Shown: one piece after another, positions 1-64,000 of the stretch
Layout of the letters: each line of letters begins with the position of its first letter
How positions within the stretch are numbered: the first letter of the stretch is position 1
NCBI GenBank assembly: GCA_048939995.1
Contig: JBHLOY010000007.1
Span: forward strand, 64,001-128,000
From: Promethearchaeota archaeon
Lineage (GTDB): Archaea > Asgardarchaeota > Lokiarchaeia > Sigyniarchaeales > SOKP01
DNA: 64,000 nucleotides
Direction of reading: 5' to 3'
Made by a program: the position numbers and the translations under genes
Notes under the pieces: generated by a model
Databases searched by the model: none
Told to the model about the DNA's origin: nothing
The model's input: only the letters and a program-made list of their open reading frames with translations

Positions 1-1
1 A

Positions 2-265
2 TTAGCTTTAAAGCTATTTCAACACATAAGGGATGAGGCTCATCGTTTTGCTGTAAAATTACATAAAAAACAAAGAGAAAAGCACATAAAAGGGTCCATT
101 TTAGATAAAATTAAAGGGGTGGGACCAGTAAGTCGAAATAAATTATTAAAATTCTTTGGATCTATTGAAAATATCAAAAAAGCAACTACCGAAGAGGTTT
201 CAAAAATAGTAGGAAAAAAATTAGCTGAAATCATATTGGATGAACTAAATAAAAAGAAAATATAA
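2..265 (+). CDS. uvrC: Excinuclease ABC subunit C, C-terminal part (partial, runs in from the window edge)
   Basis: Manual translation gives LFQHIRDEAHRFAV...LDKIKGVGPVSRNKLLKFFGSIENIKKATTEEV, i.e. the RDEAHRFA motif and tandem HhH. Stop TAA at 263-265. Not in the ORF track. Confidence 0.95.
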   Translation, partial: LALKLFQHIRDEAHRFAVKLHKKQREKHIKGSILDKIKGVGPVSRNKLLKFFGSIENIKKATTEEVSKIVGKKLAEIILDELNKKKI

Positions 266-271
266 CTAATT

Positions 272-1540
272 CTATAAATATTCACTCTTTATTCGCGAAA
301 GTATAGTGGCTATGATTATTACGCTTCCAAGAAGTATCAAGCTTAAACTTAAATTCCATGTTATCAGATATCCTACAACGGGGTATAAGAGTGTTCTTAG
401 AAGGCTCGCAATCATATTAATTGCACTTAAAACTGTTGCTCTGCTTCCTGTTTCAATCTGTTTATTTATGCCTTTAACGAAAATAATGCTTCGTGAAAAC
501 CCGAACCCAACTATTAAAATAATTAACGGAACACTGATTGGAATAAAGAAAATTAATGCCATAGATATAAACCCAACTCCTGGTATAATTGTGAACAATT
601 GTAGAAGTCTTCGTTTATTATTAATTTTATTTTCAATGCTTGAAACTAGATTATTAAAGATTATCTGAATTATAGTCATCATGGCACTTATGAAACCATA
701 GAATAGTATTTGAACATTAAGAGCTTCAAGATATATTTGATAGGTCCAAATCAAGAAAAACACCATAGATTCGGTGATTATCATTTCAACAGCTAATAAT
801 CTTAGAATTTTGTTATTCTTAAGCTGTTTTAATCCATCTTTTATTATCTTTAAATAACTTGTAGATCTCTTTTTTAGCTTTTCTTGAGTTGGCTCTTTTA
901 GGGTCAACGATATCATTGTTGCTATAAAAAATGGTATAACCATCATTGTCATCACTAAATTTAATGATAATGAAGCAGCTATAATTGAACCTAATGGTGC
1001 TGAAATTCCTATACCTAACAACATAAAGCTTCTGTTCTTAGCCATAATTTTCGAAATTTTATTTTCCTGATTCAATTTTTTTAATGTATCATATAAAAAA
1101 GCTTGATCTGAACCCGATGTTAAAGCAGCTCCAAAAGCCCACAAAGTTTCACCTATAGTGAAAATAACTATATGTGGATAAATTCCATAAATTAATGCTG
1201 CTAAAGCCGTTGAAATAGCTCCCAATGTTAATGAAAGTTTTCTACTCAAATAATCTGCTACTGCTCCACAAGGTATCTCTAGTAACAAAATCATCATTGT
1301 GAAGAAACTTTGAAGAAACATCACTTCAATGAAATTTAATTTCCCCCAAGTCATGAAAAAAGGCAAAAGTACTCCTGAAATGAAGTGAAACCCCATAAAT
1401 AAATGAAACAAATAGGATTTCCATATATTGAATTTCCATTGACCTAAATTAGAGTAATTTGACGGTAGATGCTCTACCTTTGGAGGCAATTGGGCTCCTC
1501 TTTTTATTAGCTTTTTCAATTCTGACATTTCTTCCACCAA
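272..1540 (-). CDS. MFS transporter
   Basis: About 12 hydrophobic segments; LEIPCGAVADYLSRK (MFS motif A-like) and SGSDQAFLYDTL. The true start may be slightly downstream. Confidence 0.9.
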   Translation of the reverse strand: MVEEMSELKKLIKRGAQLPPKVEHLPSNYSNLGQWKFNIWKSYLFHLFMGFHFISGVLLPFFMTWGKLNFIEVMFLQSFFTMMILLLEIPCGAVADYLSRKLSLTLGAISTALAALIYGIYPHIVIFTIGETLWAFGAALTSGSDQAFLYDTLKKLNQENKISKIMAKNRSFMLLGIGISAPLGSIIAASLSLNLVMTMMVIPFFIATMISLTLKEPTQEKLKKRSTSYLKIIKDGLKQLKNNKILRLLAVEMIITESMVFFLIWTYQIYLEALNVQILFYGFISAMMTIIQIIFNNLVSSIENKINNKRRLLQLFTIIPGVGFISMALIFFIPISVPLIILIVGFGFSRSIIFVKGINKQIETGSRATVLSAINMIASLLRTLLYPVVGYLITWNLSLSLILLGSVIIIATILSRIKSEYL

Positions 1541-1718
1541 TACTTTTTACTATTTTAATTTGGACTTTATTTCATTAAAATATTTGATTTATTTTTGCGT
1601 TATAATGACATAGAATGGAACTATCTATGAAGCAATGAATTAGCGAAGCTTATTGAGAAAGTAGATAAGAGAAACAGTTAAAGGTTAAGAGCGTAAGAGT
1701 ATTAAGTTATTGATCGTA

Positions 1719-1859
1719 TTAAAAGTCTAATGCAATAGGGAAATAATTTATAATCCCTAATAACATTGTTATCATGGCAATAATCCGATAAATAGACGGA
1801 TTATGGACTAAACTACATTTCTCATTTATCCACATCCCTACTTTTTCTTTATTTGCCAT
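1719..1859 (-). CDS. Possible 46-aa upstream ORF or small membrane peptide (MANKEKVGMWINEKCSLVHNPSIYRIIAMITMLLGIINYFPIALDF)
   Basis: ATG at 1859 and TAA at 1719-1721; hydrophobic C-terminal half; lies upstream of the MFS gene on the same strand. Confidence 0.3.
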   Translation of the reverse strand: MANKEKVGMWINEKCSLVHNPSIYRIIAMITMLLGIINYFPIALDF

Positions 1860-1999
1860 GGAAAAATCAATCAAAATTTTAATATAATTAAATATTATTT
1901 AATAACTTAAAAATTTACTGCAAGATTCACATTAATGTAAGAAAAAAAAGGGAATAAAATGGGAACAAAAAAACTTACCTTACAAAGACTATGAAAAAC

Positions 2000-3430
2000 T
2001 TATTCTAATTTTGATATAATTAACCTTACTAATTCTGCTGTAACTTCGCAATACATTCTGGCAACTGAATCAGTCTTTGCTTCACTAATAACCCTAATTA
2101 TGGGTTCAGTATTAGAAGGGTGAATTAATACAAACCACTCAACTCCTTTACCAAATCTTAAATCATTATTAATTTCCATAACACTTTCACCCTCTTCATT
2201 TAATTCTTTTTTAACAGCATTGATAATTTTAGATAAATTGCCGTTCTTAAACGCAATTCTTCTTCTATAAGAGAAATATTTTGGAAGCTGAGAAATTAAT
2301 GTTGATATCTTCTTTCTTGTTTGGACTAATATCTCAATAATTTTAGCTGCTGCAAAAATAGCGTCTCTTGTATTATTAAAACTTGGAAACATTATACCTC
2401 CACAAGATCCCTCTCCTCCCAAAATTAAACAATTTTGGTATTTTTGTCTTAGTTTATCAATCTCTTCAATTAAAAATTTTTCTCCTATAGGTGTCCTTAT
2501 AATTTCGACGTCATACTTAAAGGCTAAAACTTCAAACATCAGTGATGATGCTAAATTAGTTATAAATATCGCTTTTTCATATTGATGACTAAAGTTTTTT
2601 AAATAATAATCTGCAATTAGAGCCAACCCTATATCCTCGGGATAACAAATACCAGTGTCTCCTATTAAAGCAAGCCGATCAGCATCAGAATCATGGGCAA
2701 AACCAATATCATACTTTCCTTGCCAAACTTCCATTATTAAATCTCGTAGATTTTGCTCTATAGGTTCAATATCTCTGGGAAAAGTTTTATTAATAAGTAG
2801 CTCATTATTAATTAACTTCAGTTTGCAACCTAATCCCTCAAGAATTTGAGGTGTTACATATTTACCTGCCCCAGCTCCGGTGTCAAGCACTACTCGTAGA
2901 TTATTGAACTTTTTAGTCTTTTCATAATTTACATTTTCATAAAGTTTCGCGATGTAATTAGGAATTGGGTTTAATTGAGTGATTCTACTAGATATATCGA
3001 TAGAATCTATATCATAATCTTTTAAGTCAATTTGACTTATACTTTTACTTATCTGTTCTAATTCAATACTACTTAAGAATGAATGACCCAATAGTATTTT
3101 TAAACCATTCCATTCTTGTGGATTATGAGATCCTGTAATAATAATTCCAGCAGGTATATTCAAATCTCTTTTAGCATGAATAATTACGGGAGAGGGACAA
3201 ATGCCCACTCTAATAATATCATATCCAACAGAAATTAAGCCCTCAATAACTCCACTTTCAATTTCTCCTCCGCTAGGTCGAGAATCTCTTCCTATAATTA
3301 CTCTCTTATCTTTTGCATGAAAAAATTGTCCAAAAGCTATTCCTAACTTTTTAGCAATTTTGTAATTAAGATCTTTGTTAACAATTCCCCTAATTCCACT
3401 AAAAGAAAAAATTAAATTATGATTTTCCAT
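2000..3430 (-). CDS. Alpha-D-phosphohexomutase (phosphomannomutase/phosphoglucosamine mutase family)
   Basis: SGIRG, catalytic-Ser loop TGSHNP, metal loop DSDADR, GGEGSCGG and PSNTEPIIRV. Confidence 0.93.
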   Translation of the reverse strand: MENHNLIFSFSGIRGIVNKDLNYKIAKKLGIAFGQFFHAKDKRVIIGRDSRPSGGEIESGVIEGLISVGYDIIRVGICPSPVIIHAKRDLNIPAGIIITGSHNPQEWNGLKILLGHSFLSSIELEQISKSISQIDLKDYDIDSIDISSRITQLNPIPNYIAKLYENVNYEKTKKFNNLRVVLDTGAGAGKYVTPQILEGLGCKLKLINNELLINKTFPRDIEPIEQNLRDLIMEVWQGKYDIGFAHDSDADRLALIGDTGICYPEDIGLALIADYYLKNFSHQYEKAIFITNLASSLMFEVLAFKYDVEIIRTPIGEKFLIEEIDKLRQKYQNCLILGGEGSCGGIMFPSFNNTRDAIFAAAKIIEILVQTRKKISTLISQLPKYFSYRRRIAFKNGNLSKIINAVKKELNEEGESVMEINNDLRFGKGVEWFVLIHPSNTEPIIRVISEAKTDSVARMYCEVTAELVRLIISKLE

Positions 3431-3441
3431 TTTTTTCAGAA

Positions 3442-4464
3442 CTATAAACCTTTACAGATTACTGGATTTCCTTCTAACTTGTATTTCACTAAAACCAAGG
3501 CTCCTCTTACACCAATCTCATCCAAATATTTTGTGACTTTAATATTAGGTGGATGATTAATCGTAAATTGAAGTGGCTCTTTCTTAAACTGTTCAACAAG
3601 CGGAGGAATAATTAATTCTTTATCTCTCATTAGAGATCCTCCAAAATAAACTGACGTACAATCGTAAAAATTGTTTACCAAACCTACTCCAATTTTATTA
3701 TAATACAAACTCATTTCAATAATACTTTTAGAAAATTTATCTGCTCCCTTAGCAGCTTGAAAAATTTCTTTTGTTGTAATGCGAGAAGGGTCATTATCTA
3801 CCATAAACATTAATATTTTTGAATTTAAGCTAGTCGTTTCCAATGCTTCTAAAGCTCTATTCTTTATACCCGTACCTGAGCTAAAAGTTTCCCAACAACC
3901 ATAAGCTCCACAATTACATTGGTGATCACTATGTGGTTCAACGATCGCATGCCCTACTTCAGCAGCATTTCCATCTTTCCCAATCAATAAATGACCATTA
4001 CATATAACTCCGCCACCAATTCCAGTAGACATAGTAATATAGACCAAATTTTCTTTTTCAAATTCTTCAGCTTCAAAATAATGAATACCAAGAACTGCAG
4101 AATTACAATCATTAATCAAATAAATCGGAATTCCCGGAAATCGATCTTCTAAAGGTTCTTTTAAAGGAATAACCTTAAATCCTAAGTTTGCGTTATTAAA
4201 AACCTCCCCCTTTTCTATATCTAAGGGTCCTGCTGAGGCAAGACCAATACCAATGACATCTTCATTATTTATATCATTTTCTACTAAGAGTTCTGATATC
4301 AAAAGAATAACTGAATTGACAATTGAATATTCATGTTCCTTTGGAGTTTTTATTGACTTCATTTTAAAACTTCTTTCATCTAGTTCTGCGGAACTTATTG
4401 CAACTCTAATTAATGTACCTCCTATATCTACCCCTACAATATACTTGTCCACTTTAATCACCAA
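3442..4464 (-). CDS. ROK-family sugar kinase (glucokinase-like)
   Basis: GVDIGGT, NDCN, STGIGGG, EVGH and the CNCGAYGCWE zinc motif. Confidence 0.93.
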   Translation of the reverse strand: MVIKVDKYIVGVDIGGTLIRVAISSAELDERSFKMKSIKTPKEHEYSIVNSVILLISELLVENDINNEDVIGIGLASAGPLDIEKGEVFNNANLGFKVIPLKEPLEDRFPGIPIYLINDCNSAVLGIHYFEAEEFEKENLVYITMSTGIGGGVICNGHLLIGKDGNAAEVGHAIVEPHSDHQCNCGAYGCWETFSSGTGIKNRALEALETTSLNSKILMFMVDNDPSRITTKEIFQAAKGADKFSKSIIEMSLYYNKIGVGLVNNFYDCTSVYFGGSLMRDKELIIPPLVEQFKKEPLQFTINHPPNIKVTKYLDEIGVRGALVLVKYKLEGNPVICKGL

Positions 4465-4496
4465 AATGAGTTAACAAAATATAATTTTTAATTAAT

Positions 4497-5285
4497 TTAA
4501 TAATATTCTATTTTTATTCGATCGTTATTTACAATTTCCTTAAAAATTTTAAGAATTTCCTTTTTCCGGTGTGTATCAATCGAATATACAAAATATTGTG
4601 CTGGGATCCTCGCAATTGAATAGATTTGGACTATATCTGGATTAATTTTTTTTATAGCTAAAGCTAGCTTTTCTATATTTCTATTATTATCATTTGATAT
4701 AAAATCTTCCCTATAAGAATTATAAAATAGACATTGAATAGCTAATTTAGATGTTTTTATATTTTTCTTTAATTTTTCAAGGGACTCGATAATGAGGTTG
4801 ATATCCATAGTCATATGGGGAGAATTTGTTCTTTGAAAATCTGAGTTTAATGCGGTATCTAATTTAGCAACGATTAAATCAAATTTTGTTAATCTATCGC
4901 GTATTTCTTGTGAGTATACAGTACTTGAATTTGTAAAAATAGTAATTTTTGGTTTTTCACCATTCCATTTTGCCTCTGCTCTAACATTAGCTGTTATCTC
5001 ATAAAACTCTAATAAACTCTCATTAAGGGTAGGTTCACCATTGTATCCAAAAGTAATCGAGTCTAAATGAGGAAAATGTTTAAAAATATCTTTCAATTCC
5101 ACTCCAAATTCAAGGCTAGGAGGAGCTTTAAATCTATATTCGGGTGGCACTAGCTGAATTGTGGGGCCAATCTCACAATAAACACAATTAAATGTACAAA
5201 TTTTCTGTTTGGGTAAAACATCTACTCCCAGAGACAATCCCAATCGCCTTGAAGGGAATGGGCCATAAGTATATTTTCTTGGCAT
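4497..5285 (-). CDS. Radical SAM protein (Tyw1-related Fe-S oxidoreductase type)
   Basis: YGPFPSRRLGLSLGVD, CTFNCVYC and GEPTL. Confidence 0.88.
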   Translation of the reverse strand: MPRKYTYGPFPSRRLGLSLGVDVLPKQKICTFNCVYCEIGPTIQLVPPEYRFKAPPSLEFGVELKDIFKHFPHLDSITFGYNGEPTLNESLLEFYEITANVRAEAKWNGEKPKITIFTNSSTVYSQEIRDRLTKFDLIVAKLDTALNSDFQRTNSPHMTMDINLIIESLEKLKKNIKTSKLAIQCLFYNSYREDFISNDNNRNIEKLALAIKKINPDIVQIYSIARIPAQYFVYSIDTHRKKEILKIFKEIVNNDRIKIEYY

Positions 5286-5294
5286 AAATTATAA

Positions 5295-6056
5295 TCAGTT
5301 CAATTCATCATTTAAGAATGTTTCAATTATAAGATTAACTTCTTTAGGTTTTTCGAGCATAAGCATATGTCCAGCTTTCTCAATTATAAAAAGTTGAGAC
5401 CTCTTAATTTTTTCTTTGAAGTATTTTGAATATTTTGGTGGGGTGAGATAATCAGAATCACCACACAATATAAGACAAGGTAGCTCAATGGTATGTGTTT
5501 TATCTAAGGTATCAAATGCATCGCATATTTTAAAATCTTGATAAGTTACTTGAGGGGCAACCTTAGATGTTTCTGCTCTATAAATATCAATAATTTCTTT
5601 TGAGGTTTTTTCATGAAAAGCAAGACTTAGTGAGTCTAAATATTTTTGATAATCACTTTTAAGCGCATCCAAAATATTTGGATTTACACGCAATCTACCC
5701 CCAGTTCCACAGAGAATTAAAGCTTTAACCTTTTTCGGATAATTTAAATAATAAGCTTGTATTATTGCTCCACCTAATGAATGCCCACATAATACAGCGT
5801 CTTCAATATTGAGATGATGTATGAGTTCGTTGAGAATATTAACATATAAGTCAAGAGATAGCTCAGAAAAATATTCTGATTTATTATGGGAAGGTAAATC
5901 TAAAGTAATAATGTTATAATTTGTTTTAAGACTAAATTGGTTTTTCCAGTCATTTGAACTACCACCAGAACCATGAACGAAAATAATTGCATTATTATTA
6001 TCATTTTCCTTAATCTGATAAAAAATTTTTTTATTAGAGTAGTTTAAATAAGGAAT
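5295..6056 (-). CDS. Alpha/beta hydrolase, 253 aa, probable ATT start
   Basis: The frame is open upstream of the track ORF to 6056 and encodes FVHGSGG, DLPSH and the GHSLGG nucleophile elbow; C-terminal GDSD and AGH. An in-frame TAA directly precedes ATT-CCT-TAT. Confidence 0.88.
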   Translation of the reverse strand: MPYLNYSNKKIFYQIKENDNNNAIIFVHGSGGSSNDWKNQFSLKTNYNIITLDLPSHNKSEYFSELSLDLYVNILNELIHHLNIEDAVLCGHSLGGAIIQAYYLNYPKKVKALILCGTGGRLRVNPNILDALKSDYQKYLDSLSLAFHEKTSKEIIDIYRAETSKVAPQVTYQDFKICDAFDTLDKTHTIELPCLILCGDSDYLTPPKYSKYFKEKIKRSQLFIIEKAGHMLMLEKPKEVNLIIETFLNDELN

Positions 6057-6163
6057 TTAAGTACACCAACATCTTACCTAATTACTACTTAATAAAAATA
6101 AGTAAGATATTTTAGATTTTTTACTTTGAACTATAAATAAAAATATAGAGAAAAAAATATAGT

Positions 6164-6940
6164 TTACTGACTTACTTCCATTTTATTGAAAGATCGTGCT
6201 CCTAATAGTAATAAAGCGATGCCGAAAACTGACATAACCAAGAGATCTAACCATATGGGAAAAGAAGATACTCCTAACAATACAGCTCTAAATAGATCAA
6301 CACTATAAGTAAAAGGGTTAACCATCATTACTGGTTGCAAAATCCCTGCTGTATCAAATGAAAAAAACGCACCAGATAACATAAACATAGGCATTACTAT
6401 AAATGTTTGTATTAATCCGAAAGATTGAAAGTCTCTCATCCGAGTACTTATTGTTAGACCCATCCCTACTATTCCGATACTTGCTAATAGAGCTACCGGA
6501 AGTATTAATGGTATGCGCCAAATTAATGAAAGATCGAATCCTAGGTAACCAAGTGCAAGACCTAAAAACACAATTATACAAACTTGGATAAGAGTTTGTA
6601 AAGCAACTCCTAGCGTCTTACCCACCATCAATGTTCTTCTACTAACGGGAGCAACAATTAACTCTTTCATGAATCCAAACATTTTATCTCGCATAACTCC
6701 CATTCCACCAAAAATCCCTGTGAAAAGTATTATAATTGCGGATATACCTGAAGCAGCAAAGGCTCTCTGATCAACTTGAATTCCACCTATTATTGGTGTT
6801 ATGAAACCAAATCCATTACTGAATACTACTAAAAACAATACACCTTGAACTAATGAAGATATTAGCCTTGTTTTATTTCTCCAGAATTCTAGTATTTCTC
6901 TTCTAGCTAATACCCACACTGCTCCATAGTTTAACTTCAT
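6164..6940 (-). CDS. ABC-2 type transporter permease
   Basis: Six TM segments; RDKMFGFMKELIVAPVSR, PMFMLSGAFF and NPFTYSVD. Confidence 0.92.
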   Translation of the reverse strand: MKLNYGAVWVLARREILEFWRNKTRLISSLVQGVLFLVVFSNGFGFITPIIGGIQVDQRAFAASGISAIIILFTGIFGGMGVMRDKMFGFMKELIVAPVSRRTLMVGKTLGVALQTLIQVCIIVFLGLALGYLGFDLSLIWRIPLILPVALLASIGIVGMGLTISTRMRDFQSFGLIQTFIVMPMFMLSGAFFSFDTAGILQPVMMVNPFTYSVDLFRAVLLGVSSFPIWLDLLVMSVFGIALLLLGARSFNKMEVSQ

Positions 6941-6970
6941 TTCTTCAACATTTAAATCTGAAATGTCTCA

Positions 6971-8296
6971 CTACCTCCTTAATTGCCGCATTTGAATAAA
7001 CTTTTTAATATTTTTCGTCGTATTAGAAGATTCTTCCCTGATATTACTTCCTACAAAATGCAAGAAAACATCCTCTAATTTTGGGGCGTGCATATTTACA
7101 TCCTTTATTTTTAATCCATCGTTATTAATCGCTTGGATGATTTCTGGAAGACATTTTCCACCACTTTCACAAGAAATTGAGATTGTTGGTTCGAAATCTT
7201 TTTCTTCCTCTTGATAATTTCCGCGCTTGATTTTAATAATCTCTTCTTTAATTTCGTTTGGAAGTTCTTTTAAAAGATTTTCAGTAAAAAGATTACTAAT
7301 TCTTTTTTTCATATCTATTGGTGCATTTAAGAACATTTGAGAAGCCATTGGAAATCGCTTAAATGCCATCAAAAGTTTATTTGGGTCAGACATCATCTGA
7401 TTTACTTGACTTTTAATCATTTCGGGATTGATACCGGGCATCCCTTTAGGCAGATTTAGATCCATTGGTAATACTGTCTGAATTCCTTTTGCACCCTCTA
7501 TTGAAATGTTCTTTATACTGGGAATAGACCTTAATTGAGATATTATACGAGGAATTTTCATTCTATCCTCCACTTTCTCAAATTTTATATCTATAATATC
7601 TCCCGATATCTCTTTCTTAAGATTTTCAGATGTATCTAAAGCTATTATTTTTCCATGATCCATAATACAAATTCGATCTGCTAATTCGTCTGCTTCATCC
7701 ATATAATGAGTAGTAATAAGGATCGTAACATCTAAATCATTATTTAATTCCTTAATCTTATCCCAAATCTTTCTTCGTGTTTGAGGATCTAATCCCAATG
7801 TAGGTTCGTCTAGAAATAGCATTTTTGGTCTATGTAATAAGCCCCTTGCAATTTCTAATCTCCTCTTCATTCCTCCCGAATAATGTTTAACGTAAGATTC
7901 CGCTTTATCTTCCAAGTCGACCAACCTAAGAACTTCACTAATTCTCTCTTTTCTTTGCCTTTTTGGCATGTGGTACAAAATAGCATGGAGTTCTAAATTT
8001 TCCCTTGCTTTCATTTCATTGTCTAAGGAAGGTTCTTGAAATACAATGCCTATACTCTTTCTTACTTGATCTGGATGTTCTTTTACATCATAGGAATTTA
8101 CAAATGCTTCCCCTTTAGATGGAGTTAATAATGTAGCTAATACCGAGATTGTGGTAGTTTTACCTGCTCCGTTAGGACCTAATAAGGCAAAGATTTCTCC
8201 TTTTTTAATGTTTAGAGTAATATTATCTACTGCTAAAACATTCCCTTGATCGTATATTTTGGTAAGATTCTTTATTTCTACAATGTTTTCATTCAT
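6971..8296 (-). CDS. ABC transporter ATP-binding protein (DrrA-like) with an internal ~100-aa insertion
   Basis: Walker A GPNGAGKTT, signature YSGGMKRR, Walker B LFLDEPT, TTHY and C-terminal PKLEDVFL. Confidence 0.93.
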   Translation of the reverse strand: MNENIVEIKNLTKIYDQGNVLAVDNITLNIKKGEIFALLGPNGAGKTTTISVLATLLTPSKGEAFVNSYDVKEHPDQVRKSIGIVFQEPSLDNEMKARENLELHAILYHMPKRQRKERISEVLRLVDLEDKAESYVKHYSGGMKRRLEIARGLLHRPKMLFLDEPTLGLDPQTRRKIWDKIKELNNDLDVTILITTHYMDEADELADRICIMDHGKIIALDTSENLKKEISGDIIDIKFEKVEDRMKIPRIISQLRSIPSIKNISIEGAKGIQTVLPMDLNLPKGMPGINPEMIKSQVNQMMSDPNKLLMAFKRFPMASQMFLNAPIDMKKRISNLFTENLLKELPNEIKEEIIKIKRGNYQEEEKDFEPTISISCESGGKCLPEIIQAINNDGLKIKDVNMHAPKLEDVFLHFVGSNIREESSNTTKNIKKFIQMRQLRR

Positions 8297-8852
8297 TTAT
8301 TTTTTCCACTTTATTCTGACTAATTGTTTTTTGAATATTCTTTTCCAATTTATCTTTTTCTATATGTAATTGCTTCAAAAGCTGCATTATATCAGATTCA
8401 ATTGCTGATAACGCTTTTAATTTTTTTTCCTCTGAAATATCTTTGTTGATAATAAATTCGACAGGACTTGACCACACCTTAAAAGTAGCCTCATTTAAGA
8501 ATTTAGAATGATCTAAATCAGAGTTTGAATCTGGAAACCTCAGTTTGATGAATTCAAAGATTTCTCCAATCTTTTTGCGTAATTCTCCTAATTTTTTCTC
8601 TCCTGCTCCTGATAAAAAGTATAAATGTTTTGGTCTTCCTGTTTCTTGGCTAATATCATCCTTACGAACTAAATCACCATTTTCTTCTAAGGATTTCATT
8701 ATTCGGTATATTTTTGAATGTGGAATGTTTCCATATTGAGTTAAATCATAATATGTCATACCGTTTTCATAACTTTTTATAGTATTAAATATAAATATCA
8801 TTCGCAAGTCATCCATGAATTCATGAAAAAATTTAAACTGCTTTGGCCACAT
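8289..8852 (-). CDS. PadR-like winged-helix transcription regulator
   Basis: GMTYYDL...IYRIMKSLEENGDL...GRPKHLYFLSGAG pattern; overlaps the start of the ABC gene. Confidence 0.78.
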   Translation of the reverse strand: MWPKQFKFFHEFMDDLRMIFIFNTIKSYENGMTYYDLTQYGNIPHSKIYRIMKSLEENGDLVRKDDISQETGRPKHLYFLSGAGEKKLGELRKKIGEIFEFIKLRFPDSNSDLDHSKFLNEATFKVWSSPVEFIINKDISEEKKLKALSAIESDIMQLLKQLHIEKDKLEKNIQKTISQNKVEKINE

Positions 8853-8865
8853 AGTTTAGACAAGA

Positions 8866-8948
8866 CTTCAAATGGAAAAGTTTTTTTCAAATTGAAATAT
8901 TTAGATTTTAAAAATAGATGGGTGCTTATAATTTTTTTCATTTTGAAA
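8866..8948. promoter_or_regulatory. Three copies of the palindrome TTTCA-N3-TGAAA, putative operators
   Basis: Copies at 8866-8878 (2 mismatches), 8885-8897 and 8936-8948, in the divergent intergenic region upstream of the PadR-like gene. Confidence 0.5.
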
Positions 8949-9013
8949 TATTATTCCTTTTTGTCATTTTAATGATTAAATAATTTAGCTATAAAACTTA
9001 ATTCAATATAGAG

Positions 9014-10342
9014 TTGAGAAAGATGACAGATGTTTTTATTACCGATACTTCTAAAGGTATACAAAATGCAGTAGATGAAATACTGACAAAAGTCGACCCT
9101 ATATTAAAAATATCTAATCTTGTTTATATTAAGCCTAATGGTGTTGATTTTAGGAAACATACATATACATCTCCAGAAGTCCTAGGAGCAGTTATTAGAT
9201 ATTTTAAAAAGAAGGATGCAAAAGTCTATGTCATGGAAAATTCGACACAAGGAAATCTAACTAGAGTTGTTTATGCAATTAATGGGTATAAAAAAGTATG
9301 TAAAGATAATGGTGCTAAAATAGTATATCTAGATGAGGAAGAGACATTTGAATATCAATTTAAAGCAAAACTATCAATAAATGAAAATGTCCCAGATTAT
9401 AATTTGAATACTTTCAGATTACCTTTAACAGTGGTTAAGATTATCAATAATAGACAAAACATAACTTATATTAATCTACCCAAGTTAAAGACTCATTCTA
9501 TGGCACGAGTTTCCCTTGGAATAAAGAATCAATGGGGATTTCCCCAACATGCAGATAGGGGCAAAGATCATAATTATAACTTACATTTGAAACTTGTGGA
9601 TGTTTTTGAATTAATTAAACCAGATATTACTCTCATTGATGGAACAGAAGGCACTATCCATGGTCATTATCCACCTACAGCATGGGAAGATAAACTAGTT
9701 ATTCCCTTTAAAATATTAATAGGAGGACGAGATACTTTATCAGTAGATGTGGTTGGAGCGAAGATTTTTGGCATGAGCATAGAGGAAGTTCCACATTTAA
9801 GAATTGCTTACGAAAGAGGGTTAGGTGAAGGAGACTTAAGTAAAATCAATATTATTGGCAAAAGCTTAGAAGAATATAAAGTTAAATATGATTGGAATTT
9901 ATTGGAACAATTTCCTAAAAATGTCAAAATTGTTAAAGGGAAAGATTTATTGTGTGTTGAAGGGTGTCAAAATAACACATTAGTTACTTTACAAGTTTTA
10001 GCATATGATTATCCTAATAAATTCAAAGGCGGCTGGTTTTTAATAATGGGTAAAGGACATGATGATGATCTAGTAGATAGGCTAAAAGATGAAGGTTATA
10101 CTAAAGGGCTTGTAGCAGGATTTTGTGCTATTGACGAAGTTGGTAAAAAGTTAAGAGAGGCATTTGGAAAGAGAAGAGTATTCTTTTCAGGAGACTGTAA
10201 CAACCTTGCAGAAACTATTAAAGCAGAACTCAAACTTGCTAATATGAGTGTGTTTGACCTAGTTCCCATTTCAAATGAAGATCTTATCCATCTTATTGAT
10301 GAAGCCCAAAAAAACGATAGTACCGCTTTAATTCCTTTATAA
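9014..10342 (+). CDS. DUF362 domain Fe-S protein
   Basis: IKPN, INLPKLKTH, SLGIKNQWG and DVVGAKIFG; Cys-containing C-terminal domain. Confidence 0.85.
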   Translation: MRKMTDVFITDTSKGIQNAVDEILTKVDPILKISNLVYIKPNGVDFRKHTYTSPEVLGAVIRYFKKKDAKVYVMENSTQGNLTRVVYAINGYKKVCKDNGAKIVYLDEEETFEYQFKAKLSINENVPDYNLNTFRLPLTVVKIINNRQNITYINLPKLKTHSMARVSLGIKNQWGFPQHADRGKDHNYNLHLKLVDVFELIKPDITLIDGTEGTIHGHYPPTAWEDKLVIPFKILIGGRDTLSVDVVGAKIFGMSIEEVPHLRIAYERGLGEGDLSKINIIGKSLEEYKVKYDWNLLEQFPKNVKIVKGKDLLCVEGCQNNTLVTLQVLAYDYPNKFKGGWFLIMGKGHDDDLVDRLKDEGYTKGLVAGFCAIDEVGKKLREAFGKRRVFFSGDCNNLAETIKAELKLANMSVFDLVPISNEDLIHLIDEAQKNDSTALIPL

Positions 10343-10435
10343 TAATATAAAAAAATAATTTAAAAGTCAATAATTTTAACTTTTTTGTCAATGAAAATCA
10401 ACCTTTATTAATATTATGGTGTAATAAAATAATTA

Positions 10436-11179
10436 ATGGAGTTTGAATCTAAATATTCTTTCATTAAAACTTTCTTATCTATTCCTGATGCCCCGTTTAA
10501 ACTTAAAGAGAGATTAGACTCCCTTATTGAATCTGATAGCTATAAAGAAGAGATTTTAGCAAGAATTATTCAGTTTATATATTATTTTTCCATGTTTAAA
10601 GATATAACACCATTTATGAGATCAGTATATAATTGCATTGAAAAGACTCTTGATATTACATTCGAATCAATAAACGATTTTCAAGAATTATTAATAAAGA
10701 ATACATTATTAATCTTCATTCAAGATTATATTAATTACGCGAAACTAACTCAAAAACGGCAAATCTTAAAACTTTTATCGGATTCCTTAGATAAACTTCA
10801 GATACAACCTCTTATTATTAATTTAGGACTTCTTTTAAAACCAATGTATCAAGATAAGGAATATCTTGAAAATATGCTGTATCTCGAAGAATTTGAAGTC
10901 GCTTATAACCAAGATGATAAACTTGGGTTCCAAATAAAACGTGAAATTGATAACTGGTTTGCAACTCAGACATTAGATTTAGATAATCAAGAAAATTTGA
11001 AACTTTTATTGAAAAGAAAATTTGATGAAGTTGTTTCCCATACCGGAGTTGATAAAAAGTCGAAACATTATCAAAAGTTATTATTAGAGGTTATGGAAAT
11101 GCTTACAATGAAACTTACAATGATAAGCTTAATGGATTCTGTTTCTGATGAATCCCTTGAATCGATATCAATAAAATAG
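10436..11179 (+). CDS. Hypothetical all-helical protein
   Basis: 247-aa ORF with no recognised motif. Confidence 0.7.
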   Translation: MEFESKYSFIKTFLSIPDAPFKLKERLDSLIESDSYKEEILARIIQFIYYFSMFKDITPFMRSVYNCIEKTLDITFESINDFQELLIKNTLLIFIQDYINYAKLTQKRQILKLLSDSLDKLQIQPLIINLGLLLKPMYQDKEYLENMLYLEEFEVAYNQDDKLGFQIKREIDNWFATQTLDLDNQENLKLLLKRKFDEVVSHTGVDKKSKHYQKLLLEVMEMLTMKLTMISLMDSVSDESLESISIK

Positions 11180-11328
11180 AGGATTATTAAAAGCTTTCAA
11201 TCCAATTTTAGTATTTTGTTAAGTGAAATCTTTACGCAAAATTCAAAGCTAGTAATTTTGCGATAAACAAATTAATAAATACAAAGTTTGATTTTATATT
11301 TAACAAGAGGTATTTTATTTTTTATAGA

Positions 11329-12708
11329 GTGAGAGAATTGGGAGAGAATGAAGAACCTTTAACACCGGAAGAAATTGAAAAACAAAAGAAGATCGTTGAT
11401 GAACTTTATAAGAAGGAAAAAGAAGAGAGGGAAGAATATCTTAAAAAATTTGAGAAACAGAGAAAAGACGCATTTGAGGAAAGTAAAAGGTTGATTACCA
11501 ATATAATTTCAGAAAAAAGCTTTATAAGAGAAAAACAACGCGAACAGGACCAGAAGAGAAAAGAGCTTAAACCAGATATAAAAAGTAAGGGAGAAGCAAT
11601 AAGTAAATCTGTCGATCAAAAGGTGTTTATGATAGAAAAGAAGAGAGAAAGTGATACTCAGAGGTTAAAGATTAAACCAGATTTAGAAAAAACTACCGAA
11701 GCGATAAGTAAATCAATTGATGAAAAAGCTTTTTTAATTGAAAGAAAGAAAGAGATTGACGCTCAACGGCTTAGTGTAAAACCTGATAAACAAAAAATAG
11801 AACAAGCTATAGAGAAATCTATAGGAGAAAAGGCATTTTTACGAGAAAAACAACGAGAGGAAGATGCTAAAAGAATGGAACTAAAGCCAGATTTTAGAAG
11901 AGTAGGAGAATCAATTGAAAGAAGTGTAGGTGAAAAAGCTTTCCGAATTGATTTGCAACGAGGAGCAGAGCAAAAAATAAAAGCTTTAAAACCAGATATA
12001 AAAAGTAAGGGAGAAGCTATAAGTCAATCTGTTAGTGAGAAGGCATTTAGATTAGAGAAGCAAAGAGAAACTGTGGAAGAATTAAAAAGTATCAAACCAG
12101 ATCTAGAACAAGCGAAGCAAGCCATAGAAAAGTCAATTAGCGAAAAAGCTTTTATGCAGGAAAAACAACGCGAGGAAGATACTAAACGAATGGAATTAAA
12201 GCCAGACTTCAGAAAAGTAGGAGAATCAATTGAAAGAAGTGTAGGTGAAAAAGCTTTCAGAATTGATTTGCAACGAGGAGCAGAGCAAAAAATAAAAGCT
12301 TTAAAACCAGATATGGAGAAAGTGGGAGAAGCTATAAGCCAATCTGTTAGTGAGAAGGCATTTAGATTAGAGAAGCAAAGAGAAACTGTGGAAGAATTAA
12401 AAAGTATCAAACCAGATCTAGAACAAGCGAAACAAGCCATAGAAAAATCAATTAGCGAAAAAGCTTTTATGCAGGAAAAACAACGTGAGGAAGATACAAA
12501 ACGAATGCAACTAAAACCTGATTTACAAAAAGCAGGAGAGGCTATAGAAAGAAGTATTAGCGAAAAGGCTTTTAGGAGAGAAAAGCAAAGAGAAAACGAT
12601 CTAAAGCGAAAGGAATTAAAACCAGATATCAAAGGAATAAGCGAAAAAATCGAAGACAAAATAGAAAAAATCGAGGAGAAAAAGAAAAAGGAATCACCAT
12701 CTGATTAA
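11329..12708 (+). CDS. Tandem 35-aa repeat protein (nebulin-like period and motif)
   Basis: 459 aa: a 60-aa charged N-terminus followed by 11 contiguous 35-aa units with consensus SEKAFxxEKQRExxxKxxxLKPDxxKxGEAIxxSI. Confidence 0.85.
   Translation: MRELGENEEPLTPEEIEKQKKIVDELYKKEKEEREEYLKKFEKQRKDAFEESKRLITNIISEKSFIREKQREQDQKRKELKPDIKSKGEAISKSVDQKVFMIEKKRESDTQRLKIKPDLEKTTEAISKSIDEKAFLIERKKEIDAQRLSVKPDKQKIEQAIEKSIGEKAFLREKQREEDAKRMELKPDFRRVGESIERSVGEKAFRIDLQRGAEQKIKALKPDIKSKGEAISQSVSEKAFRLEKQRETVEELKSIKPDLEQAKQAIEKSISEKAFMQEKQREEDTKRMELKPDFRKVGESIERSVGEKAFRIDLQRGAEQKIKALKPDMEKVGEAISQSVSEKAFRLEKQRETVEELKSIKPDLEQAKQAIEKSISEKAFMQEKQREEDTKRMQLKPDLQKAGEAIERSISEKAFRREKQRENDLKRKELKPDIKGISEKIEDKIEKIEEKKKKESPSD
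11509..12663 (+). repeat. Coding tandem repeat, 11 x 105 bp, with a 315-bp higher-order repeat
   Basis: Unit 1 starts at Ser61 (TCA at 11509). GTAGGAGAATCAATTGAAAGAAGTGTAGGTGAAAAAGC occurs at 11902 and 12217, 315 bp apart. Confidence 0.95.
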
Positions 12709-12713
12709 AAAGT

Positions 12714-13202
12714 TTATATTTCAAAGTTAGAATTGTAATAATTCAGCATTTCTAGCTTCTTTTCATAATTTAAAATTGAGGGTTCAATTATACCATTAAA
12801 CTGATTAATTGAATTTTCATAGCGATTGTAAAAATCATTTATAATGTAATGTAACAAGTGCCTTTCAAACTTTAAATTTAATTTTTTAGTAATTGCTATT
12901 ACCGACAAGCGGCCTAACCTTTCATATAAAATACGTGTTTCTCTAAAGTTAATCTCTTGAATTTCTTCATCTGTATCTCCCGGTTTTATTTCCTTTATAA
13001 ATAAGTTAAGAGCATTTAAAAATCCGCTAATTAAATCTCCATTTGAAGTATTATTTCTATTTTGAGAATACTGTTTACTTATAAGTAAAGATCCTGTGAG
13101 ATTATCTAAAAAATAAATTGCATGAAAAAAGCAATCACTTTGGTTCACTCTTTTAAATCCAAAACTCTTATTATTAACAATTTTATTAAAATTAAACGAC
13201 AT
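12714..13202 (-). CDS. Longin-like domain protein (Asgard type)
   Basis: IYFLD..TGSLLISKQY, DLISGFLNALNLFIKEI, IQEINF..TRILYE and FYNRYENSINQFNG. Confidence 0.65.
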   Translation of the reverse strand: MSFNFNKIVNNKSFGFKRVNQSDCFFHAIYFLDNLTGSLLISKQYSQNRNNTSNGDLISGFLNALNLFIKEIKPGDTDEEIQEINFRETRILYERLGRLSVIAITKKLNLKFERHLLHYIINDFYNRYENSINQFNGIIEPSILNYEKKLEMLNYYNSNFEI

Positions 13203-13407
13203 AATTCAGAATTATCTTTTTAATAATCAAAATTACATAATTAAGAAACTTTAACTGATCATTTAAAATACATATATTATCTTTGTAACATCCAATAGAT
13301 TACTTTTTATCTAATTTCCAATTTAATATCCTAATCAATAAAATTTCAAAAAAAATAAATATTAAAAATAAACAATTTTTATTAATAGACATATATTTGT
13401 ATTTTCT

Positions 13408-13893
13408 TTGGAGTTTTGGATGCATATGGTTTCTTATAACAATGAAAGTAAGAATAAAAATAAAATTTCTTTAGGTTTAATAATAACTAAAGAAGATTTA
13501 AATTCCACCCTCTTCCCCGATGAGGTTAAAGATGAAATTACTGAATCCCCCTACTATTTATTAATATTTATTTCAAGAGAAGACGTTATAAAAGTAAGCT
13601 GCTTTCCTACAAATACAAATTTAATCAAAAAAATACTAATAAAATTAGAGGAATTCTCACCGGAAATAGTGAAAGGAATTTCAGAAGTTTTAAGTAAATT
13701 AAATTTAAGTAAAGATATTTTACATACAACTGGAATTTGCTATGAACTAGAAAAATGTTTTTATGAAACATATTTAATAGGAGATACTCTCGAATCTGGA
13801 AATATAAATTCAGATACAATTAAAAATGAATTTTTAAGAATAAATAGAGTTAACAACGTTACTATTGAGAATATCCCGCTACATTCCAAATAA
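13408..13893 (+). CDS. Hypothetical protein with a possible C-terminal ACT-like domain
   Basis: ILIKLEEFSPEIVKGISEVLSKL...ILHTTGIC beta-alpha-beta pattern. Start more likely at ATG 13426. Confidence 0.6.
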   Translation: MEFWMHMVSYNNESKNKNKISLGLIITKEDLNSTLFPDEVKDEITESPYYLLIFISREDVIKVSCFPTNTNLIKKILIKLEEFSPEIVKGISEVLSKLNLSKDILHTTGICYELEKCFYETYLIGDTLESGNINSDTIKNEFLRINRVNNVTIENIPLHSK

Positions 13894-13927
13894 ATGATTA
13901 TGGTAATTTCTCTTTAAAAATTATTTC

Positions 13928-14299
13928 TTATTCTTGAATTTTTATTGACTCAAGAGAACGCCAAGCCTTCCAAAAGATTAACCATAATATTGCAAAGATA
14001 AAAATAGTTGTAACACATGTATAGCCACCAATAAATAAATCTATTAATATCATGAAAGGGATTCCCGCAATAGAAAATCCAAAAAGATAACCATATCCCC
14101 AATACCTATTTTTCAAAGCAATTAAAACTCCAGGAATAATAGTAGTAAAAATTATTGATAAGTATGCTATTACCTCAATGAAATTTGGACTCTCCAAAAT
14201 TAATAACATATTAAGCCATGAAACTATAAAACCGATAATTGAAAATATAACTGTGAGAAAATCTAATTTAAATTGGGATTTAGGCGCTTTCTTCATCAT
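13928..14299 (-). CDS. Small membrane protein (4 TM)
   Basis: 123 aa with four hydrophobic segments. Confidence 0.7.
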   Translation of the reverse strand: MMKKAPKSQFKLDFLTVIFSIIGFIVSWLNMLLILESPNFIEVIAYLSIIFTTIIPGVLIALKNRYWGYGYLFGFSIAGIPFMILIDLFIGGYTCVTTIFIFAILWLIFWKAWRSLESIKIQE

Positions 14300-14435
14300 T
14301 ATTATAATTTATGTTTAAAATCCATAATATTTATGTATAAATAATATATATTTTTTGCTAGAATTCTAGAATTTTGTGTAAAAAATTTATCAAAGTTCAA
14401 CAATTATTTTAAATACATCCAAAATTATATATTGC

Positions 14436-14481
14436 ATAAGATAAAAATTTAATTTTCAAATCAATAAGATAAAAATTTAAT
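14436..14481. repeat. 18-bp direct repeat ATAAGATAAAAATTTAAT, two copies
   Basis: Exact copies at 14436-14453 and 14464-14481. Confidence 0.7.
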
Positions 14482-14539
14482 AAGCATCGAAAATTTAAAA
14501 CAAAATCAAAATAGGTTAATAAAAAAGATATAAAGTCAT

Positions 14540-14666
14540 GGCTCCTGCTACCACCCTGGATTTTTGTCTTTTGGTAGTGTGTGAAAGCACACTCTGATTT
14601 CGCCCTCCTCCCCCTATTTTGTTTTTGACCTTGCTTTTAGGTCTTGGTGGCAGGAGTCTCCTTTTT
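14540..14666 (+). ncRNA. Candidate structured small RNA of unknown family
   Basis: 14-bp terminal stem 14540-14553/14645-14658 with 2 G.U pairs; hairpin AGTGTGT-GAAA-GCACACT at 14576-14593; hairpin GACCT..AGGTC at 14627-14643; 3' T-run; locally GC-rich. Confidence 0.6.
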
Positions 14667-14715
14667 ATAAAGTGAGCTTGTTTTAATTAACAATAAAAAG
14701 AAAAAAAATAATGAT

Positions 14716-15471
14716 TTAATTTAATTTTAATAATTTCTTCATCCATTTCGGTAATATAAACCCTATATAATAAAAAGTGCTTGATAATAACATAAAAACC
14801 CTAAAAAATATCAGGGTAAAGGGGTTAAGTTCTAAGAATCCATCTCCAATAGCACCTATTGCAAAAAGATTAAATGATAGAATAAGAAATCGCCCTTTCC
14901 ATTTAATTTCCCTCTCTTCACTTTTTAATGAGTGGATAGAAAAATCATTACCAGTAACTGTACTTATTAATAGTGAGAAAGCTAAGAAAATCAAAGCAAA
15001 TCCCCTGTATTCAATATCGATGGCACTCTGCTTTATTCCGATTAGCGGATCAACAGGAGCTCCTGGAGCAAAAAATAAAAAGAAGAAAAGGTACGCATAA
15101 TATATTATTGATAGGATTGCCGTGCTTATTAGTAAGGGATATTTGAGTTTGGGATGTAATGCGGGGATATAAATCTGAAACCACGCAAATAAAGCAATTG
15201 GTACTCCTAATGTTCCTAATAAAACATAAATCGGATAAGGTATAACTTCATTGGTAATCAACCAAGAAATATAACCAAATCCACTAGGGTACCAAGGAGA
15301 CATCGTAAAGATTATTGCAAAGAAAAAATAGTAGAGAGTTTTGTATTTTAATTGATATGCTTTAATTAAGACTAATATTCCATAAAAAAATGTGATAAAG
15401 AGACTGATCATTCCAAAAATTCCGGAAAGCTGGCTTAAAAAGTCTAATTCTATAAATAGTAGAAAAATCAT
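14716..15471 (-). CDS. Polytopic (~7 TM) membrane protein
   Basis: About seven hydrophobic segments; ends YIGFILPKWMKKLL. Confidence 0.75.
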   Translation of the reverse strand: MIFLLFIELDFLSQLSGIFGMISLFITFFYGILVLIKAYQLKYKTLYYFFFAIIFTMSPWYPSGFGYISWLITNEVIPYPIYVLLGTLGVPIALFAWFQIYIPALHPKLKYPLLISTAILSIIYYAYLFFFLFFAPGAPVDPLIGIKQSAIDIEYRGFALIFLAFSLLISTVTGNDFSIHSLKSEEREIKWKGRFLILSFNLFAIGAIGDGFLELNPFTLIFFRVFMLLSSTFYYIGFILPKWMKKLLKLN

Positions 15472-15666
15472 AAATAAAAAGTAGTTGATTTTATTAAAAA
15501 GGATTTTTTTTTGAAAAGATTAAAATATCTGATATTCTACAATAATAATACTATTCCAAGTATTATCTAGCATAAAAAATTTTTATAGAAAAGTTAACTA
15601 ACCTTTTAATTAAATAATTTTTTATATAAAAAAATCATAATTTTCTTTAATAATGTAATTCAAGAT

Positions 15667-17376
15667 TTGATTAATATGACAGAAGAAATTATAAGACGCA
15701 CTACAAGTATCTGTCCAGAATGCCTACAACCTATTCCAGCTGAAATTTACGTTGATGATGATAAAAACTGGGTAATGATGAGAAAAAATTGTAAAGAACA
15801 TGGTGATTTCAAAGATAAACTCAGTATAGATCCAGAAGATTATAAATGGCAACAAACATTTACAGATGAAATTGGCTCCACAGTAGATAATAGTACCAAA
15901 CCCGAATATGTATCTTCGGGAATAAAAGAGTGCAATCAAGGCTGCCCTTATGACTGTGGACTTTGTGATAACCACAAAAGTGCTCCTAATATCTGTTTGA
16001 TTGACATCACCAATAAATGTAATTTAGCATGTCCAATCTGTTTTGCTAATGCGAGTGCAAAGGGATACGTTGTCCAACCATCATATGATGATATTGTACG
16101 CATCATGGAACACTTTCGATCTATGAAACCCACCCCAGCAGTTTTGCTTCAAATTTCTGGTGGTGAACCGACAGTTAGAGATGACTTACCTGATATTATT
16201 CGCAAGGGTAAAGAATTAGGTTTTATTGAAGTAATGGTTACCACTAATGGAGTTAGATTTGCTAAATCAATTGAATTTATGAAAGAATGTAAAGATGCTG
16301 GAATGGATGCTATCTACTTACAATTCGATGCAACTGACAACCCTGAAGTATGGAAAAAAATAAGGGGAGTAAACCTTTGGCCTTTAAAACAAAGAGTTAT
16401 TGAGAATGCCCGCAAACTTGGATTTTATGGTGTAATGCTTGTCCCTGTAATCGCTAAAGGAGTTAATGATAAAGAAGTTGGCAAGATTATGGATTATGCC
16501 AGAGATAATACTGATGTGATTTCAGGAATAATTTATCAACCTGTATCTCTATGTGGTCGTATCAGCTTTGAAGATTTAATGGATTTGCGATATACAACCT
16601 CAGATTTGAAAATAGCATTAAATGAACACACAAATAACTCAATTACTAAATTTTACCCATTAGCTACCACTGCCAAGATGACTCGATTATTAGCTTGGTT
16701 CGATGATGCTCCCGAATGGAGTCCAACCAGTCACTCAGATTGTGGTTTTGCCACAATTGTTGTCGTAAATAAAAAAGGCGAATATGAATCTATTGAAAAT
16801 TACTTTGACGCAGAAGGACTCATCAGTTGGTCAAACAAAGTTTATGACATGGCAATGAAACAGGAAATTCCAAAACCTACCGGACTCCTTAAAGGTATAG
16901 ATTTGGAACAATTTGGCACAGTTGCAACCACAGTAGGCAAGTTTATCGATGATATGACCAACCTAGGCTATCGACAAATTATGAAGGCCTACTATTTTGC
17001 AGGGGCAATGAGATACGTACGTAATCCTGCAAAAATTATGGATAGTAAAACTTTATTAGCATTTTCTCGCCTTATAGCATTTCCCAACTTACAATCTGCC
17101 GGACTTTTCTTCCACGAGAAGAATTTGTTAATATCCTCGATGCATTTCCAAGATTCTTACAATTTTGATTTAGATAGAGTATGTAGATGCCTTGTTCATT
17201 ACGGAGTAGTCGATCCGGAAGACTCCACCAAAATTTTGGAGGTACCTTTCTGTGCTATGAATACATTGCATAGAGAGAGATTAGAACGTGCTTTAGCAAT
17301 ACAAGGCGAGGAAGCGAAAAAACCTGAAGTCATCCAGTCTGAGATCGAAGAACTTTTGGAGACTGTGAAAGATTAA
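15667..17376 (+). CDS. tes: Tetraether lipid synthase (Tes/GDGT-MAS) family radical SAM enzyme
   Basis: N-terminal SICPEC...CKEHG, CPYDCGLC..H, CNLACPICFANA, HSDCG, RCLVHY and PFCAMN. Confidence 0.88.
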   Translation: MINMTEEIIRRTTSICPECLQPIPAEIYVDDDKNWVMMRKNCKEHGDFKDKLSIDPEDYKWQQTFTDEIGSTVDNSTKPEYVSSGIKECNQGCPYDCGLCDNHKSAPNICLIDITNKCNLACPICFANASAKGYVVQPSYDDIVRIMEHFRSMKPTPAVLLQISGGEPTVRDDLPDIIRKGKELGFIEVMVTTNGVRFAKSIEFMKECKDAGMDAIYLQFDATDNPEVWKKIRGVNLWPLKQRVIENARKLGFYGVMLVPVIAKGVNDKEVGKIMDYARDNTDVISGIIYQPVSLCGRISFEDLMDLRYTTSDLKIALNEHTNNSITKFYPLATTAKMTRLLAWFDDAPEWSPTSHSDCGFATIVVVNKKGEYESIENYFDAEGLISWSNKVYDMAMKQEIPKPTGLLKGIDLEQFGTVATTVGKFIDDMTNLGYRQIMKAYYFAGAMRYVRNPAKIMDSKTLLAFSRLIAFPNLQSAGLFFHEKNLLISSMHFQDSYNFDLDRVCRCLVHYGVVDPEDSTKILEVPFCAMNTLHRERLERALAIQGEEAKKPEVIQSEIEELLETVKD

Positions 17377-17498
17377 CTTTTTTCATTTATATTTTCTACT
17401 TTTTTCTATTAAAAACTATAGTTTTTTAACCTTAGTTTCCTCAATGCATTTCTAAGACTTTTAAAAAAAAAAAAAGAAAAAAACGAGATTTATTTAGA

Positions 17499-18065
17499 TT
17501 ACTTAATACTGGAGCCACAATTTTCACAGAAGCTAGCTCCTTCTCTAATTTTATGACCACAATATACACAAAAATTTTTGCCTTCAGTGGGCAAGGGTTC
17601 TTGAAGTTTCCTCGGTGGAGCTACGTAATTTTCAGCGGGAGTATATTGAACTTTTTCTCCCAGAATAATTTCTCCTGTTTGGGGATTAAATTTATAATTT
17701 ATTAACCCATTTGCTCTTAAATCTACCAGAACTCTTAATACATCATTAGGTTTGATACCCACTTCAAGAGCGAGATCTTCAAGTTTAACTGTGTCTTGGC
17801 CACGATCTAAAAGAGCATTTCTCACAGCTTTCTTAAATTTCATATTGGTATAGAGTTGTTGGAATCCCCCAAAAAATAATATGAAGAATGCGGGAATAAA
17901 TAACCAATATCCCCAACCAGAGAGTCCAATGAAATCTAATTGAAGCGTCAATAAAACTAAAGACACAATAGCAACAATTAAAAAAGCAGCACCACAAAAA
18001 AATGAACCATAAGTACTTTCATATTTTTCTTTTGTATAATACCTATCATGAGGCAATTTTTTCAC
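17499..18065 (-). CDS. Membrane protein with winged-helix-like and C-terminal zinc-ribbon domains
   Basis: Two TM segments, then LEDLALEVGIKPNDVLRVLVDLRANGLI, then FCVYCG...FCENCG. Confidence 0.75.
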   Translation of the reverse strand: MKKLPHDRYYTKEKYESTYGSFFCGAAFLIVAIVSLVLLTLQLDFIGLSGWGYWLFIPAFFILFFGGFQQLYTNMKFKKAVRNALLDRGQDTVKLEDLALEVGIKPNDVLRVLVDLRANGLINYKFNPQTGEIILGEKVQYTPAENYVAPPRKLQEPLPTEGKNFCVYCGHKIREGASFCENCGSSIK

Positions 18066-18332
18066 CTAAACTAAAATTTCTTATTTAATATTTTCAGTAT
18101 TATTAAAGATATTAAGTTAACAGAGGTAGGAAAATATTAAAAATATTATTAGTCCAATTTTTAAGGTTAATTTACTGAACTAAGAAGAAGATCATCTTTA
18201 TATCTATTAACATATTTCACAAAAACAAAACTTAAAAGTATTGAATTTTCTAAATTTATAAGCACATTTATTTTAGGATTGGAAAATTAAACTGCGAAGT
18301 AATAAAGTAGTCAGAGGATTACTATTAATTCG

Positions 18333-18941
18333 TTGAAAAGACTTACAATAAACAGACTTATGCCAAATAATTCTGAATTAATTGGGGAATATAAAGGTAC
18401 TGTTAGAAATAGGGTGGTCACAGCTCTCTTACAATCATATCTTGATAACCTTGATTATGATGGGATGAAATCCATCTTAAGAGAGGCAGGATTATTAGAA
18501 TTTAAAGACATGAGAGACATAGATCCAGATGCAACTATTGATTTTTTTTCATTTAAAAAAATAATTACGGCTCAGAATTGTTTATTATATGATTCTACAA
18601 AACTTTTATATGAAGTAGGACGCAAATTTTGCTTTTATTTGTTTCCTTATGGCAAAAATTTTGAAGCGATCATCAAAGACATTAACGAATATATCCAAAC
18701 TGATTGGAGTGTTGAGATAGTAGAAATGTCTGAAGATTCAATTACTATTCGCGTAGACAAATGCATATTCTGTTCTGAAATTGGAGTTAGTTGTGATCTA
18801 TTTAAGGGTTTTATCGTTCATTCAGTTGAAAAGACATTATCATCGAATCATGATGTTGTTTATTATGGAGAGAAAGAGAATGTAAATGATCCTTGCCATA
18901 ATTCATTCATTCTAAAGTTGAAAATAAAAAAAAAGCTTTAA
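18333..18941 (+). CDS. V4R-domain protein
   Basis: YEVGRKF, ITIRVDKCIFC and CDLFKGFI...PC. Start probably at ATG 18360. Confidence 0.7.
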   Translation: MKRLTINRLMPNNSELIGEYKGTVRNRVVTALLQSYLDNLDYDGMKSILREAGLLEFKDMRDIDPDATIDFFSFKKIITAQNCLLYDSTKLLYEVGRKFCFYLFPYGKNFEAIIKDINEYIQTDWSVEIVEMSEDSITIRVDKCIFCSEIGVSCDLFKGFIVHSVEKTLSSNHDVVYYGEKENVNDPCHNSFILKLKIKKKL

Positions 18942-19021
18942 AACAAAAAAGGAAAACAATTAAATATATCAAAAATCAAAATAATGTTACATCCTTAAAT
19001 ATCGCATATTTTTAACCGTTA

Positions 19022-19570
19022 ATGACCACCGAAGAACGAGAGTTTGTATTTAAAATTACAATATTAGGAGATGCAGCGGTCGGAAAGACATCTCTAATAA
19101 ATCAATTCGTTGAAGGATCTTTTCAAGAGGATTATAAACCAACTTTAGGAGCAAATATTGTCCGTAAAGATGTGGATCTAAGTGAAATAAATGCTCAAAT
19201 CCGATTAATCATGTGGGATCTTGCAGGCCAGGAAAAGTATAATGTTATTCGTTCAATGTACTTTCAAGGATGTGTTGGGGCCTTAGTTGTATATGATATT
19301 ACACGTTATCAGACATTTGAGAATGTAGAGTCAAAATGGCTTAAGGATTTCAAGAAATATGTAAAAAAGGAGGGCGCTTACGTACTAATAGGTAATAAGA
19401 TTGACTTAGATGTTCAAAGAGCCGTGTCTAAAGAAAATGGAAAAGAATTAGCAGAAAAAATACAAGCTAGTGATTTTATTGAAACAAGTGCTAAATATGG
19501 GGAGAATGTAGAGAAAGCATTTAAGAACTTGGTTTTTCAAATCTTAAGAAATTACGGAGAGAAAGTTTGA
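19022..19570 (+). CDS. Rab-like small GTPase
   Basis: G1 GDAAVGKTS, G2 PTLG, G3 WDLAGQE, G4 NKID, G5 ETSAK; no C-terminal Cys. Confidence 0.95.
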   Translation: MTTEEREFVFKITILGDAAVGKTSLINQFVEGSFQEDYKPTLGANIVRKDVDLSEINAQIRLIMWDLAGQEKYNVIRSMYFQGCVGALVVYDITRYQTFENVESKWLKDFKKYVKKEGAYVLIGNKIDLDVQRAVSKENGKELAEKIQASDFIETSAKYGENVEKAFKNLVFQILRNYGEKV

Positions 19571-19659
19571 ATAATTCTTATTTTTGACAAATTTATCTTA
19601 TATAATTTGATAACCTTCAAAATCAAATGCTTTAAATATAACTGAAGAGTTAGTAAATT

Positions 19660-20811
19660 ATGAAAGAATTATCTCATAATGTTGCTAAAACTCCTAAATC
19701 TCAAATACGAGAGTTAATGGATTTAGCCGCAGGGCACCCCAATATTATCAGCTTAGGGATAGGTCAACCAGATTTCAATACGCCAGATCCCGCAATTGAG
19801 GGCAATATTAAAGCACTAAAAAAGAAAATTACTTATTATGCACCTACGAAGGGTGTGCCGGAATTATTAAAGTTAATCCAAAATAAGGTTAAAACCTCTA
19901 ATAATATTAATTGTAATTGGGATGATAATATCATAGTTACAAACGGTGGATCGCAAGCTCTAAATCTTGCATTCGCATCTCTCTTTAATCCTGGTGATGA
20001 ACTTATTATTTCATCCCCAAATTTCATCTCTTATTTCTACTTAGGCGTTTTCTTTGGAGTTAATATTAAAGAAATTGAAAGGAATAATGATTTTAGTCCT
20101 AATTTAGAAAAGTTAAAAGCATCAATTACTACGAAAACCAAGGCGATTTTGATTAATTCTCCAAATAATCCAACAGGATATGTATTGAACCCTCAAGAAG
20201 TCAGTCAAATTGCTACTTTTATAAAGGAAAATGACTTATATTTAATTACTGATGAAGTATATGAGAATTACTTGTATGATGGATCTAAACACATTAGTTT
20301 TGCTTCTTTGGATGGAATGTTTGAACGAACAATAACAACCAATGCAATGTCAAAATTATTTTCAGCCACAGGCTTTAGATTAGGATATGCTGTAGCAAGT
20401 AAGAAGATCATCGATATGATGGAAAAAGTGCATCAATATACTGCTGCTGGAACGAACCATGCAGCTCAATATGGATTTATTGAAGCATTGAAAATGAATC
20501 AAAATTTTTTTAAAGATATTTTAAGAAGCTTTGATCAAAGAAGATTATTAGTATTTACTAGACTAAAAGAGCTAGGATTTGAAGTGACAAAGCCTAAAGG
20601 AGCTTTTTATCTTATGCCCTCAGTGAAAAACTTTAACATGACAGGTTCTGAATTTTCTAAAGTCATGATGGAAAAACAAGGAGTTGCTGTCATACCGGGA
20701 GACACTTTTGGGTCATTTTCTAATGACAAAATTAGAATATCATATGCAACAGAGATGATTAAATTAAAAGAAGCCATGAATAGAATAGAAAAACTTATAA
20801 ATACGTTATAA
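19660..20811 (+). CDS. Class I/II PLP-dependent aminotransferase
   Basis: GQPDF, NSPNNPTG, DEVY and SKLFSATGFRLG. Confidence 0.93.
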   Translation: MKELSHNVAKTPKSQIRELMDLAAGHPNIISLGIGQPDFNTPDPAIEGNIKALKKKITYYAPTKGVPELLKLIQNKVKTSNNINCNWDDNIIVTNGGSQALNLAFASLFNPGDELIISSPNFISYFYLGVFFGVNIKEIERNNDFSPNLEKLKASITTKTKAILINSPNNPTGYVLNPQEVSQIATFIKENDLYLITDEVYENYLYDGSKHISFASLDGMFERTITTNAMSKLFSATGFRLGYAVASKKIIDMMEKVHQYTAAGTNHAAQYGFIEALKMNQNFFKDILRSFDQRRLLVFTRLKELGFEVTKPKGAFYLMPSVKNFNMTGSEFSKVMMEKQGVAVIPGDTFGSFSNDKIRISYATEMIKLKEAMNRIEKLINTL

Positions 20812-20821
20812 GAAACCTATT

Positions 20822-21976
20822 TTAAGAATATGTCTGCAATATTGCTTTTGTGAGTAATTCAGTGGATTCAAATACCGAATTTAATTCAATATATTCATTT
20901 GTGGTATGTACAACTTTTGGATCCCCAGGTCCGAAAATAATAAAAGGGACTGGATTATCTTGAGTTAGTAATTGAGCACCATCTGTAGCATAAGGCAAAC
21001 CAACTAGCTCCTTACCGCAAATATTATTCAAATTTTTCACAAACGGATGGCTTTCTTTAGTTTGAAGGGCTGGTAATTTTTTCAATATTTCAAAGCTAAA
21101 AGTATAAGGATCAAAATTTAAATTTTTTAAACTTCTAATTAAAATCTCTGGATCTTGTTCAGGTATCAATCTAAAATCAAGTTCTAATTCAGTTTTCTCA
21201 GGTACAATATTGATTAGTGTTCCTCCACTTATTTTACCAATATTTAAGGAGGATAAGCCTAATATCCTATTTTTCGTTTTATTGAGAAAGTCGTATAGTT
21301 TTGGAATAATTTTTGAAGCTCCTAAAATAGAATTTATACCATTTTCAGGTAATGCACCATGAGCAGATTTTCCATACACATTTAACTTAATCCATAATAA
21401 ACCCTTTTCTGCAACACCAATATTCATATTAGTTGGTTCAGCAATAATTAATAACTCAGAATTATCCATTAATCCATACTTATGGAGCTCCACAGCTCCT
21501 GTCATCCCCAACTCCTCATCAGCTGTGCCAGCAAAAACGATATTATATTTCTCTAAAAACTTATGATTTTGCTTTAAATTTTTCATAACACCTATTAACA
21601 TTGCTAAACCTCCCTTCATATCAGCTGATCCCCGACCATATAATTTATTATTTTTTATGATTGCTGAAAATGGGGGATAGTGCCAATTAGATGGATCTCC
21701 AGCAGGAACTACATCAAAATGACCTGTTAATATGATTTTTTTATCTCCAGATCCAATTTTTGTCACTAAATTGTGAAGGGTGAGATTCTTTTTCTTATAA
21801 CTGACCAGTTCATTTTTAAATCCATCTTCTTCATGAAATATGTCTGTAACTAGATAATCCACAATTTCTTTAGTTAAGCCTGGAGGATTTTCTGTTGGAA
21901 TTTGAACCAACCTTCTAAGTATATGAGTAAGTTCCTTGTTTATACTTTTCATAATATGAATTTTTAGAATAATCAA
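20822..21976 (-). CDS. M20 family metallopeptidase (ArgE/DapE-like)
   Basis: GHFDVVP, GRGSADMKGG, DEE, EPT, GKSAHG and HTTNE. Confidence 0.92.
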   Translation of the reverse strand: MIILKIHIMKSINKELTHILRRLVQIPTENPPGLTKEIVDYLVTDIFHEEDGFKNELVSYKKKNLTLHNLVTKIGSGDKKIILTGHFDVVPAGDPSNWHYPPFSAIIKNNKLYGRGSADMKGGLAMLIGVMKNLKQNHKFLEKYNIVFAGTADEELGMTGAVELHKYGLMDNSELLIIAEPTNMNIGVAEKGLLWIKLNVYGKSAHGALPENGINSILGASKIIPKLYDFLNKTKNRILGLSSLNIGKISGGTLINIVPEKTELELDFRLIPEQDPEILIRSLKNLNFDPYTFSFEILKKLPALQTKESHPFVKNLNNICGKELVGLPYATDGAQLLTQDNPVPFIIFGPGDPKVVHTTNEYIELNSVFESTELLTKAILQTYS

Positions 21977-21982
21977 ATAAAG

Positions 21983-22330
21983 TTATAAATAATCTACTTC
22001 AAATTTAGTTTTTGGAAGTACTTTTGCTCCGTTCTTTGTCACCACGGTTGGGGACTCAAGACCTAATCCTCCAAGTCCTGGTCGATTGAAAACTATCGCC
22101 GCAATCTCAACCATATTTTCTTCAAATATCATAGAACCCCATTCTTTTCCGGGCACAACAACCGGCGAGGATTCATTTTCAATGATACCTATTGAATGAC
22201 CTAGACCAAAGAAAAGATCATTTCCATAACCTTCCTTTTCTGCAACTTTATGAACTTCTTGGTAACATTCGTCAAAACTAGTTCCTATAGTCATATTATC
22301 TATAAGTGTGTAGCATAGTTGTTCATACAC
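21983..22330 (-). pseudogene. C-terminal fragment of an M24 (Xaa-Pro) peptidase
   Basis: GLGHSIGI..E and GLGLESPTVVTKNGA are present. The frame is closed by a stop about 15 codons upstream, and there is no room for the N-terminal part before cdc48. Confidence 0.65.
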
Positions 22331-22430
22331 ATCATTAAATTTCTTTAGTTCAGTTTTCTTAATTGATCTTATTTAATTTAAAAATTTAAATAAATTAGTA
22401 TTAAGAAATAAGATATTTAAAAAACAGAAC

Positions 22431-24743
<2,313 letters not shown>

Positions 24744-24795
24744 TTAATGAAAACTTATTTTCTTTTTTATTATTATTTATTATATCCTAAAGTTG

Positions 24796-25593
24796 TTAGG
24801 AAAAGTCAAGATTTAATCTTCTATTTATGAAATTTAAAAATTCTTCTGAAATTTGAGTGTCATTGAATAATTGATCTATATTTTTTTTAATAAATTCTTT
24901 TCGAATCTTAGCGATTTTTTTCATTAAAGGACGATATTCATTGTTTTGATTGATTTCCCCTATTAGGTTCCTTGTAATCTTATCTAATTTCTCATGATAT
25001 TGTTGTTTAGCTGTTTTTTTTCTATCTAGTTGGTTATAAATGGTTTTGATTCCTAACTTATGCTCAATGGCAATGATGAGTGTATCTATAATTTTTTCCA
25101 AATCCTTAGATTTAGATGGATCTATTACTAAAAGGGGATTATCCCAGGAATACTTATTAAAATAATCAAATTTTTCATTAATATTATAAATAACTCCATC
25201 TGGAATTGGAAATCCTCTACTTTTATTCCATTCTAGGCATTTTTCTAAGGGCGTTGCAATATGGATAATAAAAAATTCTTTTTTATATTGTTCTGCAATT
25301 TGCTTTAAATCATGGCGCATACTTGTATAGTAGTTTAGATCATCACTAATTATAACTGACCCCTTCTTTAAGCCAGCTTTGATCTTACTTAAGCTTCTTT
25401 TTCTAACTAATTGTTCTTTATTATGATTAAACTTGTTAGGATTAATGGAGCTTCTTATCTTATCTGTATCCACTATTTCTACATTGATGTCATTTAGATT
25501 TTCTTGTAATTTATATTGCAAAAAAGTAGCAATAGTGCTTTTACCAGATGAAGGTAAACCTACTAATATTATTAAAAAATTTCTATTGATCAA
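24796..25593 (-). CDS. pstk: O-phosphoseryl-tRNA(Sec) kinase / Kti12 family P-loop kinase
   Basis: GLPSSGKS, DKIR, DDLNYYTSMR, WN..R and Y.WD.P. Confidence 0.8.
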   Translation of the reverse strand: MINRNFLIILVGLPSSGKSTIATFLQYKLQENLNDINVEIVDTDKIRSSINPNKFNHNKEQLVRKRSLSKIKAGLKKGSVIISDDLNYYTSMRHDLKQIAEQYKKEFFIIHIATPLEKCLEWNKSRGFPIPDGVIYNINEKFDYFNKYSWDNPLLVIDPSKSKDLEKIIDTLIIAIEHKLGIKTIYNQLDRKKTAKQQYHEKLDKITRNLIGEINQNNEYRPLMKKIAKIRKEFIKKNIDQLFNDTQISEEFLNFINRRLNLDFS

Positions 25594-25594
25594 T

Positions 25595-25870
25595 TTAATT
25601 TTCTAGGTGATTAAAGTTTTTTATAAGTTCGACTTTTTCCTTTCTCGGAAGAGATTTAATTTCTAGTTCCCTTCTCATAGCTTCCTTTCTTTCTGTAAAT
25701 GATTCAAAATATTTAAGTATAATTGCCTTTTTTCCACGACAAAATTTAGCTCCAGTGCCTTTATCATGTTCTTCTAGTCTTCTTTTTAAGTTATTGGTGT
25801 ATCCAGTATAAAATCTTTTCCGATTATTTTTAGAAATTGTTTCTAATATATAAACGTAAAAAATAGCCAT
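25595..25870 (-). CDS. Small GIY-YIG nuclease
   Basis: FYVYIL...FYTGYTNNLKRRLEEH..G.GAK and AMRRELEIK. Confidence 0.9.
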   Translation of the reverse strand: MAIFYVYILETISKNNRKRFYTGYTNNLKRRLEEHDKGTGAKFCRGKKAIILKYFESFTERKEAMRRELEIKSLPRKEKVELIKNFNHLEN

Positions 25871-26042
25871 TTCAAATTCACTATTTATAGAATAATTTTT
25901 TTGTTATTTATTTTTTAAGTCAAGATTTTTCAATAAAAATTGTATTATCCCATTATGAGAAATTACTATTTTCAAATTAAATTTATTAATATCTATTTTT
26001 ATAATTTTAAAGTAGGAGTTAAGTTTGGTTTGGTGAGGTTCT

Positions 26043-26681
26043 ATTCCTTTAGGGATTTTTTTAATTAAATGGGATGAGATTGCTGGAGGAGTTATTTACA
26101 TGAAATATCCAGATGAAATGGTGATCAATGATAATATCGTTCAGCAAATACAGATTTCTCATAACTTTGTAGAATCTCATATAACCATTGAAGAAAAAAA
26201 TTGGAATTCTATATCTTACTATAATGAACAAAAAGATCTAATCTTGGTACTTGTCTTAGATAAATATGATGAAAGTCAGGATTATATTGGAATTTTGGAT
26301 GACTTTAAAAAAACTTTAGAATTAGAGCTTACAGAAGAACAATTAAAAGAACATCTAGAAAGAATTTTTTTAGAAAAAGTATTAAATGTTTTTAGAACTA
26401 GAGATGAAGTTATTGGAAAACTTAGTAATGAGGTTGCCAATCTAAAAACTAAAGAATATGACTTAAAAAAGAAGTTTGAAAAAATTGCAGAATCAAATCA
26501 TTTACAAGTAAAAAGTAAGATTCAATTTTTACTGACAATTAATGATGAATTAAGTTTTAGAGAGCTTCTAACCTCGATAAAAACCAGTAAAAGATGGTTA
26601 AATAGCGTAATTGAGACTTTGATTAAAAACAAAGTTATTGGGTATAATCCTTATAATGAAACATATTATCTAATATTTTGA
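26043..26681 (+). CDS. Longin/uDENN-like domain plus coiled coil plus winged helix, probable ATT start
   Basis: The frame extends 19 codons upstream of the track start to (I/M)PLGIFLIKWDEIAGGVIYMKYP, preceded by GGTGAGGT. C-terminal LSFRELL...LNSVIETLIKNKVIGYN...YYL. Confidence 0.65.
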   Translation: MPLGIFLIKWDEIAGGVIYMKYPDEMVINDNIVQQIQISHNFVESHITIEEKNWNSISYYNEQKDLILVLVLDKYDESQDYIGILDDFKKTLELELTEEQLKEHLERIFLEKVLNVFRTRDEVIGKLSNEVANLKTKEYDLKKKFEKIAESNHLQVKSKIQFLLTINDELSFRELLTSIKTSKRWLNSVIETLIKNKVIGYNPYNETYYLIF

Positions 26682-26768
26682 AGTGTTCTTGTCAGAATAA
26701 TCAGATTCTTAAGAAGAAAACTATTTTCATCTTCAATGATTTCAATTTAAATTAAGTTAATTTTTACC

Positions 26769-27902
26769 ATGAATCTTACGGAAGAAGAACAAAAGGAAGT
26801 TATTAAGGTAATGGAATCCCAAATGTTAACCTTACTTCACGGTGAGGCTGTTAAAACTTTTGAAAAAGAATTCGCAAACTATATTGGTGTTAAACATGCA
26901 ATTGGGGTTAACACTGGTACAGCAGCGTTACATATTGCGATAGCTGCTCTAAATATTGGACCTGGAGATGAAGTAATTGTTCCTCCGTTTACATTTATAG
27001 CAACAGCGACTTCAGTCTTACATAATAATGCAATCCCTATATTTGCAGACATTGATAATAAAACTTATACCCTAGACGCAGAATCTGTGAAAGAAAAAGT
27101 AACTTCTAGAACTAAAGCTATAATCCCCGTTCATTTAGCTGGAATAAGTGCTGATATGCATTCCTTAAAGGAAATTTCAGAAGAAAATAATTTATTTATT
27201 ATTGAGGATGCTGCTCAATCTATTGGTACAAAATATGATGGTAAAAAAGTGGGTTCAATTGGAGATATAGGTTGCTTTAGCTTTTATCCATCTAAAAATA
27301 TTACTACTGGTGAAGGAGGAATGATAACGACAGATAATGATAATATTGCTGAACAATGTCGCCTATTAAGACATCATGGTGAGCCCTCATGGTATACTTA
27401 TGATCGTCTTGGGTATAATTATAGAATGACAGAAATTCAGGGTGCTATTGGAAAAGTTCAGTTAAGAAGAATAGATAAATTCATTGATATACGTAATAAA
27501 AATGCCCAATACTTATCAAAGGGTATTAGTGAAGTAAGAGGAATTAATCCCCCTTATGTTCCTAAATATTGTGAGCCTGCTTTCAATTATTGGATTGGGC
27601 GTATAGATCCAAAAATTATTGGTCTAAATAAAGAACAATTCGTAGAAAAATTTCCAAAGAGTAAAGTTCTCTATCCGAAACCCCTTTATGAAACTAAACT
27701 TTTTCAAAATAAAATTGCTTATCCAAAAGGATGCCCTTGGTCTTGCCCATTTTATGGAAAAGAGATTAATTACAACAACATTCATTTACCAAATGTGGAG
27801 AGAATAACCAAAGAAATATTTGCTTTAGATATTCATCCAAGGATTACTAAACGAGATTTAGATCAATACATTACAATTATGAAACATCTAGTTAAAAAAT
27901 AA
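26769..27902 (+). CDS. DegT/DnrJ/EryC1/StrS aminotransferase
   Basis: GTAALH, PVHLAG, EDAAQ, SFYPSKNITTGEGG and GYNYRM. Confidence 0.93.
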   Translation: MNLTEEEQKEVIKVMESQMLTLLHGEAVKTFEKEFANYIGVKHAIGVNTGTAALHIAIAALNIGPGDEVIVPPFTFIATATSVLHNNAIPIFADIDNKTYTLDAESVKEKVTSRTKAIIPVHLAGISADMHSLKEISEENNLFIIEDAAQSIGTKYDGKKVGSIGDIGCFSFYPSKNITTGEGGMITTDNDNIAEQCRLLRHHGEPSWYTYDRLGYNYRMTEIQGAIGKVQLRRIDKFIDIRNKNAQYLSKGISEVRGINPPYVPKYCEPAFNYWIGRIDPKIIGLNKEQFVEKFPKSKVLYPKPLYETKLFQNKIAYPKGCPWSCPFYGKEINYNNIHLPNVERITKEIFALDIHPRITKRDLDQYITIMKHLVKK

Positions 27903-27925
27903 ATATTTTTCAGGCTTTTTTTTTT

Positions 27926-28198
27926 ATGAAAAAAATAACTATAAAGGTGTATGGACTCGTCCAAGGAGTTTTCTTTCGCTACACTACCCGAAAAGTGGCA
28001 AGGAAATTGGGATTAACTGGTTTTGTTAAAAATATGCCTGATGGAAGTGTTTATATAGAAGCTGAGGGTCCGGAAACCAAATTATATGAATTATTAGCAT
28101 TTTCAAAAATAGGACCTAGATATGCTGAAGTAAAAAATGTAGAATTTGAATTTGGAGAGCCGGAAAATAAATTTAAAGGTTTTGATTATTCATTTTAG
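27926..28198 (+). CDS. acyP: Acylphosphatase
   Basis: VYGLVQGVFFR and GFVKN.PDGSV. Confidence 0.95.
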   Translation: MKKITIKVYGLVQGVFFRYTTRKVARKLGLTGFVKNMPDGSVYIEAEGPETKLYELLAFSKIGPRYAEVKNVEFEFGEPENKFKGFDYSF

Positions 28199-28321
28199 AA
28201 TACAATTTTGGGTCATATTACCTGGATATTATTATGGAACTTAAGCATTTTTTTAATTTTATTATTTATGTCGTTTGTATTTAAGAAAAACAAATTTTTT
28301 GATCTTTTTCACTTACTAAAC

Positions 28322-28615
28322 ATGAGAAATGTTAAATTCCAAGGGCCTCTAATACTAAAAATGTTTGGTCTTTTAAATGATTTAAACCTAATAAGTGAAA
28401 ATAGATATATTTTGTGTAATTTTTTAGACCAAAATAGTAAGTTATTTGGTTTAGAAAAAGATATATATCAATCGAATCATCAATATAGTTTGAATCAATT
28501 ATTTCTTTTTGCCTTTCACAAAGCTAAATCGACTAATACACTGAAAAATCTCTATAACGAATATATCACCTCTATTAACGCAATCTATAATAAAATAGAT
28601 ACAAAAAATATCTGA
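28322..28615 (+). CDS. Hypothetical protein (start uncertain)
   Basis: Track ORF 28208-28615; the in-frame ATG at 28322 was chosen as the more plausible start. Confidence 0.5.
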   Translation: MRNVKFQGPLILKMFGLLNDLNLISENRYILCNFLDQNSKLFGLEKDIYQSNHQYSLNQLFLFAFHKAKSTNTLKNLYNEYITSINAIYNKIDTKNI

Positions 28616-28745
28616 TTTTGATATATATTTAATTTTATTCTTCGTGAAGAAAACTATTAATAAGGATAAACGTTACTATGAAAGTATCTAAAATTATTGT
28701 TAGATCAAAATGAATCATGTGTAAATTTTAGGAGGTAAATCAGAA

Positions 28746-29276
28746 TTGAATACACAAGGTCATTATATCATTAAAATAGTTTTACTTGGTGAGGCGAACG
28801 TAGGAAAAACCTCTTTAGTTTATAGATTTATAGAGGATAAGTTCAGAGAAAACTATAAAAGTACTTTAGGTGTTAACTTATTAAAAAAAGATATGCAACT
28901 TGAAGAATTTGGTGAAGTATCTGCTCAAATCTGGGACTTAGGAGGCCAAGAAAGTTTTAGGAGCCTACGAAAGCTTTATTTAGAAGGAGCAAACGGAGCT
29001 TTAGTCGTATATGATTGTACAAAGAAAAAATCTTTCGAAAAACTTAGCGATTGGATACAGGATTTTAAACAAGCTAGAGGAAATGAACCCATTGTCTTAA
29101 TAGGAAATAAAAAGGATTTAGAAGATAAAATCAAGGTTCCAGAATCAGATGGTAATGAATTTGCTAATAAAAATAATATGGAATTTATCTCTACATCTGC
29201 TAAAACGGGATCAAATGTAGAAGAAGCGTTTATAGAAATAACAAAGAAGATTTTAAAAAAAAATTTAGGCATATAA
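28746..29276 (+). CDS. Rab-like small GTPase
   Basis: GEANVGKTS, STLG, WDLGGQE, NKKD and TSAK; AGGAGGT upstream of the TTG start. Confidence 0.95.
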   Translation: MNTQGHYIIKIVLLGEANVGKTSLVYRFIEDKFRENYKSTLGVNLLKKDMQLEEFGEVSAQIWDLGGQESFRSLRKLYLEGANGALVVYDCTKKKSFEKLSDWIQDFKQARGNEPIVLIGNKKDLEDKIKVPESDGNEFANKNNMEFISTSAKTGSNVEEAFIEITKKILKKNLGI

Positions 29277-29462
29277 GCAGTTTATGTAAAATTCTTCCGT
29301 TTTCTCCATCCTATTCATTATAATATTTTAGGTTAAATTACTCATTTATAAATGCCTTTATAAATGATAATTTATTTAAATAAAATTATATAAAAAGTAC
29401 CATTTCTACCTAACTTAGTTTGTTTACTTTTTTATAAATCACATTTATCTTTATGATGTATT

Positions 29463-30134
29463 ATGTCAGAAGAAGAAAACGATTATGACGATTTGGAAGA
29501 TTACGAAGAAGAAGAGGAAGAAGAGGAAGAATTTGATTATGAGAGTGATTTAGATTACAAAATAGAAAATGTTGTAGCCACAGTGACAGTGGAGATAACA
29601 GAAAAAATAGATCTTAATCAAATTGCACGGAAACATGCTGAAGTAGAATATAACCCTGAAAGATTCCCCGGATTAGTTATGAGAATAGAAAAACCGAGAG
29701 CAACAATTTTAATATTTTCAACTGGAAAAATGGTGGTAACTGGATTGCGTAAAGCCTCAGAAGCAGAACGTGTTGTAGATAAAGTAGTTAAAAATATACG
29801 AAAGGCAGGGATTAAATTAGCTAATCCCGAAATTACTATTCAAAACATTGTAGCTAGTGGCGATTTACACACAAATATAGATTTAAACATGGCTGCCATT
29901 GTTATGGAATATGCAATGTATGAACCAGAAGTTTTTCCAGGATTAATCTATCGTATGCAAGATCCAAAAACAGTATTTTTGATTTTCTCAACCGGGAGAA
30001 TTGTATGTACGGGGGCGAAAAAGAAGGAGATTGTTAGAGATGCCGTTATGAAGCTCAATCAACAAGTTCGAGAATTAGGTGTAGCTAAAAAAGAATTAAC
30101 AGATACAGATTATCAAGATATAACTTTTATATAA
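29463..30134 (+). CDS. tbp: TATA-box binding protein
   Basis: Two repeats: ENVVAT..YNPERFPGL..LIFSTGKMVVTG and QNIVAS..YEPEVFPGL..LIFSTGRIVCTG. Acidic N-terminal tail. Confidence 0.98.
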   Translation: MSEEENDYDDLEDYEEEEEEEEEFDYESDLDYKIENVVATVTVEITEKIDLNQIARKHAEVEYNPERFPGLVMRIEKPRATILIFSTGKMVVTGLRKASEAERVVDKVVKNIRKAGIKLANPEITIQNIVASGDLHTNIDLNMAAIVMEYAMYEPEVFPGLIYRMQDPKTVFLIFSTGRIVCTGAKKKEIVRDAVMKLNQQVRELGVAKKELTDTDYQDITFI

Positions 30135-30185
30135 CTTTAATAATCTATTATTTTTTTTAGAATTTATTATATAATGGAGCCCCAA

Positions 30186-30665
30186 TTAGTCTTTTTGAAA
30201 GACAATCATGAATTCACAATAATCTTTACCTGTCTGTAAGCTGCAATTTATTTCTTGAGCAAAGCAATGAACATTACTCATACGTTCTACTATACCTGCT
30301 AGCATTCCTGCTTCGAAAGAACAGAAACTTCCGTCTGATTTAATACTTTTACCAATTAAATCTTTAATTGAAGAATGTCCTTTTAATTTAAGTTGAACTA
30401 TTTCATCTGAGCTTTCTGAAATTTCAACTTTGCCAATGTTATATTCTACAATAATTTCCTTTAATAGAGTAGGTATTTTTGAAACATCTTCAGCTTGTTT
30501 AACCTTAAGAGTAGTACCTAATTCATGGCCCAAATAGTAAAAAATAGCCTCCAATTGGTGACCTAGAGCAAGTAGAGCCCCTACTTTCATATCTCCAATT
30601 TCCTTTCCTTTTTTAAGATGTTCTCTCATCTGAGTTAAAATTTTAGAGAGCAGTTGGCGATCCAT
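30186..30665 (-). CDS. V4R-domain protein
   Basis: FYYLGHELG, NIGKVEI, FCSFEAGMLAGI, EINC and CEF. Confidence 0.85.
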   Translation of the reverse strand: MDRQLLSKILTQMREHLKKGKEIGDMKVGALLALGHQLEAIFYYLGHELGTTLKVKQAEDVSKIPTLLKEIIVEYNIGKVEISESSDEIVQLKLKGHSSIKDLIGKSIKSDGSFCSFEAGMLAGIVERMSNVHCFAQEINCSLQTGKDYCEFMIVFQKD

Positions 30666-30704
30666 ATTATTTTCTCCTTTTACTTTTTTATTTTTTTATA
30701 CTTT

Positions 30705-30998
30705 TTATATTTTTACTGAAGAAATAAATCCATATAAAATGGCATCAATGATATCCTCTTCTTGAATATTTATTGAAAGTCGGCGATCTGCGATAATAAT
30801 AGTCGGTAGTGAAGTGATTTTGTATTCTTTTGTCAATTTATAATTTTTCTCAACATCTATTTTAGCTATATATAATTTTTTTCCAAACATCGAAATATTT
30901 ATCCTTTTTAGCATTTCTTCTATTGGTTTGCAAGGTGCACAGTGAGCTGATGAAAATAACAAGATTTTTGGATAACCTTCTTTAAAAGTATCTACCAT
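30705..30998 (-). CDS. Thioredoxin/glutaredoxin-like protein
   Basis: LFSSAHCAPC (CxxC), KIDVE and the cis-Pro motif LPT. Confidence 0.88.
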   Translation of the reverse strand: MVDTFKEGYPKILLFSSAHCAPCKPIEEMLKRINISMFGKKLYIAKIDVEKNYKLTKEYKITSLPTIIIADRRLSINIQEEDIIDAILYGFISSVKI

Positions 30999-31031
30999 AA
31001 ATAATCAATGTGGTAAAATGACTGGAAATAA

Positions 31032-31577
31032 TTATTTATCTTTAAATTTATGATATAACTCTTTTATAATGGCTTGAAATGCTTCGTATACTCCTGTTCC
31101 AGTTTTAGCGCTAGTTCTATAATAGCCTAAAAAGTTTCGTTGTTCCCCAAGTTTTTCTGCTTCAATATCATCTAGTTTTTCAATGTTAATTAAATCAATT
31201 TTATTGCCGAATAAAATTATTGGGATGTTTCCGCAATATTTCTTAATATCTTCATGCCACTCAATAATATTATCATAACTCTGTTCTTCATCAGGTGCGT
31301 GTGAAAATACAATGATCGCTGCTTTACTTCCTTTATAGAATGTAGGTCTCATAAAGCTAAACTCTGCTTGTCCTGCTATGTCCCAAAAGAAAAGTTTTAC
31401 CATATTACCCTCAATCTTTTCATCGTATTTTGAAAATTGAGCCCCTAGAGTTTTAATATATTGTTTTTGAAACGATCCTTGAGTATATTTTTTAATCAAA
31501 GACGTCTTACCAACACCTCCATCTCCGATCACTGTAATTTTGAAAACAAAATCTTTCTTTTCCTCTTTACCGTTCAT
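31032..31577 (-). CDS. Rab/Ran-like small GTPase
   Basis: GDGGVGKTS, KTLG, WDIAGQ, NKID and TSAK. Confidence 0.95.
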   Translation of the reverse strand: MNGKEEKKDFVFKITVIGDGGVGKTSLIKKYTQGSFQKQYIKTLGAQFSKYDEKIEGNMVKLFFWDIAGQAEFSFMRPTFYKGSKAAIIVFSHAPDEEQSYDNIIEWHEDIKKYCGNIPIILFGNKIDLINIEKLDDIEAEKLGEQRNFLGYYRTSAKTGTGVYEAFQAIIKELYHKFKDK

Positions 31578-31740
31578 TCAATCACTCCATAGCTATTCCG
31601 CGTATTCAATTTCTTTTAAATATTATTTTTACAACTTTAATTATTAATATTAATAATTATATTTATATTGAGTTTATATTAACATTAAGTTCTTTTAATC
31701 TTTAAAGTATATTAAAATAATTTACCTATTTTGTAGAAAA

Positions 31741-32229
31741 ATGAGCTTACTTAAAAGAATAAAGTATCTAATCGAAAAGTTTACTGAGAAGAAAATTCTA
31801 CTAGCTATTGCAGAGTCATGTACAGGAGGATATATATGTCATATGTTTACTAATATTTCTGGTGCCTCGAATGTTTTTGAGAGGGGCGTTGTCTGTTATA
31901 GTAACAAATCAAAAGTAGAGGCGCTAAATGTTGATCTAAGAAGTATTGAAGCTGCTGGTGCAGTTTCTGAAACAGTAGCAAGACAATTGGCTTATAATAT
32001 TAGAATTCTTTCAAATGTTGATATTGGAATAGGAATTACGGGAATCGCGGGGCCTACAGGAGGAACAAAAGAGAAACCTGTTGGATTGGTTTATATTGGC
32101 TATTCTACAAAAGAAGAAACAAAAATAGAGAAATATTTTCTTCAAACAGATAGAATTCATTTTAAAGAATTAGTTTTGGAGAAGGTTTTGGAATACTTAG
32201 AGAACATTACCTTGGAAGAAAAATTATAG
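31741..32229 (+). CDS. cinA: CinA C-terminal domain protein (NMN deamidase, PncC type)
   Basis: AESCTGG, SGAS, GAVS and TGIAGP.GG...KPVGLVY. Confidence 0.92.
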   Translation: MSLLKRIKYLIEKFTEKKILLAIAESCTGGYICHMFTNISGASNVFERGVVCYSNKSKVEALNVDLRSIEAAGAVSETVARQLAYNIRILSNVDIGIGITGIAGPTGGTKEKPVGLVYIGYSTKEETKIEKYFLQTDRIHFKELVLEKVLEYLENITLEEKL

Positions 32230-32251
32230 ATGAGTTATAATAACTCTATTT

Positions 32252-33433
32252 TTAAATTAGTTTTCCTTGTTCCATTATTTGCTTTTTAGTTCCATCCTTA
32301 TATTCAACTGTAATGTTTGCTTTTGGATGAGTTACAAAATCCCAATGCATCTGAGATGCAGAAGTTCCTCCAAAAGATATATTAAATCCAAAAGCAAGAT
32401 GGACACTCCCAATTATCTTTTCATCAGTAAGTATATATCCAATGGCTTTTGTGATTTCTGGGTTGCAGCCTATTCCAAGTTCTGCTACATTATAGGTCCT
32501 AATTTCAGGAACTTCATTTTGTTTATCCAGTTCTTCACATTTTTTAAAAGTATTAACTAAATCTCTTAAATTTATATCAGCAGTTACTTTATCAAGCAAT
32601 AATTTTCCCTTTTTGAAAGGGAGCATAACATTTTTAACAATTTTATCACTGATTCGGTCCTTCGTTAGAGGACAAAAAATAGTGCCTTCTCCCTGTGTTT
32701 CTTGAGGAGGGAAATATACTTCACCTGCAGGTAAATTTCCACCCAGATCTCCTAAAGCAATTTGTTCATCAGAAAGGATTCCATCATCAAGTATTTTACT
32801 TCTATCTTCAATTGATACCCAAAAATCAGTTCCATAATCATCAGAAACATAAACTCTTCTTCCATTTTCGAAAAAACGACCTAAATTTTTCGTTAATTCA
32901 CTCATTTTCTCCTGAGGAATACTCATTCCTCCAACAATAAACTTTTCATAAAGTTTATAATCAATATTAAAGAATTTTGCAGCCTCCTTTGATGGCCAAG
33001 CAGCATAACACCACTTTTTACCAGGAGCATACTCTTTTTTAAGACCATATAGTATGTTTCTTAGAGGCAAATTAGCCTTTGCTACAGCATCAACCTTCTC
33101 ACGTGGAGCCCTATTTTTTATGGAAGGGTCCGCTAATGGTTCAATTACGATATAAGCATCAATATTTTCAATCAACTTTTGGTAGTGCATACCTGTTTTT
33201 TCCAAAGTCTCTTTTTTGATGGATTCATCTTGATAGATTTGCTCTGAATAATTGTCGCTTGTATATGAAATAAAGGGGATTGCTTCTTGTCTAAAAAGGC
33301 TCAAACCAATTTCCTCTAGTAAATCTTGAGAATAAAGACCTCCCCTTACAAATACACATTCTCCAGGCTTTTTTATATTAATACTTTTAGTAATGTTTTC
33401 AGCACATATTTTAATTTTCTCCTTTGTAATCAT
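32252..33433 (-). CDS. M29 family aminopeptidase
   Basis: NLPAGEV, ELGIG.N, DEKI.GSVHLAFG and HWD. Confidence 0.9.
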   Translation of the reverse strand: MITKEKIKICAENITKSINIKKPGECVFVRGGLYSQDLLEEIGLSLFRQEAIPFISYTSDNYSEQIYQDESIKKETLEKTGMHYQKLIENIDAYIVIEPLADPSIKNRAPREKVDAVAKANLPLRNILYGLKKEYAPGKKWCYAAWPSKEAAKFFNIDYKLYEKFIVGGMSIPQEKMSELTKNLGRFFENGRRVYVSDDYGTDFWVSIEDRSKILDDGILSDEQIALGDLGGNLPAGEVYFPPQETQGEGTIFCPLTKDRISDKIVKNVMLPFKKGKLLLDKVTADINLRDLVNTFKKCEELDKQNEVPEIRTYNVAELGIGCNPEITKAIGYILTDEKIIGSVHLAFGFNISFGGTSASQMHWDFVTHPKANITVEYKDGTKKQIMEQGKLI

Positions 33434-33636
33434 AATTCTGTAAAATGGTGTTTATATATTAATTCTTTTTTTTTATTTCAATGGAATAAGTCATTTCTAC
33501 ATAGAGAAAATTTTATTATGAAACAAAAACTAATCAAAGAATTTATTAGATTAGGTTATTATAAATAAAATAGAAAGAAATTACTTTTTAAACTTTTAAT
33601 TTACCCAATATTTCATATATATTTAAAATCTAAATA

Positions 33637-34101
33637 ATGGTAATTCGCGAAGTTGGTTTATTATTCAGAGGATTCACATTAGTTAAAAAGAGTTATCATA
33701 AATCAACTTTTGGAAGAATTGATGTCGATTTAAGAAGTGGTTTACTAACAGCGCTTTTAAATTTCGCAGATACAGCTTTTACTTACAATTCGATAGAATA
33801 TTTTGAAGGAAAGAAATTTGTCATTACATTTACAAACGATACAATTCGGTCAGATGATAGTATTGAACCTGAGCCACTAATCTCTTATGCAATATTAGAT
33901 AAAGAAAAAAAAGTCGAAAAATATATTCATAAAATAATTCAACCCCTCTTATTTAGTATTGCGAATGAGTTTAAAAAAGCTAATGAAGGAAAAAATCTTT
34001 CAGAAGTAACACAATTTAAATATTTTAAAAATATTCTTGATTATACTTTTGGTTCAGACGCAAAAAACATCGATCAAAAACTAAAGGGTCTTTTTTATTA
34101 A
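33637..34101 (+). CDS. Longin-like domain protein (Asgard type)
   Basis: IREVGLLFRGFTLV, DLRSGLLTALLNFA and IEYFE. Confidence 0.55.
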   Translation: MVIREVGLLFRGFTLVKKSYHKSTFGRIDVDLRSGLLTALLNFADTAFTYNSIEYFEGKKFVITFTNDTIRSDDSIEPEPLISYAILDKEKKVEKYIHKIIQPLLFSIANEFKKANEGKNLSEVTQFKYFKNILDYTFGSDAKNIDQKLKGLFY

Positions 34102-34111
34102 GAAATAATAA

Positions 34112-35062
34112 TTATTTTAAATTTAATGCTTTTTTTAAATAAAGCAATATCAATGGCAACACAATGGTTGCATCTGACACAATAGTAGAATATTTTGCAC
34201 TTTTACTAACTTTACCCCATGATATCGCCTCTTCTAGTGTTGCTCCACTTAATCCACCAGTTTCTGGGCGATCCATTGTAATTTGTATTGCATAAATTGC
34301 TGATGAGGGGCAAAACTGCAGTGATTGGAAAATAAAGTTCTTTGGAACACCTCCACCAACTATGCAAACTCCCGCATGTTTGGTGTCCCATGCTAAATCA
34401 ACCATTTTTAACATGTCCTTAAAATGATTTAGATTTAAATTACGATGATGAAATCCTAATTGTAATGCTAATCCCGAGTCAGTAAATGCTGGACAGAAGA
34501 TTGGTATTTGCTTTTCAGCACATATTTTTAAGATTGAATTAGGATTGTCAGGTAATTGTTCACCTAAAAATTTTAAGAAATTGCTAACTGGCATGCTGTT
34601 ATCAGGAATCTCTAAACCAGATATAAAATCTTCAATTCCTTCATAAACATTATTTGGTAAAAAAACATCATAAATTCGGTTTAACTTATAGTCGTAAAGC
34701 TTAGCATCATCCAAATTTTGAATATTCATTTCGCCCTGTAAATGATGGAATCCTAGTGTTTCAGCAATATCATGAGTCAAGCTGGCTCCCGTGGTTACGA
34801 AAATATCAATAAATCCGTTTTCTAAAAAATCATGAATTATTCCTTGCATACCTACTGGTATTAGGGCTCCTGCTAATCCGAAAAATTTCGTACAATCATT
34901 ATCTTCAACCATCTCTTTATAAATGTGGCATGCCTTAGCTAATCTTTTAGCATTAAACCCTGTTTCCACTAGTGATTCTATTAGTTCTAAAATATCATCT
35001 GTTCCTTTTAGCTTAAATTGGTTTACTTTTTTCAGTTCATCTTCAAATTTTTTGGTGGGCAT
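34112..35062 (-). CDS. dys: Deoxyhypusine synthase
   Basis: TTGASLTHD, FCPAFTDS, GGGVPKN and GGLSGATLEEAISWGK. Confidence 0.93.
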   Translation of the reverse strand: MPTKKFEDELKKVNQFKLKGTDDILELIESLVETGFNAKRLAKACHIYKEMVEDNDCTKFFGLAGALIPVGMQGIIHDFLENGFIDIFVTTGASLTHDIAETLGFHHLQGEMNIQNLDDAKLYDYKLNRIYDVFLPNNVYEGIEDFISGLEIPDNSMPVSNFLKFLGEQLPDNPNSILKICAEKQIPIFCPAFTDSGLALQLGFHHRNLNLNHFKDMLKMVDLAWDTKHAGVCIVGGGVPKNFIFQSLQFCPSSAIYAIQITMDRPETGGLSGATLEEAISWGKVSKSAKYSTIVSDATIVLPLILLYLKKALNLK

Positions 35063-35066
35063 AATG

Positions 35067-35975
35067 TTAAAAATATAGGTTATTCGAAATAAATGAAATA
35101 AATTCTATAATTAATTTAGCAGCTAAATTACTGGTTAAATTATTTGGAAGATCTAAATTTGGAGCTACCTCAACTAAATCAAATCCGATAACTTTAAATT
35201 CTTTTGCTATTTCTCTTAAAGATTTCCATAATTCTCGATATGATAAGCCTCCAGGAATTGCAAATCCTGTAGCGGGAGCAACTGAAGGATCAAGAACATC
35301 AATATCGATTGAGATATATAGATATTTTATCTTAGAACTCTTAAAAAACTTAATAATTTCCTCTATATATTTATTTAAACCATAATCTTGTAATTTATAA
35401 GCATTTAGATATGTTATCTTTTCTTCATTTACGATCTCAAGCTCCGGGATATCGATATCTCTGGTACCAACAATTAATATATTATTATTATTTACAAAAT
35501 CTAGGTCATAAATTCTATGTGATATAGTGGCATGCGAGTATACTCCTTTATCCCATTGCTCATAGAAATCAAGATGAGCATCAAACATTAAATAACCCAA
35601 TTCACTTTTATCTTCAAATAATTCTCCAACTGCTTTTGCAACAGGAAAAGAGCAAAAATGATCTCCCCCAATCATTACGGGAATAATCTCGCTTTTTTGC
35701 TCATAAATACTTTTAATAAAATTGTTGATATCTTTAAGGTTTTTATCCACTTCTTCTGCATCAATTTTTACGTCTCCTATATCAACAACATCTAATTTTG
35801 GGATTTCATAACCCATCTCTGTAGTTAAGGCTAAATCATTAGTAACCTCACGTATTTTTTCCGGTGCTACTGCTGAATTAGGAGCTTTTATCGATGTAAG
35901 ATAATCCCAAGGAATACCAAATATTATGAACTTGCTTTTAGAATCAATAACCTGTCCAAAATCAAAAAATGTCAT
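35067..35975 (-). CDS. speB: Agmatinase (ureohydrolase family)
   Basis: GGDH, DAHLD, SHAT, DIDVLDP..AP.TG and DLVEVAP. Confidence 0.88.
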   Translation of the reverse strand: MTFFDFGQVIDSKSKFIIFGIPWDYLTSIKAPNSAVAPEKIREVTNDLALTTEMGYEIPKLDVVDIGDVKIDAEEVDKNLKDINNFIKSIYEQKSEIIPVMIGGDHFCSFPVAKAVGELFEDKSELGYLMFDAHLDFYEQWDKGVYSHATISHRIYDLDFVNNNNILIVGTRDIDIPELEIVNEEKITYLNAYKLQDYGLNKYIEEIIKFFKSSKIKYLYISIDIDVLDPSVAPATGFAIPGGLSYRELWKSLREIAKEFKVIGFDLVEVAPNLDLPNNLTSNLAAKLIIEFISFISNNLYF

Positions 35976-35996
35976 TTAATCTGTACTCCATTTTAA

Positions 35997-37712
35997 TTAC
36001 ATTTGTTCAAGGGTTTCTATCCCTAAAATTTTTAGTCCACTCTTTATCACAATCTGTACACACTTTATCAAGAATAATCTTGCGCCTTCCAGCTCCTTGT
36101 CTTCAGAAATCACTTGACATGAAGTATAAAATGAATTAAAATATTGACATAATGTAAGTAAATATTGAGCAATTAAATGGATATTGTAAGTTTTTTCTGA
36201 ATCATTGATATATTCGGGAAAATAGGTCAACCACTTTATTAATATCAACTCTTTTTCATGTTTTAATAATTCCCAGTTGATTTTCGAGCTAATATCAAGA
36301 TCAGACTTATTGATGATTGAAGCGATTCTTGCATAACAGTATTGAATATATGGTCCAGTTTCACCTTCAAAAGAAATACTTTCTTCGGGATTGAAGATAA
36401 ATCCTTTTGAGGGACTATATTTTAAGATGTAGAATTTTAAAGCAGCTAATCCGATAGTTTCTGCCCTCTTCTTCTTTTCATCTGTAGGAATAGAGGGGTA
36501 TCTTTTTTCTACTTCTTTAAAAGCGAGTTCTTCGACCTCTTCAATAACATCATCAGCATCAACAATTGTTCCTTCCCTACTCTTCATCTTTCCACTTGGT
36601 AAATCTACCATCCCATAAGATAAGTGAAAATTATCTCCCTTAAATCCTAATTTATCTAATATAGCGAATAACCATTTAAAATGTTGGATTTGCTCATCAG
36701 CAACAACATAAATTGATTTATCATAATTGAAATCTTCTTTCTTCTTATAAGCTAAATATATATCTTGAGTTATGTAAATTGCTGTACCATCACGTCTTAT
36801 TAGTATTTTATCTTCAAGATTATAATCATTTAGTCTTGCTATAATAGCTCCATCGTCAAGTTTTTCAAAAATACCTCTCCTTAATCCATCATTGATGATT
36901 TCTTTACCTCTTAAATAAAGATCAGATTCAAAGTAGATTTTGTCAAATGAAATACCTAACTTCTTATACGTATCATTAAAACCATCAAGAGCCCACTGAT
37001 TCATCTGATTCCATAATTCAACTGTTTCTCTATCACCAGCTTCCCATAGCTTCAACAAATCATAAGCTTCTTTTTCTAATTCTTTTTCGTCTTTTTCTTT
37101 TTCATTATAGAGTACGTAAAAATCTCCCACGAAATGATCACATTTCTTGTTAGGTTTTCTATTTTTGCCCCATTTCTTATATGCTAACATACTCTTGCAG
37201 ATATGAATACCACGATTATTATATAAGTTAACTTGGAATACTTGATGTTCTTTATATTTAAGAAGATTGGAAAGAGATTGCCCTAATAACATATTTCTCA
37301 CATGCCCAAAGTGAAGTGGTTTATTAGTGTTAGGTGAGGGATATTCAATGACAATCTTTAGTCTCTCCTCTTTTTCTATTCCTAATTTTAACCTTAGTCT
37401 ACCAAAATCTTCTTTCAGATTAAATATTTCATCTAGAATATATTTGCCACCTACTTTCATATTTAAATATGGGCCTTTTGCTTCAATTTGTTCTAAGTAT
37501 TGGGGTAATTTGATTTTGTCCTTCAATTCTAAAGCAATCTTGTTTGCATTTTTATCCTTTTCCCATTTAGTTAATACAAAACAAGGAAGGGCGTAGGTAT
37601 AATCAATATCTGGAGGTGGTATTTCAATAATTGATTTAATCTCTTCTATTCTAAGTTGCGGTAAATAGTCATGCAGAAATTCTGCAATTGTACTCTTGTC
37701 AATGGCTATCAT
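35997..37712 (-). CDS. argS: Arginine--tRNA ligase
   Basis: SPNTNKPLHFGHVRN, KMKSREG and GETGPYIQY.YAR. Confidence 0.97.
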   Translation of the reverse strand: MIAIDKSTIAEFLHDYLPQLRIEEIKSIIEIPPPDIDYTYALPCFVLTKWEKDKNANKIALELKDKIKLPQYLEQIEAKGPYLNMKVGGKYILDEIFNLKEDFGRLRLKLGIEKEERLKIVIEYPSPNTNKPLHFGHVRNMLLGQSLSNLLKYKEHQVFQVNLYNNRGIHICKSMLAYKKWGKNRKPNKKCDHFVGDFYVLYNEKEKDEKELEKEAYDLLKLWEAGDRETVELWNQMNQWALDGFNDTYKKLGISFDKIYFESDLYLRGKEIINDGLRRGIFEKLDDGAIIARLNDYNLEDKILIRRDGTAIYITQDIYLAYKKKEDFNYDKSIYVVADEQIQHFKWLFAILDKLGFKGDNFHLSYGMVDLPSGKMKSREGTIVDADDVIEEVEELAFKEVEKRYPSIPTDEKKKRAETIGLAALKFYILKYSPSKGFIFNPEESISFEGETGPYIQYCYARIASIINKSDLDISSKINWELLKHEKELILIKWLTYFPEYINDSEKTYNIHLIAQYLLTLCQYFNSFYTSCQVISEDKELEGARLFLIKCVQIVIKSGLKILGIETLEQM

Positions 37713-37828
37713 TTTCAGAGAAGTATTATTTGGTTGTAAATTTTAACTGCTTTATTAAGTATATTTAAGGTAACTCAAAAATTTATGTAATTAATATTCT
37801 TAACATAATAAAATCTAAAAGCACTAGG

Positions 37829-38944
37829 TTAGAATGTTTTCCAAAAATCTGTAGCAGAAAGTGTGGTTTTTACTTTAGAAAATGGACAAATAGAAATACA
37901 ATAACCACAATCACTCGAATTTTCAATCCAAAATTCAAAACATTTTTCCACATTTACATAATATTTCTTAACTCCCGGATTATTAGATATTGTCGGTGGT
38001 TTAAAGAAAGGTTCTACTTCAGTTGAAATTGCTTTAGTTTCACATATATCAGCACATTTAAAACATTGGGAACAGAAATTCCTTACTTTACCTATAAATT
38101 CCAAATTAGGTTTATCAGAAACAAGAGGAATATCAGTAAATATTTTGCAGATTCTTACGCGAGGACCATACTCTGGAGTGATTAATAAACCATGCCTTCC
38201 AATGGCTCCAAGTCCCGCATCAATCGCTAAAGGAATACTGATTGCGGTATCATTACCACATTGAATTGCACGATAGCCTAAATTTCTTATGAACTCACCG
38301 AGACAAGAAATTACAAATGCCATTTTCGAATAAGCTACTGCTGCTGCAGCAGCAGCAGGTTGAGCTGGAGCAGTTGATATAGCATCGTGATCCATCTCAA
38401 TAGCCATAACTATTGCCTTATTTATTCCTTGAGGCAAATTAATAGCATTTTCCAATATATCTTTAGATGATTTTCCTTCCCTAAGTTCTTTCTTTGAATC
38501 TGCTTCACTAGTCATATCAGTTCTTAAAAAGCCAGTCTTATAAACCCATTTTTCATTAATATCTGTAACTCCAACTAATGATGCCCCATAAAATTTGGCA
38601 ACTTTTTTTAGTATTAAAGTAAAATCTTTAGGATCTTTTATTTGATATTTTATTTTCATCCAATCTAAGCCATAACCGATATCATAATCATTTTTCCTTT
38701 GCCAAGCAAAAGCAAATGGAAATCTTTCATAAACAGTCCATCCCGCGGCTACAATCGCAAAATCAACTCGAGAATATCCTTCTTTCTTTGAATTTATGTG
38801 ATTTTCTATATTCTCTTCAAACATTTTACCAAATGTTGATAAACTTTTATCCCAAAGACGGCGGTAAATCATGTGGTTTTTTTCTTCGAAACGACAATAT
38901 ATCTCTTCATTAATCTCATAGGCAACTTCTGAATTTTTTTCCAT
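37829..38944 (-). CDS. Reductive dehalogenase-like cobalamin/Fe-S protein
   Basis: AKFYGASLVG, FIRNLGYRA, AGLG..GR.GLLITPEYGPRVR, FC..C.KCA..C and C...W......CG.C...CPF. Confidence 0.88.
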   Translation of the reverse strand: MEKNSEVAYEINEEIYCRFEEKNHMIYRRLWDKSLSTFGKMFEENIENHINSKKEGYSRVDFAIVAAGWTVYERFPFAFAWQRKNDYDIGYGLDWMKIKYQIKDPKDFTLILKKVAKFYGASLVGVTDINEKWVYKTGFLRTDMTSEADSKKELREGKSSKDILENAINLPQGINKAIVMAIEMDHDAISTAPAQPAAAAAAVAYSKMAFVISCLGEFIRNLGYRAIQCGNDTAISIPLAIDAGLGAIGRHGLLITPEYGPRVRICKIFTDIPLVSDKPNLEFIGKVRNFCSQCFKCADICETKAISTEVEPFFKPPTISNNPGVKKYYVNVEKCFEFWIENSSDCGYCISICPFSKVKTTLSATDFWKTF

Positions 38945-39048
38945 CTCAAATCATAATTTTTCGTGTTAAATATAATTTAAAATTAATAAATAAAAGTTTT
39001 AAAGAGTTGAGGTTAATGTAATGGATACGATTTCACTTGTAAATTATC

Positions 39049-39552
39049 TCAATCGAAGAAGGGGAAAGGGATATAGATCCTTAAAATAAAAAAGATAACT
39101 CTTATGTACAATCCTATTAACCCAGCAACTCCTAGAATTAAACCTATAATCCCCATTGCCTTTGAATCATCCTTAACTATTCCTAGAATGCCCGAAACAA
39201 TTGCTAGGATACATAAAATTATAATCATTACGTTATTAAATATGATTAGAGATGATGTAGAGATCCCAATGATTCTTAAGAATATAATTAGAAAAGTTAA
39301 GCCCAAACCAATTATTCCTGCAACTAGAGCAACAGTACCATACGTTTTTTCAGGTTCAAAATAACCATTAGAAGGTTTAGAAGCTACTATCTTAACTGGT
39401 GGGGGAATTTCTGCTCTGAGTGGTTCAATTTGCATTTCTGGTTGTTTCTGAACTATTGTAGAGATTCGTTCTTCTGATAAACGATACCCACAATTGGAAC
39501 AAACATTCCAAAAAGATTCTACTTTGGTACCACAACTTGGGCAATAGTTCAT
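39049..39552 (-). CDS. Zinc-ribbon plus 3-TM membrane protein (paralog of 39669-40148)
   Basis: MNYCPSCG...CSNCG, a Pro-rich linker and three TM segments; ATG at 39552. Confidence 0.8.
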   Translation of the reverse strand: MNYCPSCGTKVESFWNVCSNCGYRLSEERISTIVQKQPEMQIEPLRAEIPPPVKIVASKPSNGYFEPEKTYGTVALVAGIIGLGLTFLIIFLRIIGISTSSLIIFNNVMIIILCILAIVSGILGIVKDDSKAMGIIGLILGVAGLIGLYIRVIFFILRIYIPFPFFD

Positions 39553-39668
39553 ATTTATCACTAGAAAATGTACATTTATATTTCTTTTCTAGAAATTATG
39601 AACCTTTTATAAAAAACAATCAAATTAATATTCAAAGTTCAATTGGCTTCAAAAGCTCTTTAACACTG

Positions 39669-40148
39669 TCATGGAGGCGGAATGGGGATAGTAAAGATGC
39701 TATATATATAGAGTTGTGCTCTTATAAAAAGTATAGCAAATACTCCCAAACCCAAAATAAATCCCGTTATCGTCATTCCTTTTGAATCATCTTTGAAAAT
39801 TCCTATAAAACCAAAGATAGCAGCTGTGATTCCCATTGCAATTATAAATACATTATTGACCACTATGGAAACATTATTAAACGTTACTATAGGAATAATT
39901 CTAATGACTAAAGTTAAAATTGATAAACCAAAACCAATAATTCCGAATGTTAAAGCATATGTTCCATATGTTTTTTGAGGTTTAAAATAAGTATAACTCT
40001 CTTTAGGAGGGACAACTTTAAACTCCTGATTCGCAGGTTTTTTCTCTATAATTGGTGAACTAATTTCTTTTGATAAACGATACCCACAATTAGCACAAAC
40101 CTTCCAAAAAGACTCAACTTTGGTCCCACAATTCGGGCAATAATTCAT
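39669..40148 (-). CDS. Zinc-ribbon plus 3-TM membrane protein
   Basis: MNYCPNCG...CANCG, KTYG and KDDSK are shared with the neighbouring gene. Confidence 0.8.
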   Translation of the reverse strand: MNYCPNCGTKVESFWKVCANCGYRLSKEISSPIIEKKPANQEFKVVPPKESYTYFKPQKTYGTYALTFGIIGFGLSILTLVIRIIPIVTFNNVSIVVNNVFIIAMGITAAIFGFIGIFKDDSKGMTITGFILGLGVFAILFIRAQLYIYSIFTIPIPPP

Positions 40149-40209
40149 AAATAGTGATATGCATTTTGTATATATATTTCTTTTCTATAAATTAAAAAAT
40201 AGTATAGAT

Positions 40210-40782
40210 ATGTTAACTAGATGTGAGTGGGTTAGTGATGATATTCTAATGATTGAATATCATGATAAAGAATGGGGCGTTCCTCAACATAATGACAATA
40301 TTCTCTTTGAATTCCTAATTTTAGAAGGAATGCAAGCAGGATTAAGTTGGAGTACAATTCTCAAGAAACGAGAAAACTTTAGAAATGCTTTAGATAATTT
40401 TAGATATAATATGATCTCCAAATATAATGAAGATAAGATTGAGGAACTCCTTCAAGATAAAGGAATTATAAGAAATAGATTAAAAATTCAGTCGATTATC
40501 ACAAATGCTAAAGCTTTTTTAAGGATACAATCTGAATTCAATTCTTTTAATAATTATATATGGAATTTTGTTAATAACAACCCAATACATAACGCATGGA
40601 AAACTTCAGATGAACTCCCTTCACATACTGAACTCTCAGACAAAATAAGTAAAGATCTAAAAAAACGAGGCTTCAAATTTGTTGGTTCAACTATTGTATA
40701 TGCTTTTATGCAAGCTGTTGGTTTAGTAAACGATCATACCATTAATTGTTTTAGATTTACTGAAATAAAAAATAGTTATTGA
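40210..40782 (+). CDS. tag: DNA-3-methyladenine glycosylase I
   Basis: RCEW, YHDKEWG, LEGMQAGLSW, FKFVG and NDH...C; start at ATG 40210. Confidence 0.95.
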   Translation: MLTRCEWVSDDILMIEYHDKEWGVPQHNDNILFEFLILEGMQAGLSWSTILKKRENFRNALDNFRYNMISKYNEDKIEELLQDKGIIRNRLKIQSIITNAKAFLRIQSEFNSFNNYIWNFVNNNPIHNAWKTSDELPSHTELSDKISKDLKKRGFKFVGSTIVYAFMQAVGLVNDHTINCFRFTEIKNSY

Positions 40783-40997
40783 TATTAATCTCAAATTCGA
40801 TAATTTTTTTAATGGAGATTTCTAATAAATTTTTAAAAGTATAAGATATTAGATAATTTTTAATTTACCATTTAAAGATTTATATATGTGAATAAAATTA
40901 TTTATTATAGAAATCGAATTAAAAATCTCATAAAGTATATTTTTAGTGACTTATAGAAAAACATTATTAGAAGAACATATAAGGGTAAAAAGATAAT

Positions 40998-41525
40998 ATG
41001 TGGGATGCCACATTTAAGATTGTAATATTCGGTGATGCTGGTTGTGGAAAAACTACATTAACTCAGAGATTTTTGACAAGAATGTTTATTTCAGACTCTA
41101 AAATGACAATTGGAGTCGATTTTGAAGTTAAAAGTTTGGAAATTGATGTTAAGAAGGTAAAATTGCAAATCTGGGATTTTGGTGGGGAAGAACGATTTCG
41201 ATTTTTACTTCCTACGTATGTGAGAGGTGCTAAAGGTGGATTATTCATGTATGATATCACAAATTACTCATCAATTGCACATATAGATGATTGGTTATCA
41301 GTTATAAGAAAAGAAATTAAAGCAGAGGATGAGTTCCCCATTATTGTTGTTGGAGGTAAAGCAGATCTAAGTTCTAATCGTGAAGTGACACCCCAAGAAG
41401 GCATTAAAATTGCTAAATCTAGATTTGTAGATGGATTTATTGAATGTTCAAGCAAAACTGGAGAAAATGTTGATGAAACATTTGAAGCTTTAACAAGACT
41501 TATGATAGATAGTTCTCGAATTTAA
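40998..41525 (+). CDS. Rab-like small GTPase with variant G3/G4 motifs
   Basis: GDAGCGKTT, TIGVDF, KLQIWDFGGEERFR, GGKAD and ECSSK. Confidence 0.93.
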   Translation: MWDATFKIVIFGDAGCGKTTLTQRFLTRMFISDSKMTIGVDFEVKSLEIDVKKVKLQIWDFGGEERFRFLLPTYVRGAKGGLFMYDITNYSSIAHIDDWLSVIRKEIKAEDEFPIIVVGGKADLSSNREVTPQEGIKIAKSRFVDGFIECSSKTGENVDETFEALTRLMIDSSRI

Positions 41526-41541
41526 TGGTATTTTATAGTGT

Positions 41542-42405
41542 TTAATTGATTAATTGTTTCTCTTCTTTTGAATCTAATTCACTTTCAATGTGAGTTCTTT
41601 CAACGGATCTAGCATCTATTCTTCTATTTAATACCATATACTGAAATTCTAAATCTTTCTTATACCTATTTGCGAAACCTACTAGCTGTTTTATCATATT
41701 TATTTCTTGGTCATCAACACTGAAATTAATTCCGCCAAATAGAGGTATCTCTGAGTATTTTTCTTCTAAAATGATTAGAAGTTCATCAGGTAATACATCA
41801 GTTCTCTCTTTTAATGCAATAGCTAAGGCCTCATTTAAATCATCATATTTTTCTTGCTTTCCAAATTGGCATAGAACACATTTATTTACTTTATTTCTAA
41901 GGATAAAGAGTATTATTAAGCCAATTAAATACTTTAAATTAACTAGAACTTCCTTGAAGTTTCCATTACTCATGTATTCTTGTACTACTTTTTCTGCTAT
42001 AGAATAAATGCTTGAGAAATAAATTGCTCTAAAGAAGTAAACTGGATCTACACAAAAAAGTCTAGTAAACCAAAATGGGTTAATATTAATTGGAGGATCC
42101 TCATAGAATTTATAATAAACTAATCTCCCATCTCTTTCTTTACATAAGGTAGATTCTTTTTTAAGCATATTAAGATAAGTGGAGATTGTAGATCTCGCAA
42201 TTTCTTTAAAATATTTTCTGTATTCTAATTCAACTTCTCGAGTTGTTACTTTCTTCTTTCCATCAAGATAGAATTTTAAAATAATCCCCAAGATTCTGTT
42301 TTCATGAAGACGCCCAGTTTTTACCTGCTGTTCTTCTGACTCATCTTCTCTAATATTGTAAAGATCAGAAAGTTCAGGAGCAAACTCCCGAATTAATTTG
42401 TCCAA
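41542..42405 (-). CDS. Winged-helix (ArsR-like) DNA-binding protein
   Basis: IARSTISTYLNMLKKE...ERDGRLVYY, plus a CxxC in the C-terminal domain. Confidence 0.65.
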   Translation of the reverse strand: MDKLIREFAPELSDLYNIREDESEEQQVKTGRLHENRILGIILKFYLDGKKKVTTREVELEYRKYFKEIARSTISTYLNMLKKESTLCKERDGRLVYYKFYEDPPININPFWFTRLFCVDPVYFFRAIYFSSIYSIAEKVVQEYMSNGNFKEVLVNLKYLIGLIILFILRNKVNKCVLCQFGKQEKYDDLNEALAIALKERTDVLPDELLIILEEKYSEIPLFGGINFSVDDQEINMIKQLVGFANRYKKDLEFQYMVLNRRIDARSVERTHIESELDSKEEKQLIN

Positions 42406-42643
42406 GATAAATATATTTAGCTCAGTAATATTTAAAGATCCTCTTATAATTTAAGTTAAAGATAGATTTTTATATAAAATTATAAAAAAAATGTAAACAT
42501 TTAATAATTGATATTCTAATACACTAGAACTTTTAACTTATTTAATTTATTAAAGATTTATTAAAAAGACTCTCAATTAAATTGCCAAAAATTAATTCAA
42601 TTAAAAGATAAATGAAAATAGAAAAAAAAGATGAATTTAATAT

Positions 42644-44476
42644 TTACTTAGATTCTCCAAACTTGTCTTTATATATAGGATCGTTGATCTGTAAAATCCT
42701 ACGTTGAACTTTACCTAGTACATCCTTAGGGACTTCTTTTATAAACTCAATAATAGCTGGAACCTTCCAATGGGTCATATTTTCCTTAGCCCATCCCTTT
42801 AATTCTTCCTCAGTTATCTTTCCGATATATTCTGGTTTAAGCTCTACCCACGCTTTAGCAATTTCTCCAACTTTACCAGCTGGATCAGGTAACCCTGAAA
42901 CAGCTGCTTCTGAAACAGCTTCATTTTGCATCAACATAGATTCCACTTCCTTGGGAAATACAGAATGACCTGCTACTTTAATTAATTGTTTTTTGCGATC
43001 TCGAATTTCAATAGTCCCATCTGGATTCATGAAACCAATATCACCTGTTAATAACCATAACTTACCATTATATTCTTTAATTGTGTCATCAGTCTCTTCT
43101 GGTCGATTTAAATATTCTAACATCACTTGAGGACCATGAACACAAATTTCTCCAGTATGTTCCTCTCCAAATGTAGTCTCGTTTGGATTTCCTAAACAAA
43201 TGGGACCCGTATTGAAATCTTCTGATGGCCAAATTCCCCATTCTGTACCCGGAAATGGCATTCCAATTGTGCCAATAGGACTGTTTCCAAACAAATTTCC
43301 TGCGCTTACAACTGGAGAAGCTTCTGAAAGTCCGTATCCTTCCACAATTCTACCACCGGTACTCTTTTCAAAAGCATCTCTCACTGGAGCGTGTAAAGGA
43401 CCAGCTCCTGATACGCTTAATTTTAGCTTTCCCATAAGATTGGGAAACTTTTCTAAATGTGGAAAATCAGCAATTCTTTTGAATAAAATCTCTGCCCCAG
43501 CGTATACTAAACCCTCTGGTGCAGGGAGTTCTTCTATATGTTCTAATAGTTCTTCGGTAGGGGGTGGAGTTGGAAATAACATGATCCATCCACCAAAAGC
43601 AATTGTAGTATTCATAACGACTGTATGACCAAAACTATGGAAAAATGGAAGAATGCCTATATTACCAATGCCAGGTTTTTCACCACCTAACCAGTACATA
43701 CACTGCTTTGCATTCGAAACGCAATTAAGATGAGTCAACACAGCAGCTTTAGGCAATCCCGTTGTTCCTCCAGTCATAATATAAGTAGCTGGATGAGTTT
43801 TTACGTCAATATCAACTTTTGGAACATTAGGTTCTGTTTTAAGCAAGTCCATAAATTTGTGTGCTCCGGCTATATTTACTTTTCCCTTGGGAATCATTCC
43901 TAACATTTTACCTAATGTTCTTTTAAAGCCAAGACCCTTTGCTAAATCAGCAAGATTAGTATAGATTATTATTTCTACTTTAGATTTATCTAAGATATCA
44001 CCTATATAAGGTAAATTTTTCTTTATGCGTGATTTACTAGTTTCATCAAAAACGGCATCATATGTAAGTAAAACTTTCGCATTGGTTAATGTTAATTGGT
44101 GCAAAATCTCTAATGGTTTATAAGTTGGATTAACTCCCGTAGCAATGGCTCCAATTCTCACAGCTGCATAATATGCAACAGCATATTGAATGCAATTTCC
44201 CATAAGTATTGCAACAACATCACCTTTTTTTACACCAAGATTATGTAGTGCGGTAGCAAATCGATCAACATAATCATGAAATTCTTTATATGTTACCCAT
44301 GTTTCTAAAAACCAAATAAAATTATCATTGGCATATTTTTGTACTTGTTCGTCTAAAAACTCACTGAGCGTTTTTTCTTCAAAAGAAACATTTTTTGGAA
44401 CGTTAACAGGCCACCATTTTTTAAACCATAGTTTGTTTTCATCGACTTGATATTTATCATCCTTTTTGATTGGCAT
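42644..44476 (-). CDS. Long-chain fatty-acid--CoA ligase (AMP-binding)
   Basis: TGGTTGLPK, EGYGLSE, TGDIG and DRKK. Confidence 0.93.
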   Translation of the reverse strand: MPIKKDDKYQVDENKLWFKKWWPVNVPKNVSFEEKTLSEFLDEQVQKYANDNFIWFLETWVTYKEFHDYVDRFATALHNLGVKKGDVVAILMGNCIQYAVAYYAAVRIGAIATGVNPTYKPLEILHQLTLTNAKVLLTYDAVFDETSKSRIKKNLPYIGDILDKSKVEIIIYTNLADLAKGLGFKRTLGKMLGMIPKGKVNIAGAHKFMDLLKTEPNVPKVDIDVKTHPATYIMTGGTTGLPKAAVLTHLNCVSNAKQCMYWLGGEKPGIGNIGILPFFHSFGHTVVMNTTIAFGGWIMLFPTPPPTEELLEHIEELPAPEGLVYAGAEILFKRIADFPHLEKFPNLMGKLKLSVSGAGPLHAPVRDAFEKSTGGRIVEGYGLSEASPVVSAGNLFGNSPIGTIGMPFPGTEWGIWPSEDFNTGPICLGNPNETTFGEEHTGEICVHGPQVMLEYLNRPEETDDTIKEYNGKLWLLTGDIGFMNPDGTIEIRDRKKQLIKVAGHSVFPKEVESMLMQNEAVSEAAVSGLPDPAGKVGEIAKAWVELKPEYIGKITEEELKGWAKENMTHWKVPAIIEFIKEVPKDVLGKVQRRILQINDPIYKDKFGESK

Positions 44477-44665
44477 TTTCTTTCAACTTACTTTTTAAAA
44501 TTGCAATTGATTTAATGCATCATCCTATTATTACTTTCGGTGTTTCCCCAATTAGATTTAATCAAAATTATAATTATGGATTTTTTCTTCAATCACTCTT
44601 AGTAAACTAACCGTTTTACATTAAGAAAGATTGTTTAAAAAATAAAAAAAAAGATTAAATTAAAT

Positions 44666-46807
44666 TTAAAATCTAGCGTCTTTACGCCTTTTGATTAATA
44701 TAGTTGCTACACCAATTAATCCAACACCTGCAACTAATAGAATTATGGCCCAGAATCCTTGTGCTTCAAAAATCATATATACTGAGAAAGTAGGGTCATG
44801 CCATATCCCTGTACCATCCTCAAATTCGGGAAAACATACTGCATAGAACATAACGTTGTAAGAAATATTTAACTTAATGTCAGCTGCGAACATCTCCACT
44901 TCTCCAGGGGTACCTTCATAAGTTTCATGTGCATTTAATTCCGCCTCAAAAAGCGCGATGGGTAAAATTGCTGTGCTCGCGTTCGCATGCGTTCTGGAAC
45001 TTTCTGAACCATGTTCATAATAGGGTCCAGCAATATCTACAAAATCTAGTTTCCCAGCAATACTTGCACCAAGATAATTACCAATGCTCAATTTGTGTTC
45101 TACGTCTTCATAATCCTGTGAAGGATCTAATATTTCATCACCTTCACCAGTAAGGGTATCAACTGTCAAGTGGAAATGCAGAACTGTGGAAACATATAAA
45201 ATTGCGAGATCTAATCCATCGATCTCGTTATTTGCACCATAGGTTTCGGGATCATTCCAGGGAGCAAATAATTGATCCACTTTAAGAGCTCCATGTAAAA
45301 CAGGTACCGTCCCTCCCCCAGATGAGGGTAATTCAATTTCTTTTGGTTCAAATGTAAAACCAAAATGTACATAAGCTAGATCTTCCGGTTGAGATCCTAA
45401 ATATGAATCTAAATCGACTCCAACTGGAACAGGTCTTATCTGTGCTTGATTCAAAGTTAATCCCCATGAGAACTTATTGGTACCCGTAATGTGTGGTTTT
45501 TCGAAAGTAAAGCTACCAACAGAGCCAAGCATTATTCGATGTGTAATTTCATTAGTACGAGGTACAAATACTTCTTCACCATCAACCAAAATGGGTGTAT
45601 TTGTTCCAGATTGATTAACCCTTACATATTCAGAGGAGATCTTACCATCGGGAATTTCAGGACCAGGCCCATCAGGATCAAGATCCTCATACAAGAAAGC
45701 ACCAGCTAAATGATGTGTGAATAAAAAGAATTCAATATCTAATCCTTGAAAAATATCTGCAGGATTAATTGAACCAGAACCCCCACCACTCAATAAACTT
45801 AATGCTTCAGCAACATTAATATGAATTTCAAAATTTTTAATCCATAATTGAATAACATCAAATGTAAATGAAGTAAAAACGGTCTCAGCAAGAGCAATCT
45901 CATCTGTTTCAGTTAATAACCATTCCATATAACTATCTTTTTTTGTTTGAGCTGTCGCATTCCAAGTATCTAAAACAAGATCTCCATTAACTACTCCACT
46001 AAGAGTATTCATTGGAACATCTGTAATTGGTCCGCCAATTGCCCAATCATTACCTGTGACTCTCATAGTTTTGGTTATACTAAAGTTAGCATATGGGGTA
46101 ATCTCTAACTTTTGCCATGTTATAGGATTGAGAATAAATAATTCTTCTCCAGTAAATATATCATTGATATGAATTAAAAACCAAGTTATTAATTCAACGC
46201 CTTCTCGAATCAAATCCTCAGGTATTCCTCCAGGACTTCCTTCATATGTAAAGAGGGATCGGAAAAAATTAAGTATTCGTGTAAGGGCATTAATAAAAGA
46301 TCCATCATTATCCCAGATAACCAGTGTTATGCCTACTCCAACAGTGTAATTAAATATATATGATCCAGTTTTAGCTACTTCACAATAGGCATAACCAAGA
46401 TCATTGGCTGCAAGTTCAGGAGTAGCTTCATAATAGGAATAAGGTACCATATAATATTCAGTTTCAGTTGCATCTCTTATACCCTCAGTAGAGTCTTCGA
46501 TTGATGCACTGATAGTATAAACATTAGGTAGTATCTGACTACTTTCAAATTCAGTAAAAAGTTGTAATAACATCATTTCAAAAACAGTACCTATTAATCT
46601 ACCCCCGTAACCCATACCCCCAAATATTGAACCAAAACCTTGTTGAAATAAACGAATTAGACTTTCTCCATCTTGGTTATAATCAATACCATCATCAAAA
46701 GTATTAGAAGATCCAGCAACCATGACAGGTGTTGCGACTAATGATGCGAGAAACAATGTAATAACCATTAAGGCTTTTCCATTTAATTTTTTCATATTCT
46801 CACACAT
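44666..46807 (-). CDS. Secreted, C-terminally membrane-anchored surface protein
   Basis: N-terminal signal peptide, acidic beta-rich body with several NxS/T sequons, WHDPTF, then a TM segment and a KRRK tail. Confidence 0.8.
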   Translation of the reverse strand: MCENMKKLNGKALMVITLFLASLVATPVMVAGSSNTFDDGIDYNQDGESLIRLFQQGFGSIFGGMGYGGRLIGTVFEMMLLQLFTEFESSQILPNVYTISASIEDSTEGIRDATETEYYMVPYSYYEATPELAANDLGYAYCEVAKTGSYIFNYTVGVGITLVIWDNDGSFINALTRILNFFRSLFTYEGSPGGIPEDLIREGVELITWFLIHINDIFTGEELFILNPITWQKLEITPYANFSITKTMRVTGNDWAIGGPITDVPMNTLSGVVNGDLVLDTWNATAQTKKDSYMEWLLTETDEIALAETVFTSFTFDVIQLWIKNFEIHINVAEALSLLSGGGSGSINPADIFQGLDIEFFLFTHHLAGAFLYEDLDPDGPGPEIPDGKISSEYVRVNQSGTNTPILVDGEEVFVPRTNEITHRIMLGSVGSFTFEKPHITGTNKFSWGLTLNQAQIRPVPVGVDLDSYLGSQPEDLAYVHFGFTFEPKEIELPSSGGGTVPVLHGALKVDQLFAPWNDPETYGANNEIDGLDLAILYVSTVLHFHLTVDTLTGEGDEILDPSQDYEDVEHKLSIGNYLGASIAGKLDFVDIAGPYYEHGSESSRTHANASTAILPIALFEAELNAHETYEGTPGEVEMFAADIKLNISYNVMFYAVCFPEFEDGTGIWHDPTFSVYMIFEAQGFWAIILLVAGVGLIGVATILIKRRKDARF

Positions 46808-47095
46808 TAGTAATTTTAATAGATAAATTGATTCTTAAAATAATAATTAAATTTGTGATTTTTAATGATTTATATTCTAATTGAATAGAAAATTAAAAGT
46901 TTAAAATTGGATTGATTAAATATTGAGAAATCTATGACTTATAATATTGTCAGTTAACTTATTGAACTTGAATAATAAAAGATTCTGATAGAATGGCTTA
47001 AATCAAAAATTGAAGTTATAATATCTTGATTACCGTTATAAGTTATAATTTAGTCAAAATTTAGAAGAAAATTAATGATTTTATCTCAAATTGAT

Positions 47096-48106
47096 CTAAT
47101 CTTCAATTCGGTAAAAGGTATAAAATAGGACAAAAATATATAAAATTGCAGATACGAGTAAACTCACGATTCGTATAAATTCTGAAAACTCAGTATCAGC
47201 AGTAAATACTACATTTGAGCCAATAAAAACTGCTGCTACGAAATAACCAAACAAATGGCTTTTGAAACCCTTATATTTAGACTTTCCACGAATATAATTA
47301 ACAATTGATATGAATATGATTATAACAAAACCCGCGATGTAAAATACTTGAATGACTGGATTTTCGCTCCAATCTAACCATAAAAAAAATCCAAATAGAA
47401 TAACTTCTAAAATTCTAACACCCCAAAATTGCTTTTTTTCAGTTGTATCAACAAAGATCTGTTCATATTCACTTATTCCAGAATTTGAAAATAAAATTAT
47501 TAAGGAACCAATAGCTAAGGCTGTGAATAAAGAGTATGATATATCAAAAAGATAAGGAAGGATTGGGACCCAAATAATATTCCATAAAAATAATGGTAAA
47601 TCCAAATATTCAGGTATAATACTGATAGTACAGAATAGGGGGATTAAAGAAGCAAAAACCATAACAAACTTTGTAATAAAAGATACTCTAGTATCTTCTT
47701 CCCAACTCTCTTTTCTGAATGTAGTTAAACGCCAAGCAAATGATGCAAAACTCAAAATTGACACCACTGGTGTAATTGTAGGAAATACAAAAATAAATAA
47801 AATATATACAGCATTAATTCCATAAAAAAATTTTAATCTTGAAGGGACTACACTTATTCTATCATCAAAAGAATCTATAGTATTAGCAAATCGACTAGCA
47901 AATAATATTAGGAAAAATAACCAAGAAATACTAAAAACTAATGGACAAACTAATCTTACCATCCAGAATGTAAAAGTTGGATCATTAGAATACCATATAC
48001 CAAAATCTACAAAAGCGTAAATAAAGAAAATACTCAATGGAACTAAAATAATAGCTAAGAGTACAATTAAGCGAGAAACTATAACCCCTTTAACTTGTTT
48101 TGACAT
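47096..48106 (-). CDS. Polytopic membrane protein
   Basis: About 9-10 hydrophobic segments. Confidence 0.75.
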   Translation of the reverse strand: MSKQVKGVIVSRLIVLLAIILVPLSIFFIYAFVDFGIWYSNDPTFTFWMVRLVCPLVFSISWLFFLILFASRFANTIDSFDDRISVVPSRLKFFYGINAVYILFIFVFPTITPVVSILSFASFAWRLTTFRKESWEEDTRVSFITKFVMVFASLIPLFCTISIIPEYLDLPLFLWNIIWVPILPYLFDISYSLFTALAIGSLIILFSNSGISEYEQIFVDTTEKKQFWGVRILEVILFGFFLWLDWSENPVIQVFYIAGFVIIIFISIVNYIRGKSKYKGFKSHLFGYFVAAVFIGSNVVFTADTEFSEFIRIVSLLVSAILYIFVLFYTFYRIED

Positions 48107-48215
48107 AGCTTAATTTCAACGAACATTTGATTAAGATAGATATAATAGTTTACTAATATAAAATATGCTTTTTAAAAATAAAAAATGGATAAAAATTATT
48201 GAAATTAGATTTATA

Positions 48216-48968
48216 TCAGCGATTAATTTTAGCTCCACAATTTGTACAAAAATCAACCCCGAGTGGAATTTTGGTTCCACAATTTGTACAGACGGCTGAA
48301 CCTTTATCTAATATAGGTTCTCCTGAATCTTTTTCTTTTACTTCTTTTTTCTTAACTTTTTTCTTTTTTCCTGCTGGTTTGTATCTTAAACTACCTATAA
48401 ATGCTCCAAATACAGAACCAATCAAACTTCCTTCTAGAATTGCTGTAAAAACAGCTAAGAGATAAGGCAGATCAGTTAAACCCATCGATAAACCATCTAA
48501 TACTCCTGCAACAAGTGACCCCAGCCCAGGTGAAATAGCACCAAGGATTAAAGGTATAACAAAGTAAATTACAAAAGTTACAATAATAAACCCAATACCA
48601 ATTGCTAAACTAGTATGGAGTGCTTTTTTGGGAGTTTTCGAAGAAATCGCACTAGCAACTAAACAAGCCAAAATCCATGGAAGAATTAATGAAATAAGCA
48701 AAAAAACATCATTTGGACGATAGTAAAGGGCCCAGTGAATTGGGAAGAATAAGACCATAAAAAGTCCTAAAAATATACTTACAAAAATTGCTAAAAATCC
48801 CCCTCCTGGTAAAAAACCACTTAACATTCCAAGTGCGTCATTTAAATCCTCAATTAATCCTCCAGTAACACTACTCGTCAAATCTAATAAACTAAAAGAG
48901 ACCCAAGAAAAGAGAGCTAATAAAATCATGCCTACTATTCCGCTCCATACAACTCGACCGAATCCCAT
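48216..48968 (-). CDS. Membrane protein with a C-terminal zinc ribbon
   Basis: About five TM segments, a Lys-rich linker, then CTNCG...CTNCG. Confidence 0.78.
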   Translation of the reverse strand: MGFGRVVWSGIVGMILLALFSWVSFSLLDLTSSVTGGLIEDLNDALGMLSGFLPGGGFLAIFVSIFLGLFMVLFFPIHWALYYRPNDVFLLISLILPWILACLVASAISSKTPKKALHTSLAIGIGFIIVTFVIYFVIPLILGAISPGLGSLVAGVLDGLSMGLTDLPYLLAVFTAILEGSLIGSVFGAFIGSLRYKPAGKKKKVKKKEVKEKDSGEPILDKGSAVCTNCGTKIPLGVDFCTNCGAKINR

Positions 48969-49143
48969 ATTAATTTCCTCAATAAAAGGTGTTAAAGTTG
49001 AATTGAAAATATTTGATATTCTCTTACTAAATCAAACACGATTTTTATATTTATAATTTTGTTATAGTCCAATTTTTGAGATATGAAATATTAAGATATT
49101 TGAATTTAATTAAACTAGTCCATAAAAATTGAAAAAATAGAAT

Positions 49144-49815
49144 TTACTTAATGTTTATTATTGCTCCCTTCTCCATTTGCACTACTTTATTCGCATATGA
49201 TGACAGTGAGCCTCGATGAGTAACAACTATAACGGTTGTTTCCATATCTTTATTAATCTGTTTTAATAAATCCATTACATCTTTCTCACTCTGGGGATCA
49301 AGGTTTCCTGTGGGCTCATCTGCAAGTATTACTCTTGGGCGATGGACGATCGCTCTTGCTAGACCACACCTCTGCTTCTCTCCACCTGACATTTGTACAG
49401 GGTAGTGATCTTTCCTTTCGAGTAAATTTACATCCCTTAAAGCAGCAATAGCTCGGTTTTCAATTTCTTTTTCGCGCAGCACAGTTGGCCATAAAAGAGC
49501 CATGATGTTTTCTATAGCTGTAAGAGTAGGAACCAAGTTAAAATCTTGAAAAACAAATCCAATTTTTTGTCTTCTAATTTTACTTAGCCTATCTTCAGTT
49601 GCACGAGCGATATTTTCTCCATCAAAAATAATTCTCCCACTATCTGGAAGGTCCAAACCAGAAATGACGTTTAAAAGTGTAGATTTTCCACAACCCGTCG
49701 GTCCTTGCACAATCACAAATTCACCTGATTTAATCGTTATATTGATATCTGCTAAAGCACGAATAATTGCTCCAGCTCTTCGATATTCTTTATTTACATC
49801 AATAGCCTCAATCAT
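49144..49815 (-). CDS. ABC ATP-binding protein, LolD/MacB/FtsE type
   Basis: GPTGCGKST, IGFVFQDFNL, MSGGEKQR, LADEPTGNLD and VTH. Confidence 0.93.
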   Translation of the reverse strand: MIEAIDVNKEYRRAGAIIRALADINITIKSGEFVIVQGPTGCGKSTLLNVISGLDLPDSGRIIFDGENIARATEDRLSKIRRQKIGFVFQDFNLVPTLTAIENIMALLWPTVLREKEIENRAIAALRDVNLLERKDHYPVQMSGGEKQRCGLARAIVHRPRVILADEPTGNLDPQSEKDVMDLLKQINKDMETTVIVVTHRGSLSSYANKVVQMEKGAIINIK

Positions 49816-49850
49816 AGTATCTTTATCTACTGGAATTTTCTCTCACCTCT

Positions 49851-50411
49851 TTATTCACCCACCCTTTTTAGTGCTATTATAGGTCGCACTTTTAAAACCT
49901 TTCTATTTGCTAATAAAATAGCAACGATTTGAAAGAACAGAAAAATAATAAATGTTACCACAACTGGCAATAAACTCACTAGTGGTAATTGTGCAATATT
50001 ATATGTACTTCCATATACTTCTGCTACCCATGCTTCCCAATATCCAACTATAGCAGCATAATGAAATAAGACTTCAATAACTAAAATAAATCCAAGAATT
50101 GTTGTAAATAAAATAAATCCAGAAACAAGGGAATTAATATCTCTATTAGTCCAACCTATACATTTCAGCGTCGCAATAGTCTTAGAATTTCTTCTAACGA
50201 TAATCCAAGCATAGAGGAGTGATAAAAATATTCCAATTCCTAAAGCTATGAAAAATGACACAGAAGCAACTCCTAGACCCTCACCAATTATTAATTCCAC
50301 CGAAAAACTTGTCCAGAAGATTAAAATTGTATACATTAAACAAAACACAGTAAATTGCCTTTTTTCACGTAATACCATTACAACTGCTTTTTTAAATAAT
50401 CTAAATGCCAA
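49851..50411 (-). CDS. Minimal FtsX/MacB-type ABC permease
   Basis: Four TM segments; RRNSKTIATLKCIGWT and C-terminal VLKVRPIIALK. Confidence 0.8.
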   Translation of the reverse strand: MAFRLFKKAVVMVLREKRQFTVFCLMYTILIFWTSFSVELIIGEGLGVASVSFFIALGIGIFLSLLYAWIIVRRNSKTIATLKCIGWTNRDINSLVSGFILFTTILGFILVIEVLFHYAAIVGYWEAWVAEVYGSTYNIAQLPLVSLLPVVVTFIIFLFFQIVAILLANRKVLKVRPIIALKRVGE

Positions 50412-50499
50412 TTAATTCACCGATTTGCAAAAATTAATTTTTTATATGAATTGTTTGTATAGTTATATAATAAAATGACAATAAAAGTTTTAGGAAAAA

Positions 50500-50904
50500 A
50501 TGTCATCAGAAATACAATCAATTATTAATGATCTCTTAAATGAAGAACAAAGTGTATTTGGGGTAGCAGTTGTTAGTAAATCCGGAACTTTAATTACTCA
50601 GACAGAGAATTGGGATATATCTCAGGATCTTGCTAGAATAAATGAATTGCTTCAAACTAAGTTAGAGTTGGGCCAAAAAGGAATGTCAAGTATTTCAATT
50701 CAAGGAATAAAGTATATGATTGTTGAAAATACAGAGGAACGTAAAATTGGAACTAATATAACAGGAAAAGGGCATATAATTATAGCTCCTGTGCCAGTTG
50801 GGGGTACAGGTGCGTTAATCTGCTATATAAACCCGCAAGTAGGACCAAGAGATGCTTTATTTGTAGTACAGTCTTATGCTTTAAAACTCCAAAATTTAGT
50901 TTAA
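50500..50904 (+). CDS. Asgard (Loki-type) profilin
   Basis: 134 aa; GVAVVSKSG.LITQTENW, ISIQGIKYMIVENTEERKIGTN..GKGHII and GALICY. Confidence 0.85.
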   Translation: MSSEIQSIINDLLNEEQSVFGVAVVSKSGTLITQTENWDISQDLARINELLQTKLELGQKGMSSISIQGIKYMIVENTEERKIGTNITGKGHIIIAPVPVGGTGALICYINPQVGPRDALFVVQSYALKLQNLV

Positions 50905-50991
50905 ATTCTTCTTAACTTTTTTATTATTGCATTTAATATTATTACCTAAAAAAATGTAAATGAATAAAATTGTTAAAAAGGCCATATAAAC

Positions 50992-51357
50992 ATGTTTTTA
51001 CAGATAGCTTTTATAAGTTTGCTTTCAGATTATGGACCAATACTAATTTATATGAGTTTCGATATCGTTATCCTCATTTTTGCAATCTTCATCTACAAGA
51101 AAAATTCATATAAATATGGATTATATTTAATGATTTCCTCTATAATTTCTCTAATATCAAATGTAATTTTAATTGCAATTAATTATCCTTATTTGGCATA
51201 TAATCTATCAGTAGTTTATGGGTTTTCTTCCTATATGGTTGGTTTTGTGCTGTCTATTGTAGGACTTATATTTCTGGCTTTAGGGGTTTCTAGTAAGATT
51301 CTATTATTTTTAGGAATTTACCAGATATATAAAACTCATAAACCAAATAGAGAATAA
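50992..51357 (+). CDS. Small membrane protein
   Basis: Three hydrophobic segments. Confidence 0.65.
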   Translation: MFLQIAFISLLSDYGPILIYMSFDIVILIFAIFIYKKNSYKYGLYLMISSIISLISNVILIAINYPYLAYNLSVVYGFSSYMVGFVLSIVGLIFLALGVSSKILLFLGIYQIYKTHKPNRE

Positions 51358-51369
51358 TAACGATACTTT

Positions 51370-52476
51370 TTATTCAGTACTGATACTCTCCCAATAATTA
51401 CTCAACAAATCCTTCAAAGATTTTTTAATTTTGAAAATTTCCTCTCGTTTTGACGCTTTAAAAAGATAAATTCTCTCAAAATCAGCTGGCTCATATTTAT
51501 CTTTTAAAAGGGCTTTTAATACAGCTTGAATGCAATAAGGCAGCCCGATTGGGCTATATCCCCCTTCTAAAACAAAAGCTATTCTACCTTCACAAATTCT
51601 TTCAGAAATCTGCAAAATTTTCTCAGTGAATTTGTAATAAGCCTTACTGGTCAAAAGGCAATTACCAATAGGGTCAGCAAAATACATATCAAATCCTGCA
51701 GCAACGATTATAAGGTCTGGTTTGAAATCACTCAATAGTATATCAATTAAATCAAAAAATATGTAAAAATCTTCATCTATTATTCCTTCAGGAACAGGAA
51801 AGTTAATATTTTTTCCTATCCCCTTTCCATGGCCTAGCTCATCTATAAATCCTAAATCTGCTTGTGAAAAATCGTATTCATGAATTGAAAAGTAGAGTAT
51901 TTTGGGATCTTCATAAAAATATTGCGCGAGACCATCTCCAAAATGATTATCAATATCAACTATCGCAATTTTCTTTCTATAATTTAATTTATTTCTTAGA
52001 TATAGGATTGAGGTAGCAATATTATTAAAAATACATAATCCCGTGGCTTTTTCTCTAAACGCATGATGTCCCGGGGGTCTTATTAGAGCAAATGTATGAT
52101 TAACTTGCTTTTCAAGCACACTTTTAAGTGCTTGAATTGTCCCTCCAACTGCTTTCTTAGCTAATTCGAAAGTATCTTGTGTAATAAACACTTCTTCGTC
52201 GAGCAAACCACCTCCCATTTTTGAGAGACGCTTAACTGCTTCAATATGATATGAGGAATGAGCTAATGAGAGAACATGTTCATCAATAGATATTGGTTCT
52301 AGCTTACAGACACGGTCATCATGAAAAAATCCTTTTTTATTCAAAAATTCCATGACATACTTAATTCTTAAGGGATTTTCAAAAGAAATAAAAATCGGTT
52401 TTGGATAAATTGGAATATGTTTTAATGTAAAATCATCATCAATTACTATCCCTAACTTTTTATTCATATTCATCAT
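51370..52476 (-). CDS. Zn-dependent histone deacetylase family protein
   Basis: ENPLR, RPPGHHA, GLCIFNN, DIDNHFGDG, AGFD...DP and LEGGY. Confidence 0.92.
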   Translation of the reverse strand: MMNMNKKLGIVIDDDFTLKHIPIYPKPIFISFENPLRIKYVMEFLNKKGFFHDDRVCKLEPISIDEHVLSLAHSSYHIEAVKRLSKMGGGLLDEEVFITQDTFELAKKAVGGTIQALKSVLEKQVNHTFALIRPPGHHAFREKATGLCIFNNIATSILYLRNKLNYRKKIAIVDIDNHFGDGLAQYFYEDPKILYFSIHEYDFSQADLGFIDELGHGKGIGKNINFPVPEGIIDEDFYIFFDLIDILLSDFKPDLIIVAAGFDMYFADPIGNCLLTSKAYYKFTEKILQISERICEGRIAFVLEGGYSPIGLPYCIQAVLKALLKDKYEPADFERIYLFKASKREEIFKIKKSLKDLLSNYWESISTE

Positions 52477-52578
52477 ATTAATTTTTTGATTTAAAAAATA
52501 CCTAGAATAATATATTTGAAATTGCTTAAATTAATTTAAAAATAATTTAATTTTAATTAAAAAACCTGAGTATCAAAG

Positions 52579-54822
52579 ATGACAGTCCTCGAAGTTGCTT
52601 TAACTATTTTATTAAACATTATTCCTATTATCGTTATAATTATCCCCTACTTCTTTATTAAAAAAAGAGTAATAGGAAAACTGTATGGACGAATCCTACT
52701 TGGAATTATTGTGTTTTATATAGTTTACTGGGTGTTACCTATAATATTTCAATTAGATAAAGCTCCAATAGAGCTTACACTTGAATCCGGAGAAGATGGA
52801 AACACGGCTTTAGGAGTTGGTTACATTATTAGTCACTTCCTCTCATTACTGTCCCTATTTGCTTCATACCCTCTGGTAACCCTTCCTTTCATATTCATTG
52901 TGGCACCTTTTATCTCTATTATAATGGTGTGGAATAAATTAAGGAAAGAGAAGACGTCGATCAAAGAATCTCTTTCTGGATTGACGTATCATCTAACAGA
53001 AGGACCATATAAGCAGATAAAAAATGAATTAATTAAAGGTGATTGGAGTAGAGAGAAAGAAATATTAAAACTACTCATTGTTTTGCTCCCAATTTCACTA
53101 TTTCTCCTCCAACTAATTCTTCGGATAACCAATCTTGAAACAGTTTCTTTAACTGATGGAGAAACGGCCCTTGGATGGTTCTTGGAAATTTTATTTGTAT
53201 ATCTTGCTACTTTTATATTTAGTATTGAACTACTGCTTAGCTCTCAAATTGCCTTAAAGGGGAGATACTTTGGAGAATCTATACGCACTCAAACCTACAA
53301 AAGCCTCTATACTGTCGGTGCTCCTATTTCTGTATTGGCAATTCTATTATTTGTAGTTGAAGGCATTCAAGCGGGGGATATAACATTTATCTTCATTACT
53401 ATTTACTTCTTCGCTTATTTTATTATGGCTTCCGTTATATTCGTTTTATTTCTAAAAATCTTTGAACCTATCTCCATCCTAGTCTTTATCAAAATAATTG
53501 ACTGGTGGAAAAAAAGGAAACAACAAAAGAGAGTGGCTGATACTAAAAATTGGTACTACGGAATTGTTTTCGCGTGTTTAGCTTTTTTCATATACTTTTT
53601 CATTAATTATCTACTGTTTCGTACCCTCTATACTTTTATCTTTCCTAATGGTGAAGATATATGGAACTCTGCTAATTTTAATTCACCAACTCACTCTTTA
53701 GGTTATTCTCTTGGATTTGATCTCATGAATGTATTTTCCTTTATCACATTGATAATAGCTTCTCTTCTCATAGCCGTGTTCTTTATGGTTTATAGTTTGA
53801 AATATATACGAAGTATCTCTACAGCAGTGTTAACTTATATGCCAATTATTATAGGCCTCTCAATATTATTTTTTGTTCTCCCTGGAAGTCCAAATGCATT
53901 AATTAATTTTGGACCAGATACATACTGGATCACAGGACAGAGTAGCTATACTAACATTTTTGGGTTTATCTTCTTTACTCTAAGAACAGCTGGTTTAGAG
54001 GCAAATCTAGGTCCTGTTTTGGGAATTTTAGCAGTCCCATACATATTTACTCGTTACATTTTTAATATAATTGTCTGGGGTTTGATCATATATTATCTAC
54101 GAAAAGAATTTAAAGCTAAGAACGTAAAACTCGATGAAAAACATTTGGAGAAACTTGTATTCTCTTCCATTTCTGATTATATCACTATTGATGATTATAA
54201 AAGAGGAGAAATTCAATATTTAATAACTAAGAATGAAGATATCAGCCAAGAAACCATAAATTCAGAGCGAGAGGAAGTTCAAAATTTAGTTAATTCTCTC
54301 GCTGAAGATAAACTTCTGAAAGAAATTATTCCGTTTGAAGAACAAGAGAAACAGAGGTTTTATTTTACTCTAAAGTATCTTTTTAATAATAATTACGTGG
54401 ATATTTTAAGACCTGAGTTTAGTTATGTCTTTGAGAGAGTTGAGAAACAAGGATTATACATAATTTATGATGATGGGAGAGGTATCTTTGACTATAGCTT
54501 CGTAAGGGAAGTTTTTCACGATCCTGGATTGATTTCTGGGATGATTTCAGCTATTACATCATTTATTAAGGAGACAACTAAATCACAAGACTTATTAAAA
54601 ACAATTGATCACGGAGATATTACGATATTAATTGAATATGGAAAACGCATATTTGGAGTGTTATTCATTAAAGGAAAACAGACAGCAGAAGTTCGCACCA
54701 AATTAAAAGCATTTGTTGAAAAATTTGAGTCAAAATATCAAACTATTTTAGAAGACTGGAGCGGTGCATTGGTACATTTTAAAGAAGATCATTCCATGGT
54801 AGAAGAAATCTTTCAAGAATAA
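52579..54822 (+). CDS. Polytopic membrane protein with a C-terminal longin-like domain
   Basis: About 11-12 TM segments in the first ~505 aa; C-terminus GLYIIYDDGR..F, DPGLISGMISAITSFIKE, FESKY..ILEDWSG. Confidence 0.78.
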   Translation: MTVLEVALTILLNIIPIIVIIIPYFFIKKRVIGKLYGRILLGIIVFYIVYWVLPIIFQLDKAPIELTLESGEDGNTALGVGYIISHFLSLLSLFASYPLVTLPFIFIVAPFISIIMVWNKLRKEKTSIKESLSGLTYHLTEGPYKQIKNELIKGDWSREKEILKLLIVLLPISLFLLQLILRITNLETVSLTDGETALGWFLEILFVYLATFIFSIELLLSSQIALKGRYFGESIRTQTYKSLYTVGAPISVLAILLFVVEGIQAGDITFIFITIYFFAYFIMASVIFVLFLKIFEPISILVFIKIIDWWKKRKQQKRVADTKNWYYGIVFACLAFFIYFFINYLLFRTLYTFIFPNGEDIWNSANFNSPTHSLGYSLGFDLMNVFSFITLIIASLLIAVFFMVYSLKYIRSISTAVLTYMPIIIGLSILFFVLPGSPNALINFGPDTYWITGQSSYTNIFGFIFFTLRTAGLEANLGPVLGILAVPYIFTRYIFNIIVWGLIIYYLRKEFKAKNVKLDEKHLEKLVFSSISDYITIDDYKRGEIQYLITKNEDISQETINSEREEVQNLVNSLAEDKLLKEIIPFEEQEKQRFYFTLKYLFNNNYVDILRPEFSYVFERVEKQGLYIIYDDGRGIFDYSFVREVFHDPGLISGMISAITSFIKETTKSQDLLKTIDHGDITILIEYGKRIFGVLFIKGKQTAEVRTKLKAFVEKFESKYQTILEDWSGALVHFKEDHSMVEEIFQE

Positions 54823-54849
54823 TCTAATATTTTTTATTCTTTTTTATAG

Positions 54850-55647
54850 TTATTCTGGTATAGTAGCTACAGCGCGTACCCAACCAGCACTAGCTCTAGC
54901 AATTTTAATAGGAAAACAATAGATCGTCGCACCCACTGGCGGAACTTTATCTAAATTTATCATCTTTTCCATTTGAAAATATCCTCTTTCAATACCCGCA
55001 TAATGACCCTCCCAAATCAATGATTTGTTAGGAGATTTTTCCTTAATCGATTTTTTCCATTTAGTGGCAGTAATTGTAAATGGAGCATCCCATGACCATG
55101 CATCAATGCCAACCACATGAACCCCCTGCCTAATAATATGTAATGTTGCCTCTTTTCCAATCCCATGACTAATATACTCCTTTGTTCCATAATAATTTGG
55201 AGCATTCGTATGCACACATACAATATCTCCCTCTTTTAATTTATGTCCAATTAAATCTAACTTCTGATCAATATCTCCTGGATTCAACACATAACCTTCT
55301 TCATAATTGGTGCAATTCAGCACTATGAGGGGACCAATACCCCATTCTAATGGAAATTCATCAATTGTATGTGCTTTTTTCTCTATATCTTCTTTATCTT
55401 GAATAGGAGCATAATGCCAAGGCGCATCCATATGTGTTCCAGAATGAGTCCCTAAAGTAATGGTTTCTGTAGCCCAACCTTTTCCATCTGGTAAATGATC
55501 TTCTGGTTTTAATTTTGGGAATATAAATCCCATTTCTTCTGCACCTCTCTCATGATTCCTATATTCGATGTGAGGTTGAGTCAAGGGAGGATCAAATATC
55601 AATTCGTCGGGATTAATTATGGGAATGCTTAGATCAATAAATTTCAT
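54850..55647 (-). CDS. Cyclase/kynurenine formamidase-like metal hydrolase
   Basis: DLS, HSGTHMDAPWH, VGIDAWSWD and SAGWVRAVA. Confidence 0.9.
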   Translation of the reverse strand: MKFIDLSIPIINPDELIFDPPLTQPHIEYRNHERGAEEMGFIFPKLKPEDHLPDGKGWATETITLGTHSGTHMDAPWHYAPIQDKEDIEKKAHTIDEFPLEWGIGPLIVLNCTNYEEGYVLNPGDIDQKLDLIGHKLKEGDIVCVHTNAPNYYGTKEYISHGIGKEATLHIIRQGVHVVGIDAWSWDAPFTITATKWKKSIKEKSPNKSLIWEGHYAGIERGYFQMEKMINLDKVPPVGATIYCFPIKIARASAGWVRAVATIPE

Positions 55648-55735
55648 AATAAACCCTTATTTCGAATCTATTTTAATATTTGGGTTAATAAAAATTAAGC
55701 TTGAAAATCCTTTTGAAATAAAGAAATAAAAGTAG

Positions 55736-56359
55736 CTACAATAAAAGAGGAAGGCAAGTCGTAAAACCGGTTAAAATACCAAGAAAAAAGCCAACTATTA
55801 AATTTATGATTGCGGCTTTAATATAGAACTTATTATAACTTACAATTAACCATATGCTTACTAATATCTCTAATAATGAAAGAAATGACCCCAAAGCTAT
55901 AGCATAAAAAATTAAATGCTCAACAGATGTTAGACTGCTGATCTCGACAACACTGTTTGTGCTCCATGGATTAAATAACCCGAGTGAATTGATATAAATA
56001 AAAATATATCTATCGGGTATTGGATCAAGCACCCAAATTAAAAAATAGGTGAGTAGAGTTGACAAAATTCCTATCCCAAAGATGATATAAAAAGTGCCCA
56101 AAATTACATGGGAAAATCTCACTACTACTTTCTCATCCATACTGTTCTGATATGTATTTAATCCATATTTAGCGTAGTTTTTCTTAAACCTGAACAGAAC
56201 TAAAACACCTAGGATTATCAAGATAAAGGATAATATATACTTAAAAAAGACAAACATAATAGAAAGGATATTAGTAATCCAATCGAAGCCCCAATCGAGA
56301 TCTTGAGAAATTTGAATAGAATCTAAGGCAAAGCAAATTGTTTTTAATAACAAGCTCAT
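55736..56359 (-). CDS. Membrane protein (4 TM)
   Basis: Hydrophobic segments; no recognised motif. Confidence 0.7.
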   Translation of the reverse strand: MSLLLKTICFALDSIQISQDLDWGFDWITNILSIMFVFFKYILSFILIILGVLVLFRFKKNYAKYGLNTYQNSMDEKVVVRFSHVILGTFYIIFGIGILSTLLTYFLIWVLDPIPDRYIFIYINSLGLFNPWSTNSVVEISSLTSVEHLIFYAIALGSFLSLLEILVSIWLIVSYNKFYIKAAIINLIVGFFLGILTGFTTCLPLLL

Positions 56360-56507
56360 CCATCATTAATTAAAAAGAATCTATTTAAAGTCAAATATTG
56401 ATAACATATCAAACTGAAGCAAATGTTTAAATAAGAATCTAAATCAAACATAGATTAAAGACAATCGCATGGTTTAATTATTAAAAAAACTAAATTATAG
56501 TAAAAAA

Positions 56508-56771
56508 TTGAGATTAAATAAAAAGATATTATACAGGCCTAGATGTGAGAGCTGTGGAAATCGACTCTATCGAAGTTTTCGTTCTTTTAGGCATCCTTTT
56601 TGTGGGTCTTTTTGGGGGACAGTTCCCTCACATTGTCCAAAATGTGGAAAAGAAGTAAATCTAGATCAAAAAAGTCAGTTGATAGAACACGAAGGACTAG
56701 TATGTTTGTTAATATGTAGTGTATTTGTCATATTTGTAGTAGTTTTGTTGCTAATTGTTCTCTCTTTATAA
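56508..56771 (+). CDS. Small zinc-finger protein with a C-terminal TM segment
   Basis: CESCG...CPKCG followed by a terminal hydrophobic helix. Confidence 0.65.
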   Translation: MRLNKKILYRPRCESCGNRLYRSFRSFRHPFCGSFWGTVPSHCPKCGKEVNLDQKSQLIEHEGLVCLLICSVFVIFVVVLLLIVLSL

Positions 56772-56814
56772 ATTTCTAGTTATCATTTAATTTTTCCATC
56801 AATAGCAAATTACT

Positions 56815-57405
56815 TCAAATTTTCCTGCATACTAACTCTCCTTTTCCAATGGGTACAATTATGGCATCTACTCGGTTATCAGCCAGAGCTTGATCTAGCA
56901 TGGGCTTTAGGCTTTCATAATGGTTGATTGCATTATCTGCAACTAAGATGCCACCTTTGACTAGATTAGGAATTATAAGATCATAACACTCTCCGTAGAT
57001 TTCTTTCTCGGCATCTAAAAAACAAAATGATATATTTTTATAATTAGGGATATTTTCAAGTGCATCACCTTCGATTAATTCGATTGTATCAACTAAATTG
57101 GTTAATTCAAAGGTTTCCCGAGCTAATTTTGCTTTTTCTTCCAGAATCTCAAACGTTACTAACTTCCTTCCAAGAATTCGACATGCTAATGATATCCATA
57201 ATGCGGAATATCCTCCACTGGTACCAATTTCTAAAAATACACCCTCAGGAGCACTGGCTGCTAAAATAGAAATAAACTTACCGGTTTCAGGAGGGATTTG
57301 CCGAAGTCTTTCCATTCTTGGCGTTCCATCTAGGCGATCTTGAGTATCTATATCTTCTAAATACTTCATTCTCTCTTTTATTACTGTAGGGATATTATAA
57401 AACAT
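56815..57405 (-). CDS. SAM-dependent O-methyltransferase (YrrM/COMT-like)
   Basis: [16 protein letters not shown] and GGILVADN. Confidence 0.9.
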
Positions 57406-57578
57406 CGCTATTTCATATGTACCATCTAATAAAGATTTTCCGACCCTATTTTCCTTTGCTCATAAAACGAAATGAAGTTAAATCTTAATCGTTACATGTG
57501 ATTTAAACTAAAATGTTTGCTTAAACTTAATATACAATAATCTAGAAAAAATAAAGTTAAAAAAATAAAATTAATTGC

Positions 57579-59270
57579 TTAGTAATCCATATCTGGCATA
57601 CCGCCCATGCCACCCATACCTGGATAGCCTCCACCCATACCAGGCGGCATCCCTCCTGGCGGCATTCCACCAGGCGGACCAGCAGTTTTAGCCGAGGCTA
57701 TCACATCATCGATGCGCAAGATCATGGAAGCAGCTTCGGTTGAGCTTTTAATAGCTTGAATTTTTACAACGGTAGGTTCAACGACGCCTACCTTCATCAT
57801 GTCATCGATAACTTCTCCGGAGTCAAGATCATGTCCGGCGAAATTATGTCCTGCTTGATGAGCGGCTCGTAGTTTCATGAGAACTTCGATTTGGTCTAAT
57901 CCTGCGTTTTCAGCGAGGGTTTTTGGTACGATGTCTAAACAATCAGCAAACACTTCTACTGCTAGTTGCTCTCGGCCTCCTAAAGTTTGAGCATATTTGC
58001 GTAATTGGATTGAGGTTTCTATTTCTGGAGCTCCACCGCCTCCAACGATTTTTTGATCTTCAACGATATCTCTAGTCACACATAAAGCATCATGAATAGC
58101 TCTTTCTCCTTCATCGACGACTAGTTCAGTTCCTCCTCTAATTAATATTACGACTGATTTTGGATCTTTACAATCTTCGATAAAAATCCAGCTGTCATTC
58201 ATAACTTTGCGTTCTTCGACTAGGCCAGCATAACCTAATTTCTGTGGTGTGATATCATCTAGATTAGTAAAAATCATGCCCCCAGTTGCCTTTGAGAGTT
58301 TTTCAATATCTGATTTCTTAACTCTTCTTACCGATAAGATACCTGCCTTAGTTAAAAAGTGTTGGGCCATATCATCGATTCCTTTTTGACAAATTAGAAC
58401 ATTTGCGCCTGAGTTTTTAATCTTCTCAGCCATCTTTCTTAACATATGTTCTTCTTCATCTAAGAATTGTTGGATTTGCTCTGGACTCGTAATTTGGAGT
58501 TTAGTATCGAATTCAGTTTTTTCAATTTCCACTGCACTTTGTAATAAAAGAATTTTGGCATCTTTAACGCTCTTTGGCATTCCTGGACTTACAACTTCCT
58601 TATCCAATATGATTCCTTTAATTAATATCGTTTCATCAATGCTCTCTCCTTCTTTCTTTTGAATCTGAACTTTCTCAATGTCGGCTTTCCATTTTCCATT
58701 TTGGTCTCTTTCAGCAACAGATTTGATTGCTTCAATACATAATTCAGCAAGCATTTCCTTCGATTCAGATACAATTTTACTCGACATACAAGTCATGGCA
58801 GCATTCTTTAGACCCTCATAATCATCAATTCCACTTTTAATGGACATCTTTTCTAAAATTTCAATTGCCTTGTCAGCTGCTTTTCGAAAACCTTCGGTTA
58901 TTACTGTAGGATGAATTTTCTGTTGCAGAAGCTTCTCAGCACGCTTTAATAATTCTCCAGCAAGGATTACGCTGGTAGTTGTACCATCACCTACTTCAGA
59001 ATCTTGAGTTTTGGCAACTTCTACCATCATTTTCGCTGCAGGGTGCTGTACATCGATCTCTTTCAAAATTGTAGCTCCGTCATTTGTAATTACTACGTCA
59101 CCAAATTGATCTACTAGCATCTTATCCATGCCCATCGGGCCTAATGAGGTTCTTACAGCTTCAGCAATTACTTTCGCTGCTGCGATGTTATTTTCCATTG
59201 CATCCTTTCCGCGCTGGCGTTCAGTTCCCTCTTTTAAAATAATTACAGGTTGACCTCCTAATTGTGCCAT
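57579..59270 (-). CDS. ths: Thermosome (group II chaperonin) subunit
   Basis: [30 protein letters not shown] and a GGM-rich tail. Confidence 0.97.
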
Positions 59271-59417
59271 ATTAAATTTTCACCATATTTCTTTTTTATA
59301 AATTTGTTATCTATATAATGATCTCTAAGTCATAAAATTAAAAAAGTTTACGAAAATAAATAATAGGCAAAATGAAGCTTAATAAAGTAGATTTTAAGAT
59401 TTAGTAAATTAATATTC

Positions 59418-59582
59418 TTATTTTACTAAATCTCTCTTTTTCAATCGGAGGTCTTTTGCTCTGCATCTTCGGCACTTTTTTGCCCTGATTGGGTTGAGAG
59501 CTCCACAATGTCTGCATACGGATTTTTCAAGCAGATGGAATCGGGCGATTTTTCTTTTGTAAGGGTCGTCGATGGGCGCCAT
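59418..59582 (-). CDS. rpl40e: 50S ribosomal protein L40e (eL40)
   Basis: Manual translation gives MAPIDDPYKRKIARFHLLEKSVCRHCGALNPIRAKKCRRCRAKDLRLKKRDLVK. At 54 aa it is below the ORF-track cutoff. Confidence 0.93.
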   Translation of the reverse strand: MAPIDDPYKRKIARFHLLEKSVCRHCGALNPIRAKKCRRCRAKDLRLKKRDLVK

Positions 59583-59784
59583 AATAATCTCTGCGAGTTA
59601 CTTTTATTTATTTTTATTATAGATTTTATAAACTAATTTGTTGTATTGTAAATAACTTAAAAGATAAATGGAAAAATAGTTTTAAGAATTAAAATTTTTG
59701 TATCTTAATGAAAAAATTAAAATTTCATAATTAATAGTATAGATTAATTGAATTCTAAGTGTTTTAATTATTGGATGGGATAGT

Positions 59785-59979
59785 ATGCCAAAGGAAATAA
59801 ATTCCAGTGATCAATTTATAGAATTAGCTGAGTTTGCAATTCATTGTAGAGTGAAGAGAATTAAGGATGTTGTGAAATTAAAGCTTAGGACTAAGAAATA
59901 TCTTTATACTTATAAAACAGATCCTAATACAGCAGATAGACTTTTGGCCAACCTAAAGTGCGACATTATCGAACTTTAA
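59785..59979 (+). CDS. rpl38e: Ribosomal protein L38e (eL38)
   Basis: MPKEI...F and VKLKLRTKKYLYT. Confidence 0.92.
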   Translation: MPKEINSSDQFIELAEFAIHCRVKRIKDVVKLKLRTKKYLYTYKTDPNTADRLLANLKCDIIEL

Positions 59980-59991
59980 AATAATAAATTA

Positions 59992-60531
59992 TTGAATCAA
60001 ATAAAAATTAGTAATAACATAATGAAAAATCTTCCAGCGTGCCAAACATGTGTAATTTCAGGCTTTTTATGTAATAGTTGCGAACAAAAGCTCGATGCTG
60101 GTGAGCTAACTGAGTTTGAATTAGATTTAGCAAAAAATCTCTTAGAGTTGGAAGAAAAGGAAAACTTTAGCTTTTTAAAAGATATTTCGTTCTATAAAGC
60201 AATAGATTTTGAAGATGTAGTTATAATTGTTATAGACAAGAAAGATAAGGTTAAAATTTCAGAAGATATAATTACTTGGATCAAGGAAACTTATGAAATT
60301 GACGAGCTAATCTTTATAGAAAAGACTCGAAACCCTCGGCCTGTTATTGAAGCACTTACCGCTCCAAGTAAATTAATATCCTTAAATGAAATTTTTTTAG
60401 CAACAGGTGATATTGAATTTAAAGCAGTATTTAACCTAAGAGACCAAGAAAGAATCTTATTTACCAAAGATGAATTAGAAGAGTTAGTTTTAGAGTTAAC
60501 GGGGCAAACTATTCGAATAGAATTTGAATAA
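59992..60531 (+). CDS. Archaeal NusA-like (NusA2) protein with an N-terminal Zn finger
   Basis: PACQTC..SG.LCNSCE.KL..GE.T..E N-terminus and KH-like C-terminus LELTGQTIRIEFE. Start likely at ATG 60022. Confidence 0.72.
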   Translation: MNQIKISNNIMKNLPACQTCVISGFLCNSCEQKLDAGELTEFELDLAKNLLELEEKENFSFLKDISFYKAIDFEDVVIIVIDKKDKVKISEDIITWIKETYEIDELIFIEKTRNPRPVIEALTAPSKLISLNEIFLATGDIEFKAVFNLRDQERILFTKDELEELVLELTGQTIRIEFE

Positions 60532-60565
60532 GTAGTATATTTTTAAGGATATTATAACCTATAGG

Positions 60566-60928
60566 GTGAATTTTGTGGAAAAATACAAACAGGTTATTTT
60601 AATAAGAACAGATTTAAAAATGGGAACTGGTAAAAAATGTGTTCAATCATGCCATGCTTCTGTTTCAGCTGCAGATTTAGTTCGAACAACTAATAAACCT
60701 TTATGGAAAATGTGGATTAACTCGGGTCAGAAAAAAGTAGTATTAAAAGTTAACTTGGAAACACTAGATGAGATAGTTAAAGGACTAAGAAAGACCAAAA
60801 TTCCTTACTTTCTCGTTAAAGATGCAGGTTTAACACAATTACCACCAGGAACAACTACAGCATTAGGAATTGGACCCGTTATATCAAAGGATATTGATGC
60901 TATAACTAAAGATTTAAAGTTACTCTAA
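60566..60928 (+). CDS. pth2: Peptidyl-tRNA hydrolase 2
   Basis: [16 protein letters not shown]...[11 protein letters not shown] and [16 protein letters not shown]. Confidence 0.96.
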
Positions 60929-60960
60929 CTTAATACAATTAAGAAAGTAGATGTGATTAA

Positions 60961-62328
60961 TTGACAATAGCATTTAAAAACAATGATGAAAAAGAGGTTG
61001 AACGGTTTGTATCTATAAATATATACTCTACTCCACACATTAATGGAATTAAAGGGGTTTATAAAAATACATCTAAAGATTTTATTGTCAAGGAAATTGA
61101 TGAAAAAGGTAATATACTTCGGCTAAAGCAAGATAATACCCGGGTCTCATTTTCAGAAGACTCGAAAGATAGATTTACGACTTTTAATCTTATCAAAATA
61201 AACAAGGAAACTTTTGAAGCGATTGAACTCATAAGTAATGCGCTAAATATACCAGTTGATATGATTTTTTATTCAGGATTAAAAGATAAATGTTCAGTAA
61301 GTGTTCAGAGACTATCGATAAAAGGAAATTATATTGATAGGTTAAGAAAGTTAAAAATCAGAGATATTTTTATAAAAAATATACATCCCTCAAGAAGATC
61401 GGTAAAACTAGGAAGTCATTGGGGTAATCACTTTATAATTGTAATTAGAAATATTGAAAATGATAATAACCCCTTAAAAAGAATCCAAAAAATCTTTAAA
61501 ATACTCCAAAATCAAGGATTTCCCAACTATTTTGGGTTGCAGAGGTTTGGTACTTTTAGACCAAACTCTCATCTTATTGGAAAATATTTATTAGAACAAA
61601 AGTATAAAGAAGCTTTTGATGAGTATGTAATCAACTCATATTCTACAGAGGTAGATTTCTCGCAAAAAATTCGTACCGAGTTACGTAAAACTGGTGATTT
61701 TGTTAAGGCTTTTAATAATTTTCCTGCTAGTTTAAACTACGAAAAGATGATGATTAAATATTTAATTGAAAATCAAGAAGATTATAAGGGAGCAATAAAC
61801 CAATTACCCATTTATTTGAAGAAATTACTAATTAGTTCTTTTCAATCTTATCTATTTAATAGAATGTTATCCTTGAGGGTTAAAAAAGGATATTCTCTAT
61901 TTAAACCTATTAAAGGGGATGTAATTTGCATTTTAGATGATGTTAATGGACATTATACCCAAATTGTTTATAAATATGGAGCAAATTATGATAAACATCT
62001 AAATGAAGCCTTGAGGTTAAATCGAGCAGCAATAGTAATCCCATTAATTGGATATGATACGAATCTAAACGATTTCCCACTAATGAACGAGTTAGTTAAA
62101 GAAATATATAGAATGGAGAATATAGATGTGGATATATTTAATAATGAACTACTAAAAGAATATGAATTTAAAGGAACTTTTCGGCCGATGATTACTAAAC
62201 CGAATAGTTTGAAACTTTTAGAATTTGCTAAAGATGAATTATTTCAAGAGAAGATGAAATTAAAATTAGAATTTTCACTCCAACGGGGATCTTATGCAAC
62301 TATGTTATTAAGGGAATTAATGAAATAA
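60961..62328 (+). CDS. truD: tRNA pseudouridine(13) synthase TruD
   Basis: DFIVKE, GLKDK, GNHF, PNYFGLQRFG, QSYLFN and GSYATMLLRE. Confidence 0.95.
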   Translation: MTIAFKNNDEKEVERFVSINIYSTPHINGIKGVYKNTSKDFIVKEIDEKGNILRLKQDNTRVSFSEDSKDRFTTFNLIKINKETFEAIELISNALNIPVDMIFYSGLKDKCSVSVQRLSIKGNYIDRLRKLKIRDIFIKNIHPSRRSVKLGSHWGNHFIIVIRNIENDNNPLKRIQKIFKILQNQGFPNYFGLQRFGTFRPNSHLIGKYLLEQKYKEAFDEYVINSYSTEVDFSQKIRTELRKTGDFVKAFNNFPASLNYEKMMIKYLIENQEDYKGAINQLPIYLKKLLISSFQSYLFNRMLSLRVKKGYSLFKPIKGDVICILDDVNGHYTQIVYKYGANYDKHLNEALRLNRAAIVIPLIGYDTNLNDFPLMNELVKEIYRMENIDVDIFNNELLKEYEFKGTFRPMITKPNSLKLLEFAKDELFQEKMKLKLEFSLQRGSYATMLLRELMK

Positions 62329-62329
62329 T

Positions 62330-63838
62330 TCACTTAATATCTAAAATATAATCTTGATTACTCTCTTGTCCAAAAATATTAATTACTTTTACTTGGATTT
62401 GATATTTCGTTGAATTTTCGTAAGAATAAGGTGTTGTAACTAAATTAATTTCCCTATTTTTTGGTGTTTTGTAGGAATACCAGTCATTTTTAAAACTATT
62501 ATCATTATGATTAAAATCTACAGCCCAATAATCAATTAAATCATGAAATGAAGTTATTTTTTCCTTAATCCTCTTAGATAGCAGTTCTAGATATGGTAAA
62601 TGATAGTTTTTCAATTTTATACTGACTTTTTTATGATCAATGGAGATGTCTATATCGAAACTAGGAGCTTGTTTTATTTTAGAGTTAGTTTTAAACTCAT
62701 TCTTCAAAAAATTTCTAGGGAGGAAATTATTAGGGTCTTCATTATTCAAATATATTAATTCAAAAGGTTGATAAGATTTATCATAATTCCTATTCCAACT
62801 AAATAGGTCATTACTTTTTGAAATGTCAAGTAATCTCTTTCTTGTAATATGAATTGCGTGATTAGCTAAATCACAACCTATCCACCGTCGACCAAGTTTT
62901 TCTGCTACTATAAGAGTTGTACCAGTTCCACAGAAAAAGTCTGCTACAAGTCCATTTTCATTTGAAGAGGATAGTATAATTCGTTTCAACAATCTTTCAG
63001 GCTTTTGAGTCGAAAAGCCTTGATATTCTGTTGTATTGGCTCTAACATAGGGAATATCATTCCACACATCTCTGGGAAAAATACCATCTTCTTTAACATA
63101 CACTTTTCGTGATAGTTTTTTCCCATCATGACTTCCGCCTCTATAATAAAATAATCCTTTCTCGTCTTTTTTCAAAGCATTCTTAACGCGATCTGAGTAT
63201 TCCATATAAATATTAGGGTCATCATTAAAGATGTAATCTTCTGATTTGGTGTAAAACAGAACCGTATCGTAAGATCTAATAAAAAATCTTCTAGTTTGCG
63301 CTGAAGCTGCTGGATATGACCATATAATTTCATTTCTAAAATTTTCATTTCCAAAGATTTCATCCAAAATTATTTTTATATAATGGCTTACGTGCCAATC
63401 TAAATGGACATAAATACTTCCACTCTCTGAGAGTAATTGTTTCATCAAGTTCAATCTAACATATAAAAAATTTAAATAGGACTCTAAACCTTCTCTCCAT
63501 GTATCTGAGTAGGCTTTAGTAGATTCATTAAAACTATTCCCACCAAAATATATTTTATAAGAAAAATTTCCTCCAGTAGCAAATGGAGGGTCAATATAGA
63601 TAAGATTAATTTTGCTAGAAAAATCTTTTAGCAAAATTCTCATAATTTGTTCATTTTCTCCGCAAATTAGAAGATTATTCCAAGTTAATCGATCATTTCT
63701 TTCCTTAAAATTATGATTATACCTATCAAGAGTAGCAGAATTATGAGACTTGATTTCTCGGAAAGAATCCTTATAATTGCTATTCAAACTCGATAAATTG
63801 ATTAATCCTTTTTTACCTTTCCATATTAAATTTGGCAT
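62330..63838 (-). CDS. N4/N6 amino DNA methyltransferase (Mod-like, beta class)
   Basis: LIYIDPPF (motif IV) precedes TQKPE.LL.RII and DFFCGTGTT (motif I). Start likely at ATG 63838 (MPNLIWKGK). Confidence 0.9.
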   Translation of the reverse strand: MPNLIWKGKKGLINLSSLNSNYKDSFREIKSHNSATLDRYNHNFKERNDRLTWNNLLICGENEQIMRILLKDFSSKINLIYIDPPFATGGNFSYKIYFGGNSFNESTKAYSDTWREGLESYLNFLYVRLNLMKQLLSESGSIYVHLDWHVSHYIKIILDEIFGNENFRNEIIWSYPAASAQTRRFFIRSYDTVLFYTKSEDYIFNDDPNIYMEYSDRVKNALKKDEKGLFYYRGGSHDGKKLSRKVYVKEDGIFPRDVWNDIPYVRANTTEYQGFSTQKPERLLKRIILSSSNENGLVADFFCGTGTTLIVAEKLGRRWIGCDLANHAIHITRKRLLDISKSNDLFSWNRNYDKSYQPFELIYLNNEDPNNFLPRNFLKNEFKTNSKIKQAPSFDIDISIDHKKVSIKLKNYHLPYLELLSKRIKEKITSFHDLIDYWAVDFNHNDNSFKNDWYSYKTPKNREINLVTTPYSYENSTKYQIQVKVINIFGQESNQDYILDIK

Positions 63839-63926
63839 AGTTAATCCCTTATAAGATAACAAAAAATTTATTATTAATTTCCTTTACAAATTTAATTTAG
63901 ATTATAATTATGTAAAAATAGAAGAA

Positions 63927-64000
63927 ATGACATTGGATGAATTAGGAGATTGGAGGAAAACCCATTATACTAAGGATATTACTCCAAAACTAGCAGATAA
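63927..64000 (+). CDS. aspS: Probable aspartate--tRNA ligase N-terminus (partial)
   Basis: MTLDELGDWRKTHYTKDITPKLAD resembles the archaeal AspRS start (R/K)THY..xITP; only 24 codons are visible. Confidence 0.55.
   Translation, partial: MTLDELGDWRKTHYTKDITPKLAD

Follow-up and report, generated by a model that had tools for sequence, protein, structure and literature searches.

A lineage-restricted family of tandem helical repeat proteins in Loki-type Asgard archaea and its comparison with nebulin

Introduction

The repeat units of nebulin are 31–38 residues long, with a proline at position 5 and the motif SDxxYK at positions 18–23 (10.1101/2021.10.06.463400). Residues D3, K11, S18, D19, Y22, K23 and K30 of the unit contact actin, and the units differ in length by a shorter helix or a longer loop (10.1101/2021.10.06.463400).

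The described actin regulators of Asgard archaea are mainly profilins and gelsolins (PMC13716822). The Lokiactin filament rises by 27.9 Å per subunit, which corresponds to 55.8 Å along one strand (PMC9834061). A co-immunoprecipitation of Lokiactin published in 2026 retrieved profilin, gelsolins and an ARF GTPase (PMC13716822); the organism used in that study probably does not have the repeat gene that is the subject of this article. No nebulin-like or tandem side-binding protein was found described for Asgard archaea in the literature searched.

The window analysed here is a stretch of 64,000 nucleotides from a Promethearchaeota archaeon of the class Lokiarchaeia. A preliminary description of it proposed that one open reading frame encodes a nebulin-like repeat protein, a candidate side-binder or ruler of actin filaments. 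The gene is real and conserved in Loki-type Asgard archaea, and its family, which had no description so far, belongs to a known class of design. New here are the corrected start of the gene, the existence of genomes in which its site is empty, and orthologues made throughout of 32- or 37-residue units.

The gene and its start codon

The open reading frame at 11329–12708 (+ strand) is open throughout and encodes 459 residues when counted from its GTG. The frame given in the preliminary description stands, but translation probably begins at TTG 11338 rather than at its first codon, which gives a gene at 11338–12708 (+) and a protein of 456 residues; 112 other genomes have an orthologue. Of the 47 orthologue rows in which the GTG is kept, 44 have TTG (34) or ATG (10) three codons further on, and the frequency of GTGA across the genome peaks 5–7 nt ahead of ATG starts. 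Thus the GTGA at 11329–11332 (+), which is conserved across genera and lies 5 nt before TTG 11338, is probably a Shine-Dalgarno element, that is, the ribosome-binding site. The ESM Atlas record of the protein also begins at residue 4 of the listed frame, matching TTG 11338.

An alignment of 51 upstream regions reveals an AT-rich element at 11270–11303 (+), with a TATA-like box at its end, which is conserved across genera and is the probable promoter of the gene. The antisense open reading frame at 12024–12659 is taken to be a shadow of the array.

The repeat array and its variation

The array (aa 61–445; 11509–12663, + strand) consists of 11 contiguous units of exactly 35 residues, as the preliminary description stated: KPD is found 11 times and so is [EQ]K[ASV]F, all the spacings are exactly 35 and there are no indels. 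Each unit is made of about 31 residues predicted to be helical and a four-residue [LI]-K-P-D break. The self-identity of the protein at lag 35 is 0.435, and 1000 shuffles (best of lags 20–59) never exceed 0.166. The high charge noted earlier is also borne out, with 49% charged residues, a net charge of +12 and a pI of 9.2; the best 19-residue Kyte-Doolittle mean is −0.01, therefore the protein has no transmembrane segment. Units three apart are 88–97% identical because of a recent tandem duplication of 315 bp, or three units (11801–12555, +; 2.4 copies, 90% matches).

The array is preceded by a conserved N-terminal charged helix (aa 10–60 from the GTG; 11356–11508, +), which runs into the first unit and in which many positions are 85–98% conserved. 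AlphaFold predicts a helix at residues 12–78, with a block pLDDT of 82–90 over residues 11–70. This helix is possibly a degenerate unit zero. A degenerate last unit, or C-terminal charged helix, which is conserved within the genus, lies at 12619–12705 (+). Orthologues from several lineages (L056, L057, L072, P0002, P0004 and P0017) carry a short extra C-terminal helix that contains a tryptophan (K-W-L-[ED]-Q-x-K-[KY/F]-x-R-K-like) and is absent from the protein of the window; it is a possible membrane- or partner-binding tail.

Across 64 proteins the spacing between units is 35 in 485 of 497 cases; the exceptions are 37 (six), 32 (five) and 38 (one). The near-invariant positions in 202 non-redundant units are I11, [IV]15, K18, A19, F20, [ED]23 and [RK]26, with I11 in 99% of the units, K18 in 98%, and F or Y at position 20 in 100%. 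The preliminary description gave one invariant proline and one invariant phenylalanine per unit. The second holds as an aromatic position throughout, but the proline is invariant only in the protein of the window: it occurs in 86% of the 202 units and is nearly absent from some whole orthologues. The serine of the 'SExxF' motif that had been likened to nebulin is carried by just 18% of the units. The core I-xxx-[IV]-xx-K-[AS]-F is the invariant of the family, rather than the period or the proline.

Single 32-residue units are present in several orthologues, and the orthologues have units of 32, 35, 37 or 37–38 residues, to which metagenomic members add lengths of 32, 36, 37 and 38. Residues are missing at the end of the helix in the short units and are added in the linker in the long ones. 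The units of the sister families have 37 residues, or 37–38 followed by longer degenerate units, and have no proline at that position; judging from these sequences, the 35-residue form with proline is specific to one family. One 37-residue form is situated behind an orthologue of the 247-residue gene that precedes the repeat gene in the window. A metagenomic member in which all units have 32 residues adjoins the same metallo-hydrolase gene as the 37-residue copy of a sister family, in a different orientation. Proteins of the high-GC sister family begin with units of 37–38 residues that have the family motif, and then change gradually into another kind of repeat, about 41 residues long (L022:4990–5892 and L076:2057–2971).

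The preliminary description had called for a survey of the period in Asgard genomes and regarded variable unit length in orthologues as a refutation of its own reading. The survey upholds the 35-residue period in one family but not in the sister families, and the fixed period gives way to 32, 37 and 37–38 among the orthologues. The number of units per protein varies from 3 to 12 (some of these proteins being contig fragments), which argues against the strict length ruler that had been proposed. The units are more alike within proteins (identity 0.49–0.81) than between proteins (0.40–0.48), and whole units are gained or lost among orthologues; they are thus interchangeable.

Distribution and genomic context

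Profile searches find the repeat gene in 109 of the 134 genomes of the host's Lokiarchaeia family, in 3 of the 19 genomes of its sister families (1/14, 2/4 and 0/1) and in none of 7 genomes from the rest of the class. Outside the class, 239 other Asgard genomes give one marginal match (E 0.0025). Related genomes in these counts are no independent cases, and failure to find the gene in a metagenome-assembled genome does not amount to absence. Two genera truly lack the gene at its site: the two genes that normally flank it are 44–144 nt apart in five genomes, with no repeat gene between them. No match to the gene occurs in three closed sister-family genomes either. The gene tree, built from the N-terminus and the first units, sets the host's family apart from its sisters with a support of 94/89; its branches are long, and it is consistent with vertical descent.

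The order of genes is syntenic across the host's family: a DUF362 gene, the 247-residue gene, the repeat gene and a convergent gene of 162 residues. The unnamed upstream neighbour (247 aa; 10436–11179, +) is adjacent in 40 fetched loci and the convergent downstream neighbour (162 aa; 12714–13202, −) in 47, and both are kept where the repeat gene is missing. The 162-residue protein looks longin-like by eye, and several domains paralogous to it are part of larger proteins in related genomes; it has no match in Pfam, NCBIfam or the PDB. A radical SAM protein encoded at 15667–17376 (+) comes close to the tetraether lipid synthase Tes (422 bits against a cut-off of 450), and many relatives keep its gene in the neighbourhood of the repeat gene. 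A GC-rich intergenic stretch at 14540–14666 (+) is predicted to fold (−43.6 kcal/mol; z −4.7 relative to shuffles), its ends pairing and hairpins forming inside; it is a candidate structured RNA with no match in Rfam. Elsewhere in the host genome, outside the window, there is an open frame of 8080 codons near 343878 (+) of G000:C28.

Database records of family members are unnamed or labelled 'hypothetical protein'. The titles of some records (Hermod-, Odin-, Hod- and Thorarchaeota, and a bacterium) would give the family a wide spread, which we reject: the records titled Hermodarchaeota, Hodarchaeota, Odinarchaeota and Nanopelagicaceae (L034, L036, L037 and L045) coincide in position with genomes of the host's genus (G019, G013, G021 and G011) and are probably mislabelled. 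Word-based searches, which are swamped by K/E-rich proteins, returned no homologue in one case and two fragments in another. The Pfam match to 'Entericidin' (E 6e-6) and the NCBIfam match to ActR/SorU, which is far below cut-off, are short repeated matches and were set aside.

Predicted structure

AlphaFold2 models based on alignments of 13 and 112 sequences show helices of about 31 residues with a four-residue break at [LI]-K-P-D, and have pTM values of 0.19 and 0.21. Such values mean that the models give no confident packing; they prove neither a rod nor the lack of a fold. The models thus offer no confident version of the compact, self-folding structure that the preliminary description had named as the contrary outcome: they consist of helical units and short linkers. 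The nebulin unit is built of helix, kink, helix and loop; no kink is called within the 31-residue helix here, where position 16 is G (26%), S (18%), A (18%) or E (16%). Covariation is mainly local or between positions i and i+35, and favourable charge pairs at i+3/i+4 are in excess over shuffles (z 4.8). Searches by shape with these low-pTM models (Foldseek against the PDB, and the ESM Atlas) gave nothing significant, and the ESM Atlas features of the protein gave no usable match. The protein is read as soluble and non-globular, and its modules are predicted to be intrinsically stable helices joined by short linkers.

On a helical wheel, I4, I11, I15 and I22 lie on one face and F20 on the opposite side. 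The best heptad registers are 39% and 44% hydrophobic and the invariant lysine falls in one seam. A canonical coiled coil was rejected on these grounds, given the lack of a continuous a/d seam, the lysine within it and the proline break. The position of F20 away from I4, I11 and I15, together with the poorly hydrophobic heptads, suggests that the helix uses two faces, as when docking in a groove, which fits better than a canonical coiled coil.

Relationship to the nebulin repeats

Homology to nebulin, which the preliminary description had left undecided, is not supported: HMM-against-sequence tests fail in both directions, and neither the motif nor the set of contact residues agrees. The nebulin family PF00880 has no match in the protein, is not among the families listed for 29 two-unit segments, and has no match at E≤10 in the host genome. 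In 400 Asgard genomes it gives 15 weak matches, all on contigs other than those of the repeat gene; the genome search assigns scores to first-look candidates only. In the other direction, a three-unit profile searched against 1.84 billion proteins, a library whose nebulin content is unconfirmed, gives 37 matches; none is longer than 405 residues, the size of nebulin thus not being approached, and every one of the matches listed carries the family motif.

The motif SDxxY occurs in none of the 202 non-redundant units. The relaxed form S[DE]xx[YF] occurs in 18% of them, and in 4% with a following K or R. In the best register, two of the seven actin-contact positions are matched: D19 is D or E in 90% of the units and Y22 is aromatic in 100%, although a tyrosine in 4%. 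The other positions agree poorly (D3 0%, K11 16%, S18 18%, K23 28%, K30 21%), and the register set by the proline is worse. A proline placed 13 residues before a serine and 17 before a tyrosine, as in nebulin, is found in 0% of the units; the spacing is one residue longer, as the preliminary description had noticed.

That the repeats are true homologues of those of nebulin and LASP, inherited from the Asgard ancestor of eukaryotes, is therefore very improbable. It would account for the 35-residue period, the proline at the start of the helix, the acidic and aromatic residues at D19 and Y22, and the mixture of Gly, Ser, Ala, Asp and Glu at the position equivalent to the kink; the range of unit lengths (32–38) also falls inside the published range of nebulin. 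It is opposed by the profile searches and the contact residues, by the confinement of the family to one Loki order with essential absence from the 239 other Asgard genomes searched, and by the restriction of the 35-residue proline form to one family, the sister families having 32–38 residues and no such proline. Since the units outside the host's family lack this proline and vary in length, those traits that are most like nebulin may be derived, the rooting not being firm. Membership in the nebulin repeats is rejected on these comparisons; the protein could still work like nebulin.

Actin and profilin in the host

The profilin that the preliminary description saw in the window is there, at 50500–50904 (+), 38 kb from the repeat gene (E 3e-58 to PDB 5YED; a PF00235 search misses it). 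The host genome encodes Lokiactin and has four actin-family genes (L029–L032; contigs C19, C6 and C28). The second actin paralogue is conserved across the host's family and one sister family. The actin and profilin genes show no linkage to the repeat gene, and there is no co-occurrence of the repeat gene with the second actin paralogue. Inspection by eye also led us to reject WH2- and RPEL-like readings of the units, since the hydrophobic residues that these need are out of register.

A unit of 31 helical residues (46 Å) and a four-residue linker can span the 55.8 Å step of Lokiactin. This fit is a matter of compatibility and weighs little, since a length of 55 Å lies within the reach of many charged helical repeats.

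Possible functions

The reading that we put forward, with a probability that comes close to even, is that of an extended multivalent binder which docks on a polymer of some partner. It draws on the sequence data: the period of 35 in nearly all spacings, the interchangeable units and the near-invariance of I11, K18 and F20. The I/K/A/F core of each module would dock on a site that recurs identically along a periodic partner, with one module per partner subunit, and the copy number would tune avidity or span (more modules giving more avidity) with no fixed length being set. On geometry alone, the best candidate for the partner is the Lokiactin filament, whose strand step would fit one helix and its linker, but that actin is the partner, by convergence, is unlikely. 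The same doubt applies to the full proposal that Loki-type Asgards independently evolved a nebulin-like side-binder along Lokiactin filaments with one module per subunit, the repeat protein being a lineage-specific filament stabiliser which converged on the nebulin design. Against actin, the period shifts to 32, 37 and 37–38 (about 41 in the later units of one family) while Lokiactin remains 88–100% identical over the same range; the gene is lost in two actin-bearing genera, where its site is empty, and is not found in the three closed sister-family genomes; and it shows neither linkage to actin or profilin nor co-occurrence with the second actin.

The same features could belong to a self-associating segmented rod or fibre, in which copies pack in register to form a structural scaffold without any heterologous polymer as partner; this is unlikely, a little more so than the actin proposal. 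Periodic knots would then be formed by the stripe of I4, I11 and I15 and by the nonpolar turn of residues 19–22. The hydrophobic arc on one face of the first half of the unit (mean hydrophobic moment 0.55 at positions 4–15) and the length of 35, which is five heptads, suit a rod, and homogenised units would keep the packing in register. However, the invariant lysine sits at a core position, the phenylalanine lies outside the core, the second half is polar and the a/d positions are poorly hydrophobic, while periods of 32 and 37 break the heptad phase and most units have a proline break. Slightly less probable again is a peripheral-membrane or stress-protective array of amphipathic helices (of the LEA or synuclein kind), or a single alpha-helix that serves as spacer or tether and binds by its ends. 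The amphipathic first half, rich in small residues and flanked by lysines, the strong pattern of charge pairs, the N-terminal helix, conserved at least as well as the repeats, and the Trp-containing C-terminal helix of some orthologues all speak for it, but the near-invariance of I11, K18 and F20 across the order would exceed what generic lipid binding or spacing needs, and no LEA or synuclein family is among the Pfam matches listed. An RNA-binding solenoid of 35-residue helical hairpins, like that of PPR proteins, is largely refuted and has next to no probability left. It shares the period, and the full-length query matches the designer protein dPPR10 (E 1.6e-8), but this match disappears with a three-unit query and with the family profile and therefore reflects summed periodicity. 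No PPR family is among the Pfam matches listed, the models give one 31-residue helix and no hairpin, and the second half of the unit has no hydrophobic core.

If the multivalent binder acts on actin, a prokaryotic tandem-repeat side-binder of actin filaments would be a class not found described in the literature searched, and a new one in the pre-eukaryotic cytoskeleton; the design of one helix per subunit would have arisen twice. Even if actin plays no part, the gene has no name although it belongs to the core of the best-sampled Lokiarchaeia family, and it was found in none of the closed sister-family genomes. Natural variants of this small, soluble and modular protein exist with 3–12 units and with 32, 35 or 37 residues per unit.

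Comparison with known systems

The repeat protein resembles nebulin, nebulette, N-RAP and LASP in its charged, helical units of about 35 residues with a proline at the start of the helix, in having no self-folded globule and in its variable copy number. In both, an aromatic residue follows an acidic one by three positions, and the length changes at the same sites (a shorter helix end or a longer loop). In contrast, no similarity can be detected between the sequences: the invariant core reads I-xxx-[IV]-xx-K-[AS]-F here and SDxxYK in nebulin, the distance from the proline to the aromatic residue is 18 instead of 17, and basic and neutral residues are found at nebulin D3 and mostly acidic ones at K11. 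The repeat protein also has a predicted four-residue linker, 3–12 units and no LIM or SH3 domain, and its super-repeats comprise three units, whereas those of nebulin comprise seven.

PPR proteins share the period of 35 and the all-helical character, and their usual consensus has Lys-Pro-Asp at the unit boundary, as in the repeat protein, which differs from them in having no hairpin, no second hydrophobic helix and no profile match. Single alpha-helices of the ER/K type and segmented coiled coils are likewise rich in E, K and R, with an excess of i+3/i+4 charge pairs, whereas the repeat protein has a strictly periodic invariant hydrophobic motif and a proline break every 35 residues. The profilins and gelsolins of Asgard archaea (PMC13716822) occur in the same organisms, a profilin even in the same window, but they are globular proteins that bind monomers, sever or bundle, whereas the repeat protein is built of tandem helical modules.

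What the first reader, a model, noticed from the sequence alone, without database searches (positions are those of the whole stretch)
14540..14666. Unannotated structured small RNA candidate with paired ends, a GNRA hairpin and U-rich single strands
Seen: a GC-rich island in a very AT-rich spacer. GGCTCCTGCTACCA pairs with TGGTGGCAGGAGTC over 14 bp, and there are internal hairpins AGTGTGT-GAAA-GCACACT and GACCT-N7-AGGTC. All three non-Watson-Crick pairs are G.U on the + strand and would be A.C on the - strand, so the RNA is probably + strand, opposite to both flanking genes. TTAATAAA lies ~24 nt upstream and a T-run follows the stem. The linkers are pyrimidine-rich and include GATTTTTG and ATTTTGTTTTTG, which resemble Sm/Lsm-binding A(U)4-5G sites. 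Inference: an independently transcribed ~125-nt RNA. Its closed-stem, pyrimidine-loop, oligo-U layout recalls Y, vault or Sm-class RNAs but matches no family I recognise.
Basis: partly seen in the sequence, partly recalled or inferred. Interest (0 to 1): 0.72.

Follow-up and report, generated by a model that had tools for sequence, protein, structure and literature searches.

The report
Multi-copy U-rich small RNA, Lokiarchaeia
The GC-rich island belongs to an uncatalogued family of folded, almost certainly non-coding RNA genes, found in most genomes searched from two families of Loki-type Asgard archaea (including two cultured species), whose only fixed part is an exposed U-rich loop that most likely binds a protein such as the archaeal Sm ring.

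Summary
Observation confirmed; the element is real and conserved. Covariance models find it in 123/131 genomes of the window's family (1-18 dispersed, intergenic copies). A divergent form occurs in 10/14 genomes of a sister family, including P. syntrophicum MK-D1 (4 copies) and 'Ca. L. ossiferum' (3). It was not found in the other Asgard families searched. All three helices covary strongly, and G.U bias favours the + strand. The stems, the GNRA loop, the anti-SD-like tract and the second 'Sm site' all vary. Only A-U4-5-GUC-U4-5-GG is fixed, followed after hairpin P2 by a weaker UGAUUU motif. No Rfam match, no Ro60 gene, no target-site duplications, no linked gene. Best guess (0.4): a small RNP whose loop binds an Lsm/SmAP ring. 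Main rival: a ligand or decoy of the termination factor aCPSF1. This scan noted the same family before in other genomes; no paper I searched describes it.

The parts
14540..14667 (+). Folded body of the RNA (closing stem P1 to the pyrimidine/U tail)
   Evidence: Fold z=-5.4; model R1 score 141 bits, single copy in G000; covariation
14540..14553 (+). P1 5' strand
   Evidence: P1 pairs show changes on both sides
14555..14574 (+). Invariant single-stranded U-rich core (Sm-site-like; two U4-5 tracts around GUC)
   Evidence: Identical in 75/88 BLAST-collected copies; shared with the sister family as A-U4-5-GUC-U4-5-GG
14576..14593 (+). P2 hairpin; helix conserved, loop free (GNRA in 12/155)
14595..14605 (+). 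Second, weaker conserved motif UGAUUU(CGCCC) right after P2
   Evidence: Seen in both families
14603..14626 (+). Pyrimidine-rich linker (anti-SD-like tract, then the segment complementary to the leader); variable, often a hairpin in relatives
   Evidence: CCUCC in 92/155; replaced by hairpins in the sister family
14627..14643 (+). P3 hairpin (absent in some genera)
14645..14658 (+). P1 3' strand
14659..14667 (+). 3' pyrimidine/U tail, probable terminator
   Evidence: T4 just downstream in 106/155 vs 61 in a control window; inference
14502..14515 (+). Upstream segment complementary to linker 14613-14626 (anti-linker)
   Evidence: 71/222 copies have >=10 contiguous pairs vs 7 for downstream control; one position covaries U-A 39, C-G 9, U.G 7;
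14465..14480 (+). Upstream motif that is the wobble complement of the core (anti-core); may instead or also be a BRE/TATA-like promoter element
   Evidence: 59/155 upstream vs 4 downstream, 3.4 shuffled, 5/560 ordinary upstream regions; pairs with the core in the nascent fold
14437..14452 (+). Second copy of the same motif, candidate promoter
   Evidence: promoter role is inference
13928..14299 (-). Divergent 123-aa membrane-protein gene; fixed neighbour of the ancestral (syntenic) copy
   Evidence: 44/155 copies share it; no Pfam hit
14716..15471 (-). Convergent 251-aa membrane-protein gene lying between the RNA and the radical SAM gene in a few species
   Evidence: 5 copies only
15667..17376 (+). 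Radical SAM gene (tetraether-synthase-like, name from earlier notes); usual downstream neighbour of the syntenic copy
   Evidence: PF04055 + PF23545; 40 copies

Best explanation
An independently transcribed small RNA that presents a fixed protein-binding loop. SHOWN by comparison: three helices kept by compensatory change; one invariant single-stranded A-U4-5-GUC-U4-5-GG segment; copies that move as a unit of roughly 200 bp upstream plus the RNA, without a partner gene; upstream segments complementary to the core and the linker. INFERRED: it is made from the + strand as a precursor with a 40-110 nt A-rich leader. The leader pairs with the U-tracts as they emerge and may hide them from U-tract-dependent termination by aCPSF1. 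When the 3' strand of P1 appears, the RNA refolds into the closed form and exposes the core, and transcription stops at the 3' U tail. The exposed core is then bound by a uridine-binding ring, most likely one of the 3-4 Lsm/SmAP paralogs. The particle acts as a dosage-tuned scaffold or sponge, which would explain why extra copies are tolerated and the rest of the sequence drifts. Probability that it is a functional RNA is about 0.93; that the core is a protein site about 0.65; that the partner is Lsm/SmAP 0.4.
For: Covariation: 22/24 pairs change on both sides in a plain MAFFT alignment, 0/500 shuffles reach it, and sliding the pairs destroys it; 96% paired across two families (model-fitted). 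Strand: G.U 62 vs A.C 22 (MAFFT) and the + fold is more stable in 122/155. Independence: none of 155 copies lies in an ORF, all four neighbour orientations occur, 236 neighbour clusters; paralog similarity runs from about -200 to +100. Core: invariant while stems are replaced; no U-to-C change at its U positions in alignment A3, which fits base-specific protein contact better than wobble pairing. Sm consensus PuAU4-6GPu flanked by stem-loops, and SmAPs bind U-rich RNA (PMC3710371). Four Lsm genes in G000, 3-4 in most genomes of the order. Leader. An isolated core also sits just after what reads as the end of an ORF in two sister-family genomes (L407, L411), as a portable protein site might.
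Against: The core lacks the 3' purine of the Sm consensus in both families, and the 5' purine in the sister family. Generic SmAP binding to oligo-U would not demand an invariant GUC and GG. Lsm genes do not co-distribute with the RNA and none was recognised next to a copy. The anti-core motif also looks like BRE-TATA, occurs in only about 40% of copies and is not evident in the sister family. A U-rich 9-mer is not rare in this genome.
Confidence: 0.4

Rival explanations
1. The core is a ligand or decoy for the termination factor aCPSF1 (or another KH/U-tract reader); the multi-copy RNA titrates termination or is itself cut there.
For: Two U4 tracts in at least 18 nt are the minimal aCPSF1-binding element, and the Loki ortholog behaves alike (PMC8716108); the core has that form. 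aCPSF1 is in G000. Stand-alone cores lie after an apparent ORF end and after P1 in L267.
Against: aCPSF1 needs U-tracts, not an invariant GUC spacer. It is universal in archaea while the RNA was found in two families only. Cleavage would destroy the selected P1.
Confidence: 0.2
2. A trans-acting base-pairing sRNA of the 'sibling' type: the C/U-rich linker pairs with Shine-Dalgarno sites, with the core as chaperone site.
For: CCUCC in 92/155 copies; SD-like motifs before 426/1988 genes vs 111 in a control window; several paralogs per genome.
Against: The tract is the variable part, is closed into a hairpin in the sister family, and is complementary to the RNA's own leader. No conserved target complement of the core in G000.
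Confidence: 0.15
3. A guide or chaperone for 16S rRNA: the core can form an 18-bp duplex (one bulged A, five G.U) with the conserved h20/h24 junction region.
For: -24.5 kcal/mol, matched by 16/600, 7/584 and 2/200 shuffles; target nearly invariant in family 16S genes.
Against: Marginal after several queries. The sister-family core does not pair better than shuffles with its own 16S. No U-to-C changes that would strengthen wobble pairs.
Confidence: 0.08
4. A non-autonomous mobile element (MITE) or a DNA-level site with inverted repeats.
For: 1-18 dispersed copies; several paralogs sit among genes that look mobile-element-like (by inspection); one copy on an IMG/VR contig (L210); core and upstream motif form an inverted pair in DNA.
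Against: No target-site duplications (1/99); terminal stem sequence replaced between genera; no recurring transposase or RT neighbour; a syntenic copy is kept across species; G.U bias.
Confidence: 0.06
5. A cis-regulatory switch (riboswitch/attenuator) in the leader of the tetraether-synthase-like gene.
For: The syntenic copy is upstream of, and on the same strand as, that gene in 40 copies; two alternative folds exist.
Against: In this window an antisense gene lies between them, about 1 kb away. The nearest downstream gene is on the opposite strand in 58/146 copies, and other neighbours are unrelated.
Confidence: 0.04

Closest known systems
Eukaryotic Sm-class snRNAs (U1, U2, U4, U5, U7)
   Same: Single-stranded A-U4-6-G between helices in a 100-200 nt RNA; several gene copies
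   Different: Flanking purines not kept; second U tract; ends closed by a stem; no other snRNA motif; no Rfam match; no spliceosome in archaea
Archaeal SmAP/Lsm-bound sRNAs and Hfq-dependent sibling sRNAs (Qrr, LhrC type; from memory)
   Same: Intergenic, own promoter region and U tail, multi-copy, U-rich site, C-rich tract
   Different: Here the putative seed is the variable part and the U-rich loop is invariant; multi-helix closed fold
Protein-sequestering RNAs (CsrB/RsmZ, 6S; from memory)
   Same: Fixed single-stranded motif displayed by replaceable stems; dosage by copy number
   Different: One site rather than repeated GGA loops; no Rfam similarity; partner unknown
Y RNA and vault RNA
   Same: Paired ends, pyrimidine-rich interior, U tail, about 100-130 nt
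   Different: No Ro60 gene; no conserved bulged-C Ro site (stem sequence is free); MVP not found, test inconclusive
aCPSF1-dependent terminators (PMC8716108)
   Same: Two U4 tracts within about 18-20 nt
   Different: Internal, enclosed by a covarying stem, invariant spacer

Membership tests
Any Rfam 15 family | Score at the gathering threshold | tested here: not met
   no hit at threshold; best E 0.56 at this place (17.6 bits vs 60)
Sm-class snRNA | Single-stranded A-U4-6-G between stem-loops, conserved | tested here: met
Sm-class snRNA | Full PuAU4-6GPu consensus | tested here: not met
   3' base is U in both families; 5' base is U in the sister family (consensus)
Sm-class snRNA | Sm/Lsm genes present | tested here: met
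   4 PF01423 genes in G000
Sm-class snRNA | Stable ring assembly on the site | not testable with these tools
   needs EMSA, pull-down or structure
Y RNA | Ro60/TROVE gene in the genome | tested here: not met
   controls rang; genome 98% complete
Y RNA | Conserved bulged-C helix sequence | tested here: not met
   P1 sequence freely replaced
Vault RNA | Major vault protein gene | tested here: inconclusive
   no hit, but no control rang
MITE | Target-site duplications | tested here: not met
   1/99, not above control
MITE | Conserved terminal inverted repeats, strand-neutral | tested here: not met
Cis-regulatory leader/riboswitch | Consistently upstream of same-strand, related genes | tested here: not met
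Base-pairing sRNA | Conserved seed with conserved target | tested here: inconclusive
   anti-SD tract variable; only a marginal 16S match
Telomerase/DRT-type template RNA | Linked RT and templated repeats | tested here: not met
   no RVT_1 in G000; no tandem repeat of the core unit
Leader peptide / type I toxin-antitoxin | Conserved short ORF | tested here: not met
   start codon and frame differ between copies (by inspection)
Small non-coding RNA (general) | Discrete transcript | not testable with these tools

The most novel reading that the evidence does not exclude
A dedicated Sm-site RNA of Asgard archaea: a stable snRNP-like particle in which a possibly heteromeric Lsm ring loads on a sequence-specific internal site, after a self-masking leader releases it. 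This would be an archaeal precedent for Sm-class snRNPs, although the RNA was found only in Lokiarchaeia, not in the Asgard lineages closest to eukaryotes.
Probability: 0.18. Interest if true: 0.9.

Novelty: new variant of a known kind. Interest (0 to 1): 0.7.

Why it matters
Sm-like archaeal proteins are poorly characterised (PMC9887622), and how eukaryotic Sm rings came to sit on defined snRNA sites is open. A lineage-wide RNA with one invariant Sm-like loop, present in P. syntrophicum MK-D1 and 'Ca. L. ossiferum' B35, makes that question directly testable with existing cultures and recombinant proteins. If the partner is aCPSF1 instead, it would be an RNA regulator of archaeal termination, of which I know no example. 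Either way it is an uncatalogued Asgard RNA family with strong covariation, suitable for Rfam.

Tried and rejected
Rfam at gathering and E-value thresholds: nothing. Ro60 absent; MVP inconclusive; no Piwi or RT in G000, so an Argonaute-guide precursor or RT template is unsupported. No complement of the core longer than 13 nt elsewhere in G000 and no tandem repeats of it. Pairing of the proximal leader (-50..-19) with the core is not above composition (14/155); only the distal motif is. The single hit outside Lokiarchaeia (G194) lies antisense inside a 124-aa ORF and is taken as chance. Record titles naming Hermod-, Odin-, Thor- or Hodarchaeota are submitter labels: some of those contigs match own-genus genomes in length and position, and taxonomy-wide searches found nothing in other families. 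Other viral 17-mer hits lack the fold. A tRNA-like 3' end (NCC after a stem) was considered, but P3 has no T-loop. K-turn, SECIS, C/D and hammerhead motifs are not conserved (inspection). The sigma-70 scan was uninformative. Paper searches found no description; subscription journals are mostly not covered.

Full report
Observation. The island at 14540-14667 is as described: a 14-bp closing stem, two inner hairpins, three G.U pairs on the + strand, 47% GC against 15-16% in the flanks. It folds far better than shuffles on the + strand (z -3.9 to -5.4) and less well on the - strand (z -2.2). Rfam has no match. It is single-copy in this genome.

Distribution. BLAST found full-length homologs in nearly all genomes of the genus, often several per genome. 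The 20-nt segment 14555-14574 was identical in 75 of 88 copies collected without selecting on it. An exact search of GTDB returned almost only Lokiarchaeia-type contigs. Covariance model R1 found the RNA in 123/131 genomes of the family, up to 18 copies each. An iterated model reached the sister family in 10 of 14 genomes at E below 1e-5. It was not found in the other Asgard families searched; more divergent forms could have been missed.

Structure. P1, P2 and P3 are held by compensatory change. In a MAFFT alignment 22 of 24 pairs change on both sides, no shuffle reaches the score, and sliding the pairs by 1-3 columns drops pairing from 85% to 37-55%. Across both families 96% of cells pair (fitted to the model, so biased upward). 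G.U outnumbers A.C 62 to 22 in the unfitted alignment and the + fold is more stable in 122/155 copies, so the RNA is read from the + strand. What stays fixed is A-U4-5-GUC-U4-5-GG in the loop and a weaker UGAUUU after P2. The GNRA loop, the second U-tract and the anti-SD-like tract vary, and P3 is missing in some genera.

Context. No copy lies inside an ORF, all four neighbour orientations occur, and neighbours fall into 236 clusters. One ancestral locus, between a small membrane-protein gene and a radical SAM gene, accounts for about 44 of 155 copies; the window's copy is at that locus. Many paralogs share about 200 bp upstream plus the RNA and then diverge, so the unit that spreads is a promoter region plus RNA, copied as DNA. 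There are no target-site duplications and no recurring transposase, RT or Lsm neighbour among the clusters examined. This argues against a MITE and against a cis-acting switch.

A 5' extension. Two upstream segments are complementary to the RNA's own single strands. 14502-14515 pairs with the linker; 71/222 copies have 10 or more contiguous pairs against 7 for a downstream control, and one position covaries (U-A 39, C-G 9, U.G 7). Further up, a motif that is the wobble complement of the core occurs before 59/155 copies, against 4 downstream and 5/560 ordinary upstream regions. At six of its A positions opposite core U, single changes are A-to-G in 23 of 24 cases, as pairing with U allows. Folding the window's transcript at increasing lengths gives core masked, then linker masked, then the closed P1 form. 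The motif also resembles BRE-TATA and is not evident in the sister family, and related copies are not independent, so this step is probable, not shown.

Mechanism. A fixed loop on replaceable stems, with no U-to-C change, points to base-specific protein contact. The site matches the core of the Sm consensus between helices (PMC3710371), though not its flanking purines, and the genome has four Lsm genes. I put Lsm/SmAP binding at 0.4. The same 20 nt also match the minimal aCPSF1 element of two U4 tracts (PMC8716108; gene present). This supplies both a reason for leader masking and the main rival (0.2). An anti-SD sRNA (0.15), a 16S-pairing guide (0.08; p about 0.01-0.03 and not conserved in the sister family), a mobile DNA element (0.06) and a cis switch (0.04) are weaker. 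Y RNA fails for lack of Ro60.

Verdict. A real, uncatalogued RNA family of two Lokiarchaeia families. It works, most likely, like a protein-bound small RNA; it cannot be filed as an Sm-class snRNA, Y RNA or vault RNA. Transcription was not tested. Earlier notes of this scan describe the same family in other genomes; in the few lines shown they did not mention the cultured-species copies or the anti-core motif. Interest 0.7.

Noticed in passing
L210:36-146 (IMGVR_UViG_3300029288_000001, 224,826 bp): A viral-database contig carries a divergent copy with the intact core (E 3e-8) next to small ORFs and an HNH endonuclease; host unknown, possibly a Lokiarchaeia virus or mobile element.
   Followed up: partly
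L407 and L411 (MK-D1 1,044,288 -; G048:C245): An isolated core without the fold sits just after what reads as the end of the same ORF in two genomes; possible mRNA 3' site for the same protein.
   Followed up: partly
L136, L106, L203: Exact 20-nt cores without the family fold; L136 is a phage-like contig with a DNA methyltransferase gene, binned as Saccharibacteria. Unexplained.
   Followed up: partly
G132:C14:3367-3784 and 149081-149495: Tandem pairs of the RNA about 290 bp apart in a genome with 18 copies.
   Followed up: no
window 15667-17376: Radical SAM protein with N-terminal zinc ribbon, tetraether-synthase-like by earlier notes; not tested here beyond Pfam.
   Followed up: partly
window 11329-12708: 459-aa charged protein built of long internal repeats (K-P-D ... 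E-K-A-F motif); no credible Pfam family.
   Followed up: no
window 19022-19570 and 12714-13202: A Rab-like small GTPase (Ras family, E 8e-51) and a 162-aa protein that looks longin/roadblock-like by eye, typical Asgard signature genes.
   Followed up: no
L039, L043, L052, L056, L058, L059 downstream flanks: Several paralogs share a second short downstream motif ending in GTACGGACCGAA, possibly part of a mobile cassette that carries the RNA.
   Followed up: no
G000:C19:42750-42911 and three other loci: Four Lsm genes; three short ones keep Sm1/Sm2-like residues, the fourth has a C-terminal extension.
   Followed up: partly
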